NCBI GenBank assembly: GCA_963701295.1
Contig: OY969585.1
Location: forward strand, 768,001-832,000
DNA length: 64,000 bases
Direction: 5' to 3'
Source of the DNA: Ignavibacteriota bacterium
GTDB lineage: Bacteria > Bacteroidota > Ignavibacteria > UBA10030
Part shown: piece by piece, positions 1 to 64,000 of the stretch
How the letters are laid out: each line of letters begins with the position of its first letter
Position numbering within the stretch: the stretch's first letter is position 1
Translations under genes and position numbers: made by a program
The notes under the pieces: generated by a model
Told to the model about the DNA's origin: nothing
The model's database searches: none
Seen by the model: the letters and a program-made list of their open reading frames with translations, nothing else

Positions 1-63
1 ATCTCGAAGAATTACCCACCCTGATATGACACCTGCTAGAGTCAGAGACAAGGGTGAGAACAT
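1..63 (-). CDS. 5' end of a gene running off the left edge of the window (hydrophobic N-terminus)
   Basis: On the minus strand GAAAGGA precedes an ATG at 63; the frame is open to the edge (MFSPLSLTLAGVISGWVILRD...); divergent from lemA. Confidence 0.5.
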   Translation of the reverse strand, partial: MFSPLSLTLAGVISGWVILRD

Positions 64-164
64 TAATCCTTTCTTTACGAATCTCTTTTAAAGAATTATT
101 TCCATTATATTGAAAATATTGTTATACTTTATTGAAACGAGTTAAACCACTATCGGAGGAACCC

Positions 165-728
165 ATGTCATTCTTTATTCTTCTCGCTTTCGTTATCGTT
201 CTCATTCTTCTTTTCGTCGGAATTTACAATTCTCTCGTCAAGATTCGCAATCAGGTACGTAATGCATGGGAACAAATTGATGTGCAGCTCAAACGCCGGC
301 ACGATCTCATACCCAATCTTGTTAATGCAGTAAAAGGACAAATGGAATTTGAAAAGAGTACGCTCGAAGGTGTTATTCAAGCCCGTGCAGCGGCTGTCGG
401 CGCAAAAAATATTACCGAGAGCATTGCGAAAGAAGACTTGCTCTCATCGGCGCTTTCAAAGCTTTTTGCCGTCGTGGAAAACTATCCTACTTTGAAAGCA
501 AACGAGAGTGTACAACCACTCATGGAAGAATTGACAACCACGGAGAATCAAATCTCATTTGCACGCCAATTCTACAACGACATCACGACGACGTTTAATA
601 CCAAGCTCGAAATATTTCCCACCAATCTTTTTGCATCAGCATTGGGCTTTAAGCTGTTTCCTTTGTTTCAGATAAAAGATGCCGCCGAGCGTGAAGTACC
701 AACTGTCGATCTCTCGTTAAAAAAATAA
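165..728 (+). CDS. lemA: LemA family protein
   Basis: N-terminal TM, YNSLV...W..IDVQLKRRHDLIPNLV, ENYP.LKAN, EN.I..ARQFYN motifs; GGAGG RBS before ATG 165. Confidence 0.95.
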   Translation: MSFFILLAFVIVLILLFVGIYNSLVKIRNQVRNAWEQIDVQLKRRHDLIPNLVNAVKGQMEFEKSTLEGVIQARAAAVGAKNITESIAKEDLLSSALSKLFAVVENYPTLKANESVQPLMEELTTTENQISFARQFYNDITTTFNTKLEIFPTNLFASALGFKLFPLFQIKDAAEREVPTVDLSLKK

Positions 729-800
729 CTTTCAGTATATCCTTCGCAAGGTTTTCTCTTTCCAAACCAAGAGACCTTGCGAAGAGTATCAAGGCAATCC

Positions 801-1790
801 ATGTCTGAACCCATTCTCTTACAATCGCGTAACATCTACGAACAGCAGGCGCACAACCGACGGATGACATGGCTTGTCATGGTATCAGTTGTTCTTTTGT
901 TTGCAATCTTGGGATTGGGATTTGATTATTTCTATCTTGGGATTTTTAGTAAAAATAGTGCAAATTTTCCTGTTATAACTTTCGGCGCAATAATTTTGAG
1001 CGTTGCGTTTGCTTTTTTTACTCTTCAAAATGGAGCATCTACTGTGCTTACATCTGCAGAAGCGTTTCCTGCCGACCCAAAGAACGCTAATCATCGTCAG
1101 CTTTTCAATGTTGTTCAAGAAATATCTATCGCTTCCGGATTGCCGGCACCTCGCGTGTACATTATTCCCGATGATGATCCGAATGCATTTGCGACAGGGA
1201 AGGATCCACAGCATAGTTATATTGCAGTTACACAGGGACTTCTTACAATTCTTGATCGTGATGAATTGCAGGGTGTGATTGCGCACGAGATGAGTCATAT
1301 TCGATATTATGACATCCGATTGATGACGGTTGTGGCTGCATTAGTCGGCGCTATTGTTTTATTGGCAGATATAACTCTTCGAGGATTGCGGTTTGGATTA
1401 TTTTCCGGAAAAGGCAGTCGGTCAAAAGGAAAAAATCCTTTGGGCGCCCTGCTCCTTATTCTTTGGCTGCTAACGGCAGTACTTGCACCAATTATCACAC
1501 AATTGATGGCTATGATGATTTCACGGAAACGGGAATATCTTGCCGATGCATCAGCTGCTGAACTTACAAGAAATCCTATCGCACTTGCAAAAGCACTTCA
1601 AAAGTTAGAGAATGCCTCGGCACCAACCGTTGCCATCAAACGAGGCATCGCACATCTTTGTGTTGTAGACCCACTTGGGAAAAAAGTGAATGAAAAAGAA
1701 GGATTCTGGGCAGAACTCTTTGCCACGCACCCACCTATGCAAAAACGTATTATGCTCCTGAAGGCGATGTCATATCAACAAGTTTCTTAA
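801..1790 (+). CDS. htpX: M48 family zinc metalloprotease HtpX-like (copy 1)
   Basis: PNAFATG, HEMSH, SRKREYLAD, FATHPP motifs; usual lemA partner; start moved to ATG 801. Confidence 0.92.
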   Translation: MSEPILLQSRNIYEQQAHNRRMTWLVMVSVVLLFAILGLGFDYFYLGIFSKNSANFPVITFGAIILSVAFAFFTLQNGASTVLTSAEAFPADPKNANHRQLFNVVQEISIASGLPAPRVYIIPDDDPNAFATGKDPQHSYIAVTQGLLTILDRDELQGVIAHEMSHIRYYDIRLMTVVAALVGAIVLLADITLRGLRFGLFSGKGSRSKGKNPLGALLLILWLLTAVLAPIITQLMAMMISRKREYLADASAAELTRNPIALAKALQKLENASAPTVAIKRGIAHLCVVDPLGKKVNEKEGFWAELFATHPPMQKRIMLLKAMSYQQVS

Positions 1791-1835
1791 ATAGCTTTCA
1801 GGTATATGAAACCATCGTTTTTTTTATCGACATTC

Positions 1836-1864
1836 TTGCTTTTTTAAGTAAATAGTTATACACT
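1836..1864 (+). promoter_or_regulatory. Putative sigma70 promoter of the OMP gene
   Basis: TTGCTT-N17-TACACT. Confidence 0.45.
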
Positions 1865-1941
1865 TGACCAGAAATTTTACAGGATTTTATAGCAACATTA
1901 TTGTTGCACTTTCACACTATCACAATCAAAGGAGAAGTCTC

Positions 1942-3369
1942 ATGAAAAGAACCATTTCCCTGTTTTTGTTGGCCTTCGTTCTGCTTGGTGTTGCCCAAGC
2001 GCAGGAAACAAAGTCTGTTCCTGGCGGTTTAGCCCGCGAAATGGCGCTGGGCGGAAGCCCGAACAATGCATACTTGATGGACTATACCGATGTGTATACA
2101 AACCCAGCATGGGCAGTGAAGTACGGTGACCTCATCTACTCAGAACTTGGTTACAGCTTTGCAGGATATAGTGCAAGCGGACAATCTGCTGGATTTACCT
2201 ATGCCGTATGGAAGGGGCTTTCAATTGGTTTATCCGTAGGCAAACAAGAAGGACCAATATTTGGCCAAAATTCATATGGTTCTCAATTTGGTGGAAACGC
2301 AGCAAATGCAGATAATTTCATGGTTCCTTTTAACACAATTTTATCAGCACATGGTTACTCAGCGCTCTCGACGAATACGTTGCGTCCCTTTCAAGTGTAT
2401 GGTGCGTTGAAGCTTGCTAACCTTACCCTTGGTCTTGCATTCTATCGTGTCGGTTATTCTACCACGGATGATTATACAGCCGCCGCAGGTGATGCCACCA
2501 ATACAACAGATGAGGTCTCCATAGGTCAAACTGGGCTTAAAGCTGGAGCTCTTTTAGATATGGATGTTATGTTGCTTGATGTGTCTGCATTATTACGCAT
2601 TAATAGTGCGACTGCAAAAAACACTCCGCCAACAACTCCAGCAAACCCTTCACCAAATGAAGAAGTTGATGCGACTGGAACGGAACTTGGTTTGAATGCA
2701 CGACTCTTCATGAAACTCAGCGATAAATTCTCGCTGGTTCCAATGGCTCGCTTTTACACATTTGGATATGAACCAGAGGAGAAAAGTATAGGTCAAGCTG
2801 TACCTGCCGGTGATAAATACAACTCGAAACCAGACAAATACAGCCGTACAGATATTGAATTTGGCCTCGGCTCCAATATAACGGTGAATGGCGGACGTGT
2901 GTTCGCTGGATTGAGCCTTGAATCAATTTCCTTGAAATATGTAGCTACATCGTTTGTAGGTGGGGTAACTGGTTTTGTCCCAGTTGCAACCCAGACGCAA
3001 ACAATAACATACACGAACAGCGTTCTTTCTCTGCCAAAAGTGAATCTCGGTGCCGAGTTTGACATTGCAAGCTGGCTCACTGGTCGTCTCGGGTTCTTTA
3101 AAGCGTTTGCAACCCAGACAAACACAACAGAAGCTCCTGCACCAGCAAGGAAGCAAGAATCTAAACAGACATTTGAATTTCAATACATGCCGGCATGCAG
3201 TTTAGCTGTCGCAGATCAGCTCTTGTCTCTCGGAATTGGTCTTCACTTCGACAGGTTATCGATCGATGGATATCTCTGTGAAGAATGGCTGGCTGATGGA
3301 ATTTATATAGCCAGCGGCAGGGCAAATGCTATGTTCGGTGTTCTTTCAATGAGTTATAGCTTTAATTAA
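1942..3369 (+). CDS. Outer-membrane beta-barrel protein (porin/FadL-like, unknown family)
   Basis: AAGGAG RBS, signal peptide (AQA-Q), alternating amphipathic beta strands, aromatic C-terminal strand (LSMSYSFN). Confidence 0.75.
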   Translation: MKRTISLFLLAFVLLGVAQAQETKSVPGGLAREMALGGSPNNAYLMDYTDVYTNPAWAVKYGDLIYSELGYSFAGYSASGQSAGFTYAVWKGLSIGLSVGKQEGPIFGQNSYGSQFGGNAANADNFMVPFNTILSAHGYSALSTNTLRPFQVYGALKLANLTLGLAFYRVGYSTTDDYTAAAGDATNTTDEVSIGQTGLKAGALLDMDVMLLDVSALLRINSATAKNTPPTTPANPSPNEEVDATGTELGLNARLFMKLSDKFSLVPMARFYTFGYEPEEKSIGQAVPAGDKYNSKPDKYSRTDIEFGLGSNITVNGGRVFAGLSLESISLKYVATSFVGGVTGFVPVATQTQTITYTNSVLSLPKVNLGAEFDIASWLTGRLGFFKAFATQTNTTEAPAPARKQESKQTFEFQYMPACSLAVADQLLSLGIGLHFDRLSIDGYLCEEWLADGIYIASGRANAMFGVLSMSYSFN

Positions 3370-3393
3370 GCTGTTGTATGTTTCATTTTTCTC

Positions 3394-3431
3394 AGGCGAT
3401 TCAGTTTCTGCTGAATCGCCTTTTTTATTTT
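3394..3431 (+). terminator. Rho-independent terminator after the OMP gene
   Basis: AGGCGATTCAG-tttctg-CTGAATCGCCT followed by a T run. Confidence 0.9.
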
Positions 3432-3491
3432 CGTTCTTATGAGTATCATGAAGGTAATGAAACCTCATAGGTCTCGATAAGGAAAAGAAAA

Positions 3492-4733
3492 ATGTCCGAA
3501 TCTATTCTCACCCATGCACACAACATCTACGAACAGCAAGCACACAACCGCAGAATGACATGGCTGCTCATTGTGACATTCATACTTCTGGTTGCTGCTG
3601 TCGGTGTGGGATTTGATGTCTTCTTAACAGTTGATTCGCCAGCAAGATTCATCATGCTTCCGTTCGTTCTCCTGATGGTTGTATCCAGCATCTGGAATTT
3701 CCGTCAAAGAGCCGCGGAAGGATTATGGAAAAAACCACAAGCATTTGCCGATGATGACGATAATTCGGAATTTTTCAAGTTACCCTTGTACATTGTTCTT
3801 GGGACTATGATGTTGATTACCTTGCTTATGTTACAATTTTTTCCGCATAAGTTGTTTCCCGATTTTTTTAACTACCATCTATTACGCTACCTGCCAATAG
3901 GAACAATTTTAGCTGTTATAATCTGTATAGGATCAATTCTTACAAGCTTACATTGGGGAATGAACTCTGTGCTCTGGTCTGTTCAGGCAACAAGTCTGAG
4001 CGAAGAAACCAATGATACACCCGAGTTATTCGATGTTGTCAAAGAAATGAGCCTTGCAGCCGGTATCCCAACTCCTTCGATCTATGTTGTCAAAGATTCC
4101 GATCCTAACGCTTTTACTGTTGGAACAGATCCAACAAAAAGTTCTATTGTTGTAACAACGGGCTTACTTGCAATACTTGACCGTGAGGAACTACAGGGCG
4201 TCATCGCACATGAAATGAGTCATATCCGTAATTCTGACACACGACTTATGACAACCATTACAGTTCTTTTTGGAGCCGTGCTTTTGCTTTCTGAGTGGAT
4301 GAAGAAGAGCGCACTTCTCGGCGGATTTGCAGGGAGTCGCGTACCTGGTGCAGGAGGGGCTTTACGTGTTGTCTTTCTAGTTGGGTGGCTTCTTACATTG
4401 ATCTTGGCTCCCTTAATCGCACGCATTGTTGCAATGGCAGTGTCGCGTCAGCGTGAATATCTGGCAGATGCAGGCGGTGCCGAACTCACACGGAATCCCA
4501 AGGCACTCGCTACTGCATTGATAAAAATCGAGAATGTCGCAGAACCGACGACTTCCTTTCAGAAAGGAATTGCCCATATGTGCGTTGTCGATCCTCTAGG
4601 GAAAAAAATCAACGAGAAAGAAGGCTGGTGGGCAAATCTCTTTGCGACACACCCTCCGATGAAGAATCGCATTCTGTTGTTAAACGCAATGGCATATAAT
4701 TCGATAGCAGTTTCGGAACATACTACCAAGTAA
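3492..4733 (+). CDS. htpX: M48 family HtpX-like protease (copy 2, with an N-terminal membrane insertion)
   Basis: PNAF, HEMSH, SRQREYLAD, FATHPP; N- and C-termini nearly identical to copy 1. Confidence 0.9.
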   Translation: MSESILTHAHNIYEQQAHNRRMTWLLIVTFILLVAAVGVGFDVFLTVDSPARFIMLPFVLLMVVSSIWNFRQRAAEGLWKKPQAFADDDDNSEFFKLPLYIVLGTMMLITLLMLQFFPHKLFPDFFNYHLLRYLPIGTILAVIICIGSILTSLHWGMNSVLWSVQATSLSEETNDTPELFDVVKEMSLAAGIPTPSIYVVKDSDPNAFTVGTDPTKSSIVVTTGLLAILDREELQGVIAHEMSHIRNSDTRLMTTITVLFGAVLLLSEWMKKSALLGGFAGSRVPGAGGALRVVFLVGWLLTLILAPLIARIVAMAVSRQREYLADAGGAELTRNPKALATALIKIENVAEPTTSFQKGIAHMCVVDPLGKKINEKEGWWANLFATHPPMKNRILLLNAMAYNSIAVSEHTTK

Positions 4734-6077
4734 ATGTATCGAATGAAAAAGATGAATAACTTAAGTATGAGAGTGACGAAGTATCAAAAGAGATTTTTAA
4801 CATATAGCTTTATACTATGTTCCATGTTTATTCTATTAAGCACCTGTTGTTCAGTTCTCATCGCCCAATCCAAGCTTCTTATCCCGATGGATCTTAAACA
4901 AACCGATCATCTTAAATCGTATGGTGTTGCATTTTGGCTGCTGGAAAAAAACGGTGAAGTCGATTGGCTGCTCAATTACCGCGGTGGTTCATTCATGATG
5001 GATTACAGCGATGTGTTGGCTCGGGAATGCCGCATTCGCGGTGTATTCTTCGAATCACTCGCGGCCAGCGATGCCGCATCGATTTATGCCGAAGTCCAAC
5101 GTGAAGACAACAATCAAGACGTGGTTCGGCTGGAAAAAGCACCAAGGATTGCGGTCTACGCCCCGCCGGGTTTCAAACCGTGGGATGACGCAGTGACAAT
5201 GGCCCTGGAATATGCAGAGATCCCTTATACAAAAGTGTGGGATGAGGAAATCCTCTCCGGAAAACTTTCCGAATATGATTGGCTTCATTTACATCACGAA
5301 GATTTCACCGGTCAGTATGGAAAATTCTATTCCAACTTCCGTAATGCGCCATGGTATATTGAACAGCAAATGCTGTACGAGCGCGAAGCAAAGCGGCTCG
5401 GTTACAAAAAGGTATCAGAAGAAAAAAAAGCAGTTGCGCGTTCAATTAAGGAATTTGTAGGTAACGGCGGATTTATGTTTGCGATGTGCTCTGCAACAGA
5501 CAGCTACGACATTGCCTTAGCGGCAGAAAACGTTGACATCTGTGATGTAATGTTCGATGGCGATCCGCCGGACAGGAACGCACAATCGAAGCTTGATTTC
5601 AGCAAAACGCTTGCATTCGAGAATTTTACGATCGATATGAATCCATTCCGATATGAATATTCCGATATCGACATTCCTCCAAGCGATCCGCCTCCGATTC
5701 GCGATCCAAACACTGATTACTTTACGCTCTTCGAATTCTCCGCCAAGTACGACCCCGTACCGACGATGCTCACGCAAGATCACGTCAATATTATCAAAGG
5801 ATTTATGGGGCAAACAACTGCGTTCAAAAAAAGCTTGATCAAGAAAAATGTTACCATCCTGGCGGAACGTGAAGGAACGGAAGAAGTGAAATACATCCAC
5901 GGCAACTTCGGGCGAGGCACATTCACATGGTACGGCGGACATGATCCCGAGGACTACCAACATGCCGTCGGCGACCCGCCAACCGACTTGAATCTGCACA
6001 AGAACTCACCTGGTTACAGGTTGATCCTCAACAATGTCCTTTTCCCTGCGGCAAAAAAGAAACAACAGAAAACATAA
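4734..6077 (+). CDS. Exported class I glutamine-amidotransferase-like protein (FCB family often mislabelled 'asparagine synthetase B'); start uncertain
   Basis: Signal peptide (LIA-Q), WLLNYRGGSF, PWDDAV, HLHHEDF, GGFMFAMCSATD, GGHDPED motifs. Confidence 0.7.
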   Translation: MYRMKKMNNLSMRVTKYQKRFLTYSFILCSMFILLSTCCSVLIAQSKLLIPMDLKQTDHLKSYGVAFWLLEKNGEVDWLLNYRGGSFMMDYSDVLARECRIRGVFFESLAASDAASIYAEVQREDNNQDVVRLEKAPRIAVYAPPGFKPWDDAVTMALEYAEIPYTKVWDEEILSGKLSEYDWLHLHHEDFTGQYGKFYSNFRNAPWYIEQQMLYEREAKRLGYKKVSEEKKAVARSIKEFVGNGGFMFAMCSATDSYDIALAAENVDICDVMFDGDPPDRNAQSKLDFSKTLAFENFTIDMNPFRYEYSDIDIPPSDPPPIRDPNTDYFTLFEFSAKYDPVPTMLTQDHVNIIKGFMGQTTAFKKSLIKKNVTILAEREGTEEVKYIHGNFGRGTFTWYGGHDPEDYQHAVGDPPTDLNLHKNSPGYRLILNNVLFPAAKKKQQKT

Positions 6078-6209
6078 TGGAGATGTATCTGTAGAAGAAA
6101 TTAAAAGATAGTAAAACACGAAGACGAAAAAACCTTCATTTCTCTTTTATTTTTTAGTCTCAATTGTATGAAATTTCATACTTGAAATGCCAGCAAAGGA
6201 GTACCTCTT

Positions 6210-6283
6210 GTGAAGAAAATTATAGTCGGGATTTCGTTCGAAGCAATCGCTGGAATTATCGATATCATTCCAATGATTGCTCA
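6210..6283 (+). pseudogene. Truncated N-terminal remnant of a small membrane-protein gene
   Basis: AAGGAG RBS plus GTG start; MKKIIVGISFEAIAGIIDIIPMI reads like a real membrane-protein N-terminus, then runs into the stop codon of the convergent CDF gene. Confidence 0.4.
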
Positions 6284-7642
6284 CCTCGGTTCTGCATGTA
6301 TCGTAATTCGCCGCAATTGTTTGAAGTGTTGGAAGAGAACAGTCTCAATCTCAGAAATAATCTGGTGTACTTCGTCAAGTGTTTTCGTTTTGTCGATCTG
6401 ACATGTTAGTGTTGCGTTGTACTTATTTCCTTCCTGCAGCAGCATCAATTCCGTGCATGACAACACATCTTTCTGCTTCTCGGTGATCGAACGAATCTCT
6501 GAGGATAACGCATTTTCTATCTTTGTAACATCATGGAGAGGGTGCTCGTTCGCTTCATACTCCTCCATATGAATCGTCACCTTACCGACCGATGGAAGTT
6601 GATTCTGAATCTGGCGCTCAATGTCCGAAGATATTTCGTGTGCTTCAGCAAACGAGAGTCCTTTCGCATATTCAACATCGAAATCTATGTAATATTTTCC
6701 ACCAATCAGATGCACTTCGATGTTATGCGGTGCGCGAAGTCCTCTGTCCATCACAACCATTCGAATTTTATCGATGATGGTCTCATCCCTCGTTTCAAAC
6801 GGCTCCGAGTGAACAACCACATCGGCATTCGCATGGACTACATGGACGCTTCGTTCAATGCTGTCCATAATAGCATGAGCGCTTTGAAAGGGAATAGTCC
6901 GACGGATAGCAACAACCGTATCTATAAAAATATGATCGCCGGAAGGGCGAATGCGAAGTTTACGCAGTTCTTCTACTCCGTCCACTGAATTTATTGCCTG
7001 CTCAATTTCTTTTACCAAATCCTTTGGCACACGATCCATCAGCGCATCGATCGTACGACGGCCTAACCGATAACTGACAAAGAGAACCAGCAACGCAACA
7101 GCAATGGCAGCGAGAGCGTCGAACACCGGATATCCGATCCACACAAAGAACAAACCGCAGATAACAGTGAGCGACGTCCATACATCGCTGGAAAAATGGA
7201 GAGCGTCGGCCTCTAATGCCTGACTGTGATATTTTTTCGCAACTCGGTAGAGTGCCCGTGACCGACTGACATCTATGACGATCGCTGTGCCCATCACAAT
7301 GAAACTCCAAATGTTTGTTTCAACATGGTGCGTTTGGACAAGAAGACGGCTGACACCTTCCCAGATGATCCAAGCACAGGTGATCACGAGGAGAAGTGTT
7401 TCGACAAAAGCAGAGATGTTTTCCAGTTTCCCGTGGCCATATTGATGGTCTTCATCAGCAGGACGGTCGGCAAAGGTCACGGCAAACAACGTGATGATTG
7501 CGGCTATCAGATCAAGACCTGAGTGCGCTGCTTCAGAGAGAATGCCAAGACTGTCCGTCCGCCATCCAATATAGAGTTTGAACCCCGTCAGAAAAACTGC
7601 AGCGGCAACAGAGGTTAACGCAATGAATTTCTTTTCTTTCAT
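6281..7642 (-). CDS. Cation diffusion facilitator (FieF-like) with three tandem C-terminal dimerisation domains
   Basis: HSGLD and HFSSD metal sites, H.YGHGK.E motif, three CTDs ending VVHSEP, TIHMEE and TIHAEP. Confidence 0.92.
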   Translation of the reverse strand: MKEKKFIALTSVAAAVFLTGFKLYIGWRTDSLGILSEAAHSGLDLIAAIITLFAVTFADRPADEDHQYGHGKLENISAFVETLLLVITCAWIIWEGVSRLLVQTHHVETNIWSFIVMGTAIVIDVSRSRALYRVAKKYHSQALEADALHFSSDVWTSLTVICGLFFVWIGYPVFDALAAIAVALLVLFVSYRLGRRTIDALMDRVPKDLVKEIEQAINSVDGVEELRKLRIRPSGDHIFIDTVVAIRRTIPFQSAHAIMDSIERSVHVVHANADVVVHSEPFETRDETIIDKIRMVVMDRGLRAPHNIEVHLIGGKYYIDFDVEYAKGLSFAEAHEISSDIERQIQNQLPSVGKVTIHMEEYEANEHPLHDVTKIENALSSEIRSITEKQKDVLSCTELMLLQEGNKYNATLTCQIDKTKTLDEVHQIISEIETVLFQHFKQLRRITIHAEPR

Positions 7643-7788
7643 GACAGCAAAGTTCTGGTAAAGAATAATTATCCGTGCGAGTTAATATACCGCGCGTTTA
7701 CATAGAGTTCAACCATAAACAGACACGATGCAATCGTTGCCTCCATGAAGAGAGAATTCATCGTTTAATGTATACGGAAGCAACTCCG

Positions 7789-7818
7789 GTTGCACTCCAA
7801 TTGACGTTTTTCTATATT
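7789..7818 (+). promoter_or_regulatory. Putative sigma70 promoter of the phosphoesterase-LytS-LytTR operon
   Basis: TTGCAC-N17-TATATT about 15 nt upstream of the ATG. Confidence 0.55.
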
Positions 7819-7832
7819 CACTTATCAGGATA

Positions 7833-8534
7833 ATGAAATACGCAATCATCTCCGATATTCATTCCAACCTTGAAGCGCTGACAAAAGCGCTGGAAATCAT
7901 CGACCAGCGATCTGTGGATGAAATTATCTGTCTTGGCGATATCGTCGGTTATGCTGCGAATCCGAACGAGTGTCTAGCACTCGTTCGCCAGCGATGCAGC
8001 ACTGTCATCAAAGGAAATCACGATGAAGCACTCCTCAACGACAGCATTACCATGCACTTCACAGAAGATGCCCGTTCAGCCATTGAGTGGACACGCAAGC
8101 GGATCAACGAAGAATATATTTCCTACCTTCGTACACTTTCCCTTTCTATAAAAAAAGACGATCTTCTCTTTGTGCATGCTTCACCGTGCCATCCGGAACA
8201 ATGGAAATATATTCTTGAAAACAAAGCCGCGGCAAGCGCTCTTCAATGCTTTTCAGAACCTCTCTGCTTTATCGGACATACGCATACACCTGCAATATTT
8301 TCCACTGCTGGGCGAGTTCGCAACGTGATGAAAGGCGAACGCTATCTCATTAATGTTGGAAGTGTTGGTCAGCCGCGCGACCGGATAACGGATTTAAGCT
8401 TTGGTATATTCGATACGGACACTTGGACATATGAAAACATACGAAGTCCATATGACGTAGAACTAACGGTGAAGAAGATTCTTGCCACGGATTTACCATC
8501 CGCTTTGGGTTATCGATTGTTGACGGGAAAATGA
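7833..8534 (+). CDS. Calcineurin-like metallophosphoesterase (YfcE/MJ0912-like)
   Basis: SDIHSN, LGDIVG, GNHD, VHAS, GHTH, NVGSVGQPRD. Confidence 0.92.
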   Translation: MKYAIISDIHSNLEALTKALEIIDQRSVDEIICLGDIVGYAANPNECLALVRQRCSTVIKGNHDEALLNDSITMHFTEDARSAIEWTRKRINEEYISYLRTLSLSIKKDDLLFVHASPCHPEQWKYILENKAAASALQCFSEPLCFIGHTHTPAIFSTAGRVRNVMKGERYLINVGSVGQPRDRITDLSFGIFDTDTWTYENIRSPYDVELTVKKILATDLPSALGYRLLTGK

Positions 8535-9673
8535 TAAATGTCATACGCTTGGATGGAATGAGTATGAACAAACAGCGATTGAACTTCTTCTTTATTATTT
8601 TTAGTACGTGGATTATCTTCGGCCTTTTTTTAGCCCTGGACATGTATCTTTTTTATCCGTTTCCACGGCAATCGTTTAATCTTTACAATGAACTTAGCTG
8701 GGAACTAACATTATCGTTGATATGGGCGTTTTCGACACCCATCGTTATCGCAATTTCAAGACGATTTCCCATTGAACGCAAAACATGGATCCGACGTGTC
8801 AGTTTGCATCTTATCGTTAGCTTTACGCTAAGCTTTTTTCAGTGTTTAGCGCATGGGTTAATAAGAATAGTAATTCTCCACCCGGCTTTCAGTGAGAACA
8901 CATCTATTTTACGCCAATCGCTCTTTTACAACATCGATAAAATGATGATGGTATATTTCATAATTCTTTTTGTGGATCACGGAGTTTCGTATTCCCGCAA
9001 ACTAAAAGAGAATGAAGTTCGCGCATCAAAACTTGAAGCACAACTGATGCAGGCACAACTCCAGGCATTGAAAATGCAACTCCACCCTCACTTTCTTTTC
9101 AACACGCTGAACGCGGTGACAACCTTGCTCCACAAAGATCCGATGGCTGCAGAGCGTATGATTGTCCGTTTGGGTGACTTGTTGCGTTTTACATTGGAGA
9201 AAGCCGGAACGCAGCTTGTCCCTTTACAGGAAGAAATCCAATTTCTTAAAAGCTATCTCGAAATTGAACAAATTCGTTTTCACGACAGGATCTCTATTGT
9301 CTTCGATGTTCCACTTGATACTGTCGACTTGCAAGTGCCTATTTTTTTACTCCAACCGTTAGTGGAAAATGCCATCAAACACGGATTTGCGCCATCCTCT
9401 GCCCCGGGGAAGATTGAAATCATTGCACGACGTGAAAATAGCGCTCTCCGATTACTTGTGAAAGACAATGGAGCAGGAATTCGATCCAAAACAGGATCAG
9501 GAGTTCGCGAAGGAGTTGGGATTTCAAATACAAAAGCTCAATTGCGTCAATTGTACAATTCATCTTTTAACTTCGAATTGATAAACAGTGAGAATGGAGG
9601 AACAACTGCAAGTATTAGTATTCCACTGAGACATGCGGAAAAAGAACTTTCAACCGGAGCTTCCTCCCAATGA
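8531..9673 (+). CDS. LytS/YehU-type sensor histidine kinase
   Basis: Four N-terminal TM segments, QLHPHFLFNTLN H-box, LQPLVENAIKHG, DNGAG, GVGISN. Confidence 0.93.
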   Translation: MINVIRLDGMSMNKQRLNFFFIIFSTWIIFGLFLALDMYLFYPFPRQSFNLYNELSWELTLSLIWAFSTPIVIAISRRFPIERKTWIRRVSLHLIVSFTLSFFQCLAHGLIRIVILHPAFSENTSILRQSLFYNIDKMMMVYFIILFVDHGVSYSRKLKENEVRASKLEAQLMQAQLQALKMQLHPHFLFNTLNAVTTLLHKDPMAAERMIVRLGDLLRFTLEKAGTQLVPLQEEIQFLKSYLEIEQIRFHDRISIVFDVPLDTVDLQVPIFLLQPLVENAIKHGFAPSSAPGKIEIIARRENSALRLLVKDNGAGIRSKTGSGVREGVGISNTKAQLRQLYNSSFNFELINSENGGTTASISIPLRHAEKELSTGASSQ

Positions 9674-10437
9674 AAATCAGAGCGATGATCGTCGATGACG
9701 AACCTCTTGCGCGAGAGAGAATTAGGCAATTGTTGAATGATGAGCGCGGTATTACTGTTGTAGCTGAGTGTTGCAACGGCTTAGAGGCAATTGCACTACT
9801 TGAAAGACGTCGAGTTGACTTAATGTTTTTAGATATACAAATGCCTGAGCTGGATGGATTCGGAGTCCTGGAGGCACTTGATCTCCACAATATGCCTGCT
9901 GTGATTTTTGTGACGGCGTACGATAAATTTGCCCTTAGAGCATTCGAGGTACATGCTCTTGATTACCTTTTGAAACCGATTGACCGCTCTCGGTTTGCAC
10001 AATCGCTTGTACGAGCACGCAAGGAAATTCTTCATCCTAGTGAAATGAAAATGAATAAACATCTCCTTGCGCTTTTAGACGATCTGCGAGCAGAGCAACG
10101 ATTTCTCGAACGGCTTGTAATTAAAACTAGAAAAAGAGTGTTCTTTGTTCTGGTTTCGGAAATAGACTATGTGATAACTCAAGGAAATTACTTAAAAATC
10201 AACGTTCACGGTAAATCCCATTTGTTACGTGGTACGATGAGTCGTCTTGAAAGCAAACTTGACCCGAAACAATTTATTCGGATTCACCGTTCGACACTCG
10301 TTAATATAGGTCAATTACTGGAATTGCAGCCATACCGTAAAGATGAAGTCCTTGCGATCATGAAGGACGGAAAGAGTATTCCGGTAAGTCGTAGATATCA
10401 CCAACAAATTTTATCGCTGATTAGTGATCTTTCCTGA
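9670..10437 (+). CDS. LytTR family response regulator
   Basis: Receiver domain (DDE, LDIQMP, TAYD, KP) plus LytTR domain (FIRIHRS, IPVSRRY). Confidence 0.95.
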   Translation: MKIRAMIVDDEPLARERIRQLLNDERGITVVAECCNGLEAIALLERRRVDLMFLDIQMPELDGFGVLEALDLHNMPAVIFVTAYDKFALRAFEVHALDYLLKPIDRSRFAQSLVRARKEILHPSEMKMNKHLLALLDDLRAEQRFLERLVIKTRKRVFFVLVSEIDYVITQGNYLKINVHGKSHLLRGTMSRLESKLDPKQFIRIHRSTLVNIGQLLELQPYRKDEVLAIMKDGKSIPVSRRYHQQILSLISDLS

Positions 10438-10508
10438 TTATTCTTCCCTTTGTTGTCGTAACTTCCTGCGCTTAAACATTTTAATTATTTCATCCATACT
10501 AGAACCTG

Positions 10509-10540
10509 CCGTTCATCACTAAAAGGGCACCGTTCATCAC
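10509..10540 (+). promoter_or_regulatory. Putative LytTR binding site (direct repeat)
   Basis: Perfect 11-bp direct repeat CCGTTCATCAC at 10509 and 10530 (21-bp period), resembling the AlgR/AgrA-type site. Confidence 0.75.
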
Positions 10541-10620
10541 AGAAGTATTTCATCAGAAGGTGAATATTGTATTTTATGAAAGGTGTTAAACTATGTATCA
10601 AAAACAACATGGAGAATTTA

Positions 10621-12039
10621 ATGAAAAAGACATCTGTGGTTTACCTTTTGTTGGTAGTAATAATCCTCTCTTCGTTTACATTTGCAAATATTCGGAATGT
10701 TCCTGGTGATTATCTGAAAATTCAATCCGCAATCAATGCTTCATCGAATGGTGATACTGTTGCCGTGTATCCGGGGACGTATTATGAGAACGTGATTTTA
10801 CGTGGAAAGAAGATCGTTTTAACCAGTCGCTTTTACGAAACGGGCGATGTTCATTTTATTCCATCAACAATCATCAACGGAAGTCAACCAGTAAATGTGG
10901 ATACCGCCAGTTGTGTACTTGTCATTAACGGCGAAGATTCTACCGCGGTACTTCAAGGGTTCACCTTGACAGGCGGTCAAGGGACGGTCTGGCGTGATCG
11001 ACATATTGGCGGCAATTATCGGGAAGGGGGAGGAATATTAATTGATGGAGCATCTCCAACCATTCGCTATAATAGAATTATCAGCAATCAAGCTATGAAC
11101 AAGAGTGGTGTCAGTAGTGCAGGAGGTGGAGCAATTCGAGCTGATGGAGGGACGCCGCGAATTCTCAATAATGTCATCGCATATAACACAGGACATTACG
11201 GTGCTGGGATTGTTTTCAATTTCTGCGGAGGTATTGTTCGAAATAATATTATCTATAAAAATACTGGCGGTTCGGATTTCGGAGGTTCAGGTGTATGGGC
11301 TTATTCGAATGGTCCCTCTCCGATCATACTTGAGAATAATACCATTGTTGGGAATCAGTCATCAACGTATGGTGGAGGACTTCTCGTTTGGTCTACCTCG
11401 ATGACAGTGCGGAATACAATTCTCTGGGGCAATACTTCTTCAACCGATCCACAAATACATTTGATTGGTGGAACTGTCAATGTAAGTTATTGTGATGTTC
11501 AAGGTGGATATGCAGGTAAAGTGGTAATCAATCAAGATCCATTATTTGCCGATACTACTAGTTTTATTCTGAATGATACTTCGCCTTGTATCGACGCAGG
11601 AGATAGCAGTGTATTTTATAATGATCCGGAAAACGTCTCGAACCAAGGAATAGCACTTCCTCCTTCAAAAGGTGCTGTTCGTAATGATATGGGTGCCTAT
11701 GGCGGACCAGAAGCGGCATTGTTTCCGGATTTTAGTTTACCAACAGGAGTTGGTTCACATAGGAATTATATTCCGACTGCTTTTTCTCTTCAACAAAACT
11801 ATCCTAATCCGTTTAATCCTTCAACAATAATTCAATTTGCACTTCAAAAAAGAGAATTCGTTCGATTGAGAATCATGAGTATTACAGGTCAAGAAATTGA
11901 AACACTTGTAAATAGTGAAATAGAGGCGGGATCCCATAGTGTGGTCTGGAACGCTTCAGCATATTCCAGTGGCATATACTTTTATCAAGTAGAAACACGA
12001 AACTATCATGAAACAAAGAAGATGATTTTACTGCGTTAG
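10621..12039 (+). CDS. Secreted right-handed beta-helix (pectin-lyase-fold) protein with T9SS type A sorting domain
   Basis: Signal peptide, VPGDY..IQSAI...GD.V.V.PGTY.E, GGG/NN repeats, QNYPNPFNP...KKMILLR. Confidence 0.88.
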   Translation: MKKTSVVYLLLVVIILSSFTFANIRNVPGDYLKIQSAINASSNGDTVAVYPGTYYENVILRGKKIVLTSRFYETGDVHFIPSTIINGSQPVNVDTASCVLVINGEDSTAVLQGFTLTGGQGTVWRDRHIGGNYREGGGILIDGASPTIRYNRIISNQAMNKSGVSSAGGGAIRADGGTPRILNNVIAYNTGHYGAGIVFNFCGGIVRNNIIYKNTGGSDFGGSGVWAYSNGPSPIILENNTIVGNQSSTYGGGLLVWSTSMTVRNTILWGNTSSTDPQIHLIGGTVNVSYCDVQGGYAGKVVINQDPLFADTTSFILNDTSPCIDAGDSSVFYNDPENVSNQGIALPPSKGAVRNDMGAYGGPEAALFPDFSLPTGVGSHRNYIPTAFSLQQNYPNPFNPSTIIQFALQKREFVRLRIMSITGQEIETLVNSEIEAGSHSVVWNASAYSSGIYFYQVETRNYHETKKMILLR

Positions 12040-12166
12040 CGGTGCGAGGAACCATTATCAGTAATTTCGATTGCAAAGGAATTAAATTTTCGGGAATAGA
12101 TGCATAAGAGAATCAAACATTTCAAATGATGTATTAGCAATCAAAACAACTAAAATGGAGATTGAT

Positions 12167-13165
12167 ATGAAATATTTACGGTGTCAGGTTTTTATGTTTT
12201 TCTTTTACATTATTTTCACAGGAATAGGAAGATGCGAAATAGGTTCTAATTCTGATTCGCTTAAATATCTGGGACACGCAAGCATAAAAATTAAAACCTC
12301 GGAAGGGAAAGTAATCTATATTGACCCATATGCAGGTACTGACTACGCCGACTCAGCAGATATCGTTCTCATCACGCATGAACATAGCGATCACAATGTG
12401 CTCACTCTCGTGAGACAAAAGGTAACTTGCCAAGTTATTCGCAGCGCGGATGCAATGAAAATCGGTGTCTACCAAAGCTTTACAATTGGAACCATCAAGA
12501 TTACAGCTGTCGCAGCGTACAATAATCAACCACGTAATCTCTCTTATCATTTGAAAAGTCAATGTGTTGGATATGTTCTTGAGTTCGATGGCATCAAACT
12601 TTATCACGCTGGCGACACTGGAAACATTCCAGAGATGGCAGATCTTGCCAGTCAGAATATTACTTATGCTCTTTTGCCAATGGATAGCATCTATACAATG
12701 TCACCAGCAGAAGCAACACAAGCTGCAACAATGATCCAAGCAAAACACGATATTCCGATTCACACAATGCCTCTACCAGATACATATAGCGATGCTATGG
12801 TGTCACGATTTACTTCGCCTCATAAATTGGTTGTTCACCCCGGTGAGATTATTGCGTTGAACGCAAACACAACCTCTGTTAAAGGGACTTCCGCAATTCC
12901 ACTCATGCACATTCTCAAACAGAATTATCCTAATCCATTTAATCCAGGTACACAATTTGAATTCACTCTTATTACATCTTCTTTTGTATCGTTGACAGTA
13001 TTTGATATATTAGGGAAAAAGGTCGCAACATTGATTTCAGAGAAAATGTCAGCAGGAGACCATTCATTATACTGGAATGCGAGTAGTATCCCAAGCGGCA
13101 TGTATTTTTACCGATTGGAGGTGGGGAATAATGTTGAAACAAAAAAGTTGGTCATGATCAAATGA
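12167..13165 (+). CDS. Secreted MBL-fold metallo-hydrolase with T9SS type A sorting domain
   Basis: THEHSDH, HAGDT, PIH motifs; QNYPNPFNP...KKLVMIK; GGAG RBS before ATG 12167. Confidence 0.88.
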   Translation: MKYLRCQVFMFFFYIIFTGIGRCEIGSNSDSLKYLGHASIKIKTSEGKVIYIDPYAGTDYADSADIVLITHEHSDHNVLTLVRQKVTCQVIRSADAMKIGVYQSFTIGTIKITAVAAYNNQPRNLSYHLKSQCVGYVLEFDGIKLYHAGDTGNIPEMADLASQNITYALLPMDSIYTMSPAEATQAATMIQAKHDIPIHTMPLPDTYSDAMVSRFTSPHKLVVHPGEIIALNANTTSVKGTSAIPLMHILKQNYPNPFNPGTQFEFTLITSSFVSLTVFDILGKKVATLISEKMSAGDHSLYWNASSIPSGMYFYRLEVGNNVETKKLVMIK

Positions 13166-13274
13166 ATTTAGATAATCAAATGTTCATGAGGAGACATTTA
13201 TAAAAATTTAATAAAGAGAGCAAAAAGGACATTGTATGGCACTTAGGTGTTACTGGTCTTGATTAGTATATAGT

Positions 13275-13901
13275 CTAATCCAGATACTCTTCTTTCACCA
13301 GTCCGCGCTCCTTAGCGTAATCGTAGAGCTTCTCTTCCAACATCTTTCTGCCTCGATGAAGCCGTGAGCGAACAGTTCCGATAGGACAATTGAGAAATTC
13401 AGAAATTTCGTCATACATCAATCCTTCAATATCACATAAGATAACTACAGTGCGAAAATCTTCCGGCAGCGATTGTAGCGCTTCTGTCACTTCATCGCTC
13501 AGCATATTGCTGTACATTCTCTTTTGAAGGTCATTGGAATCTGTGCTGTCATCGCGGATTAAATCATAAAAATTTTCAACGTCGTCATAATCCACCATTC
13601 CCGGCTCACGCGTTTCTTTCCGATACCGGTTGATGTAAGTATTTTTCATAATGCGGAAAAGCCATGCGCGGATGTTGGTTCCTTTCTCGTACTTATCCCA
13701 GAAGCGGAACGCTTTCATGAAGGTTTCTTGCAGCAAATCATGCGCATCATCCTTGTCGCCCGTAGTACGTAATGCAAAATTAAATAAAATATCCTTGTGT
13801 GGAAATGCCTCCGTTTCAAATTCTTTCTGTCGTTTGAGCAATGCTTTAGAGACAGCCGGTACAGACAAGTGGTTTGGAAGTTTGCGAGCCATGCCATTCA
13901 C
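13275..13901 (-). CDS. ECF RNA polymerase sigma factor (SigH/SigR-like); start 13901 (GTG) or 13892 (ATG)
   Basis: DAHDLLQETFMKA, AWLFRIMKNTYIN, GTVRSRLHRGR. Confidence 0.93.
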   Translation of the reverse strand: MNGMARKLPNHLSVPAVSKALLKRQKEFETEAFPHKDILFNFALRTTGDKDDAHDLLQETFMKAFRFWDKYEKGTNIRAWLFRIMKNTYINRYRKETREPGMVDYDDVENFYDLIRDDSTDSNDLQKRMYSNMLSDEVTEALQSLPEDFRTVVILCDIEGLMYDEISEFLNCPIGTVRSRLHRGRKMLEEKLYDYAKERGLVKEEYLD

Positions 13902-15094
13902 ATTCGCTTCAAGAGTAACCCTACTTTGTCCATTGAGAGTGGATAGTCCATTTTAATGAGATCAGCATCTAACTTAGCACCGTTGGCATTGACTTCCTTC
14001 TCCAGTGCCGTGAATGCATTGAGATCGCCGATTTCCACGATCGCCGCATAATTAATTGTTTGACCTGTCGTAGTATTCATGCGTATGTCAAAGTTAATTC
14101 CAATATCGACTCTGGTAGAAACGATCTGATCTGATATTTTAAGTACCGCATTTCGAATGATATAGTCGTACCCTAATTTCAAATTGAATGGAATTTGCTC
14201 GTACATAGCAACATCTACTTTACTGATTTCTCCCGTGGCAATCGCATACAAGGTTACCAACAAACCGATACAATTGAGCTTGCGAATATAAAATTTATTG
14301 GGATCCCCGCGCCATCCGCCAGATTCTATCAGCACTGTGCTTGTTCCCCACTTCTGAATGTTGTCACCAAACGCGGTTGGAGAGAATGTATCGTCCCACT
14401 TCGCAAGATATTCAGGAATAAAAAGATTCAATACCTGAGCAACGGTCGAAGCGACTCTCTTTGCCCGCAGCCGTACCGGATTGTCTCCGCGCGATTCATC
14501 TGCAGCCGGAGCAAGCAATGCAATGGCAGTAATTTTCCGTGTTGTCCCAACCGTATACCTTGGTTCCTGATCATGAAGATTGAATCCATATTCCGGTTGA
14601 TATTTATCGCGTGTATTTTTTAGAATCTTTGCTTCCGGTGTTGCCAATGCCAATGCATCGCGATTCATGTCTATCATCTGAGCAGTGCGGCGGATAAAAC
14701 GGTCGGCCCCATCCGGATTGAGCATCGGAATCACCAATAGTGTGAGTTTCTCGCGGATGGTTTTTGTTGCGATGTGTTCCGGATTCTTTGCAAAGAAACT
14801 GAAGATGTCTATGAGCGCCATCGTTGCCGTTGGTTCATCGCCATGCATTTGAGACCAAAGCATTACTTTTGCAGAACCATCTCCTACGCTATAGAGGGCA
14901 ATTTCTTTTCCTTCGGCAGATGTGCCCAATACAGATTTTCTAAAGAGATGCTGATTTTTAAATGGATGCAGCCATTGCAGCATTTCTACCTGTGTGAAGC
15001 GGCTGGACACAATATTGCTTGCTTTAAAGAAGTCGTACGAATCGAATAATTCGCACGCAAGGCTTTGTATTGTTGACTGAAAAAATGTTGTCAT
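13898..15094 (-). CDS. M14 family zinc carboxypeptidase
   Basis: HGDE, NPDG, DMNRD, NLHDQ, IESGG. Confidence 0.88.
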   Translation of the reverse strand: MTTFFQSTIQSLACELFDSYDFFKASNIVSSRFTQVEMLQWLHPFKNQHLFRKSVLGTSAEGKEIALYSVGDGSAKVMLWSQMHGDEPTATMALIDIFSFFAKNPEHIATKTIREKLTLLVIPMLNPDGADRFIRRTAQMIDMNRDALALATPEAKILKNTRDKYQPEYGFNLHDQEPRYTVGTTRKITAIALLAPAADESRGDNPVRLRAKRVASTVAQVLNLFIPEYLAKWDDTFSPTAFGDNIQKWGTSTVLIESGGWRGDPNKFYIRKLNCIGLLVTLYAIATGEISKVDVAMYEQIPFNLKLGYDYIIRNAVLKISDQIVSTRVDIGINFDIRMNTTTGQTINYAAIVEIGDLNAFTALEKEVNANGAKLDADLIKMDYPLSMDKVGLLLKRM

Positions 15095-15358
15095 TTCGGG
15101 AACTATTTTCCGAGAGATAGTTTATTTTAAAGTTTCTCTATCAATAAGATAGTGCATTCTTTCGTTCTTTGCACGGATTATTTTACTCCTACCCTCGTAG
15201 GCGGTCCATTCCATCATAGATTTGCCGAGAGACGTCTTTTAAATTGTGGGGTTAATAAGATTTTGAGAAGATAAGTAGTGAAACCCCTGCACCGTTAAGT
15301 GGAACGGCTTATTAAAAAATATTTTCAAACAATAAATACTTTGCTGGCGGACTAATTA

Positions 15359-16279
15359 TCAAAACGTCATCGACAATGTTGCACCTGTTCCTATCGGTGT
15401 GATGTTGGGAAGAATATGTACTTTCAATCGACCATCACCCGATTCCATTACCGGCACTCCTTCTGGATGCGCAGCGAGCATACCAAAGTAATACCCGATA
15501 GACAACCCAAGTGGATAATCGCTCACCCAGTGAATACCATTGCTTAGCATTCCAAGTCCGACAAGTGTTGTAAATATGTACCCTGCAGGGCGAATCCATT
15601 TTACATCGGGATAGTTTTCAGCGATCACGATTACTGTTGCTATGGAAGTACAAATATGTCCGGAGGGATATGCATCGAAGCATGGAACATGCCGATGATA
15701 ATCGATTTGGTTAGGAAGTATCTTCCATACACCGGTTGGTGTTGAGCGCACAAATGGACTTTCACGACCGGTGACATGTTTGAGTAGTTGAACAACTGCA
15801 CCAGAGGCGAGTACAGCTTGTACGATTTGGCTTCCAGTTTGCAACGATTTTTGATCTTTGAACATAAGACCGTACGCACCCATCGCTCCAGCAAGCGCAA
15901 ATTGTGTGGTACCATCACCGATGTTTGCACAGAAATCGCTCCACTTTTTTGCCTCAGGAGAACTATTGTAAAACCGTGCTGCCGGAGTGTACGTAATGTC
16001 ATCGGTAAAAAATGTTGCAAGTGTCAATCCGCCGATGACAATCCATTCGTTCGCTCGTTCTTTCCGAAAGGAAATATCGTACCATCTGCCCCAGTCACGC
16101 GGGATATTCTCAAACATGGTATACCAACGAAAATCATTTTGATTGACTTCATTTCGCAGCTGAGTCGTATCTGATGCAACCGGCTCTTGTGTGACTTGTG
16201 CTTTAACGATATCAAACGCGAAGATTATAATCACTACTATTATTCCAAGAAGAATGAATTGTTTCACTTTCGTCCTCAA
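15359..16279 (-). CDS. PAP2 family phosphatase-like protein with degenerate active-site arginines
   Basis: KHVTGRESP, YPSGH, HWVSD; signal peptide (VKA-Q); C-terminal strand ending in Phe. Confidence 0.8.
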   Translation of the reverse strand: MRTKVKQFILLGIIVVIIIFAFDIVKAQVTQEPVASDTTQLRNEVNQNDFRWYTMFENIPRDWGRWYDISFRKERANEWIVIGGLTLATFFTDDITYTPAARFYNSSPEAKKWSDFCANIGDGTTQFALAGAMGAYGLMFKDQKSLQTGSQIVQAVLASGAVVQLLKHVTGRESPFVRSTPTGVWKILPNQIDYHRHVPCFDAYPSGHICTSIATVIVIAENYPDVKWIRPAGYIFTTLVGLGMLSNGIHWVSDYPLGLSIGYYFGMLAAHPEGVPVMESGDGRLKVHILPNITPIGTGATLSMTF

Positions 16280-17077
16280 AATTTTACACTAAGAAGAAGA
16301 CCATATTGGTGTTCATCTGCTTGTGGTAAGAGAGAAATACTGCTTGAACCATAATTTAATTTTTCTACTAACCGTGCCCCGTAGTGACCGATGATAGCGC
16401 CAACAAAGCAATCACTTAACCAGTGAGTCCGCTCCATCACTCTGCTGATTGCAACACATGAAGCCAGAGAATAGCACGTATAGGAAACCCACGGCTCTGA
16501 ATAAAAATCAGAAATGGTTGTGGCTGCCGCAAATGCTGTCGTTGTATGCCCGGATGGAAATGAATCGAATGCAGCAAGTCCTCGGTTTCCTCTTTTGTGC
16601 ATATCGAAGTAAGCAAATGGCCCATGCCAGAAACCGCCTGGCCGTGTTGCATCGCTCGGCCGTTCACGTCCGCAGAGATACTTGAAGAGTTGAACAGAAA
16701 TTCCAGTTAAGAGGAATGACTCAAAACCAATCTTTCCGACCTCACACGCTTTTGCATCCGTGAAAATCAATCCATACCCGACAAACCCGCCAAACAATCC
16801 CACGGAAAAAGATCCATCGCCAAGATTCGTAATTATGGGGCTAATTTTTTTCACTGACGGATTGCTCATCTTCCACCTGTAAAGATCGTCGTAGATCTGC
16901 TGATCGGTACTGAAACATCACAGCAGTCATGAGCACTGCACTACCAACGCCGACATAGACCCAGGTTTGAGAAGAGCAAGAAGAATCCGTCCTTAGTTGT
17001 GTTACGGATTGGGCAAAGGTTGATGGTGCGAGATACAGCACAAGTAGAATTGCGATTACGGATATTCTGTCAGGCAA
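16276..17077 (-). pseudogene. PAP2 family phosphatase split by a +1 frameshift near 16906 (pseudogene or sequencing error)
   Basis: Removing one base joins ORF 16841-17077 (signal peptide) to ORF 16276-16869: ...MFQY|DQQIYDDLYRWKMSNP...; intact K..GRERP, PSGH, SR.....HWLSD. Confidence 0.8.
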
Positions 17078-17188
17078 AACGATTTCCTGAATTAATGATC
17101 ACATAGTTGCAGCAGTCGAGGATATCTCTACAACACGCTATGTGTGTATCCAATATGGCAGGAAATGTTCTTCCGGTCAAATACGATT

Positions 17189-19720
17189 TTAAAATTCTAC
17201 TTCTATGCCTCCAACCGGGAAGAATGCGAATTGATATACAGTCTCGATCGTTCCATCGCTGCGGTATTCGTAATAAAATACATTCTTGTGGTTCAGAACA
17301 TTCATTAATGCTATATAGACATTGATATTCCAGTTTTTCATGTAGAAGCGGCTAATCCACTGGATATCGAGGCGACTGTAGTTGGGATATCGCTCGCCGT
17401 TGATATCATTTTTATCTGATTCCCATGCCCCTTTTGACCATTGCATTCCGCCTTCCCAATTTTGAATATATGGAGTGAACGTTTGCCGTGTATACACTCC
17501 CCCAGTCTGATACCGGTACTTTATACTGATTTCCATTTCATTAGAAAACGGCAAGATATAGAATGGATATTTGATGAAGAACGGCTGTTTGTCAAACCAT
17601 GAACGAGCCCCTTTTACAATTTTTCCACCAACCAAATTTATTATCACTGGATAATCATACTGTGATGGGTACGTGTTCCCTTCCCTGCCGATGCGAGGGT
17701 CGTCATCAGTTGTCTTAGAAAGGGAGATACTGATTGTGCCATAGTAATTGGTTACCTGCTTTTTCTGCAGAAGAAATTCCAATCCATACGAACGCCGCGT
17801 GCCTATTGCAAGGTTTCTATCAGTCCAGTTTGTGTCAATCAACGAATGGACGTACGTTTCTTCCACGCTAATATTGGAGAACTTCTTATCATACGTTTCC
17901 ACACTCAGTTTCACACCATCATCCAAAATATGCTGCAGTCCAAGGACAACATGCTGTGATCTGGCATTCGCTAACTCTTTATTATATCCAACATTTTGTC
18001 GATCAGCGTAATCCGGCAATGGCTGTGTTTGCCAGTAATCGCCTGCTGAAAGCGAAAGTGTAGTTGTCACTGGAATGAGATCATACGCAATACTTCCACG
18101 CGGGCTGAATTGCCCTTGTTTGGAATAAGTAAAGTAATCATAGCGAATACCGAGCGTTACATTCAAACGCGGTGTTATACGATATTTATCGCTGAGGTAT
18201 GCAAACAGTTTGCTTGCATCGCCAAACTTGAGAGAATTAAGAATATTGCCATCAGGTGAGCTTGTATATATGTAAGATGTATCAGCTGGACTTTGAGTAT
18301 TAATCTTATAGCGTGTCTGATTTCCTAAAAATGTTGTCGTTCCCATCCAATGGTTCGTCGTTTGAATCTGTGCACCTGCCAAGAGATCGTGCTGAGGATG
18401 AATTTTATAAAACACATCATACTTCAGCGCGTAGAAGGCTTCGTCATTGTGCTCATTAAAGGCATTGCGAGGATTTCCTAGTGTCTGGGATGTATCTACG
18501 TTTCCCTGATGATCATAGACACTACGCATAAAATTATCCTGCACATCTACATTATACTGATTACCGACTGTATAGAGCGAAAGAACTGAGTATCCCTCTT
18601 TTCCCCACAAACTCTTTAGATTTATGCCTAGAACATACTGCTTATTGTGTTCATCCACATTTTCCAGACTCGAGAAAACAGTTGAATCAGCGCGAAGCGG
18701 GTCGTTCTGTTTTGGATCGCCTTTAATATAGATACGGCTGTCTCCATAAAGACCGTTCAGCGTGAGTTTTTGTGTTGGAGAAAGATCGTATACGATTTTT
18801 GCCTGTGTATCCCAATATTTGGGAATCGCTGTCAATGAGATAACAGACAAGCCAAACAATTTGTCTATAACTTCCAGCAAACTCTGGCGCGCGGAGAAAA
18901 TCCACGAACCCTTTCCATCTGCTAATTTTCCCTCCATTAGCGTACCGATACCCGCCATATTGAAACCGGTGTTGGAAGCAAAACCTTTGTTCCGGTCACC
19001 TTCCCGAATTGAAATATCCATAACCGATGACATCTTATCGCCATACTGCGCCGGAAATCCTCCTGCAGAAAACTGGACATCTTCGACAAGATCGATGTTT
19101 ATCATGTTAATAGGGCCGGCAGAATTAAATTCATTTGGATAATGATTGATCGAAGGAATTTCCATGCTTTCCATTACCGTTAGATTTTCGTACGGTGCAC
19201 CGCCTCGGACAATCAACTCGTTGACATTATCATTGGAACTTGCTATACCGGGTAGGTTCTGCACGACACGCTGAACATCCATTACAGAACCGGGCTGACG
19301 TTTCACTTCTGCGCGATCGTAATTGTTCACACTTAACGGACTTAATTCATTGTTGCGGCTGAAGTATGTCGCGTTTACCATCACACTGTCAACCTGCACC
19401 GCCTGTTCGTTTAGCTTGATGGAGACTTTCGTACTACGTCCTGTTGTCACAACAATGTTAGTTAGAATGATGGCTTCATATCCAACAAGAGTTGCTTTCA
19501 GACGGTACGTGCCGACCTCAATTCCTTTGATATTGAAGTTTCCGGAAGTGTCCGTGACCGCGCCATAGGTTGGCTGTTCCACAACTTGTATATTAACGAT
19601 CGGTAGCGGTTCCCACGTCTTCGCGTCGATAACAAATCCAGTTATGTCTCCTTTATACTGCTGAGCAAGAACTGTCAGTGAACAAAATGAAAGAAGAATA
19701 TTGAAGTAGATGAATTTCAT
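17189..19720 (-). CDS. TonB-dependent receptor with N-terminal carboxypeptidase-regulatory-like domain
   Basis: Signal peptide, G.VIDAKT.EPL domain, plug (LPGI, VRGG..YEN, GGFPAQYGD), NVLNHKN, C-terminal Phe. Confidence 0.92.
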   Translation of the reverse strand: MKFIYFNILLSFCSLTVLAQQYKGDITGFVIDAKTWEPLPIVNIQVVEQPTYGAVTDTSGNFNIKGIEVGTYRLKATLVGYEAIILTNIVVTTGRSTKVSIKLNEQAVQVDSVMVNATYFSRNNELSPLSVNNYDRAEVKRQPGSVMDVQRVVQNLPGIASSNDNVNELIVRGGAPYENLTVMESMEIPSINHYPNEFNSAGPINMINIDLVEDVQFSAGGFPAQYGDKMSSVMDISIREGDRNKGFASNTGFNMAGIGTLMEGKLADGKGSWIFSARQSLLEVIDKLFGLSVISLTAIPKYWDTQAKIVYDLSPTQKLTLNGLYGDSRIYIKGDPKQNDPLRADSTVFSSLENVDEHNKQYVLGINLKSLWGKEGYSVLSLYTVGNQYNVDVQDNFMRSVYDHQGNVDTSQTLGNPRNAFNEHNDEAFYALKYDVFYKIHPQHDLLAGAQIQTTNHWMGTTTFLGNQTRYKINTQSPADTSYIYTSSPDGNILNSLKFGDASKLFAYLSDKYRITPRLNVTLGIRYDYFTYSKQGQFSPRGSIAYDLIPVTTTLSLSAGDYWQTQPLPDYADRQNVGYNKELANARSQHVVLGLQHILDDGVKLSVETYDKKFSNISVEETYVHSLIDTNWTDRNLAIGTRRSYGLEFLLQKKQVTNYYGTISISLSKTTDDDPRIGREGNTYPSQYDYPVIINLVGGKIVKGARSWFDKQPFFIKYPFYILPFSNEMEISIKYRYQTGGVYTRQTFTPYIQNWEGGMQWSKGAWESDKNDINGERYPNYSRLDIQWISRFYMKNWNINVYIALMNVLNHKNVFYYEYRSDGTIETVYQFAFFPVGGIEVEF

Positions 19721-19746
19721 AGAAATCTCTCATAATAATAATAACC

Positions 19747-19768
19747 ACCTCGGAGCAAGCTTCGAGGT
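19747..19768. repeat. REP/IS200-IS605-end-like palindrome
   Basis: ACCTCGGAGC-AA-GCTTCGAGGT hairpin followed by ATTC; a related half-site AGCTGTGGGGTATTTAACC lies at about 19866. Confidence 0.5.
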
Positions 19769-20266
19769 ATTCTATTTGTTTTTACTGATTCCCAATTAAA
19801 ACATTCAGGAATGACTTTCCTTTCATGTCCATGGAGTTTTTAGTGGGCGTCCATTTAATGCTTCGAGCTGTGGGGTATTTAACCTAAAGATATATGAAAA
19901 TACGAATTTTTTAAATTTTTGGAAACTGAATTCGGCAGATAAAAGCGAATAGACGGTAATTGACCGAAATAACTGTCTTAGTTTCACCTCCAAACCTCGG
20001 TCTGCAACTCCAGCTGTATTCGAGTCCGTTCTTCTGAGAGAGAAGAGAAAAGTTTCAATTCTATCATAGGAAAAATAATAGGGGGAAAAAAGTATTAGAA
20101 CAGCGGTACATCGAATTGCTAACGCATAAGATATGAGAAGTATCTGTGGTACACTTTCAATGTGCGCCATAGGTTAGTTCCCTACACCAACCCTTCTTAT
20201 GGAATACTTCCTGAATATATATCCTTTTTCGGTTATAGTACCGTGAAGTTTACTTCGAGTGATGCT

Positions 20267-20983
20267 TTATTTTTTTTCCATCAACCCTATCATTTCCCGA
20301 ACCGCTACTTCTAATCCCACAGAAAGTGCATGTACCATGACAGCATGGCCGATGCTGACTTCATCAATTTCTTTAATGGCTGCAACCGGTTTGATGTTGG
20401 AATAGTCTAATCCGTGACCTGCATTCACGCCGAGCCCAAGAGATCTTCCAAGAGCTGCCGCCACCTGAATTCTTTCGAGCTGCACTTTTACCTCCCCCAC
20501 AGTCTTCGCTTCAGAATACTCTCCAGTATGAATTTCAATCATATCTGTACCGATATCCGCCGATGCTCGCACTTGTGCTTCAACAGGATCGATAAAGAGA
20601 CTAGTAAGAATGCGATTCTGATGAAACTGTTTTACAACGCCGTCAAAAAACTTCTTTTGCATTGCGATATCAAGTCCGCCTTCGGTTGTAAGTTCCTGGC
20701 GTCGTTCCGGCACAAGTGTAACAAGATCAGGTTTGGTCTTTATGGCAATACCAATAATTTCTTCAGTTGCTGCCATTTCAAGATCAAGTTTCTTTTTTAT
20801 GATAGAACGCAGCCGGCGAACGTCATCATCTTTAATATGCCTCCGATCTTCACGCAGATGGCACACGATGCCAACCGCTCCTGCTTTTTCGCAGACAAGC
20901 GCCGCTTTCACCGGATCGGGATCACTTCCGCCTCGTGCATTGCGTAGTGTTGCAATATGGTCGATGTTGATTGCCAGTCTCAT
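20267..20983 (-). CDS. pdxJ: Pyridoxine 5'-phosphate synthase
   Basis: NIDHIATLRNAR, HLREDRRHI, LVPE.RQELTTEGG, IEIHTG, NAGHGL, IGHA. Confidence 0.97.
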   Translation of the reverse strand: MRLAINIDHIATLRNARGGSDPDPVKAALVCEKAGAVGIVCHLREDRRHIKDDDVRRLRSIIKKKLDLEMAATEEIIGIAIKTKPDLVTLVPERRQELTTEGGLDIAMQKKFFDGVVKQFHQNRILTSLFIDPVEAQVRASADIGTDMIEIHTGEYSEAKTVGEVKVQLERIQVAAALGRSLGLGVNAGHGLDYSNIKPVAAIKEIDEVSIGHAVMVHALSVGLEVAVREMIGLMEKK

Positions 20984-21417
20984 GGATTGTTTTTCCTCTA
21001 TTGTCAATCTCCATCGTAAATATAATCATTTTCAAGCAGGAATTGAATTGAGAGAAGTGTTGGAAATCGAACGAAGCTTCTTCTTAATTCTACCAATCTG
21101 TTGTGCAAATTCGATAAAGCTTGTTTACAAGCGTTATATCACATGCGAAGGTTGATGAATATCTTAAAAACAGCATCAGCGCGGTTAGTTCGAAGATGGT
21201 GGAGAAAATGAGGGCACATTTTCCCGCAGGCGAGTCGATTGAGTTCATTATTCTTGACAAATCCGACGAAAAACCTAAAAAAAACTAAATCTTTAGCTAT
21301 ATATGCTTTCGAGGACGATTACGACCTCGAGCAGTACACTGAACTTTCAATGGGGCGGTGGCAACTCTCTTCCCACTATTTCAAATCCCAATTTAGGCGT
21401 ACACAGATGAAATAATC

Positions 21418-21446
21418 TTGCGTCACGAGTGGAGAAATCGTATCTT
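21418..21446 (+). promoter_or_regulatory. Putative sigma70 promoter of the ACT gene
   Basis: TTGCGT-N17-TATCTT. Confidence 0.5.
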
Positions 21447-21499
21447 CCTTTCAAAGGAATGTATGATTCATCCTGGAACTCGATTCAGGAGGCACGCTT

Positions 21500-21892
21500 A
21501 TGGATCAAAAATTGAAGCTTCGTCTACTTGACGATAAATTCGTCATCAGCAAGTTGCCGCAATTTGCTGAACTTCCTTCTGTCTTTGCTAAAGGCGAGTT
21601 GTGTTTCGTGATGCGAACAGACGAAGATCTCACTGTCATCAGTCCGGAGTTTATGGCGCCAAATAATGTTCAACAAGAGATCGGTTATCGCTGTTTTCGT
21701 ACCAGCACAGAAATTCCTCATGATGCAGCTGGTATTCTTACCGCTCTTCTTAAACCACTTTCAGAAGCCGGCATCAGTGTGTTTGCAGTATCTACCTTTC
21801 ACTCTGACTATATCTTTTTATTGGAAGAACATCTTGTGAAGGCAACTCAAGCACTTCAGCATGCAGGACACGAGTTTGTGTACGAAGAATAA
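21500..21892 (+). CDS. ACT domain protein (ACT_7/CASTOR-like)
   Basis: RTDEDLTV, GIL..L..PLSEAGISVFAVSTF.SDYI; AGGAGG RBS. Confidence 0.85.
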   Translation: MDQKLKLRLLDDKFVISKLPQFAELPSVFAKGELCFVMRTDEDLTVISPEFMAPNNVQQEIGYRCFRTSTEIPHDAAGILTALLKPLSEAGISVFAVSTFHSDYIFLLEEHLVKATQALQHAGHEFVYEE

Positions 21893-21917
21893 ATGCCCTC
21901 ATGCACTTTATTTTGAA

Positions 21918-21946
21918 TTGACAATATCTTTTATGCAGTTTATATT
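21918..21946 (+). promoter_or_regulatory. Putative sigma70 promoter of the LamG/T9SS gene
   Basis: TTGACA-N17-TATATT. Confidence 0.65.
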
Positions 21947-22038
21947 GATGTAGTTTCTTTTCATCGTTGTCTACCTAAAAAATACAGAAACCTTTCCTCG
22001 TGAGAGAAATATAATTTCTTTATACAAAGGAGGTCGTC

Positions 22039-25000
22039 ATGCAATCATCGTTAAAAAAACCTATCAGAATTCTTCTAATTGCAAGTACGATCATTGTAAT
22101 ATTCACCTCTAATTTAAGCGCGCAAATGCCAACTCAAGGTTTAATCGGGTACTATCCGCTTAATGGAAACGGATTAGATGTGAGCGGTTATAATAATAAT
22201 GGCACGGTCATAGGAACACTTCCCACAAAGGACAGATTTGCCCGTGACAATTATGCTATGTTTTTCAATGGGGTAGATGATCAGGTGCAACTACCAGATG
22301 TATTTAGATTGAGTTCGTTGACTATATGTGGTTGGATTTGCCCCAATAATGTCGATCAATATGAAAAAGAAGCTTTTACTATTTACCAAGATGCAGATAA
22401 CTACTTTCAAATTTTTCAAACGATGTCTGTCAATAACCTTGCTATTCAAATGCGTTACAATAGAGATGTTCCTTGGGAATTAACCGCAACTAATTCGTCT
22501 TTGCCTCTAAACCAATGGACATTTTGTACTGTTGTAATCGATTCCGCCGGCGGGAAAGTGAGTTTGTACATCAATGGTGAGTTCTCTCAGCAAGTGGATC
22601 TCAACGGAGTGTACCTATCAAATTTCTCCGGAGCGATGGTCACAAGTATTGGTGGCGGGTCGAAGAATTCAACCGACTACTTCAGTGGTAATCTCAATGA
22701 TTTTAGGATTTTTAATCGAGCGTTGAGCGCAAGTGAGATCAACACTTTATACCACGAAGGTAGATGGGATCCAATAGCAAGCGGTTCGATTGCAGGCAGT
22801 TTGGAGGATATTACTTTCGATTCAACAACTGGCGATTCGACTGCAATTCCACTTTCATCTGGATCATCAATCAATTTGTTCCGAGGAACACAGAGTGTTG
22901 GGGCAGTTAGTCCGTCATCAAATGGAACTTTTTTATTTTCTGGACTTGACAGCTTACAGACCTATAGTATTACAATAGATGCTTCTGAGACATTGGTCCC
23001 TACCAATCGTTTCTTCTCATTAGCTCTTTCTAAAACTAGTATAAGCACCGGAACTAATACTTATTTTAATATCCCAATTTCGCTTTTTGGGTCGAGTTAC
23101 TTAATGGCCGATACACTTCTTGCTAGTCCAACACTCAATTCTAGCATACTTCTTGGCTGGGTGCCATTAAGTAGATCCTTATTTCAAGGATATGACGTTT
23201 CTGGAGTTTCAAACTTATTATCGAGTTGGACATCTGTTACAGATAATTACGACCAAATTTCTTCATCTTTGATTCACCTCAATATAGCAGAATGGCAGAT
23301 AGGCAATTATTGTCAAGATGCATCTCTTATGACTATGGAGACTCTTCAATCACTATATCCATTTGCACAACGTATTTTTGGCTTAGCTGGTATTGGGGAA
23401 AAGATCGAGGAATATTCGAAAGACAAACTAGAACTTATCTTAGGAGATGACATAATTAACTATGCCCTAGATGGTATAAATGTGGCCCTTAATTTGATTT
23501 TTTCAAGAATTCCTCCACCTGAAGGTGTTCGCTACCAAGCAGCTTGTGATCAGTTGATGCAAACGACGGAAGCAGCCGGCAAATCTGGTAAAGATCTTTT
23601 GACGGATGAGGCATTCGAGGCATTTTACATTCCTATTGGCGCCAATCTGTTCTTGAGTTACGTTTATGTTCCGGGTACTCAACACACTTTTGATTGGGCA
23701 ATTCAACAATCAAAGTCGTACAATTTCACGGGATCTTACTCGTCTTCATATTCAACGTCATCATCATTATATAATTCCAGCCATGTAAGCACACTCACGG
23801 CTCAGAGCGCAGGTATCGGATTGCGGGCTACATCTGATTTTTTCGATACTGGAAGCGAAATGCTTGCAATAGGGGCATTAATAACCGCACCAGGCGCTCC
23901 ATTAGCCGCTGCATTATCGACTTTATCAACAGTGATGGGAGTCGCCTCACTTGTCACTGTTACGGGGGCCGTTGTTGTTGATGGTGTAAGGTTGGTAAAT
24001 ATTCCGATTGATCTATCAAAAACTATTAGCAGCATATATGGATCAAGTATGAAAAAAACATCTCGCCTGTCTAAGACAGTAGCATTGGGAAAAATGTCTG
24101 GTCTTTCAGGTCTGGCTAATAACCTTCACAAGAGCTCAACTAGCTATAATGACGCGCTCAATATATTAATTACTGACGTAAAAGCTGACAATCGTCAAAA
24201 TGTTCGATTAGATATAGAGACATTGCTTAACTTGGATTCGGTCCTCAATCGCCAGTTACGTATTACTAATTTGTCACTGCAAGCCGTAGCGTCGCTAGGC
24301 GACTCAACTATGGTTCAATTTGATAGTCTTTACTCTCAACATATTGATAACTTTTTTACGTCATCGAACACTAAGCAATCAACATATCTTAATCTTCTGG
24401 CATACTTAATAGACTCGCTGAATGTATCTTACGTTGACTCGATTAAAAAATATGCTACTGCTGCAATTAAGGCAAACAACAGAGTCGATAGTCTCTCAAA
24501 TGAATTGTTGGCATCTGTGCAGAACACTCCTATACCCGGGTATGTTGCTTCTGTCTCAACTTCCGCACCTACAAATGTCAGTGTGAATTCTGTCTTCACA
24601 ATTAAAACGCGATTTCAGAATTTTGGAGGAACTTTGGCAAGCAATCTCTACGCAAAAATTTCACTTTTAGGCGGATTTAGTACAGGAATAGATTCAGTGT
24701 CAGTAGGAAGTTTGAGCCCAAGTGGACAGGATAGCGTCCAATTTGTTGTTACCGCGCCAACAACTGACACTGTCGGTGTCTATTCAATTATTTTTATAGG
24801 TGATAATACATCTTCTGAGCCAGTCGGAGGGGTTATTGTGGCAACGAATTTGATAAGCGTAGGAAATATTGTGCAAACAATTCCAAGATCTTTTAACTTG
24901 TATCAATCTTATCCTAATCCGTTTAATCCGGCAACGACTATTTCTTATGATCTTCCCCAAAAAGAACATGTTACACTTGTCATTTATGATATTCTAGGGC

Positions 25001-25149
25001 GGCAAGTAGAAACTATTGTAGATAACATACAACAACCTGGGAAATATAAGGTCACATTTAATGGATCGAATCTATCAAGTGGTGTTTATTTTTGTCGGTT
25101 GCAGGCTGGTCTATTCGCAGAAACTAAAAAACTTATTTTACTCAAATAG
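22039..25149 (+). CDS. Large T9SS-secreted protein: LamG domain, Ig-like domain, long helical region with hydrophobic hairpin, CARDB/NEW3-like domain, CTD
   Basis: AAGGAGG RBS, signal peptide (LSA-Q), GLIGYYPLNGN..D.SG and F.G.LNDFRIFNRALS..EI LamG motifs, YPNPFNP...KKLILLK. Confidence 0.85.
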   Translation: MQSSLKKPIRILLIASTIIVIFTSNLSAQMPTQGLIGYYPLNGNGLDVSGYNNNGTVIGTLPTKDRFARDNYAMFFNGVDDQVQLPDVFRLSSLTICGWICPNNVDQYEKEAFTIYQDADNYFQIFQTMSVNNLAIQMRYNRDVPWELTATNSSLPLNQWTFCTVVIDSAGGKVSLYINGEFSQQVDLNGVYLSNFSGAMVTSIGGGSKNSTDYFSGNLNDFRIFNRALSASEINTLYHEGRWDPIASGSIAGSLEDITFDSTTGDSTAIPLSSGSSINLFRGTQSVGAVSPSSNGTFLFSGLDSLQTYSITIDASETLVPTNRFFSLALSKTSISTGTNTYFNIPISLFGSSYLMADTLLASPTLNSSILLGWVPLSRSLFQGYDVSGVSNLLSSWTSVTDNYDQISSSLIHLNIAEWQIGNYCQDASLMTMETLQSLYPFAQRIFGLAGIGEKIEEYSKDKLELILGDDIINYALDGINVALNLIFSRIPPPEGVRYQAACDQLMQTTEAAGKSGKDLLTDEAFEAFYIPIGANLFLSYVYVPGTQHTFDWAIQQSKSYNFTGSYSSSYSTSSSLYNSSHVSTLTAQSAGIGLRATSDFFDTGSEMLAIGALITAPGAPLAAALSTLSTVMGVASLVTVTGAVVVDGVRLVNIPIDLSKTISSIYGSSMKKTSRLSKTVALGKMSGLSGLANNLHKSSTSYNDALNILITDVKADNRQNVRLDIETLLNLDSVLNRQLRITNLSLQAVASLGDSTMVQFDSLYSQHIDNFFTSSNTKQSTYLNLLAYLIDSLNVSYVDSIKKYATAAIKANNRVDSLSNELLASVQNTPIPGYVASVSTSAPTNVSVNSVFTIKTRFQNFGGTLASNLYAKISLLGGFSTGIDSVSVGSLSPSGQDSVQFVVTAPTTDTVGVYSIIFIGDNTSSEPVGGVIVATNLISVGNIVQTIPRSFNLYQSYPNPFNPATTISYDLPQKEHVTLVIYDILGRQVETIVDNIQQPGKYKVTFNGSNLSSGVYFCRLQAGLFAETKKLILLK

Positions 25150-25167
25150 CGGAAATAACAAAGAAGA

Positions 25168-25191
25168 AGGGACGTATTATTCTACGTCCCT
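25168..25191. terminator. Terminator hairpin between convergent genes (U-tract on the his-operon strand)
   Basis: AGGGACGTA-ttattc-TACGTCCCT. Confidence 0.7.
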
Positions 25192-25792
25192 ACTTCATCC
25201 TGTTTCTTAATTCTTTTGTTACATCAGCAAGTGTCAAATCCTGTTGGCGAAGAAGTACAAGAAGGTGAAATAAAAGGTCAGCCGATTCTTCGATAAGGCG
25301 TTTTTTATCCTCCAACACTGCAGCAAGCGCAACTTCTACACCTTCTTCACCAACTTTCTGCGCAATACGAGGAGTTCCTTCCTTGAATAATTTCGATGTG
25401 TACGATCCTTCCGGCATCTTTTGTTGACGATCACGAATAATTTCTTCCAACCGATGAAGGAGACTTCCAATATCTACACTTTCATCTTCACCGAAACACG
25501 TAAATTGATTTGTATGACAGACGGGTCCATGTGGAATTGCTTTAATGAGAAGCGAATCATCGTCACAATCCTTTTGTATAGAAACATATTCAAGAAAATT
25601 TCCGGAGATTTCCCCCTTCTGCCATAACCGCTTTTTTGTGCGGCTCCAGAAAGTCACTTTTTTATCGGAAACTGTTTTCTCAAGTGCTTCCCGATTCATG
25701 AATCCCATCATCAACACTTGATTTGTCCGCGCATCTTGTATAACTGCAGGAACGAGCCCATTCAACTTTTCAAAGTTTAGTTTATCAATCAC
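25190..25792 (-). CDS. hisIE: Bifunctional phosphoribosyl-AMP cyclohydrolase / phosphoribosyl-ATP pyrophosphatase
   Basis: WSR...LW.KGE.SGN, DCDDD, CHT...CF, SYT..L, QKVGEE..E, ADLLFH. Confidence 0.96.
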   Translation of the reverse strand: MIDKLNFEKLNGLVPAVIQDARTNQVLMMGFMNREALEKTVSDKKVTFWSRTKKRLWQKGEISGNFLEYVSIQKDCDDDSLLIKAIPHGPVCHTNQFTCFGEDESVDIGSLLHRLEEIIRDRQQKMPEGSYTSKLFKEGTPRIAQKVGEEGVEVALAAVLEDKKRLIEESADLLFHLLVLLRQQDLTLADVTKELRNRMK

Positions 25793-26545
25793 AGTCGCAC
25801 CGGAATATTATTATTATGAAGAAATGATTTTAGTTCTGAAATCGATATTTTGTTATAATGAAAAATACTCGCCGCCAATACTGCATCGGCTTTACCCAGA
25901 AGAATTGCGTCTCGCACATGTTCTTGCGTGCCAGCTCCTCCGGAAGCGATTAACGGAATAGAAACCCGGTCTGAAAGAGCACGCAACAATTCAACATCAT
26001 ATCCGGCTGTTGTACCATCGCGATCCATAGACGTTACCAGCAATTCTCCTGCACCCCGCTGAAACACTTCATTTGCCCACAACAGTGCATCTCTTCCGGT
26101 AGGTTCTGTACCGGCTTTCGTCCATACTGTCCATGAAGTCTTTCATGCGCTTTACATCGATAGCCACAACAACTGATTGTGAACCAACACGCCTGCTTGC
26201 TTCATCAACGAGCGAAGGACTCGCAAGTGCTGCAGAGTTGAGCGAGACTTTGTCTGCACCGGCTTCCAGTGCACAGCTCACATCGTTCACGGTGCTGATT
26301 CCACCGCCAACGGTGAATGGAATTTGAATGGCCGCCGCAACGCGTTCCACCATTTGCAAAAATGTCTTTCGTCCCTCAAGCGTTGCGCTAATATCGAGAA
26401 ATACCAATTCGTCCGCACCTTCGTCTGAATAACGCGCCGCAAGTTTTACCGGATCTCCTGCATCGCGCAATTGCAGAAAATTCGTTCCCTTAACTGTTCG
26501 GCCATCCTTCACATCAAGACATGGGATAATTCGTTTCGTCAGCAT
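25789..26545 (-). pseudogene. hisF: Imidazole glycerol phosphate synthase cyclase subunit split by a +1 frameshift at about 26136-26143 (likely sequencing error)
   Basis: RIIPCLDV...[10 protein letters not shown]-half; removing one base gives [42 protein letters not shown], matching the HisF consensus. Confidence 0.9.
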
Positions 26546-27267
26546 TCAACACCATTCATCTTTGCCAGTTCTTCTATCGAAAGCTTACCTTCGTAGATAG
26601 CTTTTCCGACGATGACCCCAGAAAGCTCAGATTGCTTTAATACTTGAATATCTGCAAGTGTGGATATACCTCCCGACGCGATAATAGAGATTTGCGGAAA
26701 AGCCGATTTGAGGTTTAGAAAAAATTCAATGTTCACTCCACCAAGCATACCGTCACGCGAAATGTCTGTGCAGATGAATATCTTTGCGCCGCGTCTTATT
26801 AAATCGAACACAAAGTCCATCGGCTCAAGATGACTATCTTCCAGCCAGCCGCTGATTGCTACCGAGCCGTTTTTCACATCCATACCGACAACAATACGAT
26901 CGGCGCTAAATCGCTGGATCCAATATTCCACCAACTCCTGTGATTTTGCCGCCACGCTGCCGATGATAACACGCGATGCACCAATTTCAATTAACCGCCG
27001 AATGTCCTCCGTTGTGCGGATTCCGCCGCCAATTTCCACCTGTAATCCAGGCACTGCAAGAATAGAAGTGATAGAATCCCAATTGACGACCTTCTTCTCT
27101 TTCGCGCCCTGCAAATCCACAACGTGTAAGAGTTGGAAACCAGCACCTGCAAATTGCTGAGCCACTTCTTCAGGAGATTCAGCATAGACAGTCTTCTGCT
27201 CGTAATCGCCTTGACGCAGGCGAACACACTTGCCGTCATAAATATCGATTGCGGGGATGATCAGCAT
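26539..27267 (-). CDS. hisA: ProFAR isomerase
   Basis: [38 protein letters not shown]. Confidence 0.96.
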
Positions 27268-27854
27268 AGCTCAACAAAATTTTTTAAGAGTTGTAATCCG
27301 ATCCTGCCTGATTTTTCCGGGTGAAACTGAACACCGTAATAATTCTTTTGCTGCAATGCTGATGTAAATTGCACTCCATACTCTGTCGTACCGATGGTCG
27401 CCGACACAATCGGTGCATAATAGGAATGAACAAAATAAAAATATTTGCCTGTAGCAATGCCCGCAAACAATGAACAATTTTCTTTATGTTGAACTTGATT
27501 CCACCCCATATGCGGCACTTTCAGAACTGATTGCTCACTGTTGAACCGTTCATTTGTACCTGTAAGTAAACCGAGACAATCGGTACTGCGCTCCGTTGTA
27601 CGATCAAACAGCAATTGCATTCCGAGACAGATTCCGAGAAATGGTACGTTCACTTCCTTCAGCCAATCCGTAAGACCAACGCGAGTCAGCGCATCCATCG
27701 CACTCCGGGCTTCACCAACTCCAGGAAAAATGAGTTTATCGGCTTTATTCAACTCATGGTGTTCATTGGAAATGAAATGCTGCACACTGAGACGATTGAG
27801 AGCATTGCTCACAGAGCGAATATTCCCGGCACCATATTCTATAATTCCAATCAA
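27261..27854 (-). CDS. hisH: Imidazole glycerol phosphate synthase glutaminase subunit
   Basis: YGAGN, PGVG, GICLGMQ, VPHMGWN, YFVHSY, QFHPEKS. Confidence 0.96.
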   Translation of the reverse strand: MIGIIEYGAGNIRSVSNALNRLSVQHFISNEHHELNKADKLIFPGVGEARSAMDALTRVGLTDWLKEVNVPFLGICLGMQLLFDRTTERSTDCLGLLTGTNERFNSEQSVLKVPHMGWNQVQHKENCSLFAGIATGKYFYFVHSYYAPIVSATIGTTEYGVQFTSALQQKNYYGVQFHPEKSGRIGLQLLKNFVELC

Positions 27855-27950
27855 TAAGTTCTCAACTTTTAGTAATCAGTTTTCAGTATCGAACATTTAA
27901 TTTATGAGTTTATTGTTTATCGTGAATCGCTAAATCGACAATCTTCATTC

Positions 27951-29042
27951 CTATAGCACTCCTTTTGTCGAGGGCAGCACATCCGCATTCTGTTCGTATT
28001 TTGTAACCGCCTGACGCAATGTGCGTGCTACCCCTTTGAAGATTGCTTCAATCTTATGGTGATCGTTTCTGCCAGTAACAGTGATATGGAGATTTGCGCG
28101 CAATCCATCTGCAAAAGCACGGAAGAAATCCTCTACCAGTTCGGTCGGAAACTCGCCAATTTTCTCACGCTCAAAAGACGCAGTGAACGAACAAAACGGA
28201 CGCCCGCCCAAATCCAAAGCCACCTCTGCCAAGGATTCGTCCATTGGCAGAAGAAATCCGTACCGCCCGATTCCGCGTTTATCGCCGAGTGCCTGCCAAA
28301 TTGCTTCACCCAGAGCAAGTCCCGTATCTTCGACACTGTGGTGTTCATCCACTTGAAGATCGCCCTTCACACGAATATTCATATCGATACCGGAATGTTT
28401 TGATAGCAAGGAGAGCATATGATCGAAGAATCCGATGCCGGAAGAAATATCGTAACTGCCTGTGCCATCTAAACTGACTTCTATAGAAATATTTGTTTCT
28501 GAAGTTGTGCGTTGAACGGTCGTTGAACGAGCTTGCTGTACTATGAAATTACATGCTTCTATAAATCTTTCCGTTTTAAAATCAGCTTTCGTCGATGCAT
28601 CCGTCGTTAAACGTACGGATTTGCATCCAATGTTTTGAGCAAGCTGAATATCTGTTTCACGATCTCCAAAGACAAACGAACAAGCAAGATTGACATTATT
28701 GGTTCGGATGAATTCGCTTACTAAACCGATTTTTGGTTTTCGGCAAGCACAAGTATCCTTAGAACTGTGAGGACATATGAACACTCCAGCAAACTGAATA
28801 CCTTCTCCGTTGAGCAGACCCATCAACTTCTTCTGAACAAGATCATAGGATTTCTGCGGATACGCCGCCGATCCAAGATTATCCTGATTCGATACCATCA
28901 CCAGCACATAACCGTATTTTTGAAGAAGCTGCAATCCATGAATGGCACCAGGAATCATTTCTAATTTCTCCAGTGTATCTATTTGCTCATCAGGCGGTTC
29001 GACAATAATAGTCCCGTCTCGATCAAGAAAGACAACGTTCAT
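27951..29042 (-). CDS. hisB: Bifunctional histidinol-phosphatase / imidazoleglycerol-phosphate dehydratase
   Basis: DRDGT HAD motif, C.H...C.CRKP, FFDHML, DEHHSVED, N.HHKIEA, PSTKG. Confidence 0.96.
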   Translation of the reverse strand: MNVVFLDRDGTIIVEPPDEQIDTLEKLEMIPGAIHGLQLLQKYGYVLVMVSNQDNLGSAAYPQKSYDLVQKKLMGLLNGEGIQFAGVFICPHSSKDTCACRKPKIGLVSEFIRTNNVNLACSFVFGDRETDIQLAQNIGCKSVRLTTDASTKADFKTERFIEACNFIVQQARSTTVQRTTSETNISIEVSLDGTGSYDISSGIGFFDHMLSLLSKHSGIDMNIRVKGDLQVDEHHSVEDTGLALGEAIWQALGDKRGIGRYGFLLPMDESLAEVALDLGGRPFCSFTASFEREKIGEFPTELVEDFFRAFADGLRANLHITVTGRNDHHKIEAIFKGVARTLRQAVTKYEQNADVLPSTKGVL

Positions 29043-30085
29043 GCATAGTACTCCTTCACTGCTTGAATAAGCATTTCGTTTTCACGGTGTGTACCGACGG
29101 TAATCCGCAGACAGTTTTCCAAGAGTGGCTCCGTGCTGCGATTACGAACAATAATATCCTTTCCAGCCAGAATACGATAGAGCGCTATTGCATCTGTGCA
29201 TCGGACAAGAATAAAGTTCGCATCCGTCGGATAAACTTTTTGAACACATAAGAGTTGGCCCAACTCCTCAAAGAGCCACTTGCGTTCCTGAATGATCGCA
29301 TCGACCGTTTGATGAACCTCGACTCCTTTACTCAGTGCTTGGAGAGTCGTGCGGCTTGTCAGTGCATTAATATTGTAAGGCGGCTTCACTTTCATCAGAT
29401 ATGAAATAATAAGCACATCCGCGATGCAATACCCAAGACGAATTCCTGCTAATCCCCAGGCTTTTGAAAGTGTACGAAGCACGATAAGATTCGAATGGTC
29501 GAGAACAAGTTTCGCCATAGACTCTGTTTGTGCAAAATCGATGTACGCCTCATCAACAACAACAATAGCTCCAAGTCTGCACAATGTTAAAATATCTTCA
29601 GCATGTAAAAGATTGGCAGTCGGATTATTCGGTGAACAACAGAAAATAAGTTTTGTAGTGGCGTCGACTGTTTTCTTTACTGTCTCAATATCAATTTGGA
29701 AATCCTCGGTCAGCAAACACGAACGAACTTGAACATCCTGGATAGAAGCGGCAACACGATACATGCCATAGGTCGGCTCTAACAATACAACGGAATCCCA
29801 TTTCGGTTCGCAAAACACACGAACGATCAAATCAATCACTTCATCAGATCCAACGCCGACAAACACATTCTCTAAAGCGACGTCATTCATCGCCGCGAGT
29901 ACCGTGCGAACTTCACGCTGATACGGATCGGGATAACGGTTCAAAGACAGATTATCGGCAGTGATGACGCTGCCGAAAGAATTTTCGTTTGCATCAAGCA
30001 GAATGCCCGAAATATAATCCTGCCGCGCGCTGTGATATGGTTTCAAAGCACGGATATTTTCGCGTATGAGCGATTCAATGTTCAT
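29039..30085 (-). CDS. hisC: Histidinol-phosphate aminotransferase
   Basis: LDANEN, NRYPD, GSDE, SPNNPT, DEAY, RTLSKAWGLAGIRLG. Confidence 0.96.
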   Translation of the reverse strand: MNIESLIRENIRALKPYHSARQDYISGILLDANENSFGSVITADNLSLNRYPDPYQREVRTVLAAMNDVALENVFVGVGSDEVIDLIVRVFCEPKWDSVVLLEPTYGMYRVAASIQDVQVRSCLLTEDFQIDIETVKKTVDATTKLIFCCSPNNPTANLLHAEDILTLCRLGAIVVVDEAYIDFAQTESMAKLVLDHSNLIVLRTLSKAWGLAGIRLGYCIADVLIISYLMKVKPPYNINALTSRTTLQALSKGVEVHQTVDAIIQERKWLFEELGQLLCVQKVYPTDANFILVRCTDAIALYRILAGKDIIVRNRSTEPLLENCLRITVGTHRENEMLIQAVKEYYA

Positions 30086-30094
30086 GAAATCATC

Positions 30095-31387
30095 TCACTT
30101 GGATGAAAGTCGGGAAGTCACTGCACGTGCATGCGCTTGAAGACCTTCTGTGTCGGCAAAGGCAGTTAACGTAGATGCAATACCTTCAAGTCCTGATTTC
30201 GAAATAGATTGAAACGTAATATATTTCTGGAAACTATCAAGCGACACACCGCTTGCCCAGCGTGCTGTACCACCAGTCGGCAAAGTATGGTTCGTCCCGG
30301 AAGCATAATCACCTGCAGTGACCGGCGCAAATGATCCAACAAACACAGAACCGGCATGAGCGATAGATGGAACAATGGTCTCTGCATTACGAACGTTCAC
30401 GATGAGATGTTCAGGCGCATAGTCGTTAGAAAATTGAACTGCGGATCCTAGCGATTCAACAACAAGGATATAACTTCTCTCCAGTGATGCTGTAATGAAT
30501 GCACTGCGGGGAAATTCGGATACGCGTTGCGGCAAGATACGCAATACTTCTTTTGCCAAAGTTTCGCTGGTCGTGACAAGCACGGCTTGAGCATCTACAT
30601 CATGTTCGGCTTGTGAGATTAAATCATACGCGACAACATCCGGATTTGCTGCATCATCGGCAATAATGAGGACTTCGGACGGCCCTGCCAGTAAATCAAT
30701 CGCAGCACCATCAGGATCTATCGAAATAAATTGCTTTGCTGCTGCCACATAACGATTACCAGGACCGAAGATTTTGTCCACCTTAGGAATCGTCCCGGTT
30801 CCATACGCCATTGCTGCGATTGCCTGTACGCCTCCAACTTTATATACTTCATCGATTCCGATCATTGCCGCAGTCGCGAGTACGAACGGATCGACTGAGC
30901 CATTCACTTTCGGCGGCGAAGATAAGACAATTTGTTTACAACCAGCAAGCTTTGCGGGAATACCGAGCATTAATACTGTTGATGGTAACGGCGCTGAACC
31001 TGCGGGGACATATAAGCCAACCCGCTCAATGGAACGCGCTTCACGCCAACACGCAACTCCTTCCATGGTTTCTGTTTTCTGTATGCTGCATCGTTGAGAT
31101 TTATGGAACGTTTGGATATTCTTTGCAGCAATCGTTAGTGCACTCTTAAATTCGGGAGAAAGAGATCGTTTTGCTGATTCACATTCTTCCGCTGACACAC
31201 GAAATGCTTTCACTTCTGTCTTATCAAACTTCTTGCTATACTCACGCACGGCTATATCACCACGCCGTTTGATATCAAGACAGAGATTTTTAACGGTCGC
31301 ATCTGTCTCATGCTGAAATTGGCTTACACGCCGTAAAAGAGCGTGACGGTCTTCTTTTGTCAATTTATTTTCGAGAAAAATCTTCAT
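30095..31387 (-). CDS. hisD: Histidinol dehydrogenase
   Basis: GLYVP, KIFGPGN, AGPSE, QAEH, APEHL, GDYASGTNHTLPT. Confidence 0.97.
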   Translation of the reverse strand: MKIFLENKLTKEDRHALLRRVSQFQHETDATVKNLCLDIKRRGDIAVREYSKKFDKTEVKAFRVSAEECESAKRSLSPEFKSALTIAAKNIQTFHKSQRCSIQKTETMEGVACWREARSIERVGLYVPAGSAPLPSTVLMLGIPAKLAGCKQIVLSSPPKVNGSVDPFVLATAAMIGIDEVYKVGGVQAIAAMAYGTGTIPKVDKIFGPGNRYVAAAKQFISIDPDGAAIDLLAGPSEVLIIADDAANPDVVAYDLISQAEHDVDAQAVLVTTSETLAKEVLRILPQRVSEFPRSAFITASLERSYILVVESLGSAVQFSNDYAPEHLIVNVRNAETIVPSIAHAGSVFVGSFAPVTAGDYASGTNHTLPTGGTARWASGVSLDSFQKYITFQSISKSGLEGIASTLTAFADTEGLQAHARAVTSRLSSK

Positions 31388-32259
31388 CGGATAATGGTTT
31401 CAATCGGTACAACAATGATATCGCTGGCACCTGCTTTTTTGAGTTTCTCCATGACATCCCAAAATACATCTTCTGCTACCACTGTATGAATGGCAACCAT
31501 GCCTGCTTGAGCAAGAGGTACCACTGTCGGACTTTTCAAACTCGGTATAACACGTTTCAATTTCTGGACCGAATCGGAAGGTGCGTTCATCATAAGATAA
31601 CGTTTCCCACGCGCTTCCTGAGAACCACGCACACGAATCATCAATCGGTCAACCAGTGTCCGCTTCTTTTTGTCGCGTATTGCTGCCCGATTCGCTACCA
31701 ACACCGCCTGCGATTCTAACACAGAGCAGAGTGTACGCAAGCCATTCATCTTTGCTGTCGTTCCGGTTGAGACAATGTCGCAGATGACATCGGCAACGTT
31801 GAGACTGGGCGCTAATTCTACCGAACCGCTGAGTTCGATAATCTCAGCTTTCACTTTATTTGCTTTAAGAAAGGACTTGAGAATAACGGGATAAGTCGTA
31901 CCAATGCGCTTACCCTTCAGATCGGACACTTTACGAACAGACGACCGCTGTGGCACACTGATCATCAGTTTACACCCTCCGAATCCAAGCGACGCAAGTG
32001 TGTGCACGCGTGCATTCCGTTCTTGGAGAATATTTTCGCCGATAATTCCAAGGTCTGCAACGCCATCCTGCACATATTCAGGAATATCATCATCCCTAAT
32101 CGCCAGCACGTCCAGATCAAAGTTGCGACAGGGTGAATAGAGGCTTTGCTTTTGAAATTCGAAGCTCAATCCGCATGCGCGGAGCAGCGCTACCGAATCC
32201 TCGGTGAGGCGTCCGTTACGTTGGATAGCTATTTTCATTCTTCCATTGGTTGCTAACAT
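31384..32259 (-). CDS. hisG: ATP phosphoribosyltransferase (long form)
   Basis: IAIQ..GRL, RDDDIP.YV, GSVELAP, DIVSTG.T, C-terminal ACT-like domain. Confidence 0.96.
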   Translation of the reverse strand: MLATNGRMKIAIQRNGRLTEDSVALLRACGLSFEFQKQSLYSPCRNFDLDVLAIRDDDIPEYVQDGVADLGIIGENILQERNARVHTLASLGFGGCKLMISVPQRSSVRKVSDLKGKRIGTTYPVILKSFLKANKVKAEIIELSGSVELAPSLNVADVICDIVSTGTTAKMNGLRTLCSVLESQAVLVANRAAIRDKKKRTLVDRLMIRVRGSQEARGKRYLMMNAPSDSVQKLKRVIPSLKSPTVVPLAQAGMVAIHTVVAEDVFWDVMEKLKKAGASDIIVVPIETIIR

Positions 32260-32278
32260 ACTTTATCCTAATAAAGTG
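32259..32278. promoter_or_regulatory. Putative HisR operator abutting the hisG start codon
   Basis: ACTTTA-TCCTAA-TAAAGT palindrome; matches the site upstream of the repressor gene. Confidence 0.75.
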
Positions 32279-32294
32279 TAAGAGGCAAAAAAAA

Positions 32295-32579
32295 TTATTT
32301 GGCTGTTCGTTTCAACATCATCGTATATCCGCCTTTGCCCTTCTTGAGCCACCTGCCGACGCGGGCGATGGTACGCGTGCTGAGCCCTGTTTCCTTTTCG
32401 ATCTGTGTGTAAGGGATGCTTTCTGCTAGCATGCGCGCAGCTTTCCATCGTTTTACAAATTCTTTGACTTCATATTCCGTCAAGAGGTCGCCGAAAAAAC
32501 GGCGGCACTCATCCAGCGATTCCAACTGGAGGATGGCGGTATAGAGATCGTCAATTTCTTTAATGCTGGGTTTCTTCAT
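32295..32579 (-). CDS. hisR: YerC/YecD TrpR-like repressor (HisR) at the head of the his operon
   Basis: L..AIL.L.S..EC..FF.DLLT..E....RW..A.ML....PY..I...TG.S..TI.RV...L..G.GGY. Confidence 0.9.
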   Translation of the reverse strand: MKKPSIKEIDDLYTAILQLESLDECRRFFGDLLTEYEVKEFVKRWKAARMLAESIPYTQIEKETGLSTRTIARVGRWLKKGKGGYTMMLKRTAK

Positions 32580-32623
32580 ACTTTACTCTGATAAAGATTA
32601 CGAAAACTTTACCTTAGTGTCAA
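32580..32623 (-). promoter_or_regulatory. his operon sigma70 promoter with overlapping HisR operator
   Basis: Minus strand TTGACA(32623-32618)-N17-TAATCT(32600-32595); palindrome ACTTTA-CTCTGA-TAAAGA at 32580-32597. Confidence 0.8.
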
Positions 32624-32658
32624 GCCTTTTTTTCATAAGTTTATACATCATCCAAATG

Positions 32659-32720
32659 CTGTCAGGACTTTTTTTACCCGCCGATGTCTGGAGGGCGTCT
32701 TGACAGTTAGAAAGCTGTCA
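32659..32720. repeat. Nested palindromic (REP-like) element in the divergent his/etf intergenic region
   Basis: CTGTCAGGAC...GTCTTGACAG enclosing CCCGCC...GGAGGG; alternative stem TGACAGTT-agaa-AGCTGTCA. Confidence 0.45.
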
Positions 32721-32995
32721 TTAAGTGCTGAATTTAATATCCCTTTAAAGTGCCAGAGGAAACTCCCAACATCATTTGGAACAATTTCTTCCCGTTATTC
32801 TGCAGAATGGATAAATTCGATGACCGTTTAACATCGGATCTGTGGAACTAATGTTCTTCGCATAGCTGTTTAAGAACACAACGTGTTTTGCGAAGATGGA
32901 CTTGTTCGTTTCTAAAAACTTTCATATTTTGAATAAGAAAAAGTATGCATATCACAAATTAACCAATCATCAGTTACTCATTACGAATTATAAAC

Positions 32996-33742
32996 ATGAA
33001 ACTTGCAGTTTGTATTAATCACGTACCCGACACCGCGGCAAAGATCAACATTGCTGCCGACGGGAAAAAAATCGACACAACGGGCATCACGTTCGTTCTC
33101 AATCCATACGATGAGATTGCGATTGAAGAATGTCTCCGTCTTAAAGAAAAAAGCGGCGGCGAAGTTATCGCTATCTCGCTCGGCGGGGATGCACATAAGG
33201 AAACGCTGCGCAAAGCGTTGGCAATGGGAGTCGATAAGGCTGTACTTTTAAAAGACGACTCTCCCCGCGACTCTTCCTCCGTTGCACGGGCTCTCGCCGA
33301 TTATTTGAAAGAAATTTCGCCTGATGCTATTTTCTTCGGCAAACAATCTGTCGATTCGGATAGCGCTGCAGTTGGCACAATGGTTGCCGAGATGCTGGGA
33401 TTACCCTCTGTCTCCGTTGCTGTCAAGTTGGAAATCACGAACGGCATTGCCATTGCCGAACGTGAGATCGAAGGCGGCAAAGAAAAAGTTCAGACTGCAC
33501 TTCCAGCGGTATTCACAGCACAAAAAGGATTGAACGAACCGCGCTATCCTTCACTCAAGGGAATCATGGCAGCCAAGAGCAAGCCAATAGAAGAGAAAGT
33601 ACCGACAGCCGCACTACCAAAGGTTGAGGTTGTTACATTGCGTAAACCTCCTTCAAAAAATTCCGGTAAGATTGTCGGAACTGATGCAAGCGCGGTACCA
33701 GAGTTGGTACGTTTGCTTCACGAAGAAGCGAAAGTGATTTAG
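32996..33742 (+). CDS. etfB: Electron transfer flavoprotein beta subunit
   Basis: VPDT, NPYDE.AIEE, ALAMG.D, GKQSVD, NEPRYPSLKGIM.AK. Confidence 0.95.
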   Translation: MKLAVCINHVPDTAAKINIAADGKKIDTTGITFVLNPYDEIAIEECLRLKEKSGGEVIAISLGGDAHKETLRKALAMGVDKAVLLKDDSPRDSSSVARALADYLKEISPDAIFFGKQSVDSDSAAVGTMVAEMLGLPSVSVAVKLEITNGIAIAEREIEGGKEKVQTALPAVFTAQKGLNEPRYPSLKGIMAAKSKPIEEKVPTAALPKVEVVTLRKPPSKNSGKIVGTDASAVPELVRLLHEEAKVI

Positions 33743-33836
33743 AAATTTCCAATTGAGTGGTTCGTAATTTGATGATTGGTAAAACTAAAACTTCTTAAGG
33801 CATTTTTTCTTTTCGCCTTTTAACTTTTTATTGAAT

Positions 33837-34811
33837 ATGAAAATACTGGCAGTTGCAGAACAACGAGATAATAAATTTAAAAAGTCCGCATTTGAAGTTG
33901 TACGTACTGCTCGGACAATTGCAGATCAGACGGGCGACGAGATCATTGTGCTTGTGATTGGCGGTCAGGTGCAGGCGGTTGCTGGTAAACTGGGCGGATA
34001 TGGAGCACAGAGAGTTCTTGCAGTCCAACAACCAAAACTGGAAAAATATTCCTCCACGGCGTATTCGAAAATCATTGCAGAAGTGGTAAAGAAGGAACAG
34101 GCATCAATAGTTCTCCTTCCCGCAACAGCGATGGGCAAAGATTGTGCACCGCGTGTTGCTGTAAAACTTGATGCCGGCATTGGGTCAGATTGCATCGCAC
34201 TGAAAGTCGAAGGCGAAAACATTATTGCAACGAGACCGGTCTATGGCGGCAAAGCATGGACGGACATTAAGATTAACTCTACTGTGAAAGTATTTACTCT
34301 TCGGCCGAATGTTTTTGCCACAGGAACAAGTAGTGGGATTGTAGCAAATGTTGAAGTTGTGGATATTCCTCTAACAGATTCTGATTTTGCATCACTCGCA
34401 ATCGAAACAGCACAGGCATCCGGTAAATTAGATGTTGCCGAAGCCGAAATCATTATCTCAGGCGGGCGCGGCTTGAAAGCTGCAGAGAATTTCAAAATGA
34501 TCGAAGATCTGGCAGGTGCTATCGGCGGAGCTGTCGGTGCTTCGCGCGCAGTGGTCGATGCCGGATGGCGTCCGCACAGTGAACAGGTCGGACAAACGGG
34601 AAAGACTGTTTCGCCGTCATTGTATGTTGCTGTTGCTATTTCGGGAGCAATTCAACATCTTGCAGGTATGTCCTCCTCGAAGTATATTGTTGCTATCAAC
34701 AAAGACAAGGACGCACCTATCTTCCAGATAGCTGATTATGGCATTGTCGCAGATGCATTTGAAATCGTTCCCGCACTTACGCAGGAAATAAAAAAACTTC
34801 TCGGAAAATAA
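33837..34811 (+). CDS. etfA: Electron transfer flavoprotein alpha subunit
   Basis: RPVYGG, SGGRG, GASRAVVDAGW, QVGQTGK.V.P, ISGAIQHLAGM. Confidence 0.96.
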   Translation: MKILAVAEQRDNKFKKSAFEVVRTARTIADQTGDEIIVLVIGGQVQAVAGKLGGYGAQRVLAVQQPKLEKYSSTAYSKIIAEVVKKEQASIVLLPATAMGKDCAPRVAVKLDAGIGSDCIALKVEGENIIATRPVYGGKAWTDIKINSTVKVFTLRPNVFATGTSSGIVANVEVVDIPLTDSDFASLAIETAQASGKLDVAEAEIIISGGRGLKAAENFKMIEDLAGAIGGAVGASRAVVDAGWRPHSEQVGQTGKTVSPSLYVAVAISGAIQHLAGMSSSKYIVAINKDKDAPIFQIADYGIVADAFEIVPALTQEIKKLLGK

Positions 34812-34812
34812 T

Positions 34813-35403
34813 ATGTCCGCTGAGGATAGAATTCAAGTAGATATATTGGGATTGTCCAGCAGTCAATCCAGCGGCGGTGCATACGCATTGATACTAAAAG
34901 AAGTCAACGGAGCGCGCCGTCTGCCGATCATCATTGGTGCATTCGAAGCACAATCCATTGCACTGGAGATGGAAGGCATCAAGCCTCCTCGTCCGCTGAC
35001 GCACGATTTGATGAAGAATCTCATCGATTTGCTGGGAGGTGAGTTGGTCGATGTCTATATTAGCGAGTTGCGTGAAGGCACATTCTTCGCCCGTCTTACC
35101 CTTGACACACAGGAAATCGATTCACGTCCGAGTGATGCAATTGCATTAGCTGTTCGTTACGGTGCGCCTATATTTGTCGCTGAGAAAGTGATGGCAGAAG
35201 CCTCCTTCCTTTCTGAAGGTGAAGAAGGAGAAAAAGGAATACCACCTACGGCGAAACCCGAACAATCGGAGACATCGAAGCCTTCGCTATCCAAGCTTGA
35301 ACAGTTAGAGCAACAACTTGTTGATGCCATTGCAAAAGAGAACTATGAAAAAGCTGCACAGATCCGCGATGAAATTAAGCAGTTGCAAGTGCGTAATTCG
35401 TAA
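34813..35403 (+). CDS. Bifunctional nuclease family protein (DUF151) with C-terminal UVR domain
   Basis: LPIIIG.FEA.SI, PRPLTHDL, DSRPSDAIALA, ENYEKAAQIRDEI. Confidence 0.9.
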   Translation: MSAEDRIQVDILGLSSSQSSGGAYALILKEVNGARRLPIIIGAFEAQSIALEMEGIKPPRPLTHDLMKNLIDLLGGELVDVYISELREGTFFARLTLDTQEIDSRPSDAIALAVRYGAPIFVAEKVMAEASFLSEGEEGEKGIPPTAKPEQSETSKPSLSKLEQLEQQLVDAIAKENYEKAAQIRDEIKQLQVRNS

Positions 35404-35475
35404 AAGCATTATATTCAATCTTACATATCTTCAAGAGCCGTTCATCTTTATTCACCCCCCATGGAGGATATCGCT

Positions 35476-36276
35476 TTGAAACAAAAATCAACTTCTCTCC
35501 TATTGATTCTTTCATTTGGATTTCTTATTTCGGCAACAAATATAGCTAGAGCATTAACCGCAGACGATTCCACCCATGTCAGCCAACTTATCGCACAAGG
35601 AAATGAATTTTCAGAAAAAGTATTCGACAACCAAAAAGCTCTCGAGAAATACAGCGAGGCGCTTGCTCTTTCCCCCGACAATTATGAAATCCTCTGGCGA
35701 TTGAGTCGCACGTATGTCGATATAGGCGAACATCTTCCCAAGAATACTGATGCAGAGAAACAAAAACAATTGGAATGGTATGAAAAGTCGTTAGACTTCG
35801 CCAAGAAAGCTATCGCTGCCAATCCAAAAGGAGCGATGGGGTACACACGGAAAGCGATTGCGAATGGACGCATTGCCCTCTTCCGTGGCGTTTGGGAATC
35901 TCTTGACCTCGTAAAACAAACAAAAGCCGATTGTGAAAAAGCAATTGCATTAGATTCAATGGAAGCAACAGCATATTATGTGCTCGGAAGAGCGCATGCA
36001 AAAGTATGCGAAAAACCAAAATTCATCCGCTGGCCGCTCGGGCTTGGCTGGGCAAATATGGATGATGCAGTGAAGAATTATGAGAAAGCTATTGAACTTC
36101 GTCCAAGTTTTATTATGTACCGGCTTGATTGCGCTCGTGCTTATGTTGGGATGGATGAATATGGAAAAGCACGTGAACACTTGACGAAGATCGCTTCTTT
36201 ATCGAAAGAAGATGAAGATGATGACGTCTTTAGGAAAGAGGCAGCAGAATTGTTAGAAAGAATAAAGGATGAGTAG
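35476..36276 (+). CDS. Exported TPR protein (RMDN/RMD1-like); likely TTG start after GGAGG
   Basis: Signal peptide, LWRLSR, repeated A..L.P TPR helices. Confidence 0.75.
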   Translation: MKQKSTSLLLILSFGFLISATNIARALTADDSTHVSQLIAQGNEFSEKVFDNQKALEKYSEALALSPDNYEILWRLSRTYVDIGEHLPKNTDAEKQKQLEWYEKSLDFAKKAIAANPKGAMGYTRKAIANGRIALFRGVWESLDLVKQTKADCEKAIALDSMEATAYYVLGRAHAKVCEKPKFIRWPLGLGWANMDDAVKNYEKAIELRPSFIMYRLDCARAYVGMDEYGKAREHLTKIASLSKEDEDDDVFRKEAAELLERIKDE

Positions 36277-36286
36277 TCGGCCATTG

Positions 36287-36322
36287 AAGAACCTGCATCA
36301 GAATTGATTCCGGTTCTTTTAT
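36287..36322 (+). terminator. Probable terminator of the etf operon
   Basis: AAGAACC..ATCA-gaat-TGAT..GGTTCTT followed by a T-rich tail. Confidence 0.5.
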
Positions 36323-36349
36323 ATTCTTTTTGTTAGAAAAATATTATAC

Positions 36350-36907
36350 ATGCGCATCATTCGCCTCGTTCTATACTGCATTCTCATCGTATGCCTCTGT
36401 TCCTTTACCTATTCTCTCGCGACAAATTATCAAAAGAATGAAACGCGCAGCCGATCGTCTTTTGTTATTTGGGTTATTGATACGATCGACCTCTTCATCC
36501 ATGAAACAGGACATTCGATCTTTGGCATATTTGGACGATTTATTTACTTTCTCGGGGGTTCCTTATTTCAAATTATCATCCCCAGCGCAACTGTTCTTGT
36601 CTTCGCTCAATCATCCTTGAGATCAATTCCGTTTACTTTGTACTGGACTGGCCAAAGCATCGTGAATGTTTCTATCTATATCGGTGATGCACCCTATCAA
36701 CGATTGCATTTGATCTCCCATGCCGCGATCCATGATTGGCGATGGCTCTTGAGTTATACTGGAACAATGGAATATGCTGAAGACATCGCTATGATCGTCA
36801 ATATCGCCGGCCTTTTAACTTGCTGCATTGGAATTGGTATTGGTTTTTATTTCCTTACCCACGACTTTTTTCGCCTTCTCTCGCCAGAGAAATATCAGCA
36901 CACATAA
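36350..36907 (+). CDS. Membrane protein with HExxH motif (M50-like intramembrane metallopeptidase)
   Basis: FIHETGH in a TM segment, GGSL.Q, YI.DA, HDW motifs. Confidence 0.7.
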   Translation: MRIIRLVLYCILIVCLCSFTYSLATNYQKNETRSRSSFVIWVIDTIDLFIHETGHSIFGIFGRFIYFLGGSLFQIIIPSATVLVFAQSSLRSIPFTLYWTGQSIVNVSIYIGDAPYQRLHLISHAAIHDWRWLLSYTGTMEYAEDIAMIVNIAGLLTCCIGIGIGFYFLTHDFFRLLSPEKYQHT

Positions 36908-37160
36908 TAACTTTACACCCTTTCGGTAGTAGTATCCATATTCTGCTTTTTAAACCCTTTCTGTTCATCCGCGAATAAAACTCCTGGCCTGTTTATCATC
37001 TATTGGATATGTGCGTTATATTCACTTTAAAAATAAAGTGATCAACGGGTAGAATTACCTTGATTATTTAATAAATATCGTTATATTACTATATATAGTA
37101 AGGTACTTTAACTCCAAAACCTTACTACATTATTACTCATATACACAGTGAGAACATTTT

Positions 37161-37499
37161 ATGAAAAAAATTGAAGCAATAGTTCGTCCTCATGCCGTGG
37201 ATGACATTCGTGAGGCACTCCAAGAAGCCGGGTTTCGCGGAATGACAATGCAAGAAGTCAAAGGCTTTGGCAGGCAAAAAGGACATTCCGAAGTTTATCG
37301 CGGAGCCGAATATCATGTAGATTTTTTGCCGAAGATCAAATTAGAAATCGTTGTTCCAGATGGACGTGTAGAAGAAGCAGTCTCGATCATCATCCGCATC
37401 GCAAAAACGGGTAAGGTCGGCGACGGCAAAATCTTCATCTATCCAGCAAATGACGCAATCCGCGTCCGAACAGAAGAGACAGGAGAAGAGGCATTATGA
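37161..37499 (+). CDS. glnK: P-II nitrogen regulatory protein (copy 1)
   Basis: MKKIEAI.RP, GFGRQKG, YRGAEY T-loop, [10 protein letters not shown]. Confidence 0.97.
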   Translation: MKKIEAIVRPHAVDDIREALQEAGFRGMTMQEVKGFGRQKGHSEVYRGAEYHVDFLPKIKLEIVVPDGRVEEAVSIIIRIAKTGKVGDGKIFIYPANDAIRVRTEETGEEAL

Positions 37500-38722
37500 G
37501 AATAGATACTGGTGATACGACATGGATGTTGGTGTCCACAGCGCTTGTTATGCTGATGACACCGGGATTAGCATTATTCTATGGCGGCATGGTGCGCCAA
37601 AAGAATGTGCTGGGTACTATTATGCAAAGCTTTGTGGCATTAGGGCTAGTAACGGTGCAATGGGTACTGATTGGCTATTCACTTTCATTCGGTCCAGATA
37701 TTAAAGGGATCATCGGCGGCTTACAGTGGGCTGGTTTACAGAGCGTGGGGCTCGAGCCCAATCCAGATTATGCTACAACAATACCCCATCAAGCATTCAT
37801 GATGTTTCAAATGATGTTTGCAATCATCACGCCCGCTTTGATCTCTGGTGCGTTTGCGGAACGCTTTAAATTTAGTACATATTTGGTTTTCGTTCTTCTC
37901 TGGTCAACTCTTGTGTATGCGCCGCTCGCGCACTGGGTGTGGGGTGTTGGTGGATGGCTTCGATCGCTGGGTGCATTGGATTTTGCAGGCGGACTCGTAG
38001 TACATATTAGTTCCGGCATGTCTGCTCTTGCAGCAGCAATTATCATAGGGAAACGGAAAGGACATGGGCACGAACATATGCCACCTCATAATTTAACCAT
38101 GACATTACTTGGTGCTACATTGTTATGGTTCGGTTGGTTTGGATTTAATGGAGGAAGTGCTCTTGCCTCTGGTGCGCTTGCAACGTCTGCATTCTTAACG
38201 ACTCATATTGCAGCTGCAACAGCGACACTTTCGTGGCTCATTGTTGAATGGAAGCACCGCGGCAAGCCAACGCTTCTTGGTGCAGCGTCGGGTGCGGTTG
38301 CCGGTCTCGTAGCTATTACGCCGGCATCCGGTTTTGTCGGTCCTCTTGCCGCGCTTGCAATCGGTTTTGGTGCAGGTGCGGTCTGCTATTTTGGTGTGAA
38401 CATCAAGAACTTCTTCGGTTATGATGATTCACTCGATGCGGTCGGAGTTCATGGCGTCGGCGGCACGTTTGGGGCACTTGCAACAGGCCTCTTTGCATCG
38501 AAGGCAATCAATGCCGCCGGAGCCAATGGAGCATTCTTCGGCAATCCGTCTCTCTTTCTTGTCCAACTCTTAAGCGTTGCAGTAGCAATTGTATATGCAT
38601 TCAGTGTTACATGGATCATTCTCAAAGTACTTGATCGGACCATGGGATTACGAGTTCAACAGGAGGAAGAAGTGCAAGGGCTGGATCTCAGCCAGCATGG
38701 TGAAAGCGGCTATATTTTCTAA
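37496..38722 (+). CDS. amtB: Ammonium transporter (copy 1)
   Basis: TPGLALFYGG, FQMMFA, DFAGG.VVH, WFGWFGFN, DD.LD..GVHG. Confidence 0.97.
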   Translation: MRIDTGDTTWMLVSTALVMLMTPGLALFYGGMVRQKNVLGTIMQSFVALGLVTVQWVLIGYSLSFGPDIKGIIGGLQWAGLQSVGLEPNPDYATTIPHQAFMMFQMMFAIITPALISGAFAERFKFSTYLVFVLLWSTLVYAPLAHWVWGVGGWLRSLGALDFAGGLVVHISSGMSALAAAIIIGKRKGHGHEHMPPHNLTMTLLGATLLWFGWFGFNGGSALASGALATSAFLTTHIAAATATLSWLIVEWKHRGKPTLLGAASGAVAGLVAITPASGFVGPLAALAIGFGAGAVCYFGVNIKNFFGYDDSLDAVGVHGVGGTFGALATGLFASKAINAAGANGAFFGNPSLFLVQLLSVAVAIVYAFSVTWIILKVLDRTMGLRVQQEEEVQGLDLSQHGESGYIF

Positions 38723-38738
38723 TTCGAACTGCACAAGG

Positions 38739-38777
38739 GGGCGCTTAGAAGCTGTGAGTATGAAGCGCCCTTTTTTT
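38739..38777 (+). terminator. Rho-independent terminator after amtB1
   Basis: GGGCGCTT...AAGCGCCC followed by T7. Confidence 0.8.
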
Positions 38778-38999
38778 ATCCAATTATTTTCCGCATAAGC
38801 GATAATCCTTTTCTCTCCTTCCATTTTTACATTTCTTTCATCTCCATCAACTTTTTTTACGAATACACATATTTATTCTAACGTCGAAAAAAAGGATACA
38901 ATTTGATAACAACCTTGATAAACTAGTAACAATTATTAAATTACTATAGTAAATAAGGCATTATAGCTCTAACACTCTATATTTTTTCTTTATTAATAA

Positions 39000-40579
<1,580 letters not shown>

Positions 40580-40614
40580 TCTCCAAGCATAATAGTAAGT
40601 ATGAATATATAATG

Positions 40615-40664
40615 AATCTGCCGTAGGAGAGGATATATTTGTTTCTTCCGGCAGATTTTATTTT
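40615..40664 (+). terminator. Probable terminator after amtB2
   Basis: AATCTGCCG...CGGCAGATT followed by TTATTTT. Confidence 0.65.
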
Positions 40665-40925
40665 AAAGTGTTCGCTGTTTACCCTTCTTGCAGTAAGGGT
40701 TTCCAGACAAGATTTTACTTATCCCTTTCATTCTTATATTTTTCCTTGAATCAATCGGTTTGGCTCTCTCATAAACTTTTCTTATCTTATAGAAGAATGA
40801 TCATGCTTTCAAGCTGCATAAAACTTTCACCACCGTAGCTTTTCCTCTATTCTTTGAGGCATTATGCATGCCTCGCTTTTCTTGTACTCAAAAAGAATCA
40901 GACTTTCTAATCAGATTAATTATTA

Positions 40926-42551
40926 ATGAAACATAACGAACTTACAAGGCGCCGAACATTTGGCATTATCAGTCACCCTGATGCTGGAAAAACAACACTC
41001 ACTGAAAAACTGCTGCTCTTCGGCGGTGCAATTCATACGGCAGGCGCAGTGAAGAGCAACAAGATCACAAAAACCGCTACCTCTGATTTCATGGAAATTG
41101 AAAAGCAACGCGGCATCTCCGTTGCAACTTCTGTGATGGGCTTCGAGTACAAAGGATACAAGGTCAACATTTTGGACACACCGGGCCACAAGGATTTTGC
41201 CGAAGATACCTACAGAACTCTTACAGCTGTAGATAGTGTTATCCTTGTGATCGATTGTGTAAAGGGCGTAGAAGAACAAACACGAAAGCTCATGAGCGTC
41301 TGCCGCATGCGAAGCATACCGGTGATCGCGTTCATTAACAAACTGGACAGAGAAGGACGTGATCCATTTGCACTTTTAGACGAACTGGAACGTGAGCTCG
41401 GCATTCATACGCGTCCGCTCACGTGGCCCATAGGCATCGGTGTGCGATTTCAGGGTGTGTACAATTTATTTGAAAAACAATTAGAGCTCTTCTCCCCCAA
41501 TAAAACACATATCTCGGATGATATCGTTGCCATTGACGACATTGCAAGTCCGCTTCTTGATGAACATATCGGTACTGATTCCGCCGCTAAACTTCGTGAG
41601 GATATTGGAATCGTTGAAGGGGTGTATGAGCAGTTTGAGGAAGAACATTACCGTGATGCATATCTTGCTCCGGTTTTTTTCGGCAGCGCTATCAATAATT
41701 TCGGGGTAAAGGAACTTTTGGATACTTTTGTGAAGATTGCTCCTTCTCCACAACCAAGGGAAACAAGTATTAGAACGATCGATCCGGTAGAAAGTTCCTT
41801 CAGCGGGTTCATTTTTAAAATTCATGCGAACCTCGATCCTAACCATCGGGACCGTATTGCATTTTGCCGTGTGTGTTCCGGCAAGTTTGAGCGGAACAAA
41901 TATTATTATCATACGCGTTTAGAAAAAAAATTTCGCTTTGCCACTCCCACAAGCTTCATGGCAAATGAAAAAAGTATTATCGATGAAGCATGGCCTGGTG
42001 ATGTGATTGGACTGTATGACACAGGATACTTTAAGATCGGCGATACGCTTACAGAAGGTGAACATTTTGTTTTTAAAGGGATACCGAGATTTTCACCGGA
42101 AATCTTCCGACAGCTTATCAACAGAAATCCGTTCAAGGCCAAGCAATTAGATAAGGGGATTCGGCAACTTTCCGATGAAGGTGTCGCTCAACTCTTCCTT
42201 CGCCAGCAAGGCAATGTGAAGATCGTCGGTACTGTCGGTGAGATGCAATTTGAAGTTATTAAATTTAGATTGCTGCACGAATACGGTGCGGAGTGCGATT
42301 TACAGTCACTCAATATCTATAAAGCTTTTTGGTTCACGTCGATAAATAAAGAACAATTTGAACGCTTCCTCTCTTTTCAGAATCCCCATATTGCATATGA
42401 CAAAGATGACCATCCGGTCTTTCTTGCCGAAGGAACGTGGTCATTCCATACAGCACAGGAGATGTTTCCTGACATCGAATTCCATCTGACATCCGAGTTT
42501 AAGCACGATACAGATATTGTTCAAAGCATTGGACAATGGGGAACATCTTAA
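40926..42551 (+). CDS. prfC: Peptide chain release factor 3
   Basis: [55 protein letters not shown]. Confidence 0.97.
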
Positions 42552-42659
42552 ATCCCATCTCATGCGTACTCATCCTGACTGAGCGCATAATCAAAAATTA
42601 GTCTATAATTTATTCAAGTAGTTCCGAACGTAGTATGAACGCGAGTAATTCGCCTGCTT

Positions 42660-43421
42660 TTATTTTTCTAATTCGTATGATGTTGGCGTTTTTTTTTTCA
42701 GTATAGCACGTTCAATGATTGTGTGTACTCGCTGGACTTCCTTCAGTACGTCGTTGCCTTGCAATACCGGTCCATGGCCGCACACCAACACCTCTGCCTC
42801 AAGTGCTACAACACGATCCAATGTCGAAAGCCATTGCTGCCAATCCCTGACACTACCTCCCTCGAGATTCGGCAAATATCTACTGACTACACTATCACCA
42901 CAAAAGAGAACTCGTTCCGCAGGCACAAACACACAGAGATTCGTCGGAGTATGGCCTGGGGTAAGTAAAACTTCAGCGTTGAGATTTCCCAGATTGAACT
43001 TTATCTCTGATGTTATTTTATGAATCGGATTGACAATTCTGGTACCTGTATAACCAATTGCTGCTTCCTGTCGTGCCCGCCGGACATCATTTGGAGTACA
43101 TGCTATATACTCATCAATATCGTTTTTTAATTCAGAATCTTGTCGTTGAATGCCAACATGACCGTACACCTCAACACCATAATCTGCAAAATGACTATTG
43201 CCGCTTATATGATCAAGATGCCGTTCTGTATTGATCAAAAGCAACTGATTGGACGGCCGAACTGCTTGGGCATAGCCCCTGATCGTTGCCGCGGCAAGTG
43301 CGTTTGGACCGCTATCTACTATAAGCGTTTTTTTATCGCCAACAATGAATCCAGCATTAACACTCCACGGAGGAGTATATGCAAACCCCAATAAAGCAAA
43401 ACAATGTTGTGTTATTTGCAT
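42660..43421 (-). CDS. MBL-fold metallo-hydrolase (cyclase/glyoxalase II-like)
   Basis: NAGFI, VDSG, TERHLDH, PGHT, GD, GHG. Confidence 0.85.
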   Translation of the reverse strand: MQITQHCFALLGFAYTPPWSVNAGFIVGDKKTLIVDSGPNALAAATIRGYAQAVRPSNQLLLINTERHLDHISGNSHFADYGVEVYGHVGIQRQDSELKNDIDEYIACTPNDVRRARQEAAIGYTGTRIVNPIHKITSEIKFNLGNLNAEVLLTPGHTPTNLCVFVPAERVLFCGDSVVSRYLPNLEGGSVRDWQQWLSTLDRVVALEAEVLVCGHGPVLQGNDVLKEVQRVHTIIERAILKKKTPTSYELEK

Positions 43422-43444
43422 TGATCATTTTGATTTTTTGTATG

Positions 43445-44203
43445 CTAATTATCCTTAAAGTTTTTTGGAGGTACTTTTTTATACCCTGTAGGAACTTCAA
43501 ACTCACTCGCGGCAACTGTCTTTTTCTCAATCTTTGTAACGATCGTTGTCATACCTGCGATGGTTGTTTGGACAGGAAATCCCTCTACCTTCGTCATTGC
43601 TGCAACCATTTCTCCCGCCTTCGGCATCTGAGCTGCCATCCGTTGACTAAATTCTTTAAAATCCTTTTGCATGCTGCTGAAATCGGGCACGTCGGCCGTT
43701 GTCCACACGCTTCCCACTTCGGCGGTATCCTCTTTCATTGTATACTTGTTACATATATACCCGCTGATGTTTTTTTTCTCGGCAGTTTTTATCACGTCGA
43801 TTTTAGCATGTTGTCCTCCCAAAGCTGCTTTCCCCATCATTTGTTCCATCATTTTTCTTTGTTCGGGAGGTAGGTTTTTTAACTTTTCATTCATCTCTTC
43901 CAGTTTTTTATTCGCTTTTTTTGTGTACGCTTCCATTTCTGCGAAGGTCATCTCAGAATATTCTTTCTTTTGTGTGTCTACAAGGTACATCATTTCCTTA
44001 TCGAGACGGAAAATCGTTACATTATTTTCAGCCGATTGCTTAAACATGTGTGATATGTAAGATGATGTAGAATGAATTTGCTTTCCGTTAGCAATCAATA
44101 TCGTTGTGGTGCTTTCCCAGTACAATCCCTGACTAAGGACCATACCAATAGCCGTGACAATCAGCACGATTAGTATTGTTCCCTTCAAAATAATATTTTT
44201 CAT
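43445..44203 (-). CDS. Exported DUF4412-like protein
   Basis: AAGGAG RBS, signal peptide, K.ISGY.C..Y, W, GFP, F.VP.GYKK. Confidence 0.75.
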   Translation of the reverse strand: MKNIILKGTILIVLIVTAIGMVLSQGLYWESTTTILIANGKQIHSTSSYISHMFKQSAENNVTIFRLDKEMMYLVDTQKKEYSEMTFAEMEAYTKKANKKLEEMNEKLKNLPPEQRKMMEQMMGKAALGGQHAKIDVIKTAEKKNISGYICNKYTMKEDTAEVGSVWTTADVPDFSSMQKDFKEFSQRMAAQMPKAGEMVAAMTKVEGFPVQTTIAGMTTIVTKIEKKTVAASEFEVPTGYKKVPPKNFKDN

Positions 44204-44298
44204 GGCTGCTCCTTATGGTTAATGAATGAGACTATTTAATGTAAAAAAATCGTTCATTACTCTCAACAAACAAATTTTATTCTATTTCCTGCACTTTT

Positions 44299-47067
44299 TC
44301 ATCTTTGCACCCGAGAAGTGCCACATATCGATTTCATCGGGCAACCCGGGCATGATACGTTTACATCTTTTGGGGCTTGGAAAGGAACGTTCGCATCGAG
44401 TATTTCTTGGAAGAGCCTCGCAAGGAATTCTTCGATCTTGTGAAGTTCATTCATCTGCTGCATTGTATCTTCGTACAGCGGAACTTCACTTGCCATCGTT
44501 ATCGTCTTCTCACCAAGATATAGATATGCTGGAATGATTTGTTCCGCCGGTAATCGCGATGCATCCCTGTAGAGCAACAGATACAGCGGCAATTGCAGGG
44601 AATGTACTGCATCGCTCCAAGTTGCACGATCATCGAAAGCTAATTTATCAAATCGAATGGGCTTCTTTTTCGGATTAGCACCGGTTTTATAATCCAGAAT
44701 GACATGCGCACTGCCCCGTTCCTCTATACGGTCGGGTTTCCCTTCGCACTTGACGCCCTTGATAAGAGTTGTGAATTTATTTTCAAGCATACGAATAACA
44801 ACTTTTCGGTGTTTAAGCACCTGTGCTTGATATTCCGTCAAATACTCCTTCAACCGACGCTGAATCTGTTGTTTCAAAAGATACACAGCACCACCTGGTT
44901 CTTTTCCGAATGTTTCTGCAAAGAGTTCTTCTGTAAGATCATCCATACGTGCACCGTCAAGGTCAGAAGACTTCACTGAAATATTTATCAATGGTTCAAA
45001 ATACTTTTTCAGCACTGCATGCACGAACTTGCCGACATCCTTCGCTTCGAGGTCATCCGACGCCTTGTCTTTTTCTTCAAGCTTCAAGAGATATCTATAA
45101 TAGAACTTGATTGGACAACGCAGATACGTATCGAAAGCACTCGCACTGAACGAGAATCCGCGCAGCACCGACATAACCTGCTCAGACTTTTCCACAGGAG
45201 CCGGTAATTCATTCGCAAGCTTCAATGTATAACGAACTGTCGCGATCTGCTCTTCGGAGGAACAAGATCGTTTCTTTTTTTCCTCTTCCCACAACAGTTT
45301 TTCGACAAACCGGCTTTTCGTCGTATCTCCTGTATCGGTATAGAAAAGATGAACACGCTTGGCACTCCGCACCAGCAAATTGAAATAATACTCTATCAAA
45401 GCATTCCGATCATGGCGTGTTTCCAACCCAAGACGGTCGCGCAATTGCTGGGGTAACAGCACATCGCTTGTTGGACTGCCGGGAAGAATTTCATCATTCA
45501 CATTGAGAATATAGACATCATCGAACTGTAAGCCGCGGGTTTCCAGCATTCCAAGTACCTGTAAACCACGCAGCGGTGTTCCAGCAAATGGTACTTCTTG
45601 CATCCCAACATACTGCCGGAGAAATGTGAGATACCCCTGCACATCCCGGAACGACACGTTTCCGATCAAAGAATGTTCTACATACTCGAAAACCTCGATC
45701 ATCGTTTCAGCATAGCGCCGAAATAATGGATGTAATCGCGCAGTACTTTCTTCATACATATAGGAAAGCAGTGCAATAGACTTTTGTGAAAACTCAGTGA
45801 GTGAGCCAAGCTGATCAAATGCTCGTATGGTCTGATTGTGGATCGTGCGTACGTGTCGTTTAAGTTGCTCCGGTGTTATTTCCACTCCTTGTTCATTTAA
45901 TACAAAGGCTACGCTGGTAAAGATATCCTCTGCCAGTTCGACATCGTTCAATGACATGAGTTTTTTTGATGCATCGCTTGATATTTTTGTTTCAATCGCG
46001 TGAAACAGAATACGAGTTACGTCGGTGCGTTGGTTCCAGCGGATGTTCTTCGTGTACGGATGAAGAATGAATTTAATATATGATGATGCCGAGAACACAT
46101 CGTTTTGTTTTGTGGTAAGAAGATCAAGCAAATTGTTGAAGAACCCGAAGATCGGTGTCCGGACAACAGGATATCCGAGAGCAATGTTGTACTCTTCTTC
46201 GCCAAGCAAAGTAAGCGTTTGGTGATACACCGGAAAGAGAGAATCAGGCGATGGGAGAACGATGACTGAATGTTCATCCAGAGGCGTTCCTTTCTTCAAC
46301 TGCCGCTCAATACATGCCGAAAGTGCAAACACTTGGCCGTGTGTATCGGATGCTTTGGTATAATGAATCTCTGGCTCATTCTCATCTCTCTTATCGGACT
46401 GATACACCATCCAAACATTCTGGTGATTTTCGATCTCTTGAAAGATGATTTGTTCGGAATGCGTCTGCTTGAAGAGTCCAGCAATGACGATCTTTGAATA
46501 TCTCTCCAGATCAATTTCCTGAATACGGCCTGCAACACCCGCATATCGCATGGCGCGAGTCGCATACCCCGATTCCTCAACGAGTGCATAGAACTGTTTG
46601 TAGTATGCCTGCAAAGAGAAGAGCCGATTGTGTGTTAGCATGCCTAATTCTTCTTCAATCCGTCGATCCGGCAGATGAGCGAGACAAAGTTCTTCCAACT
46701 CGCCGAGGAGTTTCATTCCAAGCGGAAGGAATTCATCGAATGCAGTAAAGTGCTCACCGCCCAACCGTTCACTCAACCCTGCGTGAATGTGATATAATAA
46801 AGCAATTGCATCCATCGGCTCCAGATCTTTACGCGGCTCAGCAAGCTGTTGATAAAGGGAAAGAACAAAATCATCGATAGAGAATATTTTAGGCGGAATA
46901 AAGCTACTGCCAACACGTACTGCAAGTTCCTTGCGAATAAAATGTGCGGGGCGTTTTCCGGGAAACACAACAGCGATACGAGAATAGTCTTTTATGTCCT
47001 TCGGTAACTGGTCGATGACTGTTTTGACAAGAGAATCTTGCGGGCTGATGACAATGCGTCCGTTCAT
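44299..47067 (-). CDS. addB: AddB-like PD-(D/E)XK nuclease subunit with Fe-S cysteines
   Basis: VFPGKR, GMLETRGL.FD, SAS....YLRCP, G.PDRIE, LDYKTG, QL..Y, C..C.....C. Confidence 0.85.
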   Translation of the reverse strand: MNGRIVISPQDSLVKTVIDQLPKDIKDYSRIAVVFPGKRPAHFIRKELAVRVGSSFIPPKIFSIDDFVLSLYQQLAEPRKDLEPMDAIALLYHIHAGLSERLGGEHFTAFDEFLPLGMKLLGELEELCLAHLPDRRIEEELGMLTHNRLFSLQAYYKQFYALVEESGYATRAMRYAGVAGRIQEIDLERYSKIVIAGLFKQTHSEQIIFQEIENHQNVWMVYQSDKRDENEPEIHYTKASDTHGQVFALSACIERQLKKGTPLDEHSVIVLPSPDSLFPVYHQTLTLLGEEEYNIALGYPVVRTPIFGFFNNLLDLLTTKQNDVFSASSYIKFILHPYTKNIRWNQRTDVTRILFHAIETKISSDASKKLMSLNDVELAEDIFTSVAFVLNEQGVEITPEQLKRHVRTIHNQTIRAFDQLGSLTEFSQKSIALLSYMYEESTARLHPLFRRYAETMIEVFEYVEHSLIGNVSFRDVQGYLTFLRQYVGMQEVPFAGTPLRGLQVLGMLETRGLQFDDVYILNVNDEILPGSPTSDVLLPQQLRDRLGLETRHDRNALIEYYFNLLVRSAKRVHLFYTDTGDTTKSRFVEKLLWEEEKKKRSCSSEEQIATVRYTLKLANELPAPVEKSEQVMSVLRGFSFSASAFDTYLRCPIKFYYRYLLKLEEKDKASDDLEAKDVGKFVHAVLKKYFEPLINISVKSSDLDGARMDDLTEELFAETFGKEPGGAVYLLKQQIQRRLKEYLTEYQAQVLKHRKVVIRMLENKFTTLIKGVKCEGKPDRIEERGSAHVILDYKTGANPKKKPIRFDKLAFDDRATWSDAVHSLQLPLYLLLYRDASRLPAEQIIPAYLYLGEKTITMASEVPLYEDTMQQMNELHKIEEFLARLFQEILDANVPFQAPKDVNVSCPGCPMKSICGTSRVQR

Positions 47068-50000
47068 ACGACCACTCGGAGATTCATTCTGTCAACAAAC
47101 GCAAGGACACCCTGTATGCTTCGTTCCGGATAGTAGTTCTTCAGGATATCCATATACCTTTGTACCTGCTCAGTATATCCTTCTTTGTCATCGCCGGTTT
47201 TAAAATCGATCACCGTAACAGTATGCGCATCCACCACAATACGGTCCATGCGGAACAGTCCGCCCTCAGCACTGACAAATTCCTGCTCGTTGAGAACTCT
47301 TCTTCCTGCCTGAGGGGTAAACCATGGTATTATCTCAGGAGAAGATAAAAATCCTGACAGCGTATTCTGCAAACGATGAATATCCATCTCTGCCGTTGCA
47401 TTCAGCGCAAGTTGTTCTATGAGTACGTGGAGTGAATTTTCAATATGCTCGTCAACAAATTCTATCTGCGATAAGATCGCATGAATACGATCACCGCGCT
47501 GTCGTTCATACACAGCCAATTTTTCTGCACTCGTTGTATTCACCGAGATGGAGCGCGTGGCAAACCTTTTTTCTGCTTGCGGCATGAGAATCAAATCTTT
47601 CTTTTCAACATTGGGCTTTGTCGTCTGTTCATAGCCCGTCTGCGGCAGGAATTTAGAAGGCTCGTCGTACTTCTCACTCTTCACGCTGAGAACATACATC
47701 TCTTCCCGCGCACGCGTAAACGCTACATAAAGCTTATTCAGGTCGTCCACATCGTGCGTCAACCGATGCTCATCGTACAACTGCCGGAATTCCTCCAGCG
47801 ACTCCGCTTCTTTCTTCGTTATGTGAAGCAGTCGTATTCCGTCCGTTTCTTCCTTGAAGATGCGTGATGATGGATTCTTCTTCGTATCATACAAGAGAAC
47901 AAGCACCACACGATTGTCAAGACCTTTCGCTTTGTGAATCGTCATGACTTCCACAGCGGCGGTTCCGCGCGGAAGGATGATATTCCATGAACTTTCATCG
48001 CTTTCCTCTTCGGCAAACGTGAGGAAGTCTTTCAGGTTGTTTTGTCCAAGATCTTCAAAGTTCTTGATTACTTCTAACAACTTTGCCAGCGTTCCTTCTT
48101 CTTCACTCACCAACGAGAAGAGCTGGAACCGCTTGAAGATTTCCGTCGCCAGATCATACAAAGGCAAATATCCGACAACCGTAAAAAGTTGTTCAAAATA
48201 TTGCTGCCAAAGCGAAGGATATTGTTCGCGAAATATGATATACAACGGCGCTTGTCGATTTTTTTGCCGCGATTCCAGAACGAATGCTTGAAGATCTTTT
48301 ACGACCAGTGCATTCGATTGTGCACGCAGCATGCATATAAATGTTTTACTCAGAATGAACGATACGAATGCAAGATTGTCGATGGGCGAATCGAGGAAAC
48401 GCATAAGCGCAAGAAGATCGCCAGTAATTCTTCTGCTACGGATATCAAGACTGCTATGCGAGACGAATGGAATCTGTGCACTGTTAAGCCAGCCGCTCAC
48501 TTCCACCACGTCGCTGTTTTTCGGTGTGAGAATGGTGATGTCACCAAACTCATACCCGCGTGCACGGCAATCGGCGATAATGTCCAGAATCTTCTTTCGC
48601 TCCGGCAGAAGCTCGTCATTCGGTTCAAACGAAATGACTTCCACGTACCCTTTGCTGCGGCTATTTTCTTGTACTTCCTGTCTAAATGTGGAAAGCCCAC
48701 TCGCATTCGGTGCATCACTATTGTAGTGCGTCGGAACGATCTCATGAAATACTGTTGTGCTGAACTCGACGATCCGTTCGTAACTTCGATAGTTAACAGC
48801 AAGATCCTTTACCTGTGGTTGTGCGGAAGGGAACACCGTCGTCTCCATGACCTGCTTCATAATGTGCCAATCGGCATGGCGGAAGGCATAAATGGACTGC
48901 TTCGTGTCGCCCACGACAAAGAGACTGCCGCCTTTCGAGAGCGTTTCTTCCAGCAGCGGCTTTAATGCCTCCCACTGAACGCGTGATGTATCCTGAAATT
49001 CGTCGATGAGGTAATGCGCAATCGCATCGCCTAAATAGAAGTACACCTGCGGCACAATTTCTTGCGAGATATACGACACCAGCGCGCGGTTCACATCCGC
49101 AAGATAGATTTGGTTGCTGCGGCGCATACTTAGCTCGATATTCTCACGGAATATCTGGTGCGCCTCAATGGAGGAACGATAATACTGCTCAGCAGACAAA
49201 CGGATATACGCAATCTTCAATGCACGAAACTTTTCTAGGACCGGCTCAAACTGCGCATTCCAATGTTCAACTTTTTCCTTCTCTGCTTTTGTCTTACCTG
49301 ACTTGAGCGGTTTCTCGATGCTTTTAAGCGAAATCAGTTTATCGATGTCGCCGGCATCTGCGGCTGCTACAATATTCTCAAACATCGATGATGTCTCCAA
49401 GCCAGACTGGAGAACGAGTTTTAGTAATTGCTGAAACGTCGCAAGCAGTTCTTTCTGCAAATCTCGCATGCGGGCGCCATCATCATCCGGCAGAAGAACA
49501 TCCTTCGACTGCGCACTGAGTGTATCGTACAATTCGCGCACTTGCTGTGAAAGTTTTTGGAACGGATTCCAGACATAGCGCGCCTGTGATTGCGACTCCA
49601 CAAGCCGTGCGATGAGTTCTTCCAGCAGGCGCTTCTTCGCCGGCTCCGTGGAAAGCTTGCGCACAAATTGTTCAAATGCAGCATCGAGTAAGGGGCGGCT
49701 ATCGAGAAGAATTTCTATGGTTGGAGAGTATCCAAACTCCAGTGCCGATGCGCGGAACACACGCACCAAAAAACTATCGATCGTCTGCACTTGAAATGTA
49801 GAGTAATCTCGCAAAATAGCATCGATCAATTCTCCGCATCTCGCACGGAGCTGTTCTTCGTCCATTGAAACGACATCGAGTAACCAACCAAGAACTTCAT
49901 GGTCGCCATGATATGCTTTCTTCAAGTATTCGAGAACACGTTGGCGCACCTCAGCGGCTGCGTTTTTAGTAAATGTCATTGTCAAGATATTGTTCAGGCC

Positions 50001-50141
50001 ATTGTTTGGGATACACTGAGAGAGCAGCAGTTGCAGCAACTTTAAGGTGAGCGTATGGGTCTTCCCCGATCCTGCTGAAGCAGAAACGACTGTAAAATTG
50101 GGCAGATGAAGTTCGATATCGTTAAGAAGAATGGGGATCAC
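47064..50141 (-). CDS. addA: AddA-like UvrD helicase-nuclease
   Basis: ASAGSGKT, TFT..AA.E, TIDSF, DEFQDTS, VGD.KQSIY.FR, NYRS, TIHKAKGL, YVAFTRA, DR...IDFKTG. Confidence 0.9.
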   Translation of the reverse strand: MIPILLNDIELHLPNFTVVSASAGSGKTHTLTLKLLQLLLSQCIPNNGLNNILTMTFTKNAAAEVRQRVLEYLKKAYHGDHEVLGWLLDVVSMDEEQLRARCGELIDAILRDYSTFQVQTIDSFLVRVFRASALEFGYSPTIEILLDSRPLLDAAFEQFVRKLSTEPAKKRLLEELIARLVESQSQARYVWNPFQKLSQQVRELYDTLSAQSKDVLLPDDDGARMRDLQKELLATFQQLLKLVLQSGLETSSMFENIVAAADAGDIDKLISLKSIEKPLKSGKTKAEKEKVEHWNAQFEPVLEKFRALKIAYIRLSAEQYYRSSIEAHQIFRENIELSMRRSNQIYLADVNRALVSYISQEIVPQVYFYLGDAIAHYLIDEFQDTSRVQWEALKPLLEETLSKGGSLFVVGDTKQSIYAFRHADWHIMKQVMETTVFPSAQPQVKDLAVNYRSYERIVEFSTTVFHEIVPTHYNSDAPNASGLSTFRQEVQENSRSKGYVEVISFEPNDELLPERKKILDIIADCRARGYEFGDITILTPKNSDVVEVSGWLNSAQIPFVSHSSLDIRSRRITGDLLALMRFLDSPIDNLAFVSFILSKTFICMLRAQSNALVVKDLQAFVLESRQKNRQAPLYIIFREQYPSLWQQYFEQLFTVVGYLPLYDLATEIFKRFQLFSLVSEEEGTLAKLLEVIKNFEDLGQNNLKDFLTFAEEESDESSWNIILPRGTAAVEVMTIHKAKGLDNRVVLVLLYDTKKNPSSRIFKEETDGIRLLHITKKEAESLEEFRQLYDEHRLTHDVDDLNKLYVAFTRAREEMYVLSVKSEKYDEPSKFLPQTGYEQTTKPNVEKKDLILMPQAEKRFATRSISVNTTSAEKLAVYERQRGDRIHAILSQIEFVDEHIENSLHVLIEQLALNATAEMDIHRLQNTLSGFLSSPEIIPWFTPQAGRRVLNEQEFVSAEGGLFRMDRIVVDAHTVTVIDFKTGDDKEGYTEQVQRYMDILKNYYPERSIQGVLAFVDRMNLRVVV

Positions 50142-50274
50142 AATTTAGTCAGCTACCATTTTTTTTATCAAAAATGTAGCCAATAAGTCGCTGGGTTGCA
50201 ACGCTGATGCAGGAGAAAAACGAGTTCTATGTATTGTCTTCGAAAGGGAATTAACAACGACAGAAGTAAGCAAG

Positions 50275-50315
50275 AAAAACATCGGGCTGTGAAGGTCTTT
50301 GTTGCCCACACAGCC
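50275..50315 (-). terminator. Possible terminator downstream of the 50333-50902 gene
   Basis: GGCTGTG...CACAGCC stem with an A-run on the left (U-run on the minus strand). Confidence 0.45.
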
Positions 50316-50332
50316 GTTCTAATTTCTTTCGC

Positions 50333-50902
50333 TTAATGCTTTTCGGGATTTTTTAAATCAATAGAGTGAATAATCGATTCCGCTATTTCCACACCGATAC
50401 CGAGGCTAAGGCCTAGCCAGAGCCCCTCAAGATAATTCTTTTGAAACAATGCCGGAGGCAATGCTCGTACTTTGGTGAGAAGAGCAACCGATAATGTCAA
50501 TAGCACAAAGACAGCTCCGTAAAAAACACCTACGAAGAGAAATTTCCATTGTTTAAAATTCGCCAGCTTACGTTCGAAGAGGAAGGCAATGACGACCACC
50601 GACAGGTTGACACCAAAAGACCAGATGGCAGCATTCAATACGGGCATCCATACTGTAGCTATGACGAAAAGAAGTGCACCGACTGAAACAGCTGCGGTGA
50701 TCGTGTTAGAAAGTCCACGGACATGATAAAAAGCAAAAATAAATGATGTACTCATACCATACATGATGAAGTATGCAAATCCGGCTGACTGCGGATCGAA
50801 GATCTCGCTGCCATACACCATCAGTCCGGCAATCATACCTCCTAAAAAACCAAGAACTGTAATCAAAACAAGTCTCCAGAATTCTCCAAACCACTTTTTC
50901 AT
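50333..50902 (-). CDS. Hypothetical integral membrane protein (about 6 TM)
   Basis: AAGGAG RBS, hydrophobic segments throughout. Confidence 0.75.
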   Translation of the reverse strand: MKKWFGEFWRLVLITVLGFLGGMIAGLMVYGSEIFDPQSAGFAYFIMYGMSTSFIFAFYHVRGLSNTITAAVSVGALLFVIATVWMPVLNAAIWSFGVNLSVVVIAFLFERKLANFKQWKFLFVGVFYGAVFVLLTLSVALLTKVRALPPALFQKNYLEGLWLGLSLGIGVEIAESIIHSIDLKNPEKH

Positions 50903-50962
50903 TTTCTTTCTCCTTGTGTTGTCTTTGTAGTATGAACTTTCATTCTGTATCGATCTGCCGAC

Positions 50963-53900
50963 TTAATATATAGGTTTCTCTGTTTTTTCCAATTCCTCAA
51001 AATATTTTCGTATCAACTCCTGATAATCTTTGGAATACCCTTGCTCCAGGGCTTTCAGGAGCTCTTCCTGTAATTGATTTTTCCCTTCCAGCGAATTCCA
51101 ATCCAGATCTTTTGGACTGCGGCGCGTAATTTGTGTACCGGTTTCTGCTTTACGTTTCTTCTCATAGTCACGTTCATGCGTAGATTTAGAAGCATCCAGA
51201 AGACGGGAAAGAATGCGTTCCTGTCTCTTGATCGTTTCGGGATTTACATTATTCTGTTCGAGATTCTTGACAACTTCATTCATTTCTTCCGCAATTTTTT
51301 GAAGATCACCCAATAATTTCTTCTGATCGCCGCTTTGCTGTGCTTCACGATTCAACTCCTCAAGTGATTTCTGGATTGCTCCCTGTTCTTTCGCCAGCCG
51401 AGCCGCTTCTGCCGCTTGCTGCGGAGACATCCCGCCCATTTGTTGTGTCTGCATATTGAGAGACATTTGCTGACCTGCCATCATTTGTAATTGCTGCATG
51501 AGACTTCCTGCACCGCCTCCGCTTCCTCCTTGCATCATTGCTTGTAGCGCATTCTCCACTTGCATTGCTGCGCGATTAAGTGCCGCCATAGCTTGTTGCT
51601 GTTCTTGTGACGCCATCGCACCGTTTCGCATATCCAAAGCGCGCATGGCATTATTCATTCGTGCCAATGCCTCACCAATTGCTTTGCCCATTTCTGGTGT
51701 TACAGCAAAAGATTTTTGCGATAACTCGCTCAATCCATTAATGATATTGTTCAAGTCTTGAGCAACACGCTGCTGCTCCTGCGCATTTTGCCGAAGCTGC
51801 GGAGAATTCTGCGGGGCTTGTTGTGATTGCTGCTTCAGTGCTTCTTCATCTTTCGAAAGTTCCAAGATATTATTGATCGCTTTGCGCATTTCGTTCATCA
51901 CATATTGCGATTGCTGCTGAAGCATCTGCTGCTGCATTGCATCCATTTGCTTGCTGAACTGCTTGAGTTGTTCTCCAGTCTCCTTCTGTGTTTGTTGTGC
52001 CGCCTGTATGTTTCCCGTTTGCATTTGCTGCGACGCTTGCTGCATCTTTTGACCCAATTGCTGCTGCTGCAATTGCTCCAGAGATTTCTGCAGCTTATCT
52101 GCGGGCATTTCAGTAAAGAACTCTTCCATTCGGTGTTGAAGATCAGCGGCTTCGCGTTCCATCGCCTGTTCTTTCTTGGCAAGATCAGCTTGTTTTTTTG
52201 CTAATTCTTGCTGTCTCTGAGAGTCGTTGGATGCCTTCGAACTTTCTTCCTGCAATTCCTTCTCCAACTTCTCCAACTCCTGCGCACGTTTTTTCACTTC
52301 ATCCATTTTCTGTTCGATCTGGAGGCGTTTAAGCAGGTTCATTGTTCGCTCTATGCTCTGGCGAAAACGTTCTTCAGAGAAGGTCATGTTTTGCATTGCC
52401 TGCTGGAGCTGCTCTTTGCTGATGTTCGGCATCTGCTGCTGCAATTGCTTGAGCGTCTTCTGTAATTCCGTGGCATCAAACTGCTGGAAGAGCTGCTGAA
52501 GCTCCATGTATTTCTCCATAGTTTCTTTCGAAAGCACGTTTTGCTGTTGCATCTGCTGTGCCATTTGCTCAACACGGGATTGCACATTCTCCAGTTTCCT
52601 TTGTACTTCTTGGTACTGCTTTGCCATCTCTTCCATCTTTTTTTGTGTCTGCCAATCGGGATCCTTGTTCTTCTTCAAGTCACGGTTGATAGACTCAATA
52701 TTCTCTTTCAATTTCTTTGCATCATCAAATGACTGCTTCAGATCATCTATCGAACGTTCATGTTCTTTATCAACATCGGAAAATACTTCATCTAGTGAAG
52801 GAAGCCGGAGAAGATAAAGATTGCTGCGTCCGCTTTTCGGGCCTGTGATTGCATCGTTATCAAAAACTTCTGCGAAGTATTCAACAACATCTTCCGGTAC
52901 AAGATTGAGGTTGGTGAGGTTCCAGGTGTACGACAATTCAACCTGTCCCTCAGGTGCTTCAGGGAGAGGAATCGAAAAAAAGGTATACTCAGATTGCGCC
53001 TGTTCGTAACGCGATTTCACTAACCTATAACCGAGACGCATGCTAGAAAATCCGAAATCATCTTTTGCTTTTAAAAAGAGTGGAATCGATTGATCGCCAG
53101 CAATATCAATGTTACGGCCTGGATCGATGATCGTGATAGTGGGAAATTCGTCTTTCACTGCTTTCAGTTGGTAGTGCACGGGTTCGCTATTTGACAATCC
53201 TTCTTCATCAAGAAGAGAGATACAGTATGAATTATCTGAAGACAGAGGAAACGATGCAAAGAATTTTTCTCGGTGTATTGTAAGCATCAGCTTCGTATTG
53301 TTTCCGAATTGTATAACTGCTTCTCTTAATGATTTGCTTGCTGTCCCTGCTATGGTAACACGTGTACCTATCAATGCCGTAACATCACCGACAAACTCAT
53401 CCATCATTTTCGGCGGGATTTTTGTATAGGAAGGATAATCGAGGCGCACACGAAATGATCGTATCAACGGACGATCCAACACGGTGAGTTCATAGCGTTC
53501 ACTTTCAGCATCGGCATATTGAACATAATACATTGTCGTTGTGTGAACAGCCTCGAATGTTGTGTTGAACACACCAATTGAATCCGGTTTGACTTTTAAT
53601 TCATCGAAATTTTCCTGTCCCGCCTGCTGTTGAAAAATAATAAGTTCCTTTGTACGCAGTGTAAATTCCGGAAAAAGCGAAGTCACCTTCACCCGCACAT
53701 CAATATTCTCGCCTTTGACTATTTCTTTATTACCTGGTGAAAGTTCAATTTGATACTTCGGTGGCGGTGTAAATTCTTTTGTACAATGAATCAATCGGTA
53801 TGCCGCACCGGAAATCGATGCAGGAAACATGAGAAATATCAAGATCGCACTACCGAGACTCATCATCAGCCAGCGGCGATATTTGGGAAGACGGGTTGTA

Positions 53901-54367
53901 TTCACAGATTGCGCGAAATCGAGCAGTTGAATTTCTTTAGCAAAATCCTTTAATGTTTCATCAATTAATTTCGTTGAGTAAAACTTAGAAGCCAAATCGA
54001 TTTCTTTCGCAAGCTGAAGAGCATTCAACAACCTATCCTTGAGAGAAGAAAAGAATGCGCCAACGTGTCTCGCGATCTCATCTTCTGTGATCGATGACAG
54101 CGCACCGATCAATCGCAGGAAAGGACGACCGATCATCCAACTGCCGGCACACATAAGCGATAGAGTAGAGAGAATGGCGATTATCGTTCTCGCCATTTTG
54201 GAAAAATCGAACAATGTCTCTGCGAGAACAAGCATTGTCGTTGTAACGAGTACACCAGCACAAAAAACGAGAGTATTCGAAAGGAGATCCACGCGGTTCT
54301 GTCTGTTACGAACCAGACGTATTCGATGCGACAGCATTGTTAATATAGTAGAAGATCCTTGCATCAT
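50963..54367 (-). CDS. DUF4175-like membrane-anchored protein with Ig-like domains and Gln-rich coiled coil
   Basis: DRLLNALQL, AKDDFG, YFAEV.DND..GPK, Q/M-rich C-half, IL.RLL, Y..LI.KYF. Confidence 0.82.
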   Translation of the reverse strand: MMQGSSTILTMLSHRIRLVRNRQNRVDLLSNTLVFCAGVLVTTTMLVLAETLFDFSKMARTIIAILSTLSLMCAGSWMIGRPFLRLIGALSSITEDEIARHVGAFFSSLKDRLLNALQLAKEIDLASKFYSTKLIDETLKDFAKEIQLLDFAQSVNTTRLPKYRRWLMMSLGSAILIFLMFPASISGAAYRLIHCTKEFTPPPKYQIELSPGNKEIVKGENIDVRVKVTSLFPEFTLRTKELIIFQQQAGQENFDELKVKPDSIGVFNTTFEAVHTTTMYYVQYADAESERYELTVLDRPLIRSFRVRLDYPSYTKIPPKMMDEFVGDVTALIGTRVTIAGTASKSLREAVIQFGNNTKLMLTIHREKFFASFPLSSDNSYCISLLDEEGLSNSEPVHYQLKAVKDEFPTITIIDPGRNIDIAGDQSIPLFLKAKDDFGFSSMRLGYRLVKSRYEQAQSEYTFFSIPLPEAPEGQVELSYTWNLTNLNLVPEDVVEYFAEVFDNDAITGPKSGRSNLYLLRLPSLDEVFSDVDKEHERSIDDLKQSFDDAKKLKENIESINRDLKKNKDPDWQTQKKMEEMAKQYQEVQRKLENVQSRVEQMAQQMQQQNVLSKETMEKYMELQQLFQQFDATELQKTLKQLQQQMPNISKEQLQQAMQNMTFSEERFRQSIERTMNLLKRLQIEQKMDEVKKRAQELEKLEKELQEESSKASNDSQRQQELAKKQADLAKKEQAMEREAADLQHRMEEFFTEMPADKLQKSLEQLQQQQLGQKMQQASQQMQTGNIQAAQQTQKETGEQLKQFSKQMDAMQQQMLQQQSQYVMNEMRKAINNILELSKDEEALKQQSQQAPQNSPQLRQNAQEQQRVAQDLNNIINGLSELSQKSFAVTPEMGKAIGEALARMNNAMRALDMRNGAMASQEQQQAMAALNRAAMQVENALQAMMQGGSGGGAGSLMQQLQMMAGQQMSLNMQTQQMGGMSPQQAAEAARLAKEQGAIQKSLEELNREAQQSGDQKKLLGDLQKIAEEMNEVVKNLEQNNVNPETIKRQERILSRLLDASKSTHERDYEKKRKAETGTQITRRSPKDLDWNSLEGKNQLQEELLKALEQGYSKDYQELIRKYFEELEKTEKPIY

Positions 54368-54430
54368 TTATTCACACAATCACAAAATTACTCAACCGCA
54401 AATCATAAACTTTTTATTCTTCAATCATGT

Positions 54431-55099
54431 TTAATGTGTCAGCGCCCAAACAACAATATTGGTTCCGAATCGCAATGCTTCCTGTCGTACCGATTCAGGA
54501 TCACCGTGTTCTTCCGGGTCATCCCAGCCATCGCTTGGATTCGATTCATACGTATAATAGGCGACAAGTCGCCCTTTAAAAAACAACCCGAATCCCTGCG
54601 GTGGTTTTCCATTGTGCTCATGTGTTTTCGGTACACCATTGGGGAAATCAAAATGACAATGGTACAACCCATAGCTGAAAGGTAATTCAACAAGCTCTTG
54701 GTCGGGGAATACTTTTTTTATCTCACGTCGAAATGCTTTATCCAGTCCATAATCATCGTCAGCATACAAAAATCCGCCTTGCTGAAGATATAAGCGGAGT
54801 CGCTGAACTTCATAATCCGAAAAAGAGATATTGCCATGTCCTGTCATAAAGAGGAATGGATACGAGAAGAGTTTATCGCTGGAAAGATCGACAAATTCAT
54901 ACCGCGGGTCGCAATCGATGTTGGTGTTTTGTTGGACGAATTTTAGCAGATTGACTTCTTCTGTCGGACCGTTGTACCAGTCACTCCCGCCACTGTATTT
55001 CAGGCGTGCAATGCGAAATTGAGATTCTATGCGTGGTTGTGCGTCTATCCTATGCAATCCACACAAAACAACGAGTAATGAATAACTGATTATTCTCAT
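54431..55099 (-). CDS. DUF4159 family exported protein
   Basis: ARLKY.GG.DWY, YPFLFMTGHG, GGFLYADD.YG, PKTHEH, DGW, G.N; start likely ATG 55099. Confidence 0.88.
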   Translation of the reverse strand: MRIISYSLLVVLCGLHRIDAQPRIESQFRIARLKYSGGSDWYNGPTEEVNLLKFVQQNTNIDCDPRYEFVDLSSDKLFSYPFLFMTGHGNISFSDYEVQRLRLYLQQGGFLYADDDYGLDKAFRREIKKVFPDQELVELPFSYGLYHCHFDFPNGVPKTHEHNGKPPQGFGLFFKGRLVAYYTYESNPSDGWDDPEEHGDPESVRQEALRFGTNIVVWALTH

Positions 55100-55191
55100 T
55101 ATTACACTTCCCAATCTTACAATCACTCAATTCTATATACTCACTACAATCAATGTAGAAAATGGTGATGCGAGAATCAAACGATGATATC

Positions 55192-55220
55192 TTGCAAATC
55201 TGGCTTCTTCTTTCTAAGTT
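55192..55220 (+). promoter_or_regulatory. Putative sigma70 promoter of the AmmeMemoRadiSam operon
   Basis: TTGCAA-N17-TAAGTT. Confidence 0.5.
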
Positions 55221-55250
55221 ACCAATAATAAAACAATTATTGGTGCATTC

Positions 55251-56762
55251 ATGAACACCACCAAAATCTTCTTTCCCTTCGTTTTTTGTATTCTCGTTTT
55301 CTTCACCGACTGCCAAGCACAAAAGGAACGCATTGACCGCCAGCCTGCAGTGGCGGGACAATTTTATCCGGCAAGTCGCGAAGAACTGAATTCTACACTA
55401 AAACAACTTTTCTCAAAAGCAGTGCCATCAAGAAATATCAAAGACGTCATTGCCATCATCTCACCGCATGCTGGGTATGTGTTTTCGGGAGAAGTGGCAG
55501 CGTCGAGTTTTAATCAACTTGACACGGAAAAAAAGTACGAAAATATTTTTGTTCTCGGTTCGAGTCATTATGTTGCGTTTGATGGAGCGTCGATCTATTC
55601 GCAAGGCAATTTTATTACGCCCTTTGGTACAATAAAGGTAAATACTGAGCTTGCCAATCAACTCATAAACAAGAATAGTATTTTCTCCAATCGCACGGAT
55701 GCTCATGCACGCGAGCACAGTCTGGAAGTACAGCTTCCATTTCTTCAATACCTGTTGAAGAAGGATTTTAGGATTGTTCCCATTATCCTTGGTACACAGT
55801 CGCCGGAAACCTGCAAGCGCATTGCCGAAACATTGAAACCGTATTTGAATTCAAAAAATCTTTTCGTCATCAGCACCGATTTTTCGCACTATCCATCATA
55901 CGACGACGCCAAGAATGTTGATAAATCCACTGCAGATGCGATTCTCACTAACTCACCGGAAAATCTCATCCGTTCTCTAGCGAGCTATGAACGGAAAGGT
56001 ATTTCCAATCTTGCCACGTGCCTCTGCGGATGGACAAGTGTGCTGACGTTGATGTATATGACGGAAAATAATCCGGACATCACCTTTACGCACATTCAAT
56101 ACAAAAATTCTGGAGACACAGAGTACGGCGAAAAGAACAGAGTCGTCGGTTACAACGCGATTGCAATTGCGTTGAAGGAAAGAAAGGCTCATACAGAATT
56201 CAAGCTCAACGATAAAGATAAGAAGGAACTGCTGCTGATTGCACGCAAGACGATCATTGAATATGTGAAAAATCGCAAGACGCTAGAGATAGACGAGAAG
56301 GATCTATCACCAATGACGAAAACAAATTGCGGCGCTTTTGTCACGCTGAAGAAACATGGCGATTTACGCGGTTGTATCGGTCGTTTCGATGCAAGCGAAC
56401 CGTTGCACAAAGTAGTACAGGACATGGCAATTGCGTCGTCAACACAGGATTATCGATTCACACCGGTTGCGCCCGATGAAATTCCGGAATTAGAAATTGA
56501 GATCTCCGTGCTTACACCAATGCGGCGTATTTTTTCCGTAGATGAAATCGAATTGGGAACGCATGGCATTTACATCAGAAAAGGACAGAACTCCGGAACA
56601 TTTCTGCCACAGGTGGCTACGGAAACCGGATGGACAAAAGAAGAATTTCTCGGCCACTGTGCGCAGGATAAAGTCGGCATCGGTTGGAATGGATGGAAAG
56701 GTGCCGAGTTGTTTGTATATGAGGCAATAGTTTTCAGTGAAAAAGCATTAGAAGGTAAGTAA
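55251..56762 (+). CDS. amrB: AmmeMemoRadiSam protein B/A fusion (Memo-like plus AMMECR1) with N-terminal signal peptide
   Basis: PAVAGQFYP, PHAGY, EHSLEVQLPFL, STDFSHY, CG, VGY; GAFVTL, LRGCIG, EISVLTP, FLPQVA. Confidence 0.92.
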   Translation: MNTTKIFFPFVFCILVFFTDCQAQKERIDRQPAVAGQFYPASREELNSTLKQLFSKAVPSRNIKDVIAIISPHAGYVFSGEVAASSFNQLDTEKKYENIFVLGSSHYVAFDGASIYSQGNFITPFGTIKVNTELANQLINKNSIFSNRTDAHAREHSLEVQLPFLQYLLKKDFRIVPIILGTQSPETCKRIAETLKPYLNSKNLFVISTDFSHYPSYDDAKNVDKSTADAILTNSPENLIRSLASYERKGISNLATCLCGWTSVLTLMYMTENNPDITFTHIQYKNSGDTEYGEKNRVVGYNAIAIALKERKAHTEFKLNDKDKKELLLIARKTIIEYVKNRKTLEIDEKDLSPMTKTNCGAFVTLKKHGDLRGCIGRFDASEPLHKVVQDMAIASSTQDYRFTPVAPDEIPELEIEISVLTPMRRIFSVDEIELGTHGIYIRKGQNSGTFLPQVATETGWTKEEFLGHCAQDKVGIGWNGWKGAELFVYEAIVFSEKALEGK

Positions 56763-56769
56763 CTCTACG

Positions 56770-57912
56770 ATGCTGAAGAAAGAATTTCCAAAAATCTCTA
56801 AACGCGAATTTCTTCGTCAATGCGCTTTTTGTGCTGGAGGACTTGCGCTTGGAGTGTACAGACCAAATGTATTTTCTATTTCATCGGACATTGATTTAGG
56901 AAAGTTTAGCAAGGAAGCACTCTTCTACACAAAAACCTCCGATGGATTGCAATGTGAAAAGTGTCCACACGGTTGTTTGTTACTGAATGATGGCGATGTT
57001 GGATTCTGCCGCAATCGTGTTGCAAGCAATGGAAAAATCTATTCCATCGCGTACGGTAATCCATGCGCGGTGCATATCGATCCGATCGAGAAGAAACCAT
57101 TTTTCCATTTTCTTCCGACGACACACGCGTTCTCTATAGCTGTTGCTGGGTGCAACTTCCGCTGTCTCAATTGTCAGAATTGGCAGATCTCGCAGATCAG
57201 TCCGAAGGAATCCGACAACATCGATTTAATGCCGGAGGAAGTAGTCAAAGCTTGCCTAGCAACCAAATGTGAATCAATTGCTTACACGTATTCCGAGCCG
57301 ACAACCTTCTACGAGTACGCATATGATACAGCGAAGCTTGCAAGAGAGCAGAAGATTCACAACGTTTGGAAATCCGCCGGCTACATTAACGAAAAACCTC
57401 TTCGTCAATTATGCAAAGTGATGAATGCGGCAAACATCGATCTGAAAATATTCGACGATGCAATATATGCAAAGCTCAGTGCTGGCAAACTTGCTCCGGT
57501 CCTCAGAACACTGAAAATTTTCCATGAAGAAGGTGTTTGGTTAGAAATCACCAATCTTGTTATTCCGACCTGGACAGATAATTTCGATACTATCAAAAGA
57601 ATGTGCGAATGGTTATGTTCCAACAATCTATCGGATACGCCACTACACTTCAGCAGGTTCACGCCGCTTTATAAACTTAGCCAGCTTCCTTCCACACCGA
57701 CTGAAACGCTGGAAAAGGCGCACGCAATCGCAAAAGAATCAGGAATCAAGTTTGTCTATCTTGGCAACGTAGCCGGACACTGGGCAGAAAACACATACTG
57801 CCCAAAGTGCAAGAAAATCATCGTCGAAAGGCGTGTGTTCACAATCCTGAGCAATAACATCGTGAAGGGGAAGTGTAAATTCTGCGGAGAAAAAATCTCC
57901 GGCGTTTGGTAA
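56770..57912 (+). CDS. amrS: AmmeMemoRadiSam radical SAM enzyme with Tat-like N-terminus
   Basis: DPIEKKP.FHF.P, GCNFRCLNCQN, AYTYSEP, NIDLK, PLHFSRF.P, Y.GN, C..C...C..C; N-terminal SKREFL. Confidence 0.93.
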   Translation: MLKKEFPKISKREFLRQCAFCAGGLALGVYRPNVFSISSDIDLGKFSKEALFYTKTSDGLQCEKCPHGCLLLNDGDVGFCRNRVASNGKIYSIAYGNPCAVHIDPIEKKPFFHFLPTTHAFSIAVAGCNFRCLNCQNWQISQISPKESDNIDLMPEEVVKACLATKCESIAYTYSEPTTFYEYAYDTAKLAREQKIHNVWKSAGYINEKPLRQLCKVMNAANIDLKIFDDAIYAKLSAGKLAPVLRTLKIFHEEGVWLEITNLVIPTWTDNFDTIKRMCEWLCSNNLSDTPLHFSRFTPLYKLSQLPSTPTETLEKAHAIAKESGIKFVYLGNVAGHWAENTYCPKCKKIIVERRVFTILSNNIVKGKCKFCGEKISGVW

Positions 57913-57918
57913 TATCTC

Positions 57919-60162
57919 ATGGATCGACCACAAGCACTTACACTGCACGTATCTCTCGTTTACATCGGTTTCGGTTCCATCCTCACACAAATTCTTCTTA
58001 TTCGTGAATTCCTCGTTAGTTTCTATGGCAACGAACTAAGTATCGGCATAATCTTTTCTGGCTGGCTGATCTGGATCGGTATCGGAAGTACCGTTGGAAA
58101 CAAGTTGATCAAGAGATTGCAGAGTATCTCGCATCTTTTCTTTATTCTCATCGTTTTAACGCCGCTCGTGACGTTCATGCAAATCCTCGCTGTGAAGTTT
58201 GTCCGAGCGTTTTTACACATTCCAACCGGTGAATTCCTCTCTATGATGGAACTCTTTGGTTTTTCATTTTCGGTTCTCAGTGTTGGATGTTTTTTGTGGG
58301 GGATGCTATTTACACTTGGTGCAAAGATGTTCTCATCAGAAAAAGAAGAACTCTGGCGAGGTGTGAATAAGGCATATGTGTTGGAATCTATCGGAAGTGT
58401 CGCCGGTGGATTGCTTTTTACGTATGTACTTGCATCATTGTTCTCAACTCTGCAAACTGCGTTTTTTTTGCTTTTCAGTACTTGGAGTATGGCGTTTTGG
58501 CATGGTTTGAAAATCAAGAAACAGTTCAAGACAGTCGCTCTTCTTTGTCTCATCGTCTTGTATTATATTTTTTTCCAGCCAATCCGTACGCTTGAACGCC
58601 AGATGAATGCATACGAGTGGTCGCTCATCAACGATAAACTCACATTCGTACGATCGATTGATACAAAATACCAGAATCTCTCGCTTCTCCGTCTGGAAAA
58701 TCAATGTACGATTTACACAGACGGGCGTCCGGCGTACAACATCCCCAACACCTACGAAGCCGAAGTCTTCATACATTCCATTCTGGTTCACCGTTTTGAT
58801 GCAAAGCGTGTGCTTCTTCTCGGCGGTGGATTCAATGGCATACTCAAAGAAATATTAAAATATCCTGTTCAAGAGATAGAGTACGTGGAGATCGATCCCG
58901 CACTTCTTCCCTTTGTCGAACCGGTATTGGACAAACAAAATCAGCAAGCACTTCGAGATCCTCGAGTTAAAATTATATCTGGAGATGGGCGCGAATTTCT
59001 ATCTCGGAATCAGGGTTCCTTTGATGTTATCATCCTGAATATTGGAGAACCGTCGACGGCAAGTTTGAATCGTTTCTTTACCTTGGAATTTTATCAGCAA
59101 TGTTCAACCCGATTGACATCAGATGGTATTCTTGCATTTTCTGTCCCTTCCTCTGCCGAATATATTACAGATGAAATGAAAAACCTGAATGCTTCCATCT
59201 ATCATACATTCAAACAGGTATTCCAGACTGTATTAGTCATACCCGGTGATCACGCCATTTTGATAGGATCGCGGAGTCAAAGACCGTTCATACAAGACCC
59301 TGATTCGCTTGCACATCTCTATGCGATTACAAAAATTTCAGCAGAGTACTTTTCAAAATACATGTTTGAAGAAAAGATGCCACCTGAGAGAATCAAATAT
59401 ATCACAAACGCGTTGGAATCTGTACAAGACTATAGAATCAATACCGATACTGATCCTGTGACATACTATTTCGACTTATTGCTCTGGAATCGATTTCTGC
59501 ATGGAGACAACAGATTTTTTTCTTCCATTAGTCGTACGGGAATATTTGTTGTTGGCGCTCTTGCTGTGGGAATTCTATTCATCATCCTTGTACGTCGCAG
59601 GCAAATTGAAAAACGGGAGCGGAACGCACTTGCTATCATCATAGCCTGTGGAGGAATGATCGGCATGGCACTCAATCTTCTCCTTTTATTGAATTTCCAA
59701 GAAACGTTCGGATCTATTTATGAAATGCTGGGTGCAATGTCGGCCGTGTTCATGCTTGGGTTGGCACTGGGAGCGATGTTTATTGTACGAATCACTCAGA
59801 ATCACAAGATGAAGTTCATCTTGCTTGTTGTTCTCATTGCACTTGTGAGTCTTGTCCTTTTATTGCCGCATTTGTTACATTTTTTGCTTCGCATGCGTTC
59901 CATGCCATTCACACTTATCATCACTATGTCCTGCGGCGGACTCATCGGAATGTTATTTGGGATTGTCAACCGGCTTTATTCTCATCGCGCAACAGATCTT
60001 GGCAGTATCTATGCTTATGATGTATTCGGCTCTTCTGTCGGTGCGTTGATAGCGTGTTCTCTGCTCCTGCCGGTGCTGGGAATTCAAGAAATGACCATGT
60101 TCCTAACGCTCGTCCTCGTACCAGCAATGATTGCAGCAATATTTACTCAGAGAGGTTTCTAA
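57919..60162 (+). CDS. Polytopic membrane protein with central spermidine-synthase-like SAM-binding domain
   Basis: About 7 TM, T.YQ, VLLLGGG, VEID, DGR.F, FDVII, FT.EFY, NTD..P, about 6 more TM. Confidence 0.85.
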   Translation: MDRPQALTLHVSLVYIGFGSILTQILLIREFLVSFYGNELSIGIIFSGWLIWIGIGSTVGNKLIKRLQSISHLFFILIVLTPLVTFMQILAVKFVRAFLHIPTGEFLSMMELFGFSFSVLSVGCFLWGMLFTLGAKMFSSEKEELWRGVNKAYVLESIGSVAGGLLFTYVLASLFSTLQTAFFLLFSTWSMAFWHGLKIKKQFKTVALLCLIVLYYIFFQPIRTLERQMNAYEWSLINDKLTFVRSIDTKYQNLSLLRLENQCTIYTDGRPAYNIPNTYEAEVFIHSILVHRFDAKRVLLLGGGFNGILKEILKYPVQEIEYVEIDPALLPFVEPVLDKQNQQALRDPRVKIISGDGREFLSRNQGSFDVIILNIGEPSTASLNRFFTLEFYQQCSTRLTSDGILAFSVPSSAEYITDEMKNLNASIYHTFKQVFQTVLVIPGDHAILIGSRSQRPFIQDPDSLAHLYAITKISAEYFSKYMFEEKMPPERIKYITNALESVQDYRINTDTDPVTYYFDLLLWNRFLHGDNRFFSSISRTGIFVVGALAVGILFIILVRRRQIEKRERNALAIIIACGGMIGMALNLLLLLNFQETFGSIYEMLGAMSAVFMLGLALGAMFIVRITQNHKMKFILLVVLIALVSLVLLLPHLLHFLLRMRSMPFTLIITMSCGGLIGMLFGIVNRLYSHRATDLGSIYAYDVFGSSVGALIACSLLLPVLGIQEMTMFLTLVLVPAMIAAIFTQRGF

Positions 60163-60177
60163 CTTTTTTCTCAATTT

Positions 60178-61317
60178 CTATCGAGTCCTTTGTCCTACGA
60201 ATTGTTGAACCCGTTTATCGAGTTGGGGCAGACTACCATCCCGCAAACATGCTTGCAGGTACGTCAAAACAAAAGAGCGGGCTCCATTCATTAGTGTTGC
60301 CGTAAGCGCCGGCCTGCCAAGGTGGGTGTCAATCTCATATGCCATCCGTAGCCCAGAAGTAGCTCCGTAATTGCCTTCGAACGAACCGGAAAGATTCGCA
60401 TCCATTAGTAGTTCCTGTGCGCGTGCACGTGTTAGATTCGGCGACAGTATTTCCCCAAGGACACGGTTCAGCATGTCCACTGCTTTTGATGTCTCGTCAA
60501 ACCACTTTCGAGCAGGAGTCTCTCCTCCAAGATGCGTTTGCAGAGAAAGGTAGTACGCAACACCTTCATTCTGTACTATCTCAAGCAGTTGATCAGCAAT
60601 GTTTCTTGGCCTTAGTGAGTCAGGGAGGGATTTCTGCAGCACGGAAAATGCGGCATGGAAACGTTCATGCGCTGTTGTGCTAAGCACTTCAATGAACTGA
60701 GCGTGTTCGTTTGGTGGCCCTTCAATCAGGCGAGCGAGATTGACAACAATAACAGGTTCTCCTTCCCCTTCGTTGACAAATGTGGGAGTGTCAAAATTCC
60801 ATACAACCCGGCGCACAAACGCAGTGGCTCGTTCATTTCCAATTACAACAAGATACACCGAAAATCGAGTAGAAATTTTTGCTTGTTCCGGAAAAAATGA
60901 GGCGATCGTTGCAACAATACGACGATCAAGCTGTCGTTGTTTAATAGTGTTGAGAAGTTTTCGAAGCTCAGGTATGTGATTTTTTGCGGGAAAAAAACCA
61001 TAAACATCACTTTCGAATCTCGTAATATTCCGCGCCAGTTCAAGCTGGTCACGGAAGTCATCATCCGATTTCGTCGTGCGTGCCAGCATCACGCTTGTAG
61101 CTGCCGCAAGTTGATTACCGCGAAGTTTCGCAACACGATCTGCATTGCCGCTTTGGCGATCAAAAAAATCAAGTGTCTGCTCAGCGGCACTGTAGTCGAC
61201 TCCCAGCGAGAACTCAAAGTTCGGATGTGTTTGTGCGCGTAAAACCTCAGTCGTCAAACTAAGGGATAGCATCATTGCTACAATTGTGTTTACGATGGTA
61301 TATGATTTAAAGTTCAT
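60178..61317 (-). CDS. Exported zinc-dependent protease (DUF5700-like)
   Basis: Signal peptide (LRA-Q), HERFH, EGVA, Y...G..MA..I. Confidence 0.75.
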   Translation of the reverse strand: MNFKSYTIVNTIVAMMLSLSLTTEVLRAQTHPNFEFSLGVDYSAAEQTLDFFDRQSGNADRVAKLRGNQLAAATSVMLARTTKSDDDFRDQLELARNITRFESDVYGFFPAKNHIPELRKLLNTIKQRQLDRRIVATIASFFPEQAKISTRFSVYLVVIGNERATAFVRRVVWNFDTPTFVNEGEGEPVIVVNLARLIEGPPNEHAQFIEVLSTTAHERFHAAFSVLQKSLPDSLRPRNIADQLLEIVQNEGVAYYLSLQTHLGGETPARKWFDETSKAVDMLNRVLGEILSPNLTRARAQELLMDANLSGSFEGNYGATSGLRMAYEIDTHLGRPALTATLMNGARSFVLTYLQACLRDGSLPQLDKRVQQFVGQRTR

Positions 61318-61340
61318 AAGAATTCTCTACGTTTATAAAA

Positions 61341-61369
61341 AAGGTAAGAGGAAAGTAGAAGGATGTCAA
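61341..61369 (-). promoter_or_regulatory. Putative sigma70 promoter of the protease gene
   Basis: Minus strand TTGACA-N17-TACCTT. Confidence 0.6.
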
Positions 61370-61481
61370 ATCTCATTGTTCCTTTTTCTTGCTCCAACAC
61401 AATTTTTCTTTCTTACAACATTTCCATACATTTATGTAATGAGACAACGATAGTTTCTTGAATTAAATTCTAAAAAAATCT

Positions 61482-62372
61482 ATGCCTTATGCCGGCGAGC
61501 TGAGCGCTCTTATGACCTCAATAATGTGGACGGGAAGCGCGCTTGCATTCGCTGCTGCAACTACTCGTGTTGGTTCGGTCTATGTGAATATAGTTCGGCT
61601 TCTTGCTGCTGTTATACTTCTTTTTGTTACAATTATTGTTTGGAACATTCATGACAACATTTCAATTTTACAGACTGTATTTTTAGTCGTGAGCGGTTTG
61701 GTTGGGTTTGTTTTCGGCGATACCTTCCTTTTCAAATCATTTGAATATAACAGTGCGCGGATCGGCATGCTTATTATGTCGGTTGCACCGGCAGTGACTG
61801 CGTTGCTTGCATTTATCTTTCTCGGCGAGACACTCACACCCATGGGCATGGTTGGCATGGCCGTCACGCTTACAGGTATTATGTTGGTTATACTTGAACG
61901 TAAGGAAGTGTCAACGCATCATTTACCTGTATCAATGGCAGGAGTATTCTACGCTTTTCTCGGTGCGCTGGGTCAAGCAGGCGGATTAATACTGGCAAAG
62001 TTCGCATTCGTTATAGGGCCAATGAATGGATTTATCGCTACGTTCATTAGAGCATTTGCCGCTACCTTGGTACTCATACCACTGAATTATTTTACAAATC
62101 GATTTGCACGACCGAGAACCGTATTTTCAAACAATCCGAAAGCATTGGCTTTTACATTGCTCGGCGCGGTTCTTGGTCCATATCTCGGTGTTACATTCAG
62201 CCTTATTGCCATATCGATGACCAAAGTTGCTATCGCAGCAACAATTATGTCGATTGTTCCTATCCTTATGCTTCCAACTGTGTGGATTCTCTTTCGTGAG
62301 CAGCTGTCGTGGCGGGCTATTGTTGGCGCCTGTATCGCCGTCACCGGAGTTGGGATTTTATTCCTTCGGTAA
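61482..62372 (+). CDS. DMT/EamA family transporter
   Basis: Ten TM in two EamA repeats; GE..AL, SG..G...GD, FLGE.L. Confidence 0.9.
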   Translation: MPYAGELSALMTSIMWTGSALAFAAATTRVGSVYVNIVRLLAAVILLFVTIIVWNIHDNISILQTVFLVVSGLVGFVFGDTFLFKSFEYNSARIGMLIMSVAPAVTALLAFIFLGETLTPMGMVGMAVTLTGIMLVILERKEVSTHHLPVSMAGVFYAFLGALGQAGGLILAKFAFVIGPMNGFIATFIRAFAATLVLIPLNYFTNRFARPRTVFSNNPKALAFTLLGAVLGPYLGVTFSLIAISMTKVAIAATIMSIVPILMLPTVWILFREQLSWRAIVGACIAVTGVGILFLR

Positions 62373-62472
62373 ATCGGGCAAACAGGGTTGAACGATAATA
62401 TTTAGTACGCTAAAGAGAGAATATTTAAATGTGTAATCGGTTATGTGGTGTCTTAATGTTTGCGGAAAAAAA

Positions 62473-63999
62473 TCAGTCTGGCATTTGAAATTCTTTATCC
62501 GGCGGGCGGATATCATCGTGCATTCTGCGTAGTGCGCGGTATGCTGTCTCGCTTCCCCGTTCCATACACTTGTGAAACTTGCGGTAGGCTTCTCCTATGT
62601 TGAGTGGTACACAAATTCCATGCTCGGCACAATAGGCAAGCGTCAAACTTGAAAGCAATGACCCTTGTTTTGCCATGGTATGAAGGAATGTCAGTGCTGT
62701 ATCGGCATCCTGCGTGTGTAATTGACCTATTACATTCGCAGCCGCAAGACGAACCTGCGCCTCTCGGCTTCCTAAAGCAGCGGCTCGTGTCCATAGTTCT
62801 GCGGCCTTCATGCGATCCTGCTGCGTCCATCGTCCGACGAAATAGCATGAACCTAATTCCACGATCGATGGAACGTGTTCCATCACAGCGGCGCGCAAAA
62901 GCAATTCAAACGCTTGCTTCTCATTCAACATTTTGCTAAAACCCAACGATGTTAATCCTGACCATACATATAGCGCGTCCGGATTCCTCTTCGATGACTG
63001 TAATTCAAGCTCCCGCCCAAACTCTTCTGAATTCGTCAGCTTCCAGAGCAATGCCGGCGCACGAAAGGAATCCAGATGAAGCGCGCGGAGATAATACACC
63101 GCGGCAAGGAGAGGATCTTTCATGACATTCAATCCATGTTCATAGCAGCGACCGAGCAAGCAGAGGGCTTCAGGATTACCCGCTTCCGCCGACGCAAGGA
63201 AAAACGAGTGTGCACTCGAATCTAATATCGATGCTTGTTCGCCTGTGACTGGTTGTTTCACCAACGGCACACCAACGGCTTTGTACGCTTCACGAATCAA
63301 TGTTGTGTCCGCAACACTGGTTGCCGTGTCCGTGTGAAAATCGATAAACAGAAGTGCGACACCTGTGTCTGCTGCAGTACGGCGTGCGGCAGTGTTTTTT
63401 TCATCAGGCATAGTGTTTGTTTCTACCGTATCGAATCCGCGCCGCAGCATTTCTTTCATCGTTTGTCTTGCATCTTCAAATCCAAGTTCCGCCGCCTTCT
63501 TGAAATAGCGATAGGATTTTGGCCAATTGCGCGGAACAACAAAATTCTCCGTGTATTGCAGCCCGAGAACGTACACTGCCTCCGGAACTTCCTGTGTTGC
63601 CGCTACGCAAAAATACTTGAACGCCTTGAATGGATTCCATTCAACGCCGTCGCCGTTGATCGACAGCAGTCCGAGATTGAATTCTGCCAGTGGAAGTTGT
63701 TGATCGGCTGCCCGCTGAATCCAGTACACAGCCTTCGGGGTATCAACAGGAAATCCTCTCCCCAGCAAATACCTCAATCCTAGCTCATGCTGTGCAGGAG
63801 CCTCTCCGGCATTCGCTTTTTGCATAAGGACGAATTCCTCGAGAAGCTGATACTCAAGCGTTGAGGGAAGAACATATGGAAGAGCAAACGCCGTCTCTGC
63901 ACTTTTGAATGCCTGCGGTTTTTTCTGCTGCTGTGCCAGCAACAGGATAGGGGCAACCAGTAGGAATGTGCATACACCGTATGCAATGGTATGGATTCG
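62473..63999 (-). CDS. Exported Sel1-repeat protein, 5' end beyond the window
   Basis: Repeated A...LG..Y..G.G...D...A..W...AA; frame open to the window edge through a signal-peptide h-region (FLLVAPILLLA-Q). Confidence 0.88.
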   Translation of the reverse strand, partial: RIHTIAYGVCTFLLVAPILLLAQQQKKPQAFKSAETAFALPYVLPSTLEYQLLEEFVLMQKANAGEAPAQHELGLRYLLGRGFPVDTPKAVYWIQRAADQQLPLAEFNLGLLSINGDGVEWNPFKAFKYFCVAATQEVPEAVYVLGLQYTENFVVPRNWPKSYRYFKKAAELGFEDARQTMKEMLRRGFDTVETNTMPDEKNTAARRTAADTGVALLFIDFHTDTATSVADTTLIREAYKAVGVPLVKQPVTGEQASILDSSAHSFFLASAEAGNPEALCLLGRCYEHGLNVMKDPLLAAVYYLRALHLDSFRAPALLWKLTNSEEFGRELELQSSKRNPDALYVWSGLTSLGFSKMLNEKQAFELLLRAAVMEHVPSIVELGSCYFVGRWTQQDRMKAAELWTRAAALGSREAQVRLAAANVIGQLHTQDADTALTFLHTMAKQGSLLSSLTLAYCAEHGICVPLNIGEAYRKFHKCMERGSETAYRALRRMHDDIRPPDKEFQMPD

Positions 64000-64000
64000 T

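Follow-up and report, generated by a model that had tools for sequence, protein, structure and literature searches.

The window (64,000 nucleotides of contig OY969585.1 from an Ignavibacteriota bacterium) encodes, close to its end, three genes on the same strand separated by only 7 and 6 nt, which agrees with the tight operon proposed in a first-pass annotation (Table 1). Indeed, (i) the first gene codes for a fusion of AmrB (Memo) and AmrA (AMMECR1), both domains exceeding the NCBIfam cut-offs (AmrB: 260 bits for a cut-off of 26; AmrA: 157 bits for a cut-off of 99), (ii) the second, clustered with them, codes for the radical SAM enzyme AmrS (TIGR04337, 333.7 bits for a cut-off of 220), and (iii) the third, hereafter gene 3, codes for a membrane protein that matches PF01564/NF037959 with 42.2 bits for a cut-off of 40.

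Table 1. Genes and features of the exported-type Amr operon (positions in the window).
Feature	Position	Strand	Length	Family or remark
AmrB (Memo)-AmrA (AMMECR1) fusion	55251..56762	+	503 aa	TIGR04336 + TIGR04335
Sec-type signal peptide of the fusion	55251..55319	+		
AmrS radical SAM enzyme	56770..57912	+	380 aa	TIGR04337
Tat-like signal (S-K-R-x-F-L) of AmrS	56770..56910	+		
CxxxCxxC cluster motif (C128, C132, C135) of AmrS	57151..57174	+		invariant in 68 sequences
Gene 3, MFS-fold membrane protein, candidate SAM exporter	57919..60162	+	747 aa	PF01564 / NF037959
Putative spermidine-synthase-fold SAM-binding domain of gene 3	58588..59526	+		between helices 7 and 8

By its sequence, this operon is a second AmmeMemoRadiSam copy in the genome, since signal-less AmrS, AmrA and AmrB are encoded elsewhere and provide an internal control. 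It resembles the known AmmeMemoRadiSam system, whose members are relatives of human AMMECR1 and MEMO1, in that all three domains score above their cut-offs and their motifs are intact. Here, however, both enzymes carry export signals, AmrS belongs to a separate clade, an MFS protein is a near-obligate partner, and a signal-less set is present alongside. The human relatives of the Memo and AMMECR1 proteins are linked to disease. According to passages of PMC2034487, AMMECR1 is associated with a radical SAM enzyme and a dioxygenase fold; the same passages define the AmrA motifs. Those motifs (RGCxG and DxR-aromatic) and the His/Asp/Cys site of AmrB are present here, so that the putative catalytic motifs are intact, and PHAG, RGCxG and DxRF are kept in 69/69 fusion orthologues. 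No fourth conserved gene was found: clustering of 615 neighbour ORFs gave nothing beyond lineage-local families and DUF362 in 4 loci. A convergent DUF5700 gene is common to close relatives only. Promoter and terminator scans of the locus remained at chance level. As to expression, one RNA run was found (share 0.06); its contigs are mostly <95% alike and therefore represent sequence from relatives.

Export signals were scored by pattern, hydropathy and eye. The Sec-type N-terminal extension described earlier on the fusion was found again; signal peptidase I would likely cleave it before Gln24, and it is possible from the sequence that the fusion is instead a lipoprotein attached via Cys21. Orthologues of the fusion bear Sec or lipoprotein signals, and the second AmrB of the genome is without a signal peptide. 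In AmrS, the Tat-like motif noted in the first-pass annotation is conserved in 117/120 best homologues, always as Lys-Arg; among the three others, two are 5'-truncated and one has K-R-x-F-T. True starts lying downstream of these extensions were considered for both proteins and rejected on the basis of start positions and motif conservation; the fusion has no further in-frame start before codon 34, which already belongs to the conserved Memo core, and AmrS has none before a GTG at codon 29. The N-terminus of AmrS is modelled as a helix (residues 11-28) and a low-confidence linker, followed by a core strand at residues 48-55. A loose Tat-like motif occurs in 16 of the 2899 ORFs >150 aa of this genome. 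By pattern and by eye, AmrS shows the Lys-Arg variant of the Tat motif followed by an h-region; the Rieske-motif protein of the genome carries the identical S-K-R-x-F-L variant, TatC is encoded, and TtrB provides a natural case of a Lys-Arg Tat signal, according to the consulted part of PMC1182353.

The reduced Fe-S cluster, the electrons and the SAM that radical SAM enzymes need are normally all found in the cytoplasm. In one alternative reading, the N-terminal extensions would serve as membrane anchors or be relics, and the enzymes would work at the cytoplasmic side of the membrane, with RNA or a membrane isoprenoid as possible substrates. Several features would suit such an arrangement: the Tat peptide of AmrS has a weak h-region, a Lys-Arg motif, no clear AxA cleavage site and no match to Pfam TAT_signal; TatC was not found in two archaeal genomes (0.8 and 1.0 Mb) with a Tat-like AmrS; and the portions of PMC2034487 and PMC4075521 consulted predict that AMMECR1 acts in RNA base modification. 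This reading is nevertheless very improbable. Many orthologues have the canonical S-R-R-x-F-L-K with AxA sites (27 of the best 30 loci of a Desulfobacterota-type phylum show RR, KR or RK motifs, often together with an AxA site, in a ranking that favours such rows), the fusion carries Sec or lipoprotein signals, the partner domain of gene 3 is predicted outside, and the FMN-binding fusions described below are extracytosolic. Furthermore, one archaeal locus includes tatC (Pfam) and a TatA-like ORF, TatC being present in 3/151 genomes of the class, and in some loci the Tat peptide is split onto a separate small gene of 43-68 aa, the C-terminal end of which is the first beta-strand of AmrS itself. 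At two further loci with a signal-less AmrS (L200 and L193), an ORF scan next to the gene revealed no carrier peptide. Signal and folded enzyme on separate polypeptides recall the hitchhiker Tat export of heterodimers such as hydrogenase and arsenite oxidase (PMC13673990, consulted in part), seen here in relatives and not in this window; unlike in those systems, the Amr carrier is a mere peptide.

Signal-bearing AmrS forms one clade, which extends over several bacterial phyla and into the DPANN archaea. In a quick tree of the AmrS core only, a branch (SH-aLRT 95) separates the 51 sampled signal-clade rows from 30 others; in a FastTree of 178 rows the branch leading to the signal clade has a support of 0.41, or 0.96 if one signal-less archaeal row is included. 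The expected co-occurrence with gene 3 is borne out in the organism's own phylum, where gene 3 accompanies the signal-bearing form in 8/8 genomes and occurs in 0/53 others. More broadly, gene 3 is found in 30/33 genomes with a Tat-extended AmrS (missing in 3/33) and in the locus itself for 58/63 Tat-motif loci; among three exceptions tested, two have it elsewhere in the genome. The genomes of loci L054 and L069 are without gene 3, and both enzymes of the latter look membrane-targeted. A single nested lineage of Bacteroidales has lost gene 3 along with the two signals, which counts as one event and not six. With signals conserved, starts holding and gene 3 co-occurring, the exported system proposed in the first-pass annotation stands at the sequence level.

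Gene 3 has 14 helices arranged 6+2+6, with two six-helix MFS bundles (model pLDDT 85.7), and matches SV2A over residues 1-745 (Z 27.9, rmsd 3.9, 350 aligned). Following the positive-inside rule, its N-terminus is placed inside and the spermidine-synthase-fold domain is predicted to face outward in 54/54 orthologues. This domain matches 3anx (Z 29.5, rmsd 2.9, 292 aligned) and, as in spermidine synthase and proteins labelled 'fused MFS/spermidine synthase' (NF037959, PRK03612), retains the adenosyl-binding Glu324 and Asp356; the ESM Atlas labels gene 3 as spermidine synthase only. Unlike in those enzymes, it sits between two MFS halves, and the Asp residues are lost: the GGGDG Asp is missing in 54/54 orthologues, and the catalytic Asp of the DxxDP motif is kept in 4/54. 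Spermidine synthesis was therefore rejected as a function, the roles of both residues in aminopropyltransferases being set out in the consulted part of PMC3725402.

A complex model places the outer domain of gene 3 on the active-site face of AmrS with a score of 0.77 (best control 0.01), a contact agreement of at least 88% and a partner pLDDT of at least 81; in a benchmark, the mark used was reached by 116/157 solved pairs and 2/215 mismatched pairs. Gene 3 is thus predicted to bind AmrS from the outer face. The interface positions decay in the lineage without gene 3 (drop of 0.20 versus 0.00), the four lineages that keep gene 3 showing drops of 0.02-0.05. The gene 3 side of the predicted interface is not more conserved than the remaining domain (0.50 versus 0.52), and the SAM-binding residues E324 and D356 are absent from the listed interface. 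The role of the third gene, for which supply, sensing or use of SAM at the membrane had been suggested, can accordingly be narrowed to that of an MFS-fold protein with a predicted outward SAM-binding domain, which is not an aminopropyltransferase and is a predicted AmrS binder.

The same data bear on another, rather unlikely reading, in which an exported system would have gene 3 not as its SAM supplier but as a methyltransferase in series with AmrS, a substrate presenter or the target of AmrS. Indeed, most of the 54 orthologues have a hydrophobic residue at position 305, in the GGGDG motif (I 19, M 9, F 6, L 5), and a change of the Asp of this motif to a hydrophobic residue also marks conversion to a methyltransferase in the consulted part of PMC3725402; gene 3 may therefore be catalytic. 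The change is alike in kind to the Asp-to-Ile in the dcSAM site of putrescine N-methyltransferase. That enzyme keeps its catalytic Asp, whereas gene 3 mostly has Asn (37/54). As for a target, the loop of the near-invariant Tyr415, which contacts AmrS residues 99, 100 and 140, is modelled over the active-site face of AmrS, much as the loop of a glycyl-radical enzyme lies in its activase. Arguing against this reading are also the invariant polar residues lining both MFS halves (Q24, R29, N38, E39, Y153, Q594, D701), the occurrence of the same architecture beside an unrelated SAM-consuming enzyme, and the exit route that SAM would still need. Export of SAM by gene 3 is preferred here. An outward ligand-binding cap would suit uptake equally well, and sequence cannot reveal transport direction. 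Gene 3 could be an importer or salvage carrier of 5'-deoxyadenosine, methionine, S-adenosylhomocysteine or the Amr product, in which case external SAM would come from cell lysis or through some other route. This is less likely still: no other recurrent transporter was found among the locus neighbours, and SAM from the environment would be an unreliable cosubstrate.

The same-architecture paralogue of gene 3 (hhalign 99.9%, 698 columns) lies beside isoaspartyl methyltransferases in 19/30 loci, 17 of them with clear signal peptides. Genomes with either transporter family show only a weak enrichment in signal-bearing methyltransferases (11/13 versus 10/17 for signal-less ones; background 89/151); none was found in genome G404. 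Amr genes were linked to isoaspartyl methyltransferase genes in only 3/30 loci, and no systematic association is claimed. Furthermore, in some loci gene 3 is fused to FMN_bind and Fer4_5 or to Fer4_5, or such modules lie beside amrS. Most loci have no adjacent NosR/NapH-like electron carrier, and 19/193 genomes without the system possess one; a DUF362 and Fer4_5 pair is present elsewhere in this genome. Membrane proteins with FMN_bind and Fer4_5 (NosR/PceC) perform extracytosolic electron transfer, according to the consulted part of PMC8238504. The FMN_bind and Fer4_5 modules at some Amr loci thus recall Tat-exported Fe-S enzymes fed by flavinylated NosR/PceC, except that the acceptor here would be a radical SAM enzyme.

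Protein families, export signals, the MFS and spermidine-synthase folds, the loss of aminopropyltransferase residues and the co-distribution are read directly from sequence. The mechanism favoured here, which we hold to be only just probable, is that AmrS and AmrB-AmrA work in the periplasm, where the gene 3 domain docks AmrS and hands over exported SAM. In brief, AmrS very probably would receive its [4Fe-4S] cluster in the cytoplasm and leave folded via Tat, possibly anchored by an uncleaved signal, AmrB-AmrA being exported via Sec. Gene 3 would, with somewhat better than balanced probability, carry SAM outward, while methionine and 5'-deoxyadenosine might return through it. The electron source would, with about even likelihood, be a NosR/NapH-like membrane polyferredoxin; in this genome the DUF362 and Fer4_5 pair would probably fill that role. 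The 5'-deoxyadenosyl radical would take a hydrogen from the substrate, which the AmrA cysteine and AmrB metal site would finish.

The nearest fold of AmrS is pyruvate formate-lyase activating enzyme (Foldseek E 6.9e-15; top structural and sequence match), from which it differs by extra Cys-rich N- and C-terminal domains. Its best glycyl-radical activase model score is below the cut-off (56 versus 232 bits), and no glycyl-radical enzyme is among the recurrent neighbours of amrS loci. The proximity of AmrS to an enzyme that activates a protein, together with the retention of one copy in each compartment, tentatively favours repair or maturation of an exported protein over a lipid or glycan substrate. 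The substrate would lie in the envelope and is probably not RNA. Memo is reportedly linked to base and isoprenoid modification in the Memo-AMMECR1-radical SAM contexts of Burroughs et al. 2019. A literature search returned no description of an exported Amr variant, although that main context paper may contain one; 'radical SAM' is absent from the main texts of PMC8238504 and of a 2026 Tat review.

As a wider and still tentative proposal, 6+2+6 MFS proteins with a spermidine-synthase-fold cap could be a general SAM export machine by which anaerobic bacteria and some archaea carry out SAM chemistry beyond the cytoplasm, one subfamily docking a radical SAM enzyme exported via Tat, with electrons from NosR/NapH-like proteins, and another serving exported isoaspartyl methyltransferases, for periplasmic protein repair or maturation; the Memo/AMMECR1 reaction would then take place on proteins, not RNA. 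An Amr copy working where RNA is absent would argue against the published RNA-modification prediction for Memo/AMMECR1, and organisms with both Amr copies permit clean comparative knockouts. If true, thousands of 'spermidine synthase' or 'fused MFS/spermidine synthase' labels would be misannotations, radical SAM chemistry would reach a compartment new to it, and there would be a first candidate for a SAM exporter.

Three open reading frames, 7 and 6 nt apart, and both N-terminal extensions described in the first-pass annotation are present in the window. By family scores the frames encode an AmrB-AmrA fusion, the radical SAM enzyme AmrS and gene 3, a membrane protein that contains a spermidine-synthase domain. 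The starts of AmrS and of the fusion also hold, the later ones lying inside the Memo core or being a GTG at AmrS codon 29. The genome is closed (3.6 Mb) and encodes TatC and a second AmrS, AmrA and AmrB, all without a hydrophobic leader. It also encodes a Memo-like, stand-alone protein bearing a Sec-type signal (L294; a similar gene occurs at locus L064) and a different MFS protein whose spermidine-synthase domain is C-terminal (L293), amid PMT_2 glycosyltransferase genes with a pilin-like ORF nearby.

Coordinates of the operon, its neighbours and features at other loci
Feature	Location	Strand	Remark
DUF4159 and DUF4175 genes	window 50963-55126	-	divergent, upstream of operon
AmrB-AmrA fusion	window 55251-56762	+	503 aa
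AmrS	window 56770-57912	+	380 aa
Gene 3	window 57919-60162	+	747 aa
DUF5700 putative peptidase	window 60178-61317	-	signal-bearing; convergent, downstream; common only to close relatives
L293	G000:C1:722939-733829		window genome
L294	G000:C1:1590170-1591207		window genome
NapH-like gene	C1:2550743-2553229		window genome; with Tat-motif DUF362 protein
AmrS with CxxCH	L160:11068-12312
Second radical SAM enzyme	L213:3285-4367
Small membrane protein	L076:7710-7995
Small membrane protein	L083:200-480
TatC gene region	L158:8419-12668		genome G263

Signal peptides were assigned by pattern, hydropathy and eye. The Tat-like motif first noticed in the window AmrS is conserved, being kept in 117 of the 120 best homologues. 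In the window genome a loose Tat motif is found in 16 of 2899 ORFs (>150 aa), including a Rieske-motif protein with the S-K-R-x-F-L variant of AmrS. Natural and mutational cases of Lys-Arg Tat signals are reported in PMC1182353, and the window AmrS, which has no clear cleavage site, fits the uncleaved Tat anchors reported in PMC13673990. Among the best 80 of 571 genome loci, 79 passed the score filter: motif and gene 3 occur together at 58, the motif alone at 5, gene 3 alone at 4 and neither at 12. Of the 16 motif-less loci, five are split forms and six are from signal-less Bacteroidales. L069 has a plain membrane anchor; one further locus is frameshifted, another is cut at its 5' end, a third has its motif behind an in-frame stop, and the last is unclear. 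Among fusion orthologues the leaders are of Sec or lipoprotein-like type, the exceptions being the signal-less Bacteroidales and truncated or odd cases. Signal-less AmrS starts with the strand K-E-A-x-F/W, which in the window AmrS comes after the signal. At locus L056, the exported cassette is directly preceded by a signal-less amrS-amrB pair. In four Tat-type AmrS (L160, L207, L208, L209), a short insertion bearing CxxCH and a downstream His follows the first strand and is a candidate c-type haem or zinc site. At loci L172 and L213, a second radical SAM enzyme with an R-R-x-F-I-K leader, PflX-like by inspection, adjoins the exported amrS.

In Nitrospirota, two Gammaproteobacteria and genome G413, AmrS begins at its first Cys pair, and downstream of these split amrS genes lies a 43-68 aa frame with R-R-x-F-L, an h-region and the missing AmrS strand, joined to AmrB at locus L083. 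This arrangement suggests hitchhiker export through strand complementation. Upstream of split amrS at L076 and L083, a small membrane protein ends in an E-A-x-W-Y strand, which resembles the first AmrS strand and is possibly a second docking anchor. Furthermore, amrBA and gene 3 of a Woesearchaeota locus are separated by tatC and a TatA-like ORF, in a class where only 3 of 151 genomes have TatC; at L158, in the same class, one of the rare TatC genes lies near a Rieske-like/cytochrome b-like pair (by inspection). TatC was not found in two further small genomes from archaea that have the Tat motif, which counts against export; a complete lack of export of the Amr enzymes seems very improbable.

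In a core-only AmrS tree (quick IQ-TREE, 81 of 178 rows), one branch separates 51 sampled signal-clade rows from 30 others (SH-aLRT 95; weaker support in FastTree). AmrS is present in 61 of 201 genomes of the window organism's phylum and gene 3 (>=200 bits) in 8. The expected co-occurrence of gene 3 with signal-bearing AmrS was borne out: the same 8 genomes have both, and none of the 53 other AmrS genomes has gene 3; the Tat motif is absent from the AmrS N-termini viewed in 22 of these 53. In the phylum of locus L066, gene 3 is present in 61 of 151 genomes, and in 30 of 33 with an extension in the AmrS match, among matches listed; in all these counts, kin genomes are not independent. A nested Bacteroidales lineage has lost the Tat signal, fusion signal and gene 3 together, which is one event; no gene 3 orthologue was found in four of its genomes (control genome, 899 bits).

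The gene 3 model (pLDDT 85.7) matches spermidine synthases, and its match to SV2A, an MFS protein, covers the full length (Z 27.9, rmsd 3.9, 350 residues); the modelled layout is six helices, helix 7, soluble domain, helix 8 and six helices. The soluble domain is predicted outside because the loops predicted to lie inside are rich in Lys/Arg (mean 13.3 versus 2.1 outside, in 54/54 orthologues). Adenosyl-binding E324 and D356 are retained, the GGGDG Asp is missing from 54/54 orthologues and the catalytic Asp is kept in 4/54. According to PMC3725402, the GGGDG Asp excludes SAM in spermidine synthase, and its change to Ile ends spermidine synthesis and yields weak methyl transfer. Judging from these residues, the domain is likely SAM-binding and not an aminopropyltransferase. 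Both MFS halves have invariant polar residues. At five loci (L046, L047, L048, L052, L056) gene 3 is extended at its N-terminus by a further membrane domain (110-200 aa), without a Pfam match above cut-off.

A gene 3 paralogue that shares this architecture over its full length (hhalign 99.9%, 698 columns; present at locus L082) occurs in 51 of 151 genomes. At its best 30 loci, a protein-L-isoaspartate methyltransferase lies within 1.5 kb in 19, with clear signal peptides in 17. In a weak test, genomes with either family hold 11/13 signal-bearing versus 10/17 signal-less methyltransferases. The main argument for SAM export is that two unrelated exported enzymes, sharing only a need for SAM, accompany this protein type. 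The domain may itself be a methyltransferase; a gene 3 acting as enzyme or target, not SAM supplier, is rather unlikely, and an importer, which an outward-facing ligand-binding cap would suit equally, is less likely still. Isoaspartyl methyltransferases also adjoin Amr genes (L258, L272, L260), signal-less with signal-less AmrS at two loci and signal-bearing with signal-bearing AmrB at one.

Gene 3 is fused to FMN_bind and Fer4_5 at L200 and to Fer4_5 at L058, and such modules or DUF362 adjoin amrS at five loci (L201, L038, L202, L203, L210). Flavinylated NapH-like proteins supply extracytosolic reductases, as reported in PMC8238504; a NapH-like gene is present in 8/8 own-phylum carriers versus 19/193 other genomes. 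AMMECR1 is a marker of anaerobes in PMC13386939, which is in keeping with an extracellular position of an oxygen-sensitive cluster.

ESMFold2 docks gene 3 (224-536) on AmrS (44-380) with a score of 0.77 (runs 0.66, 0.83, 0.77; best control 0.01), contacts agreeing at least 88% and partner pLDDT at least 81. The docking mark is attained by 116/157 solved versus 2/215 mismatched pairs, counts that apply roughly to the alignments used; structure searches returned no solved AmrS or similar complex. By reading of the model, the docked AmrS surface would be its open active-site face, and Q262, Y415, Y477 and R491 of the modelled gene 3 interface are near-invariant. In a separate check, conserved AmrS interface positions proved to have decayed in the lineage without gene 3 (drop 0.20 over 18 positions versus 0.00 over 135) and at L069 (0.36), with 0.02-0.05 in four gene-3-keeping lineages and an intermediate 0.16 in split forms; the gene 3 side is no more conserved than the remainder of its domain. 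The model supports AmrS-gene 3 binding.

In summary, cluster-loaded AmrS would be exported by Tat and AmrB-AmrA by Sec, gene 3 would export SAM and pass it on, and reduction would proceed via a NapH/NosR-like chain; we consider this whole scheme slightly more probable than not. AmrS has pyruvate formate-lyase activase as its nearest match but is itself no member of that family. RNA base modification, the prediction published for AMMECR1 (PMC2034487, PMC4075521), cannot hold for the exported copy unless its chemistry diverged. No description of an exported Amr variant was found in the main texts searched; Burroughs et al. 2019, outside this scope, may mention it. That each compartment would have its own Amr copy suggests a housekeeping role acting on proteins, a lipid or glycan substrate being possible.
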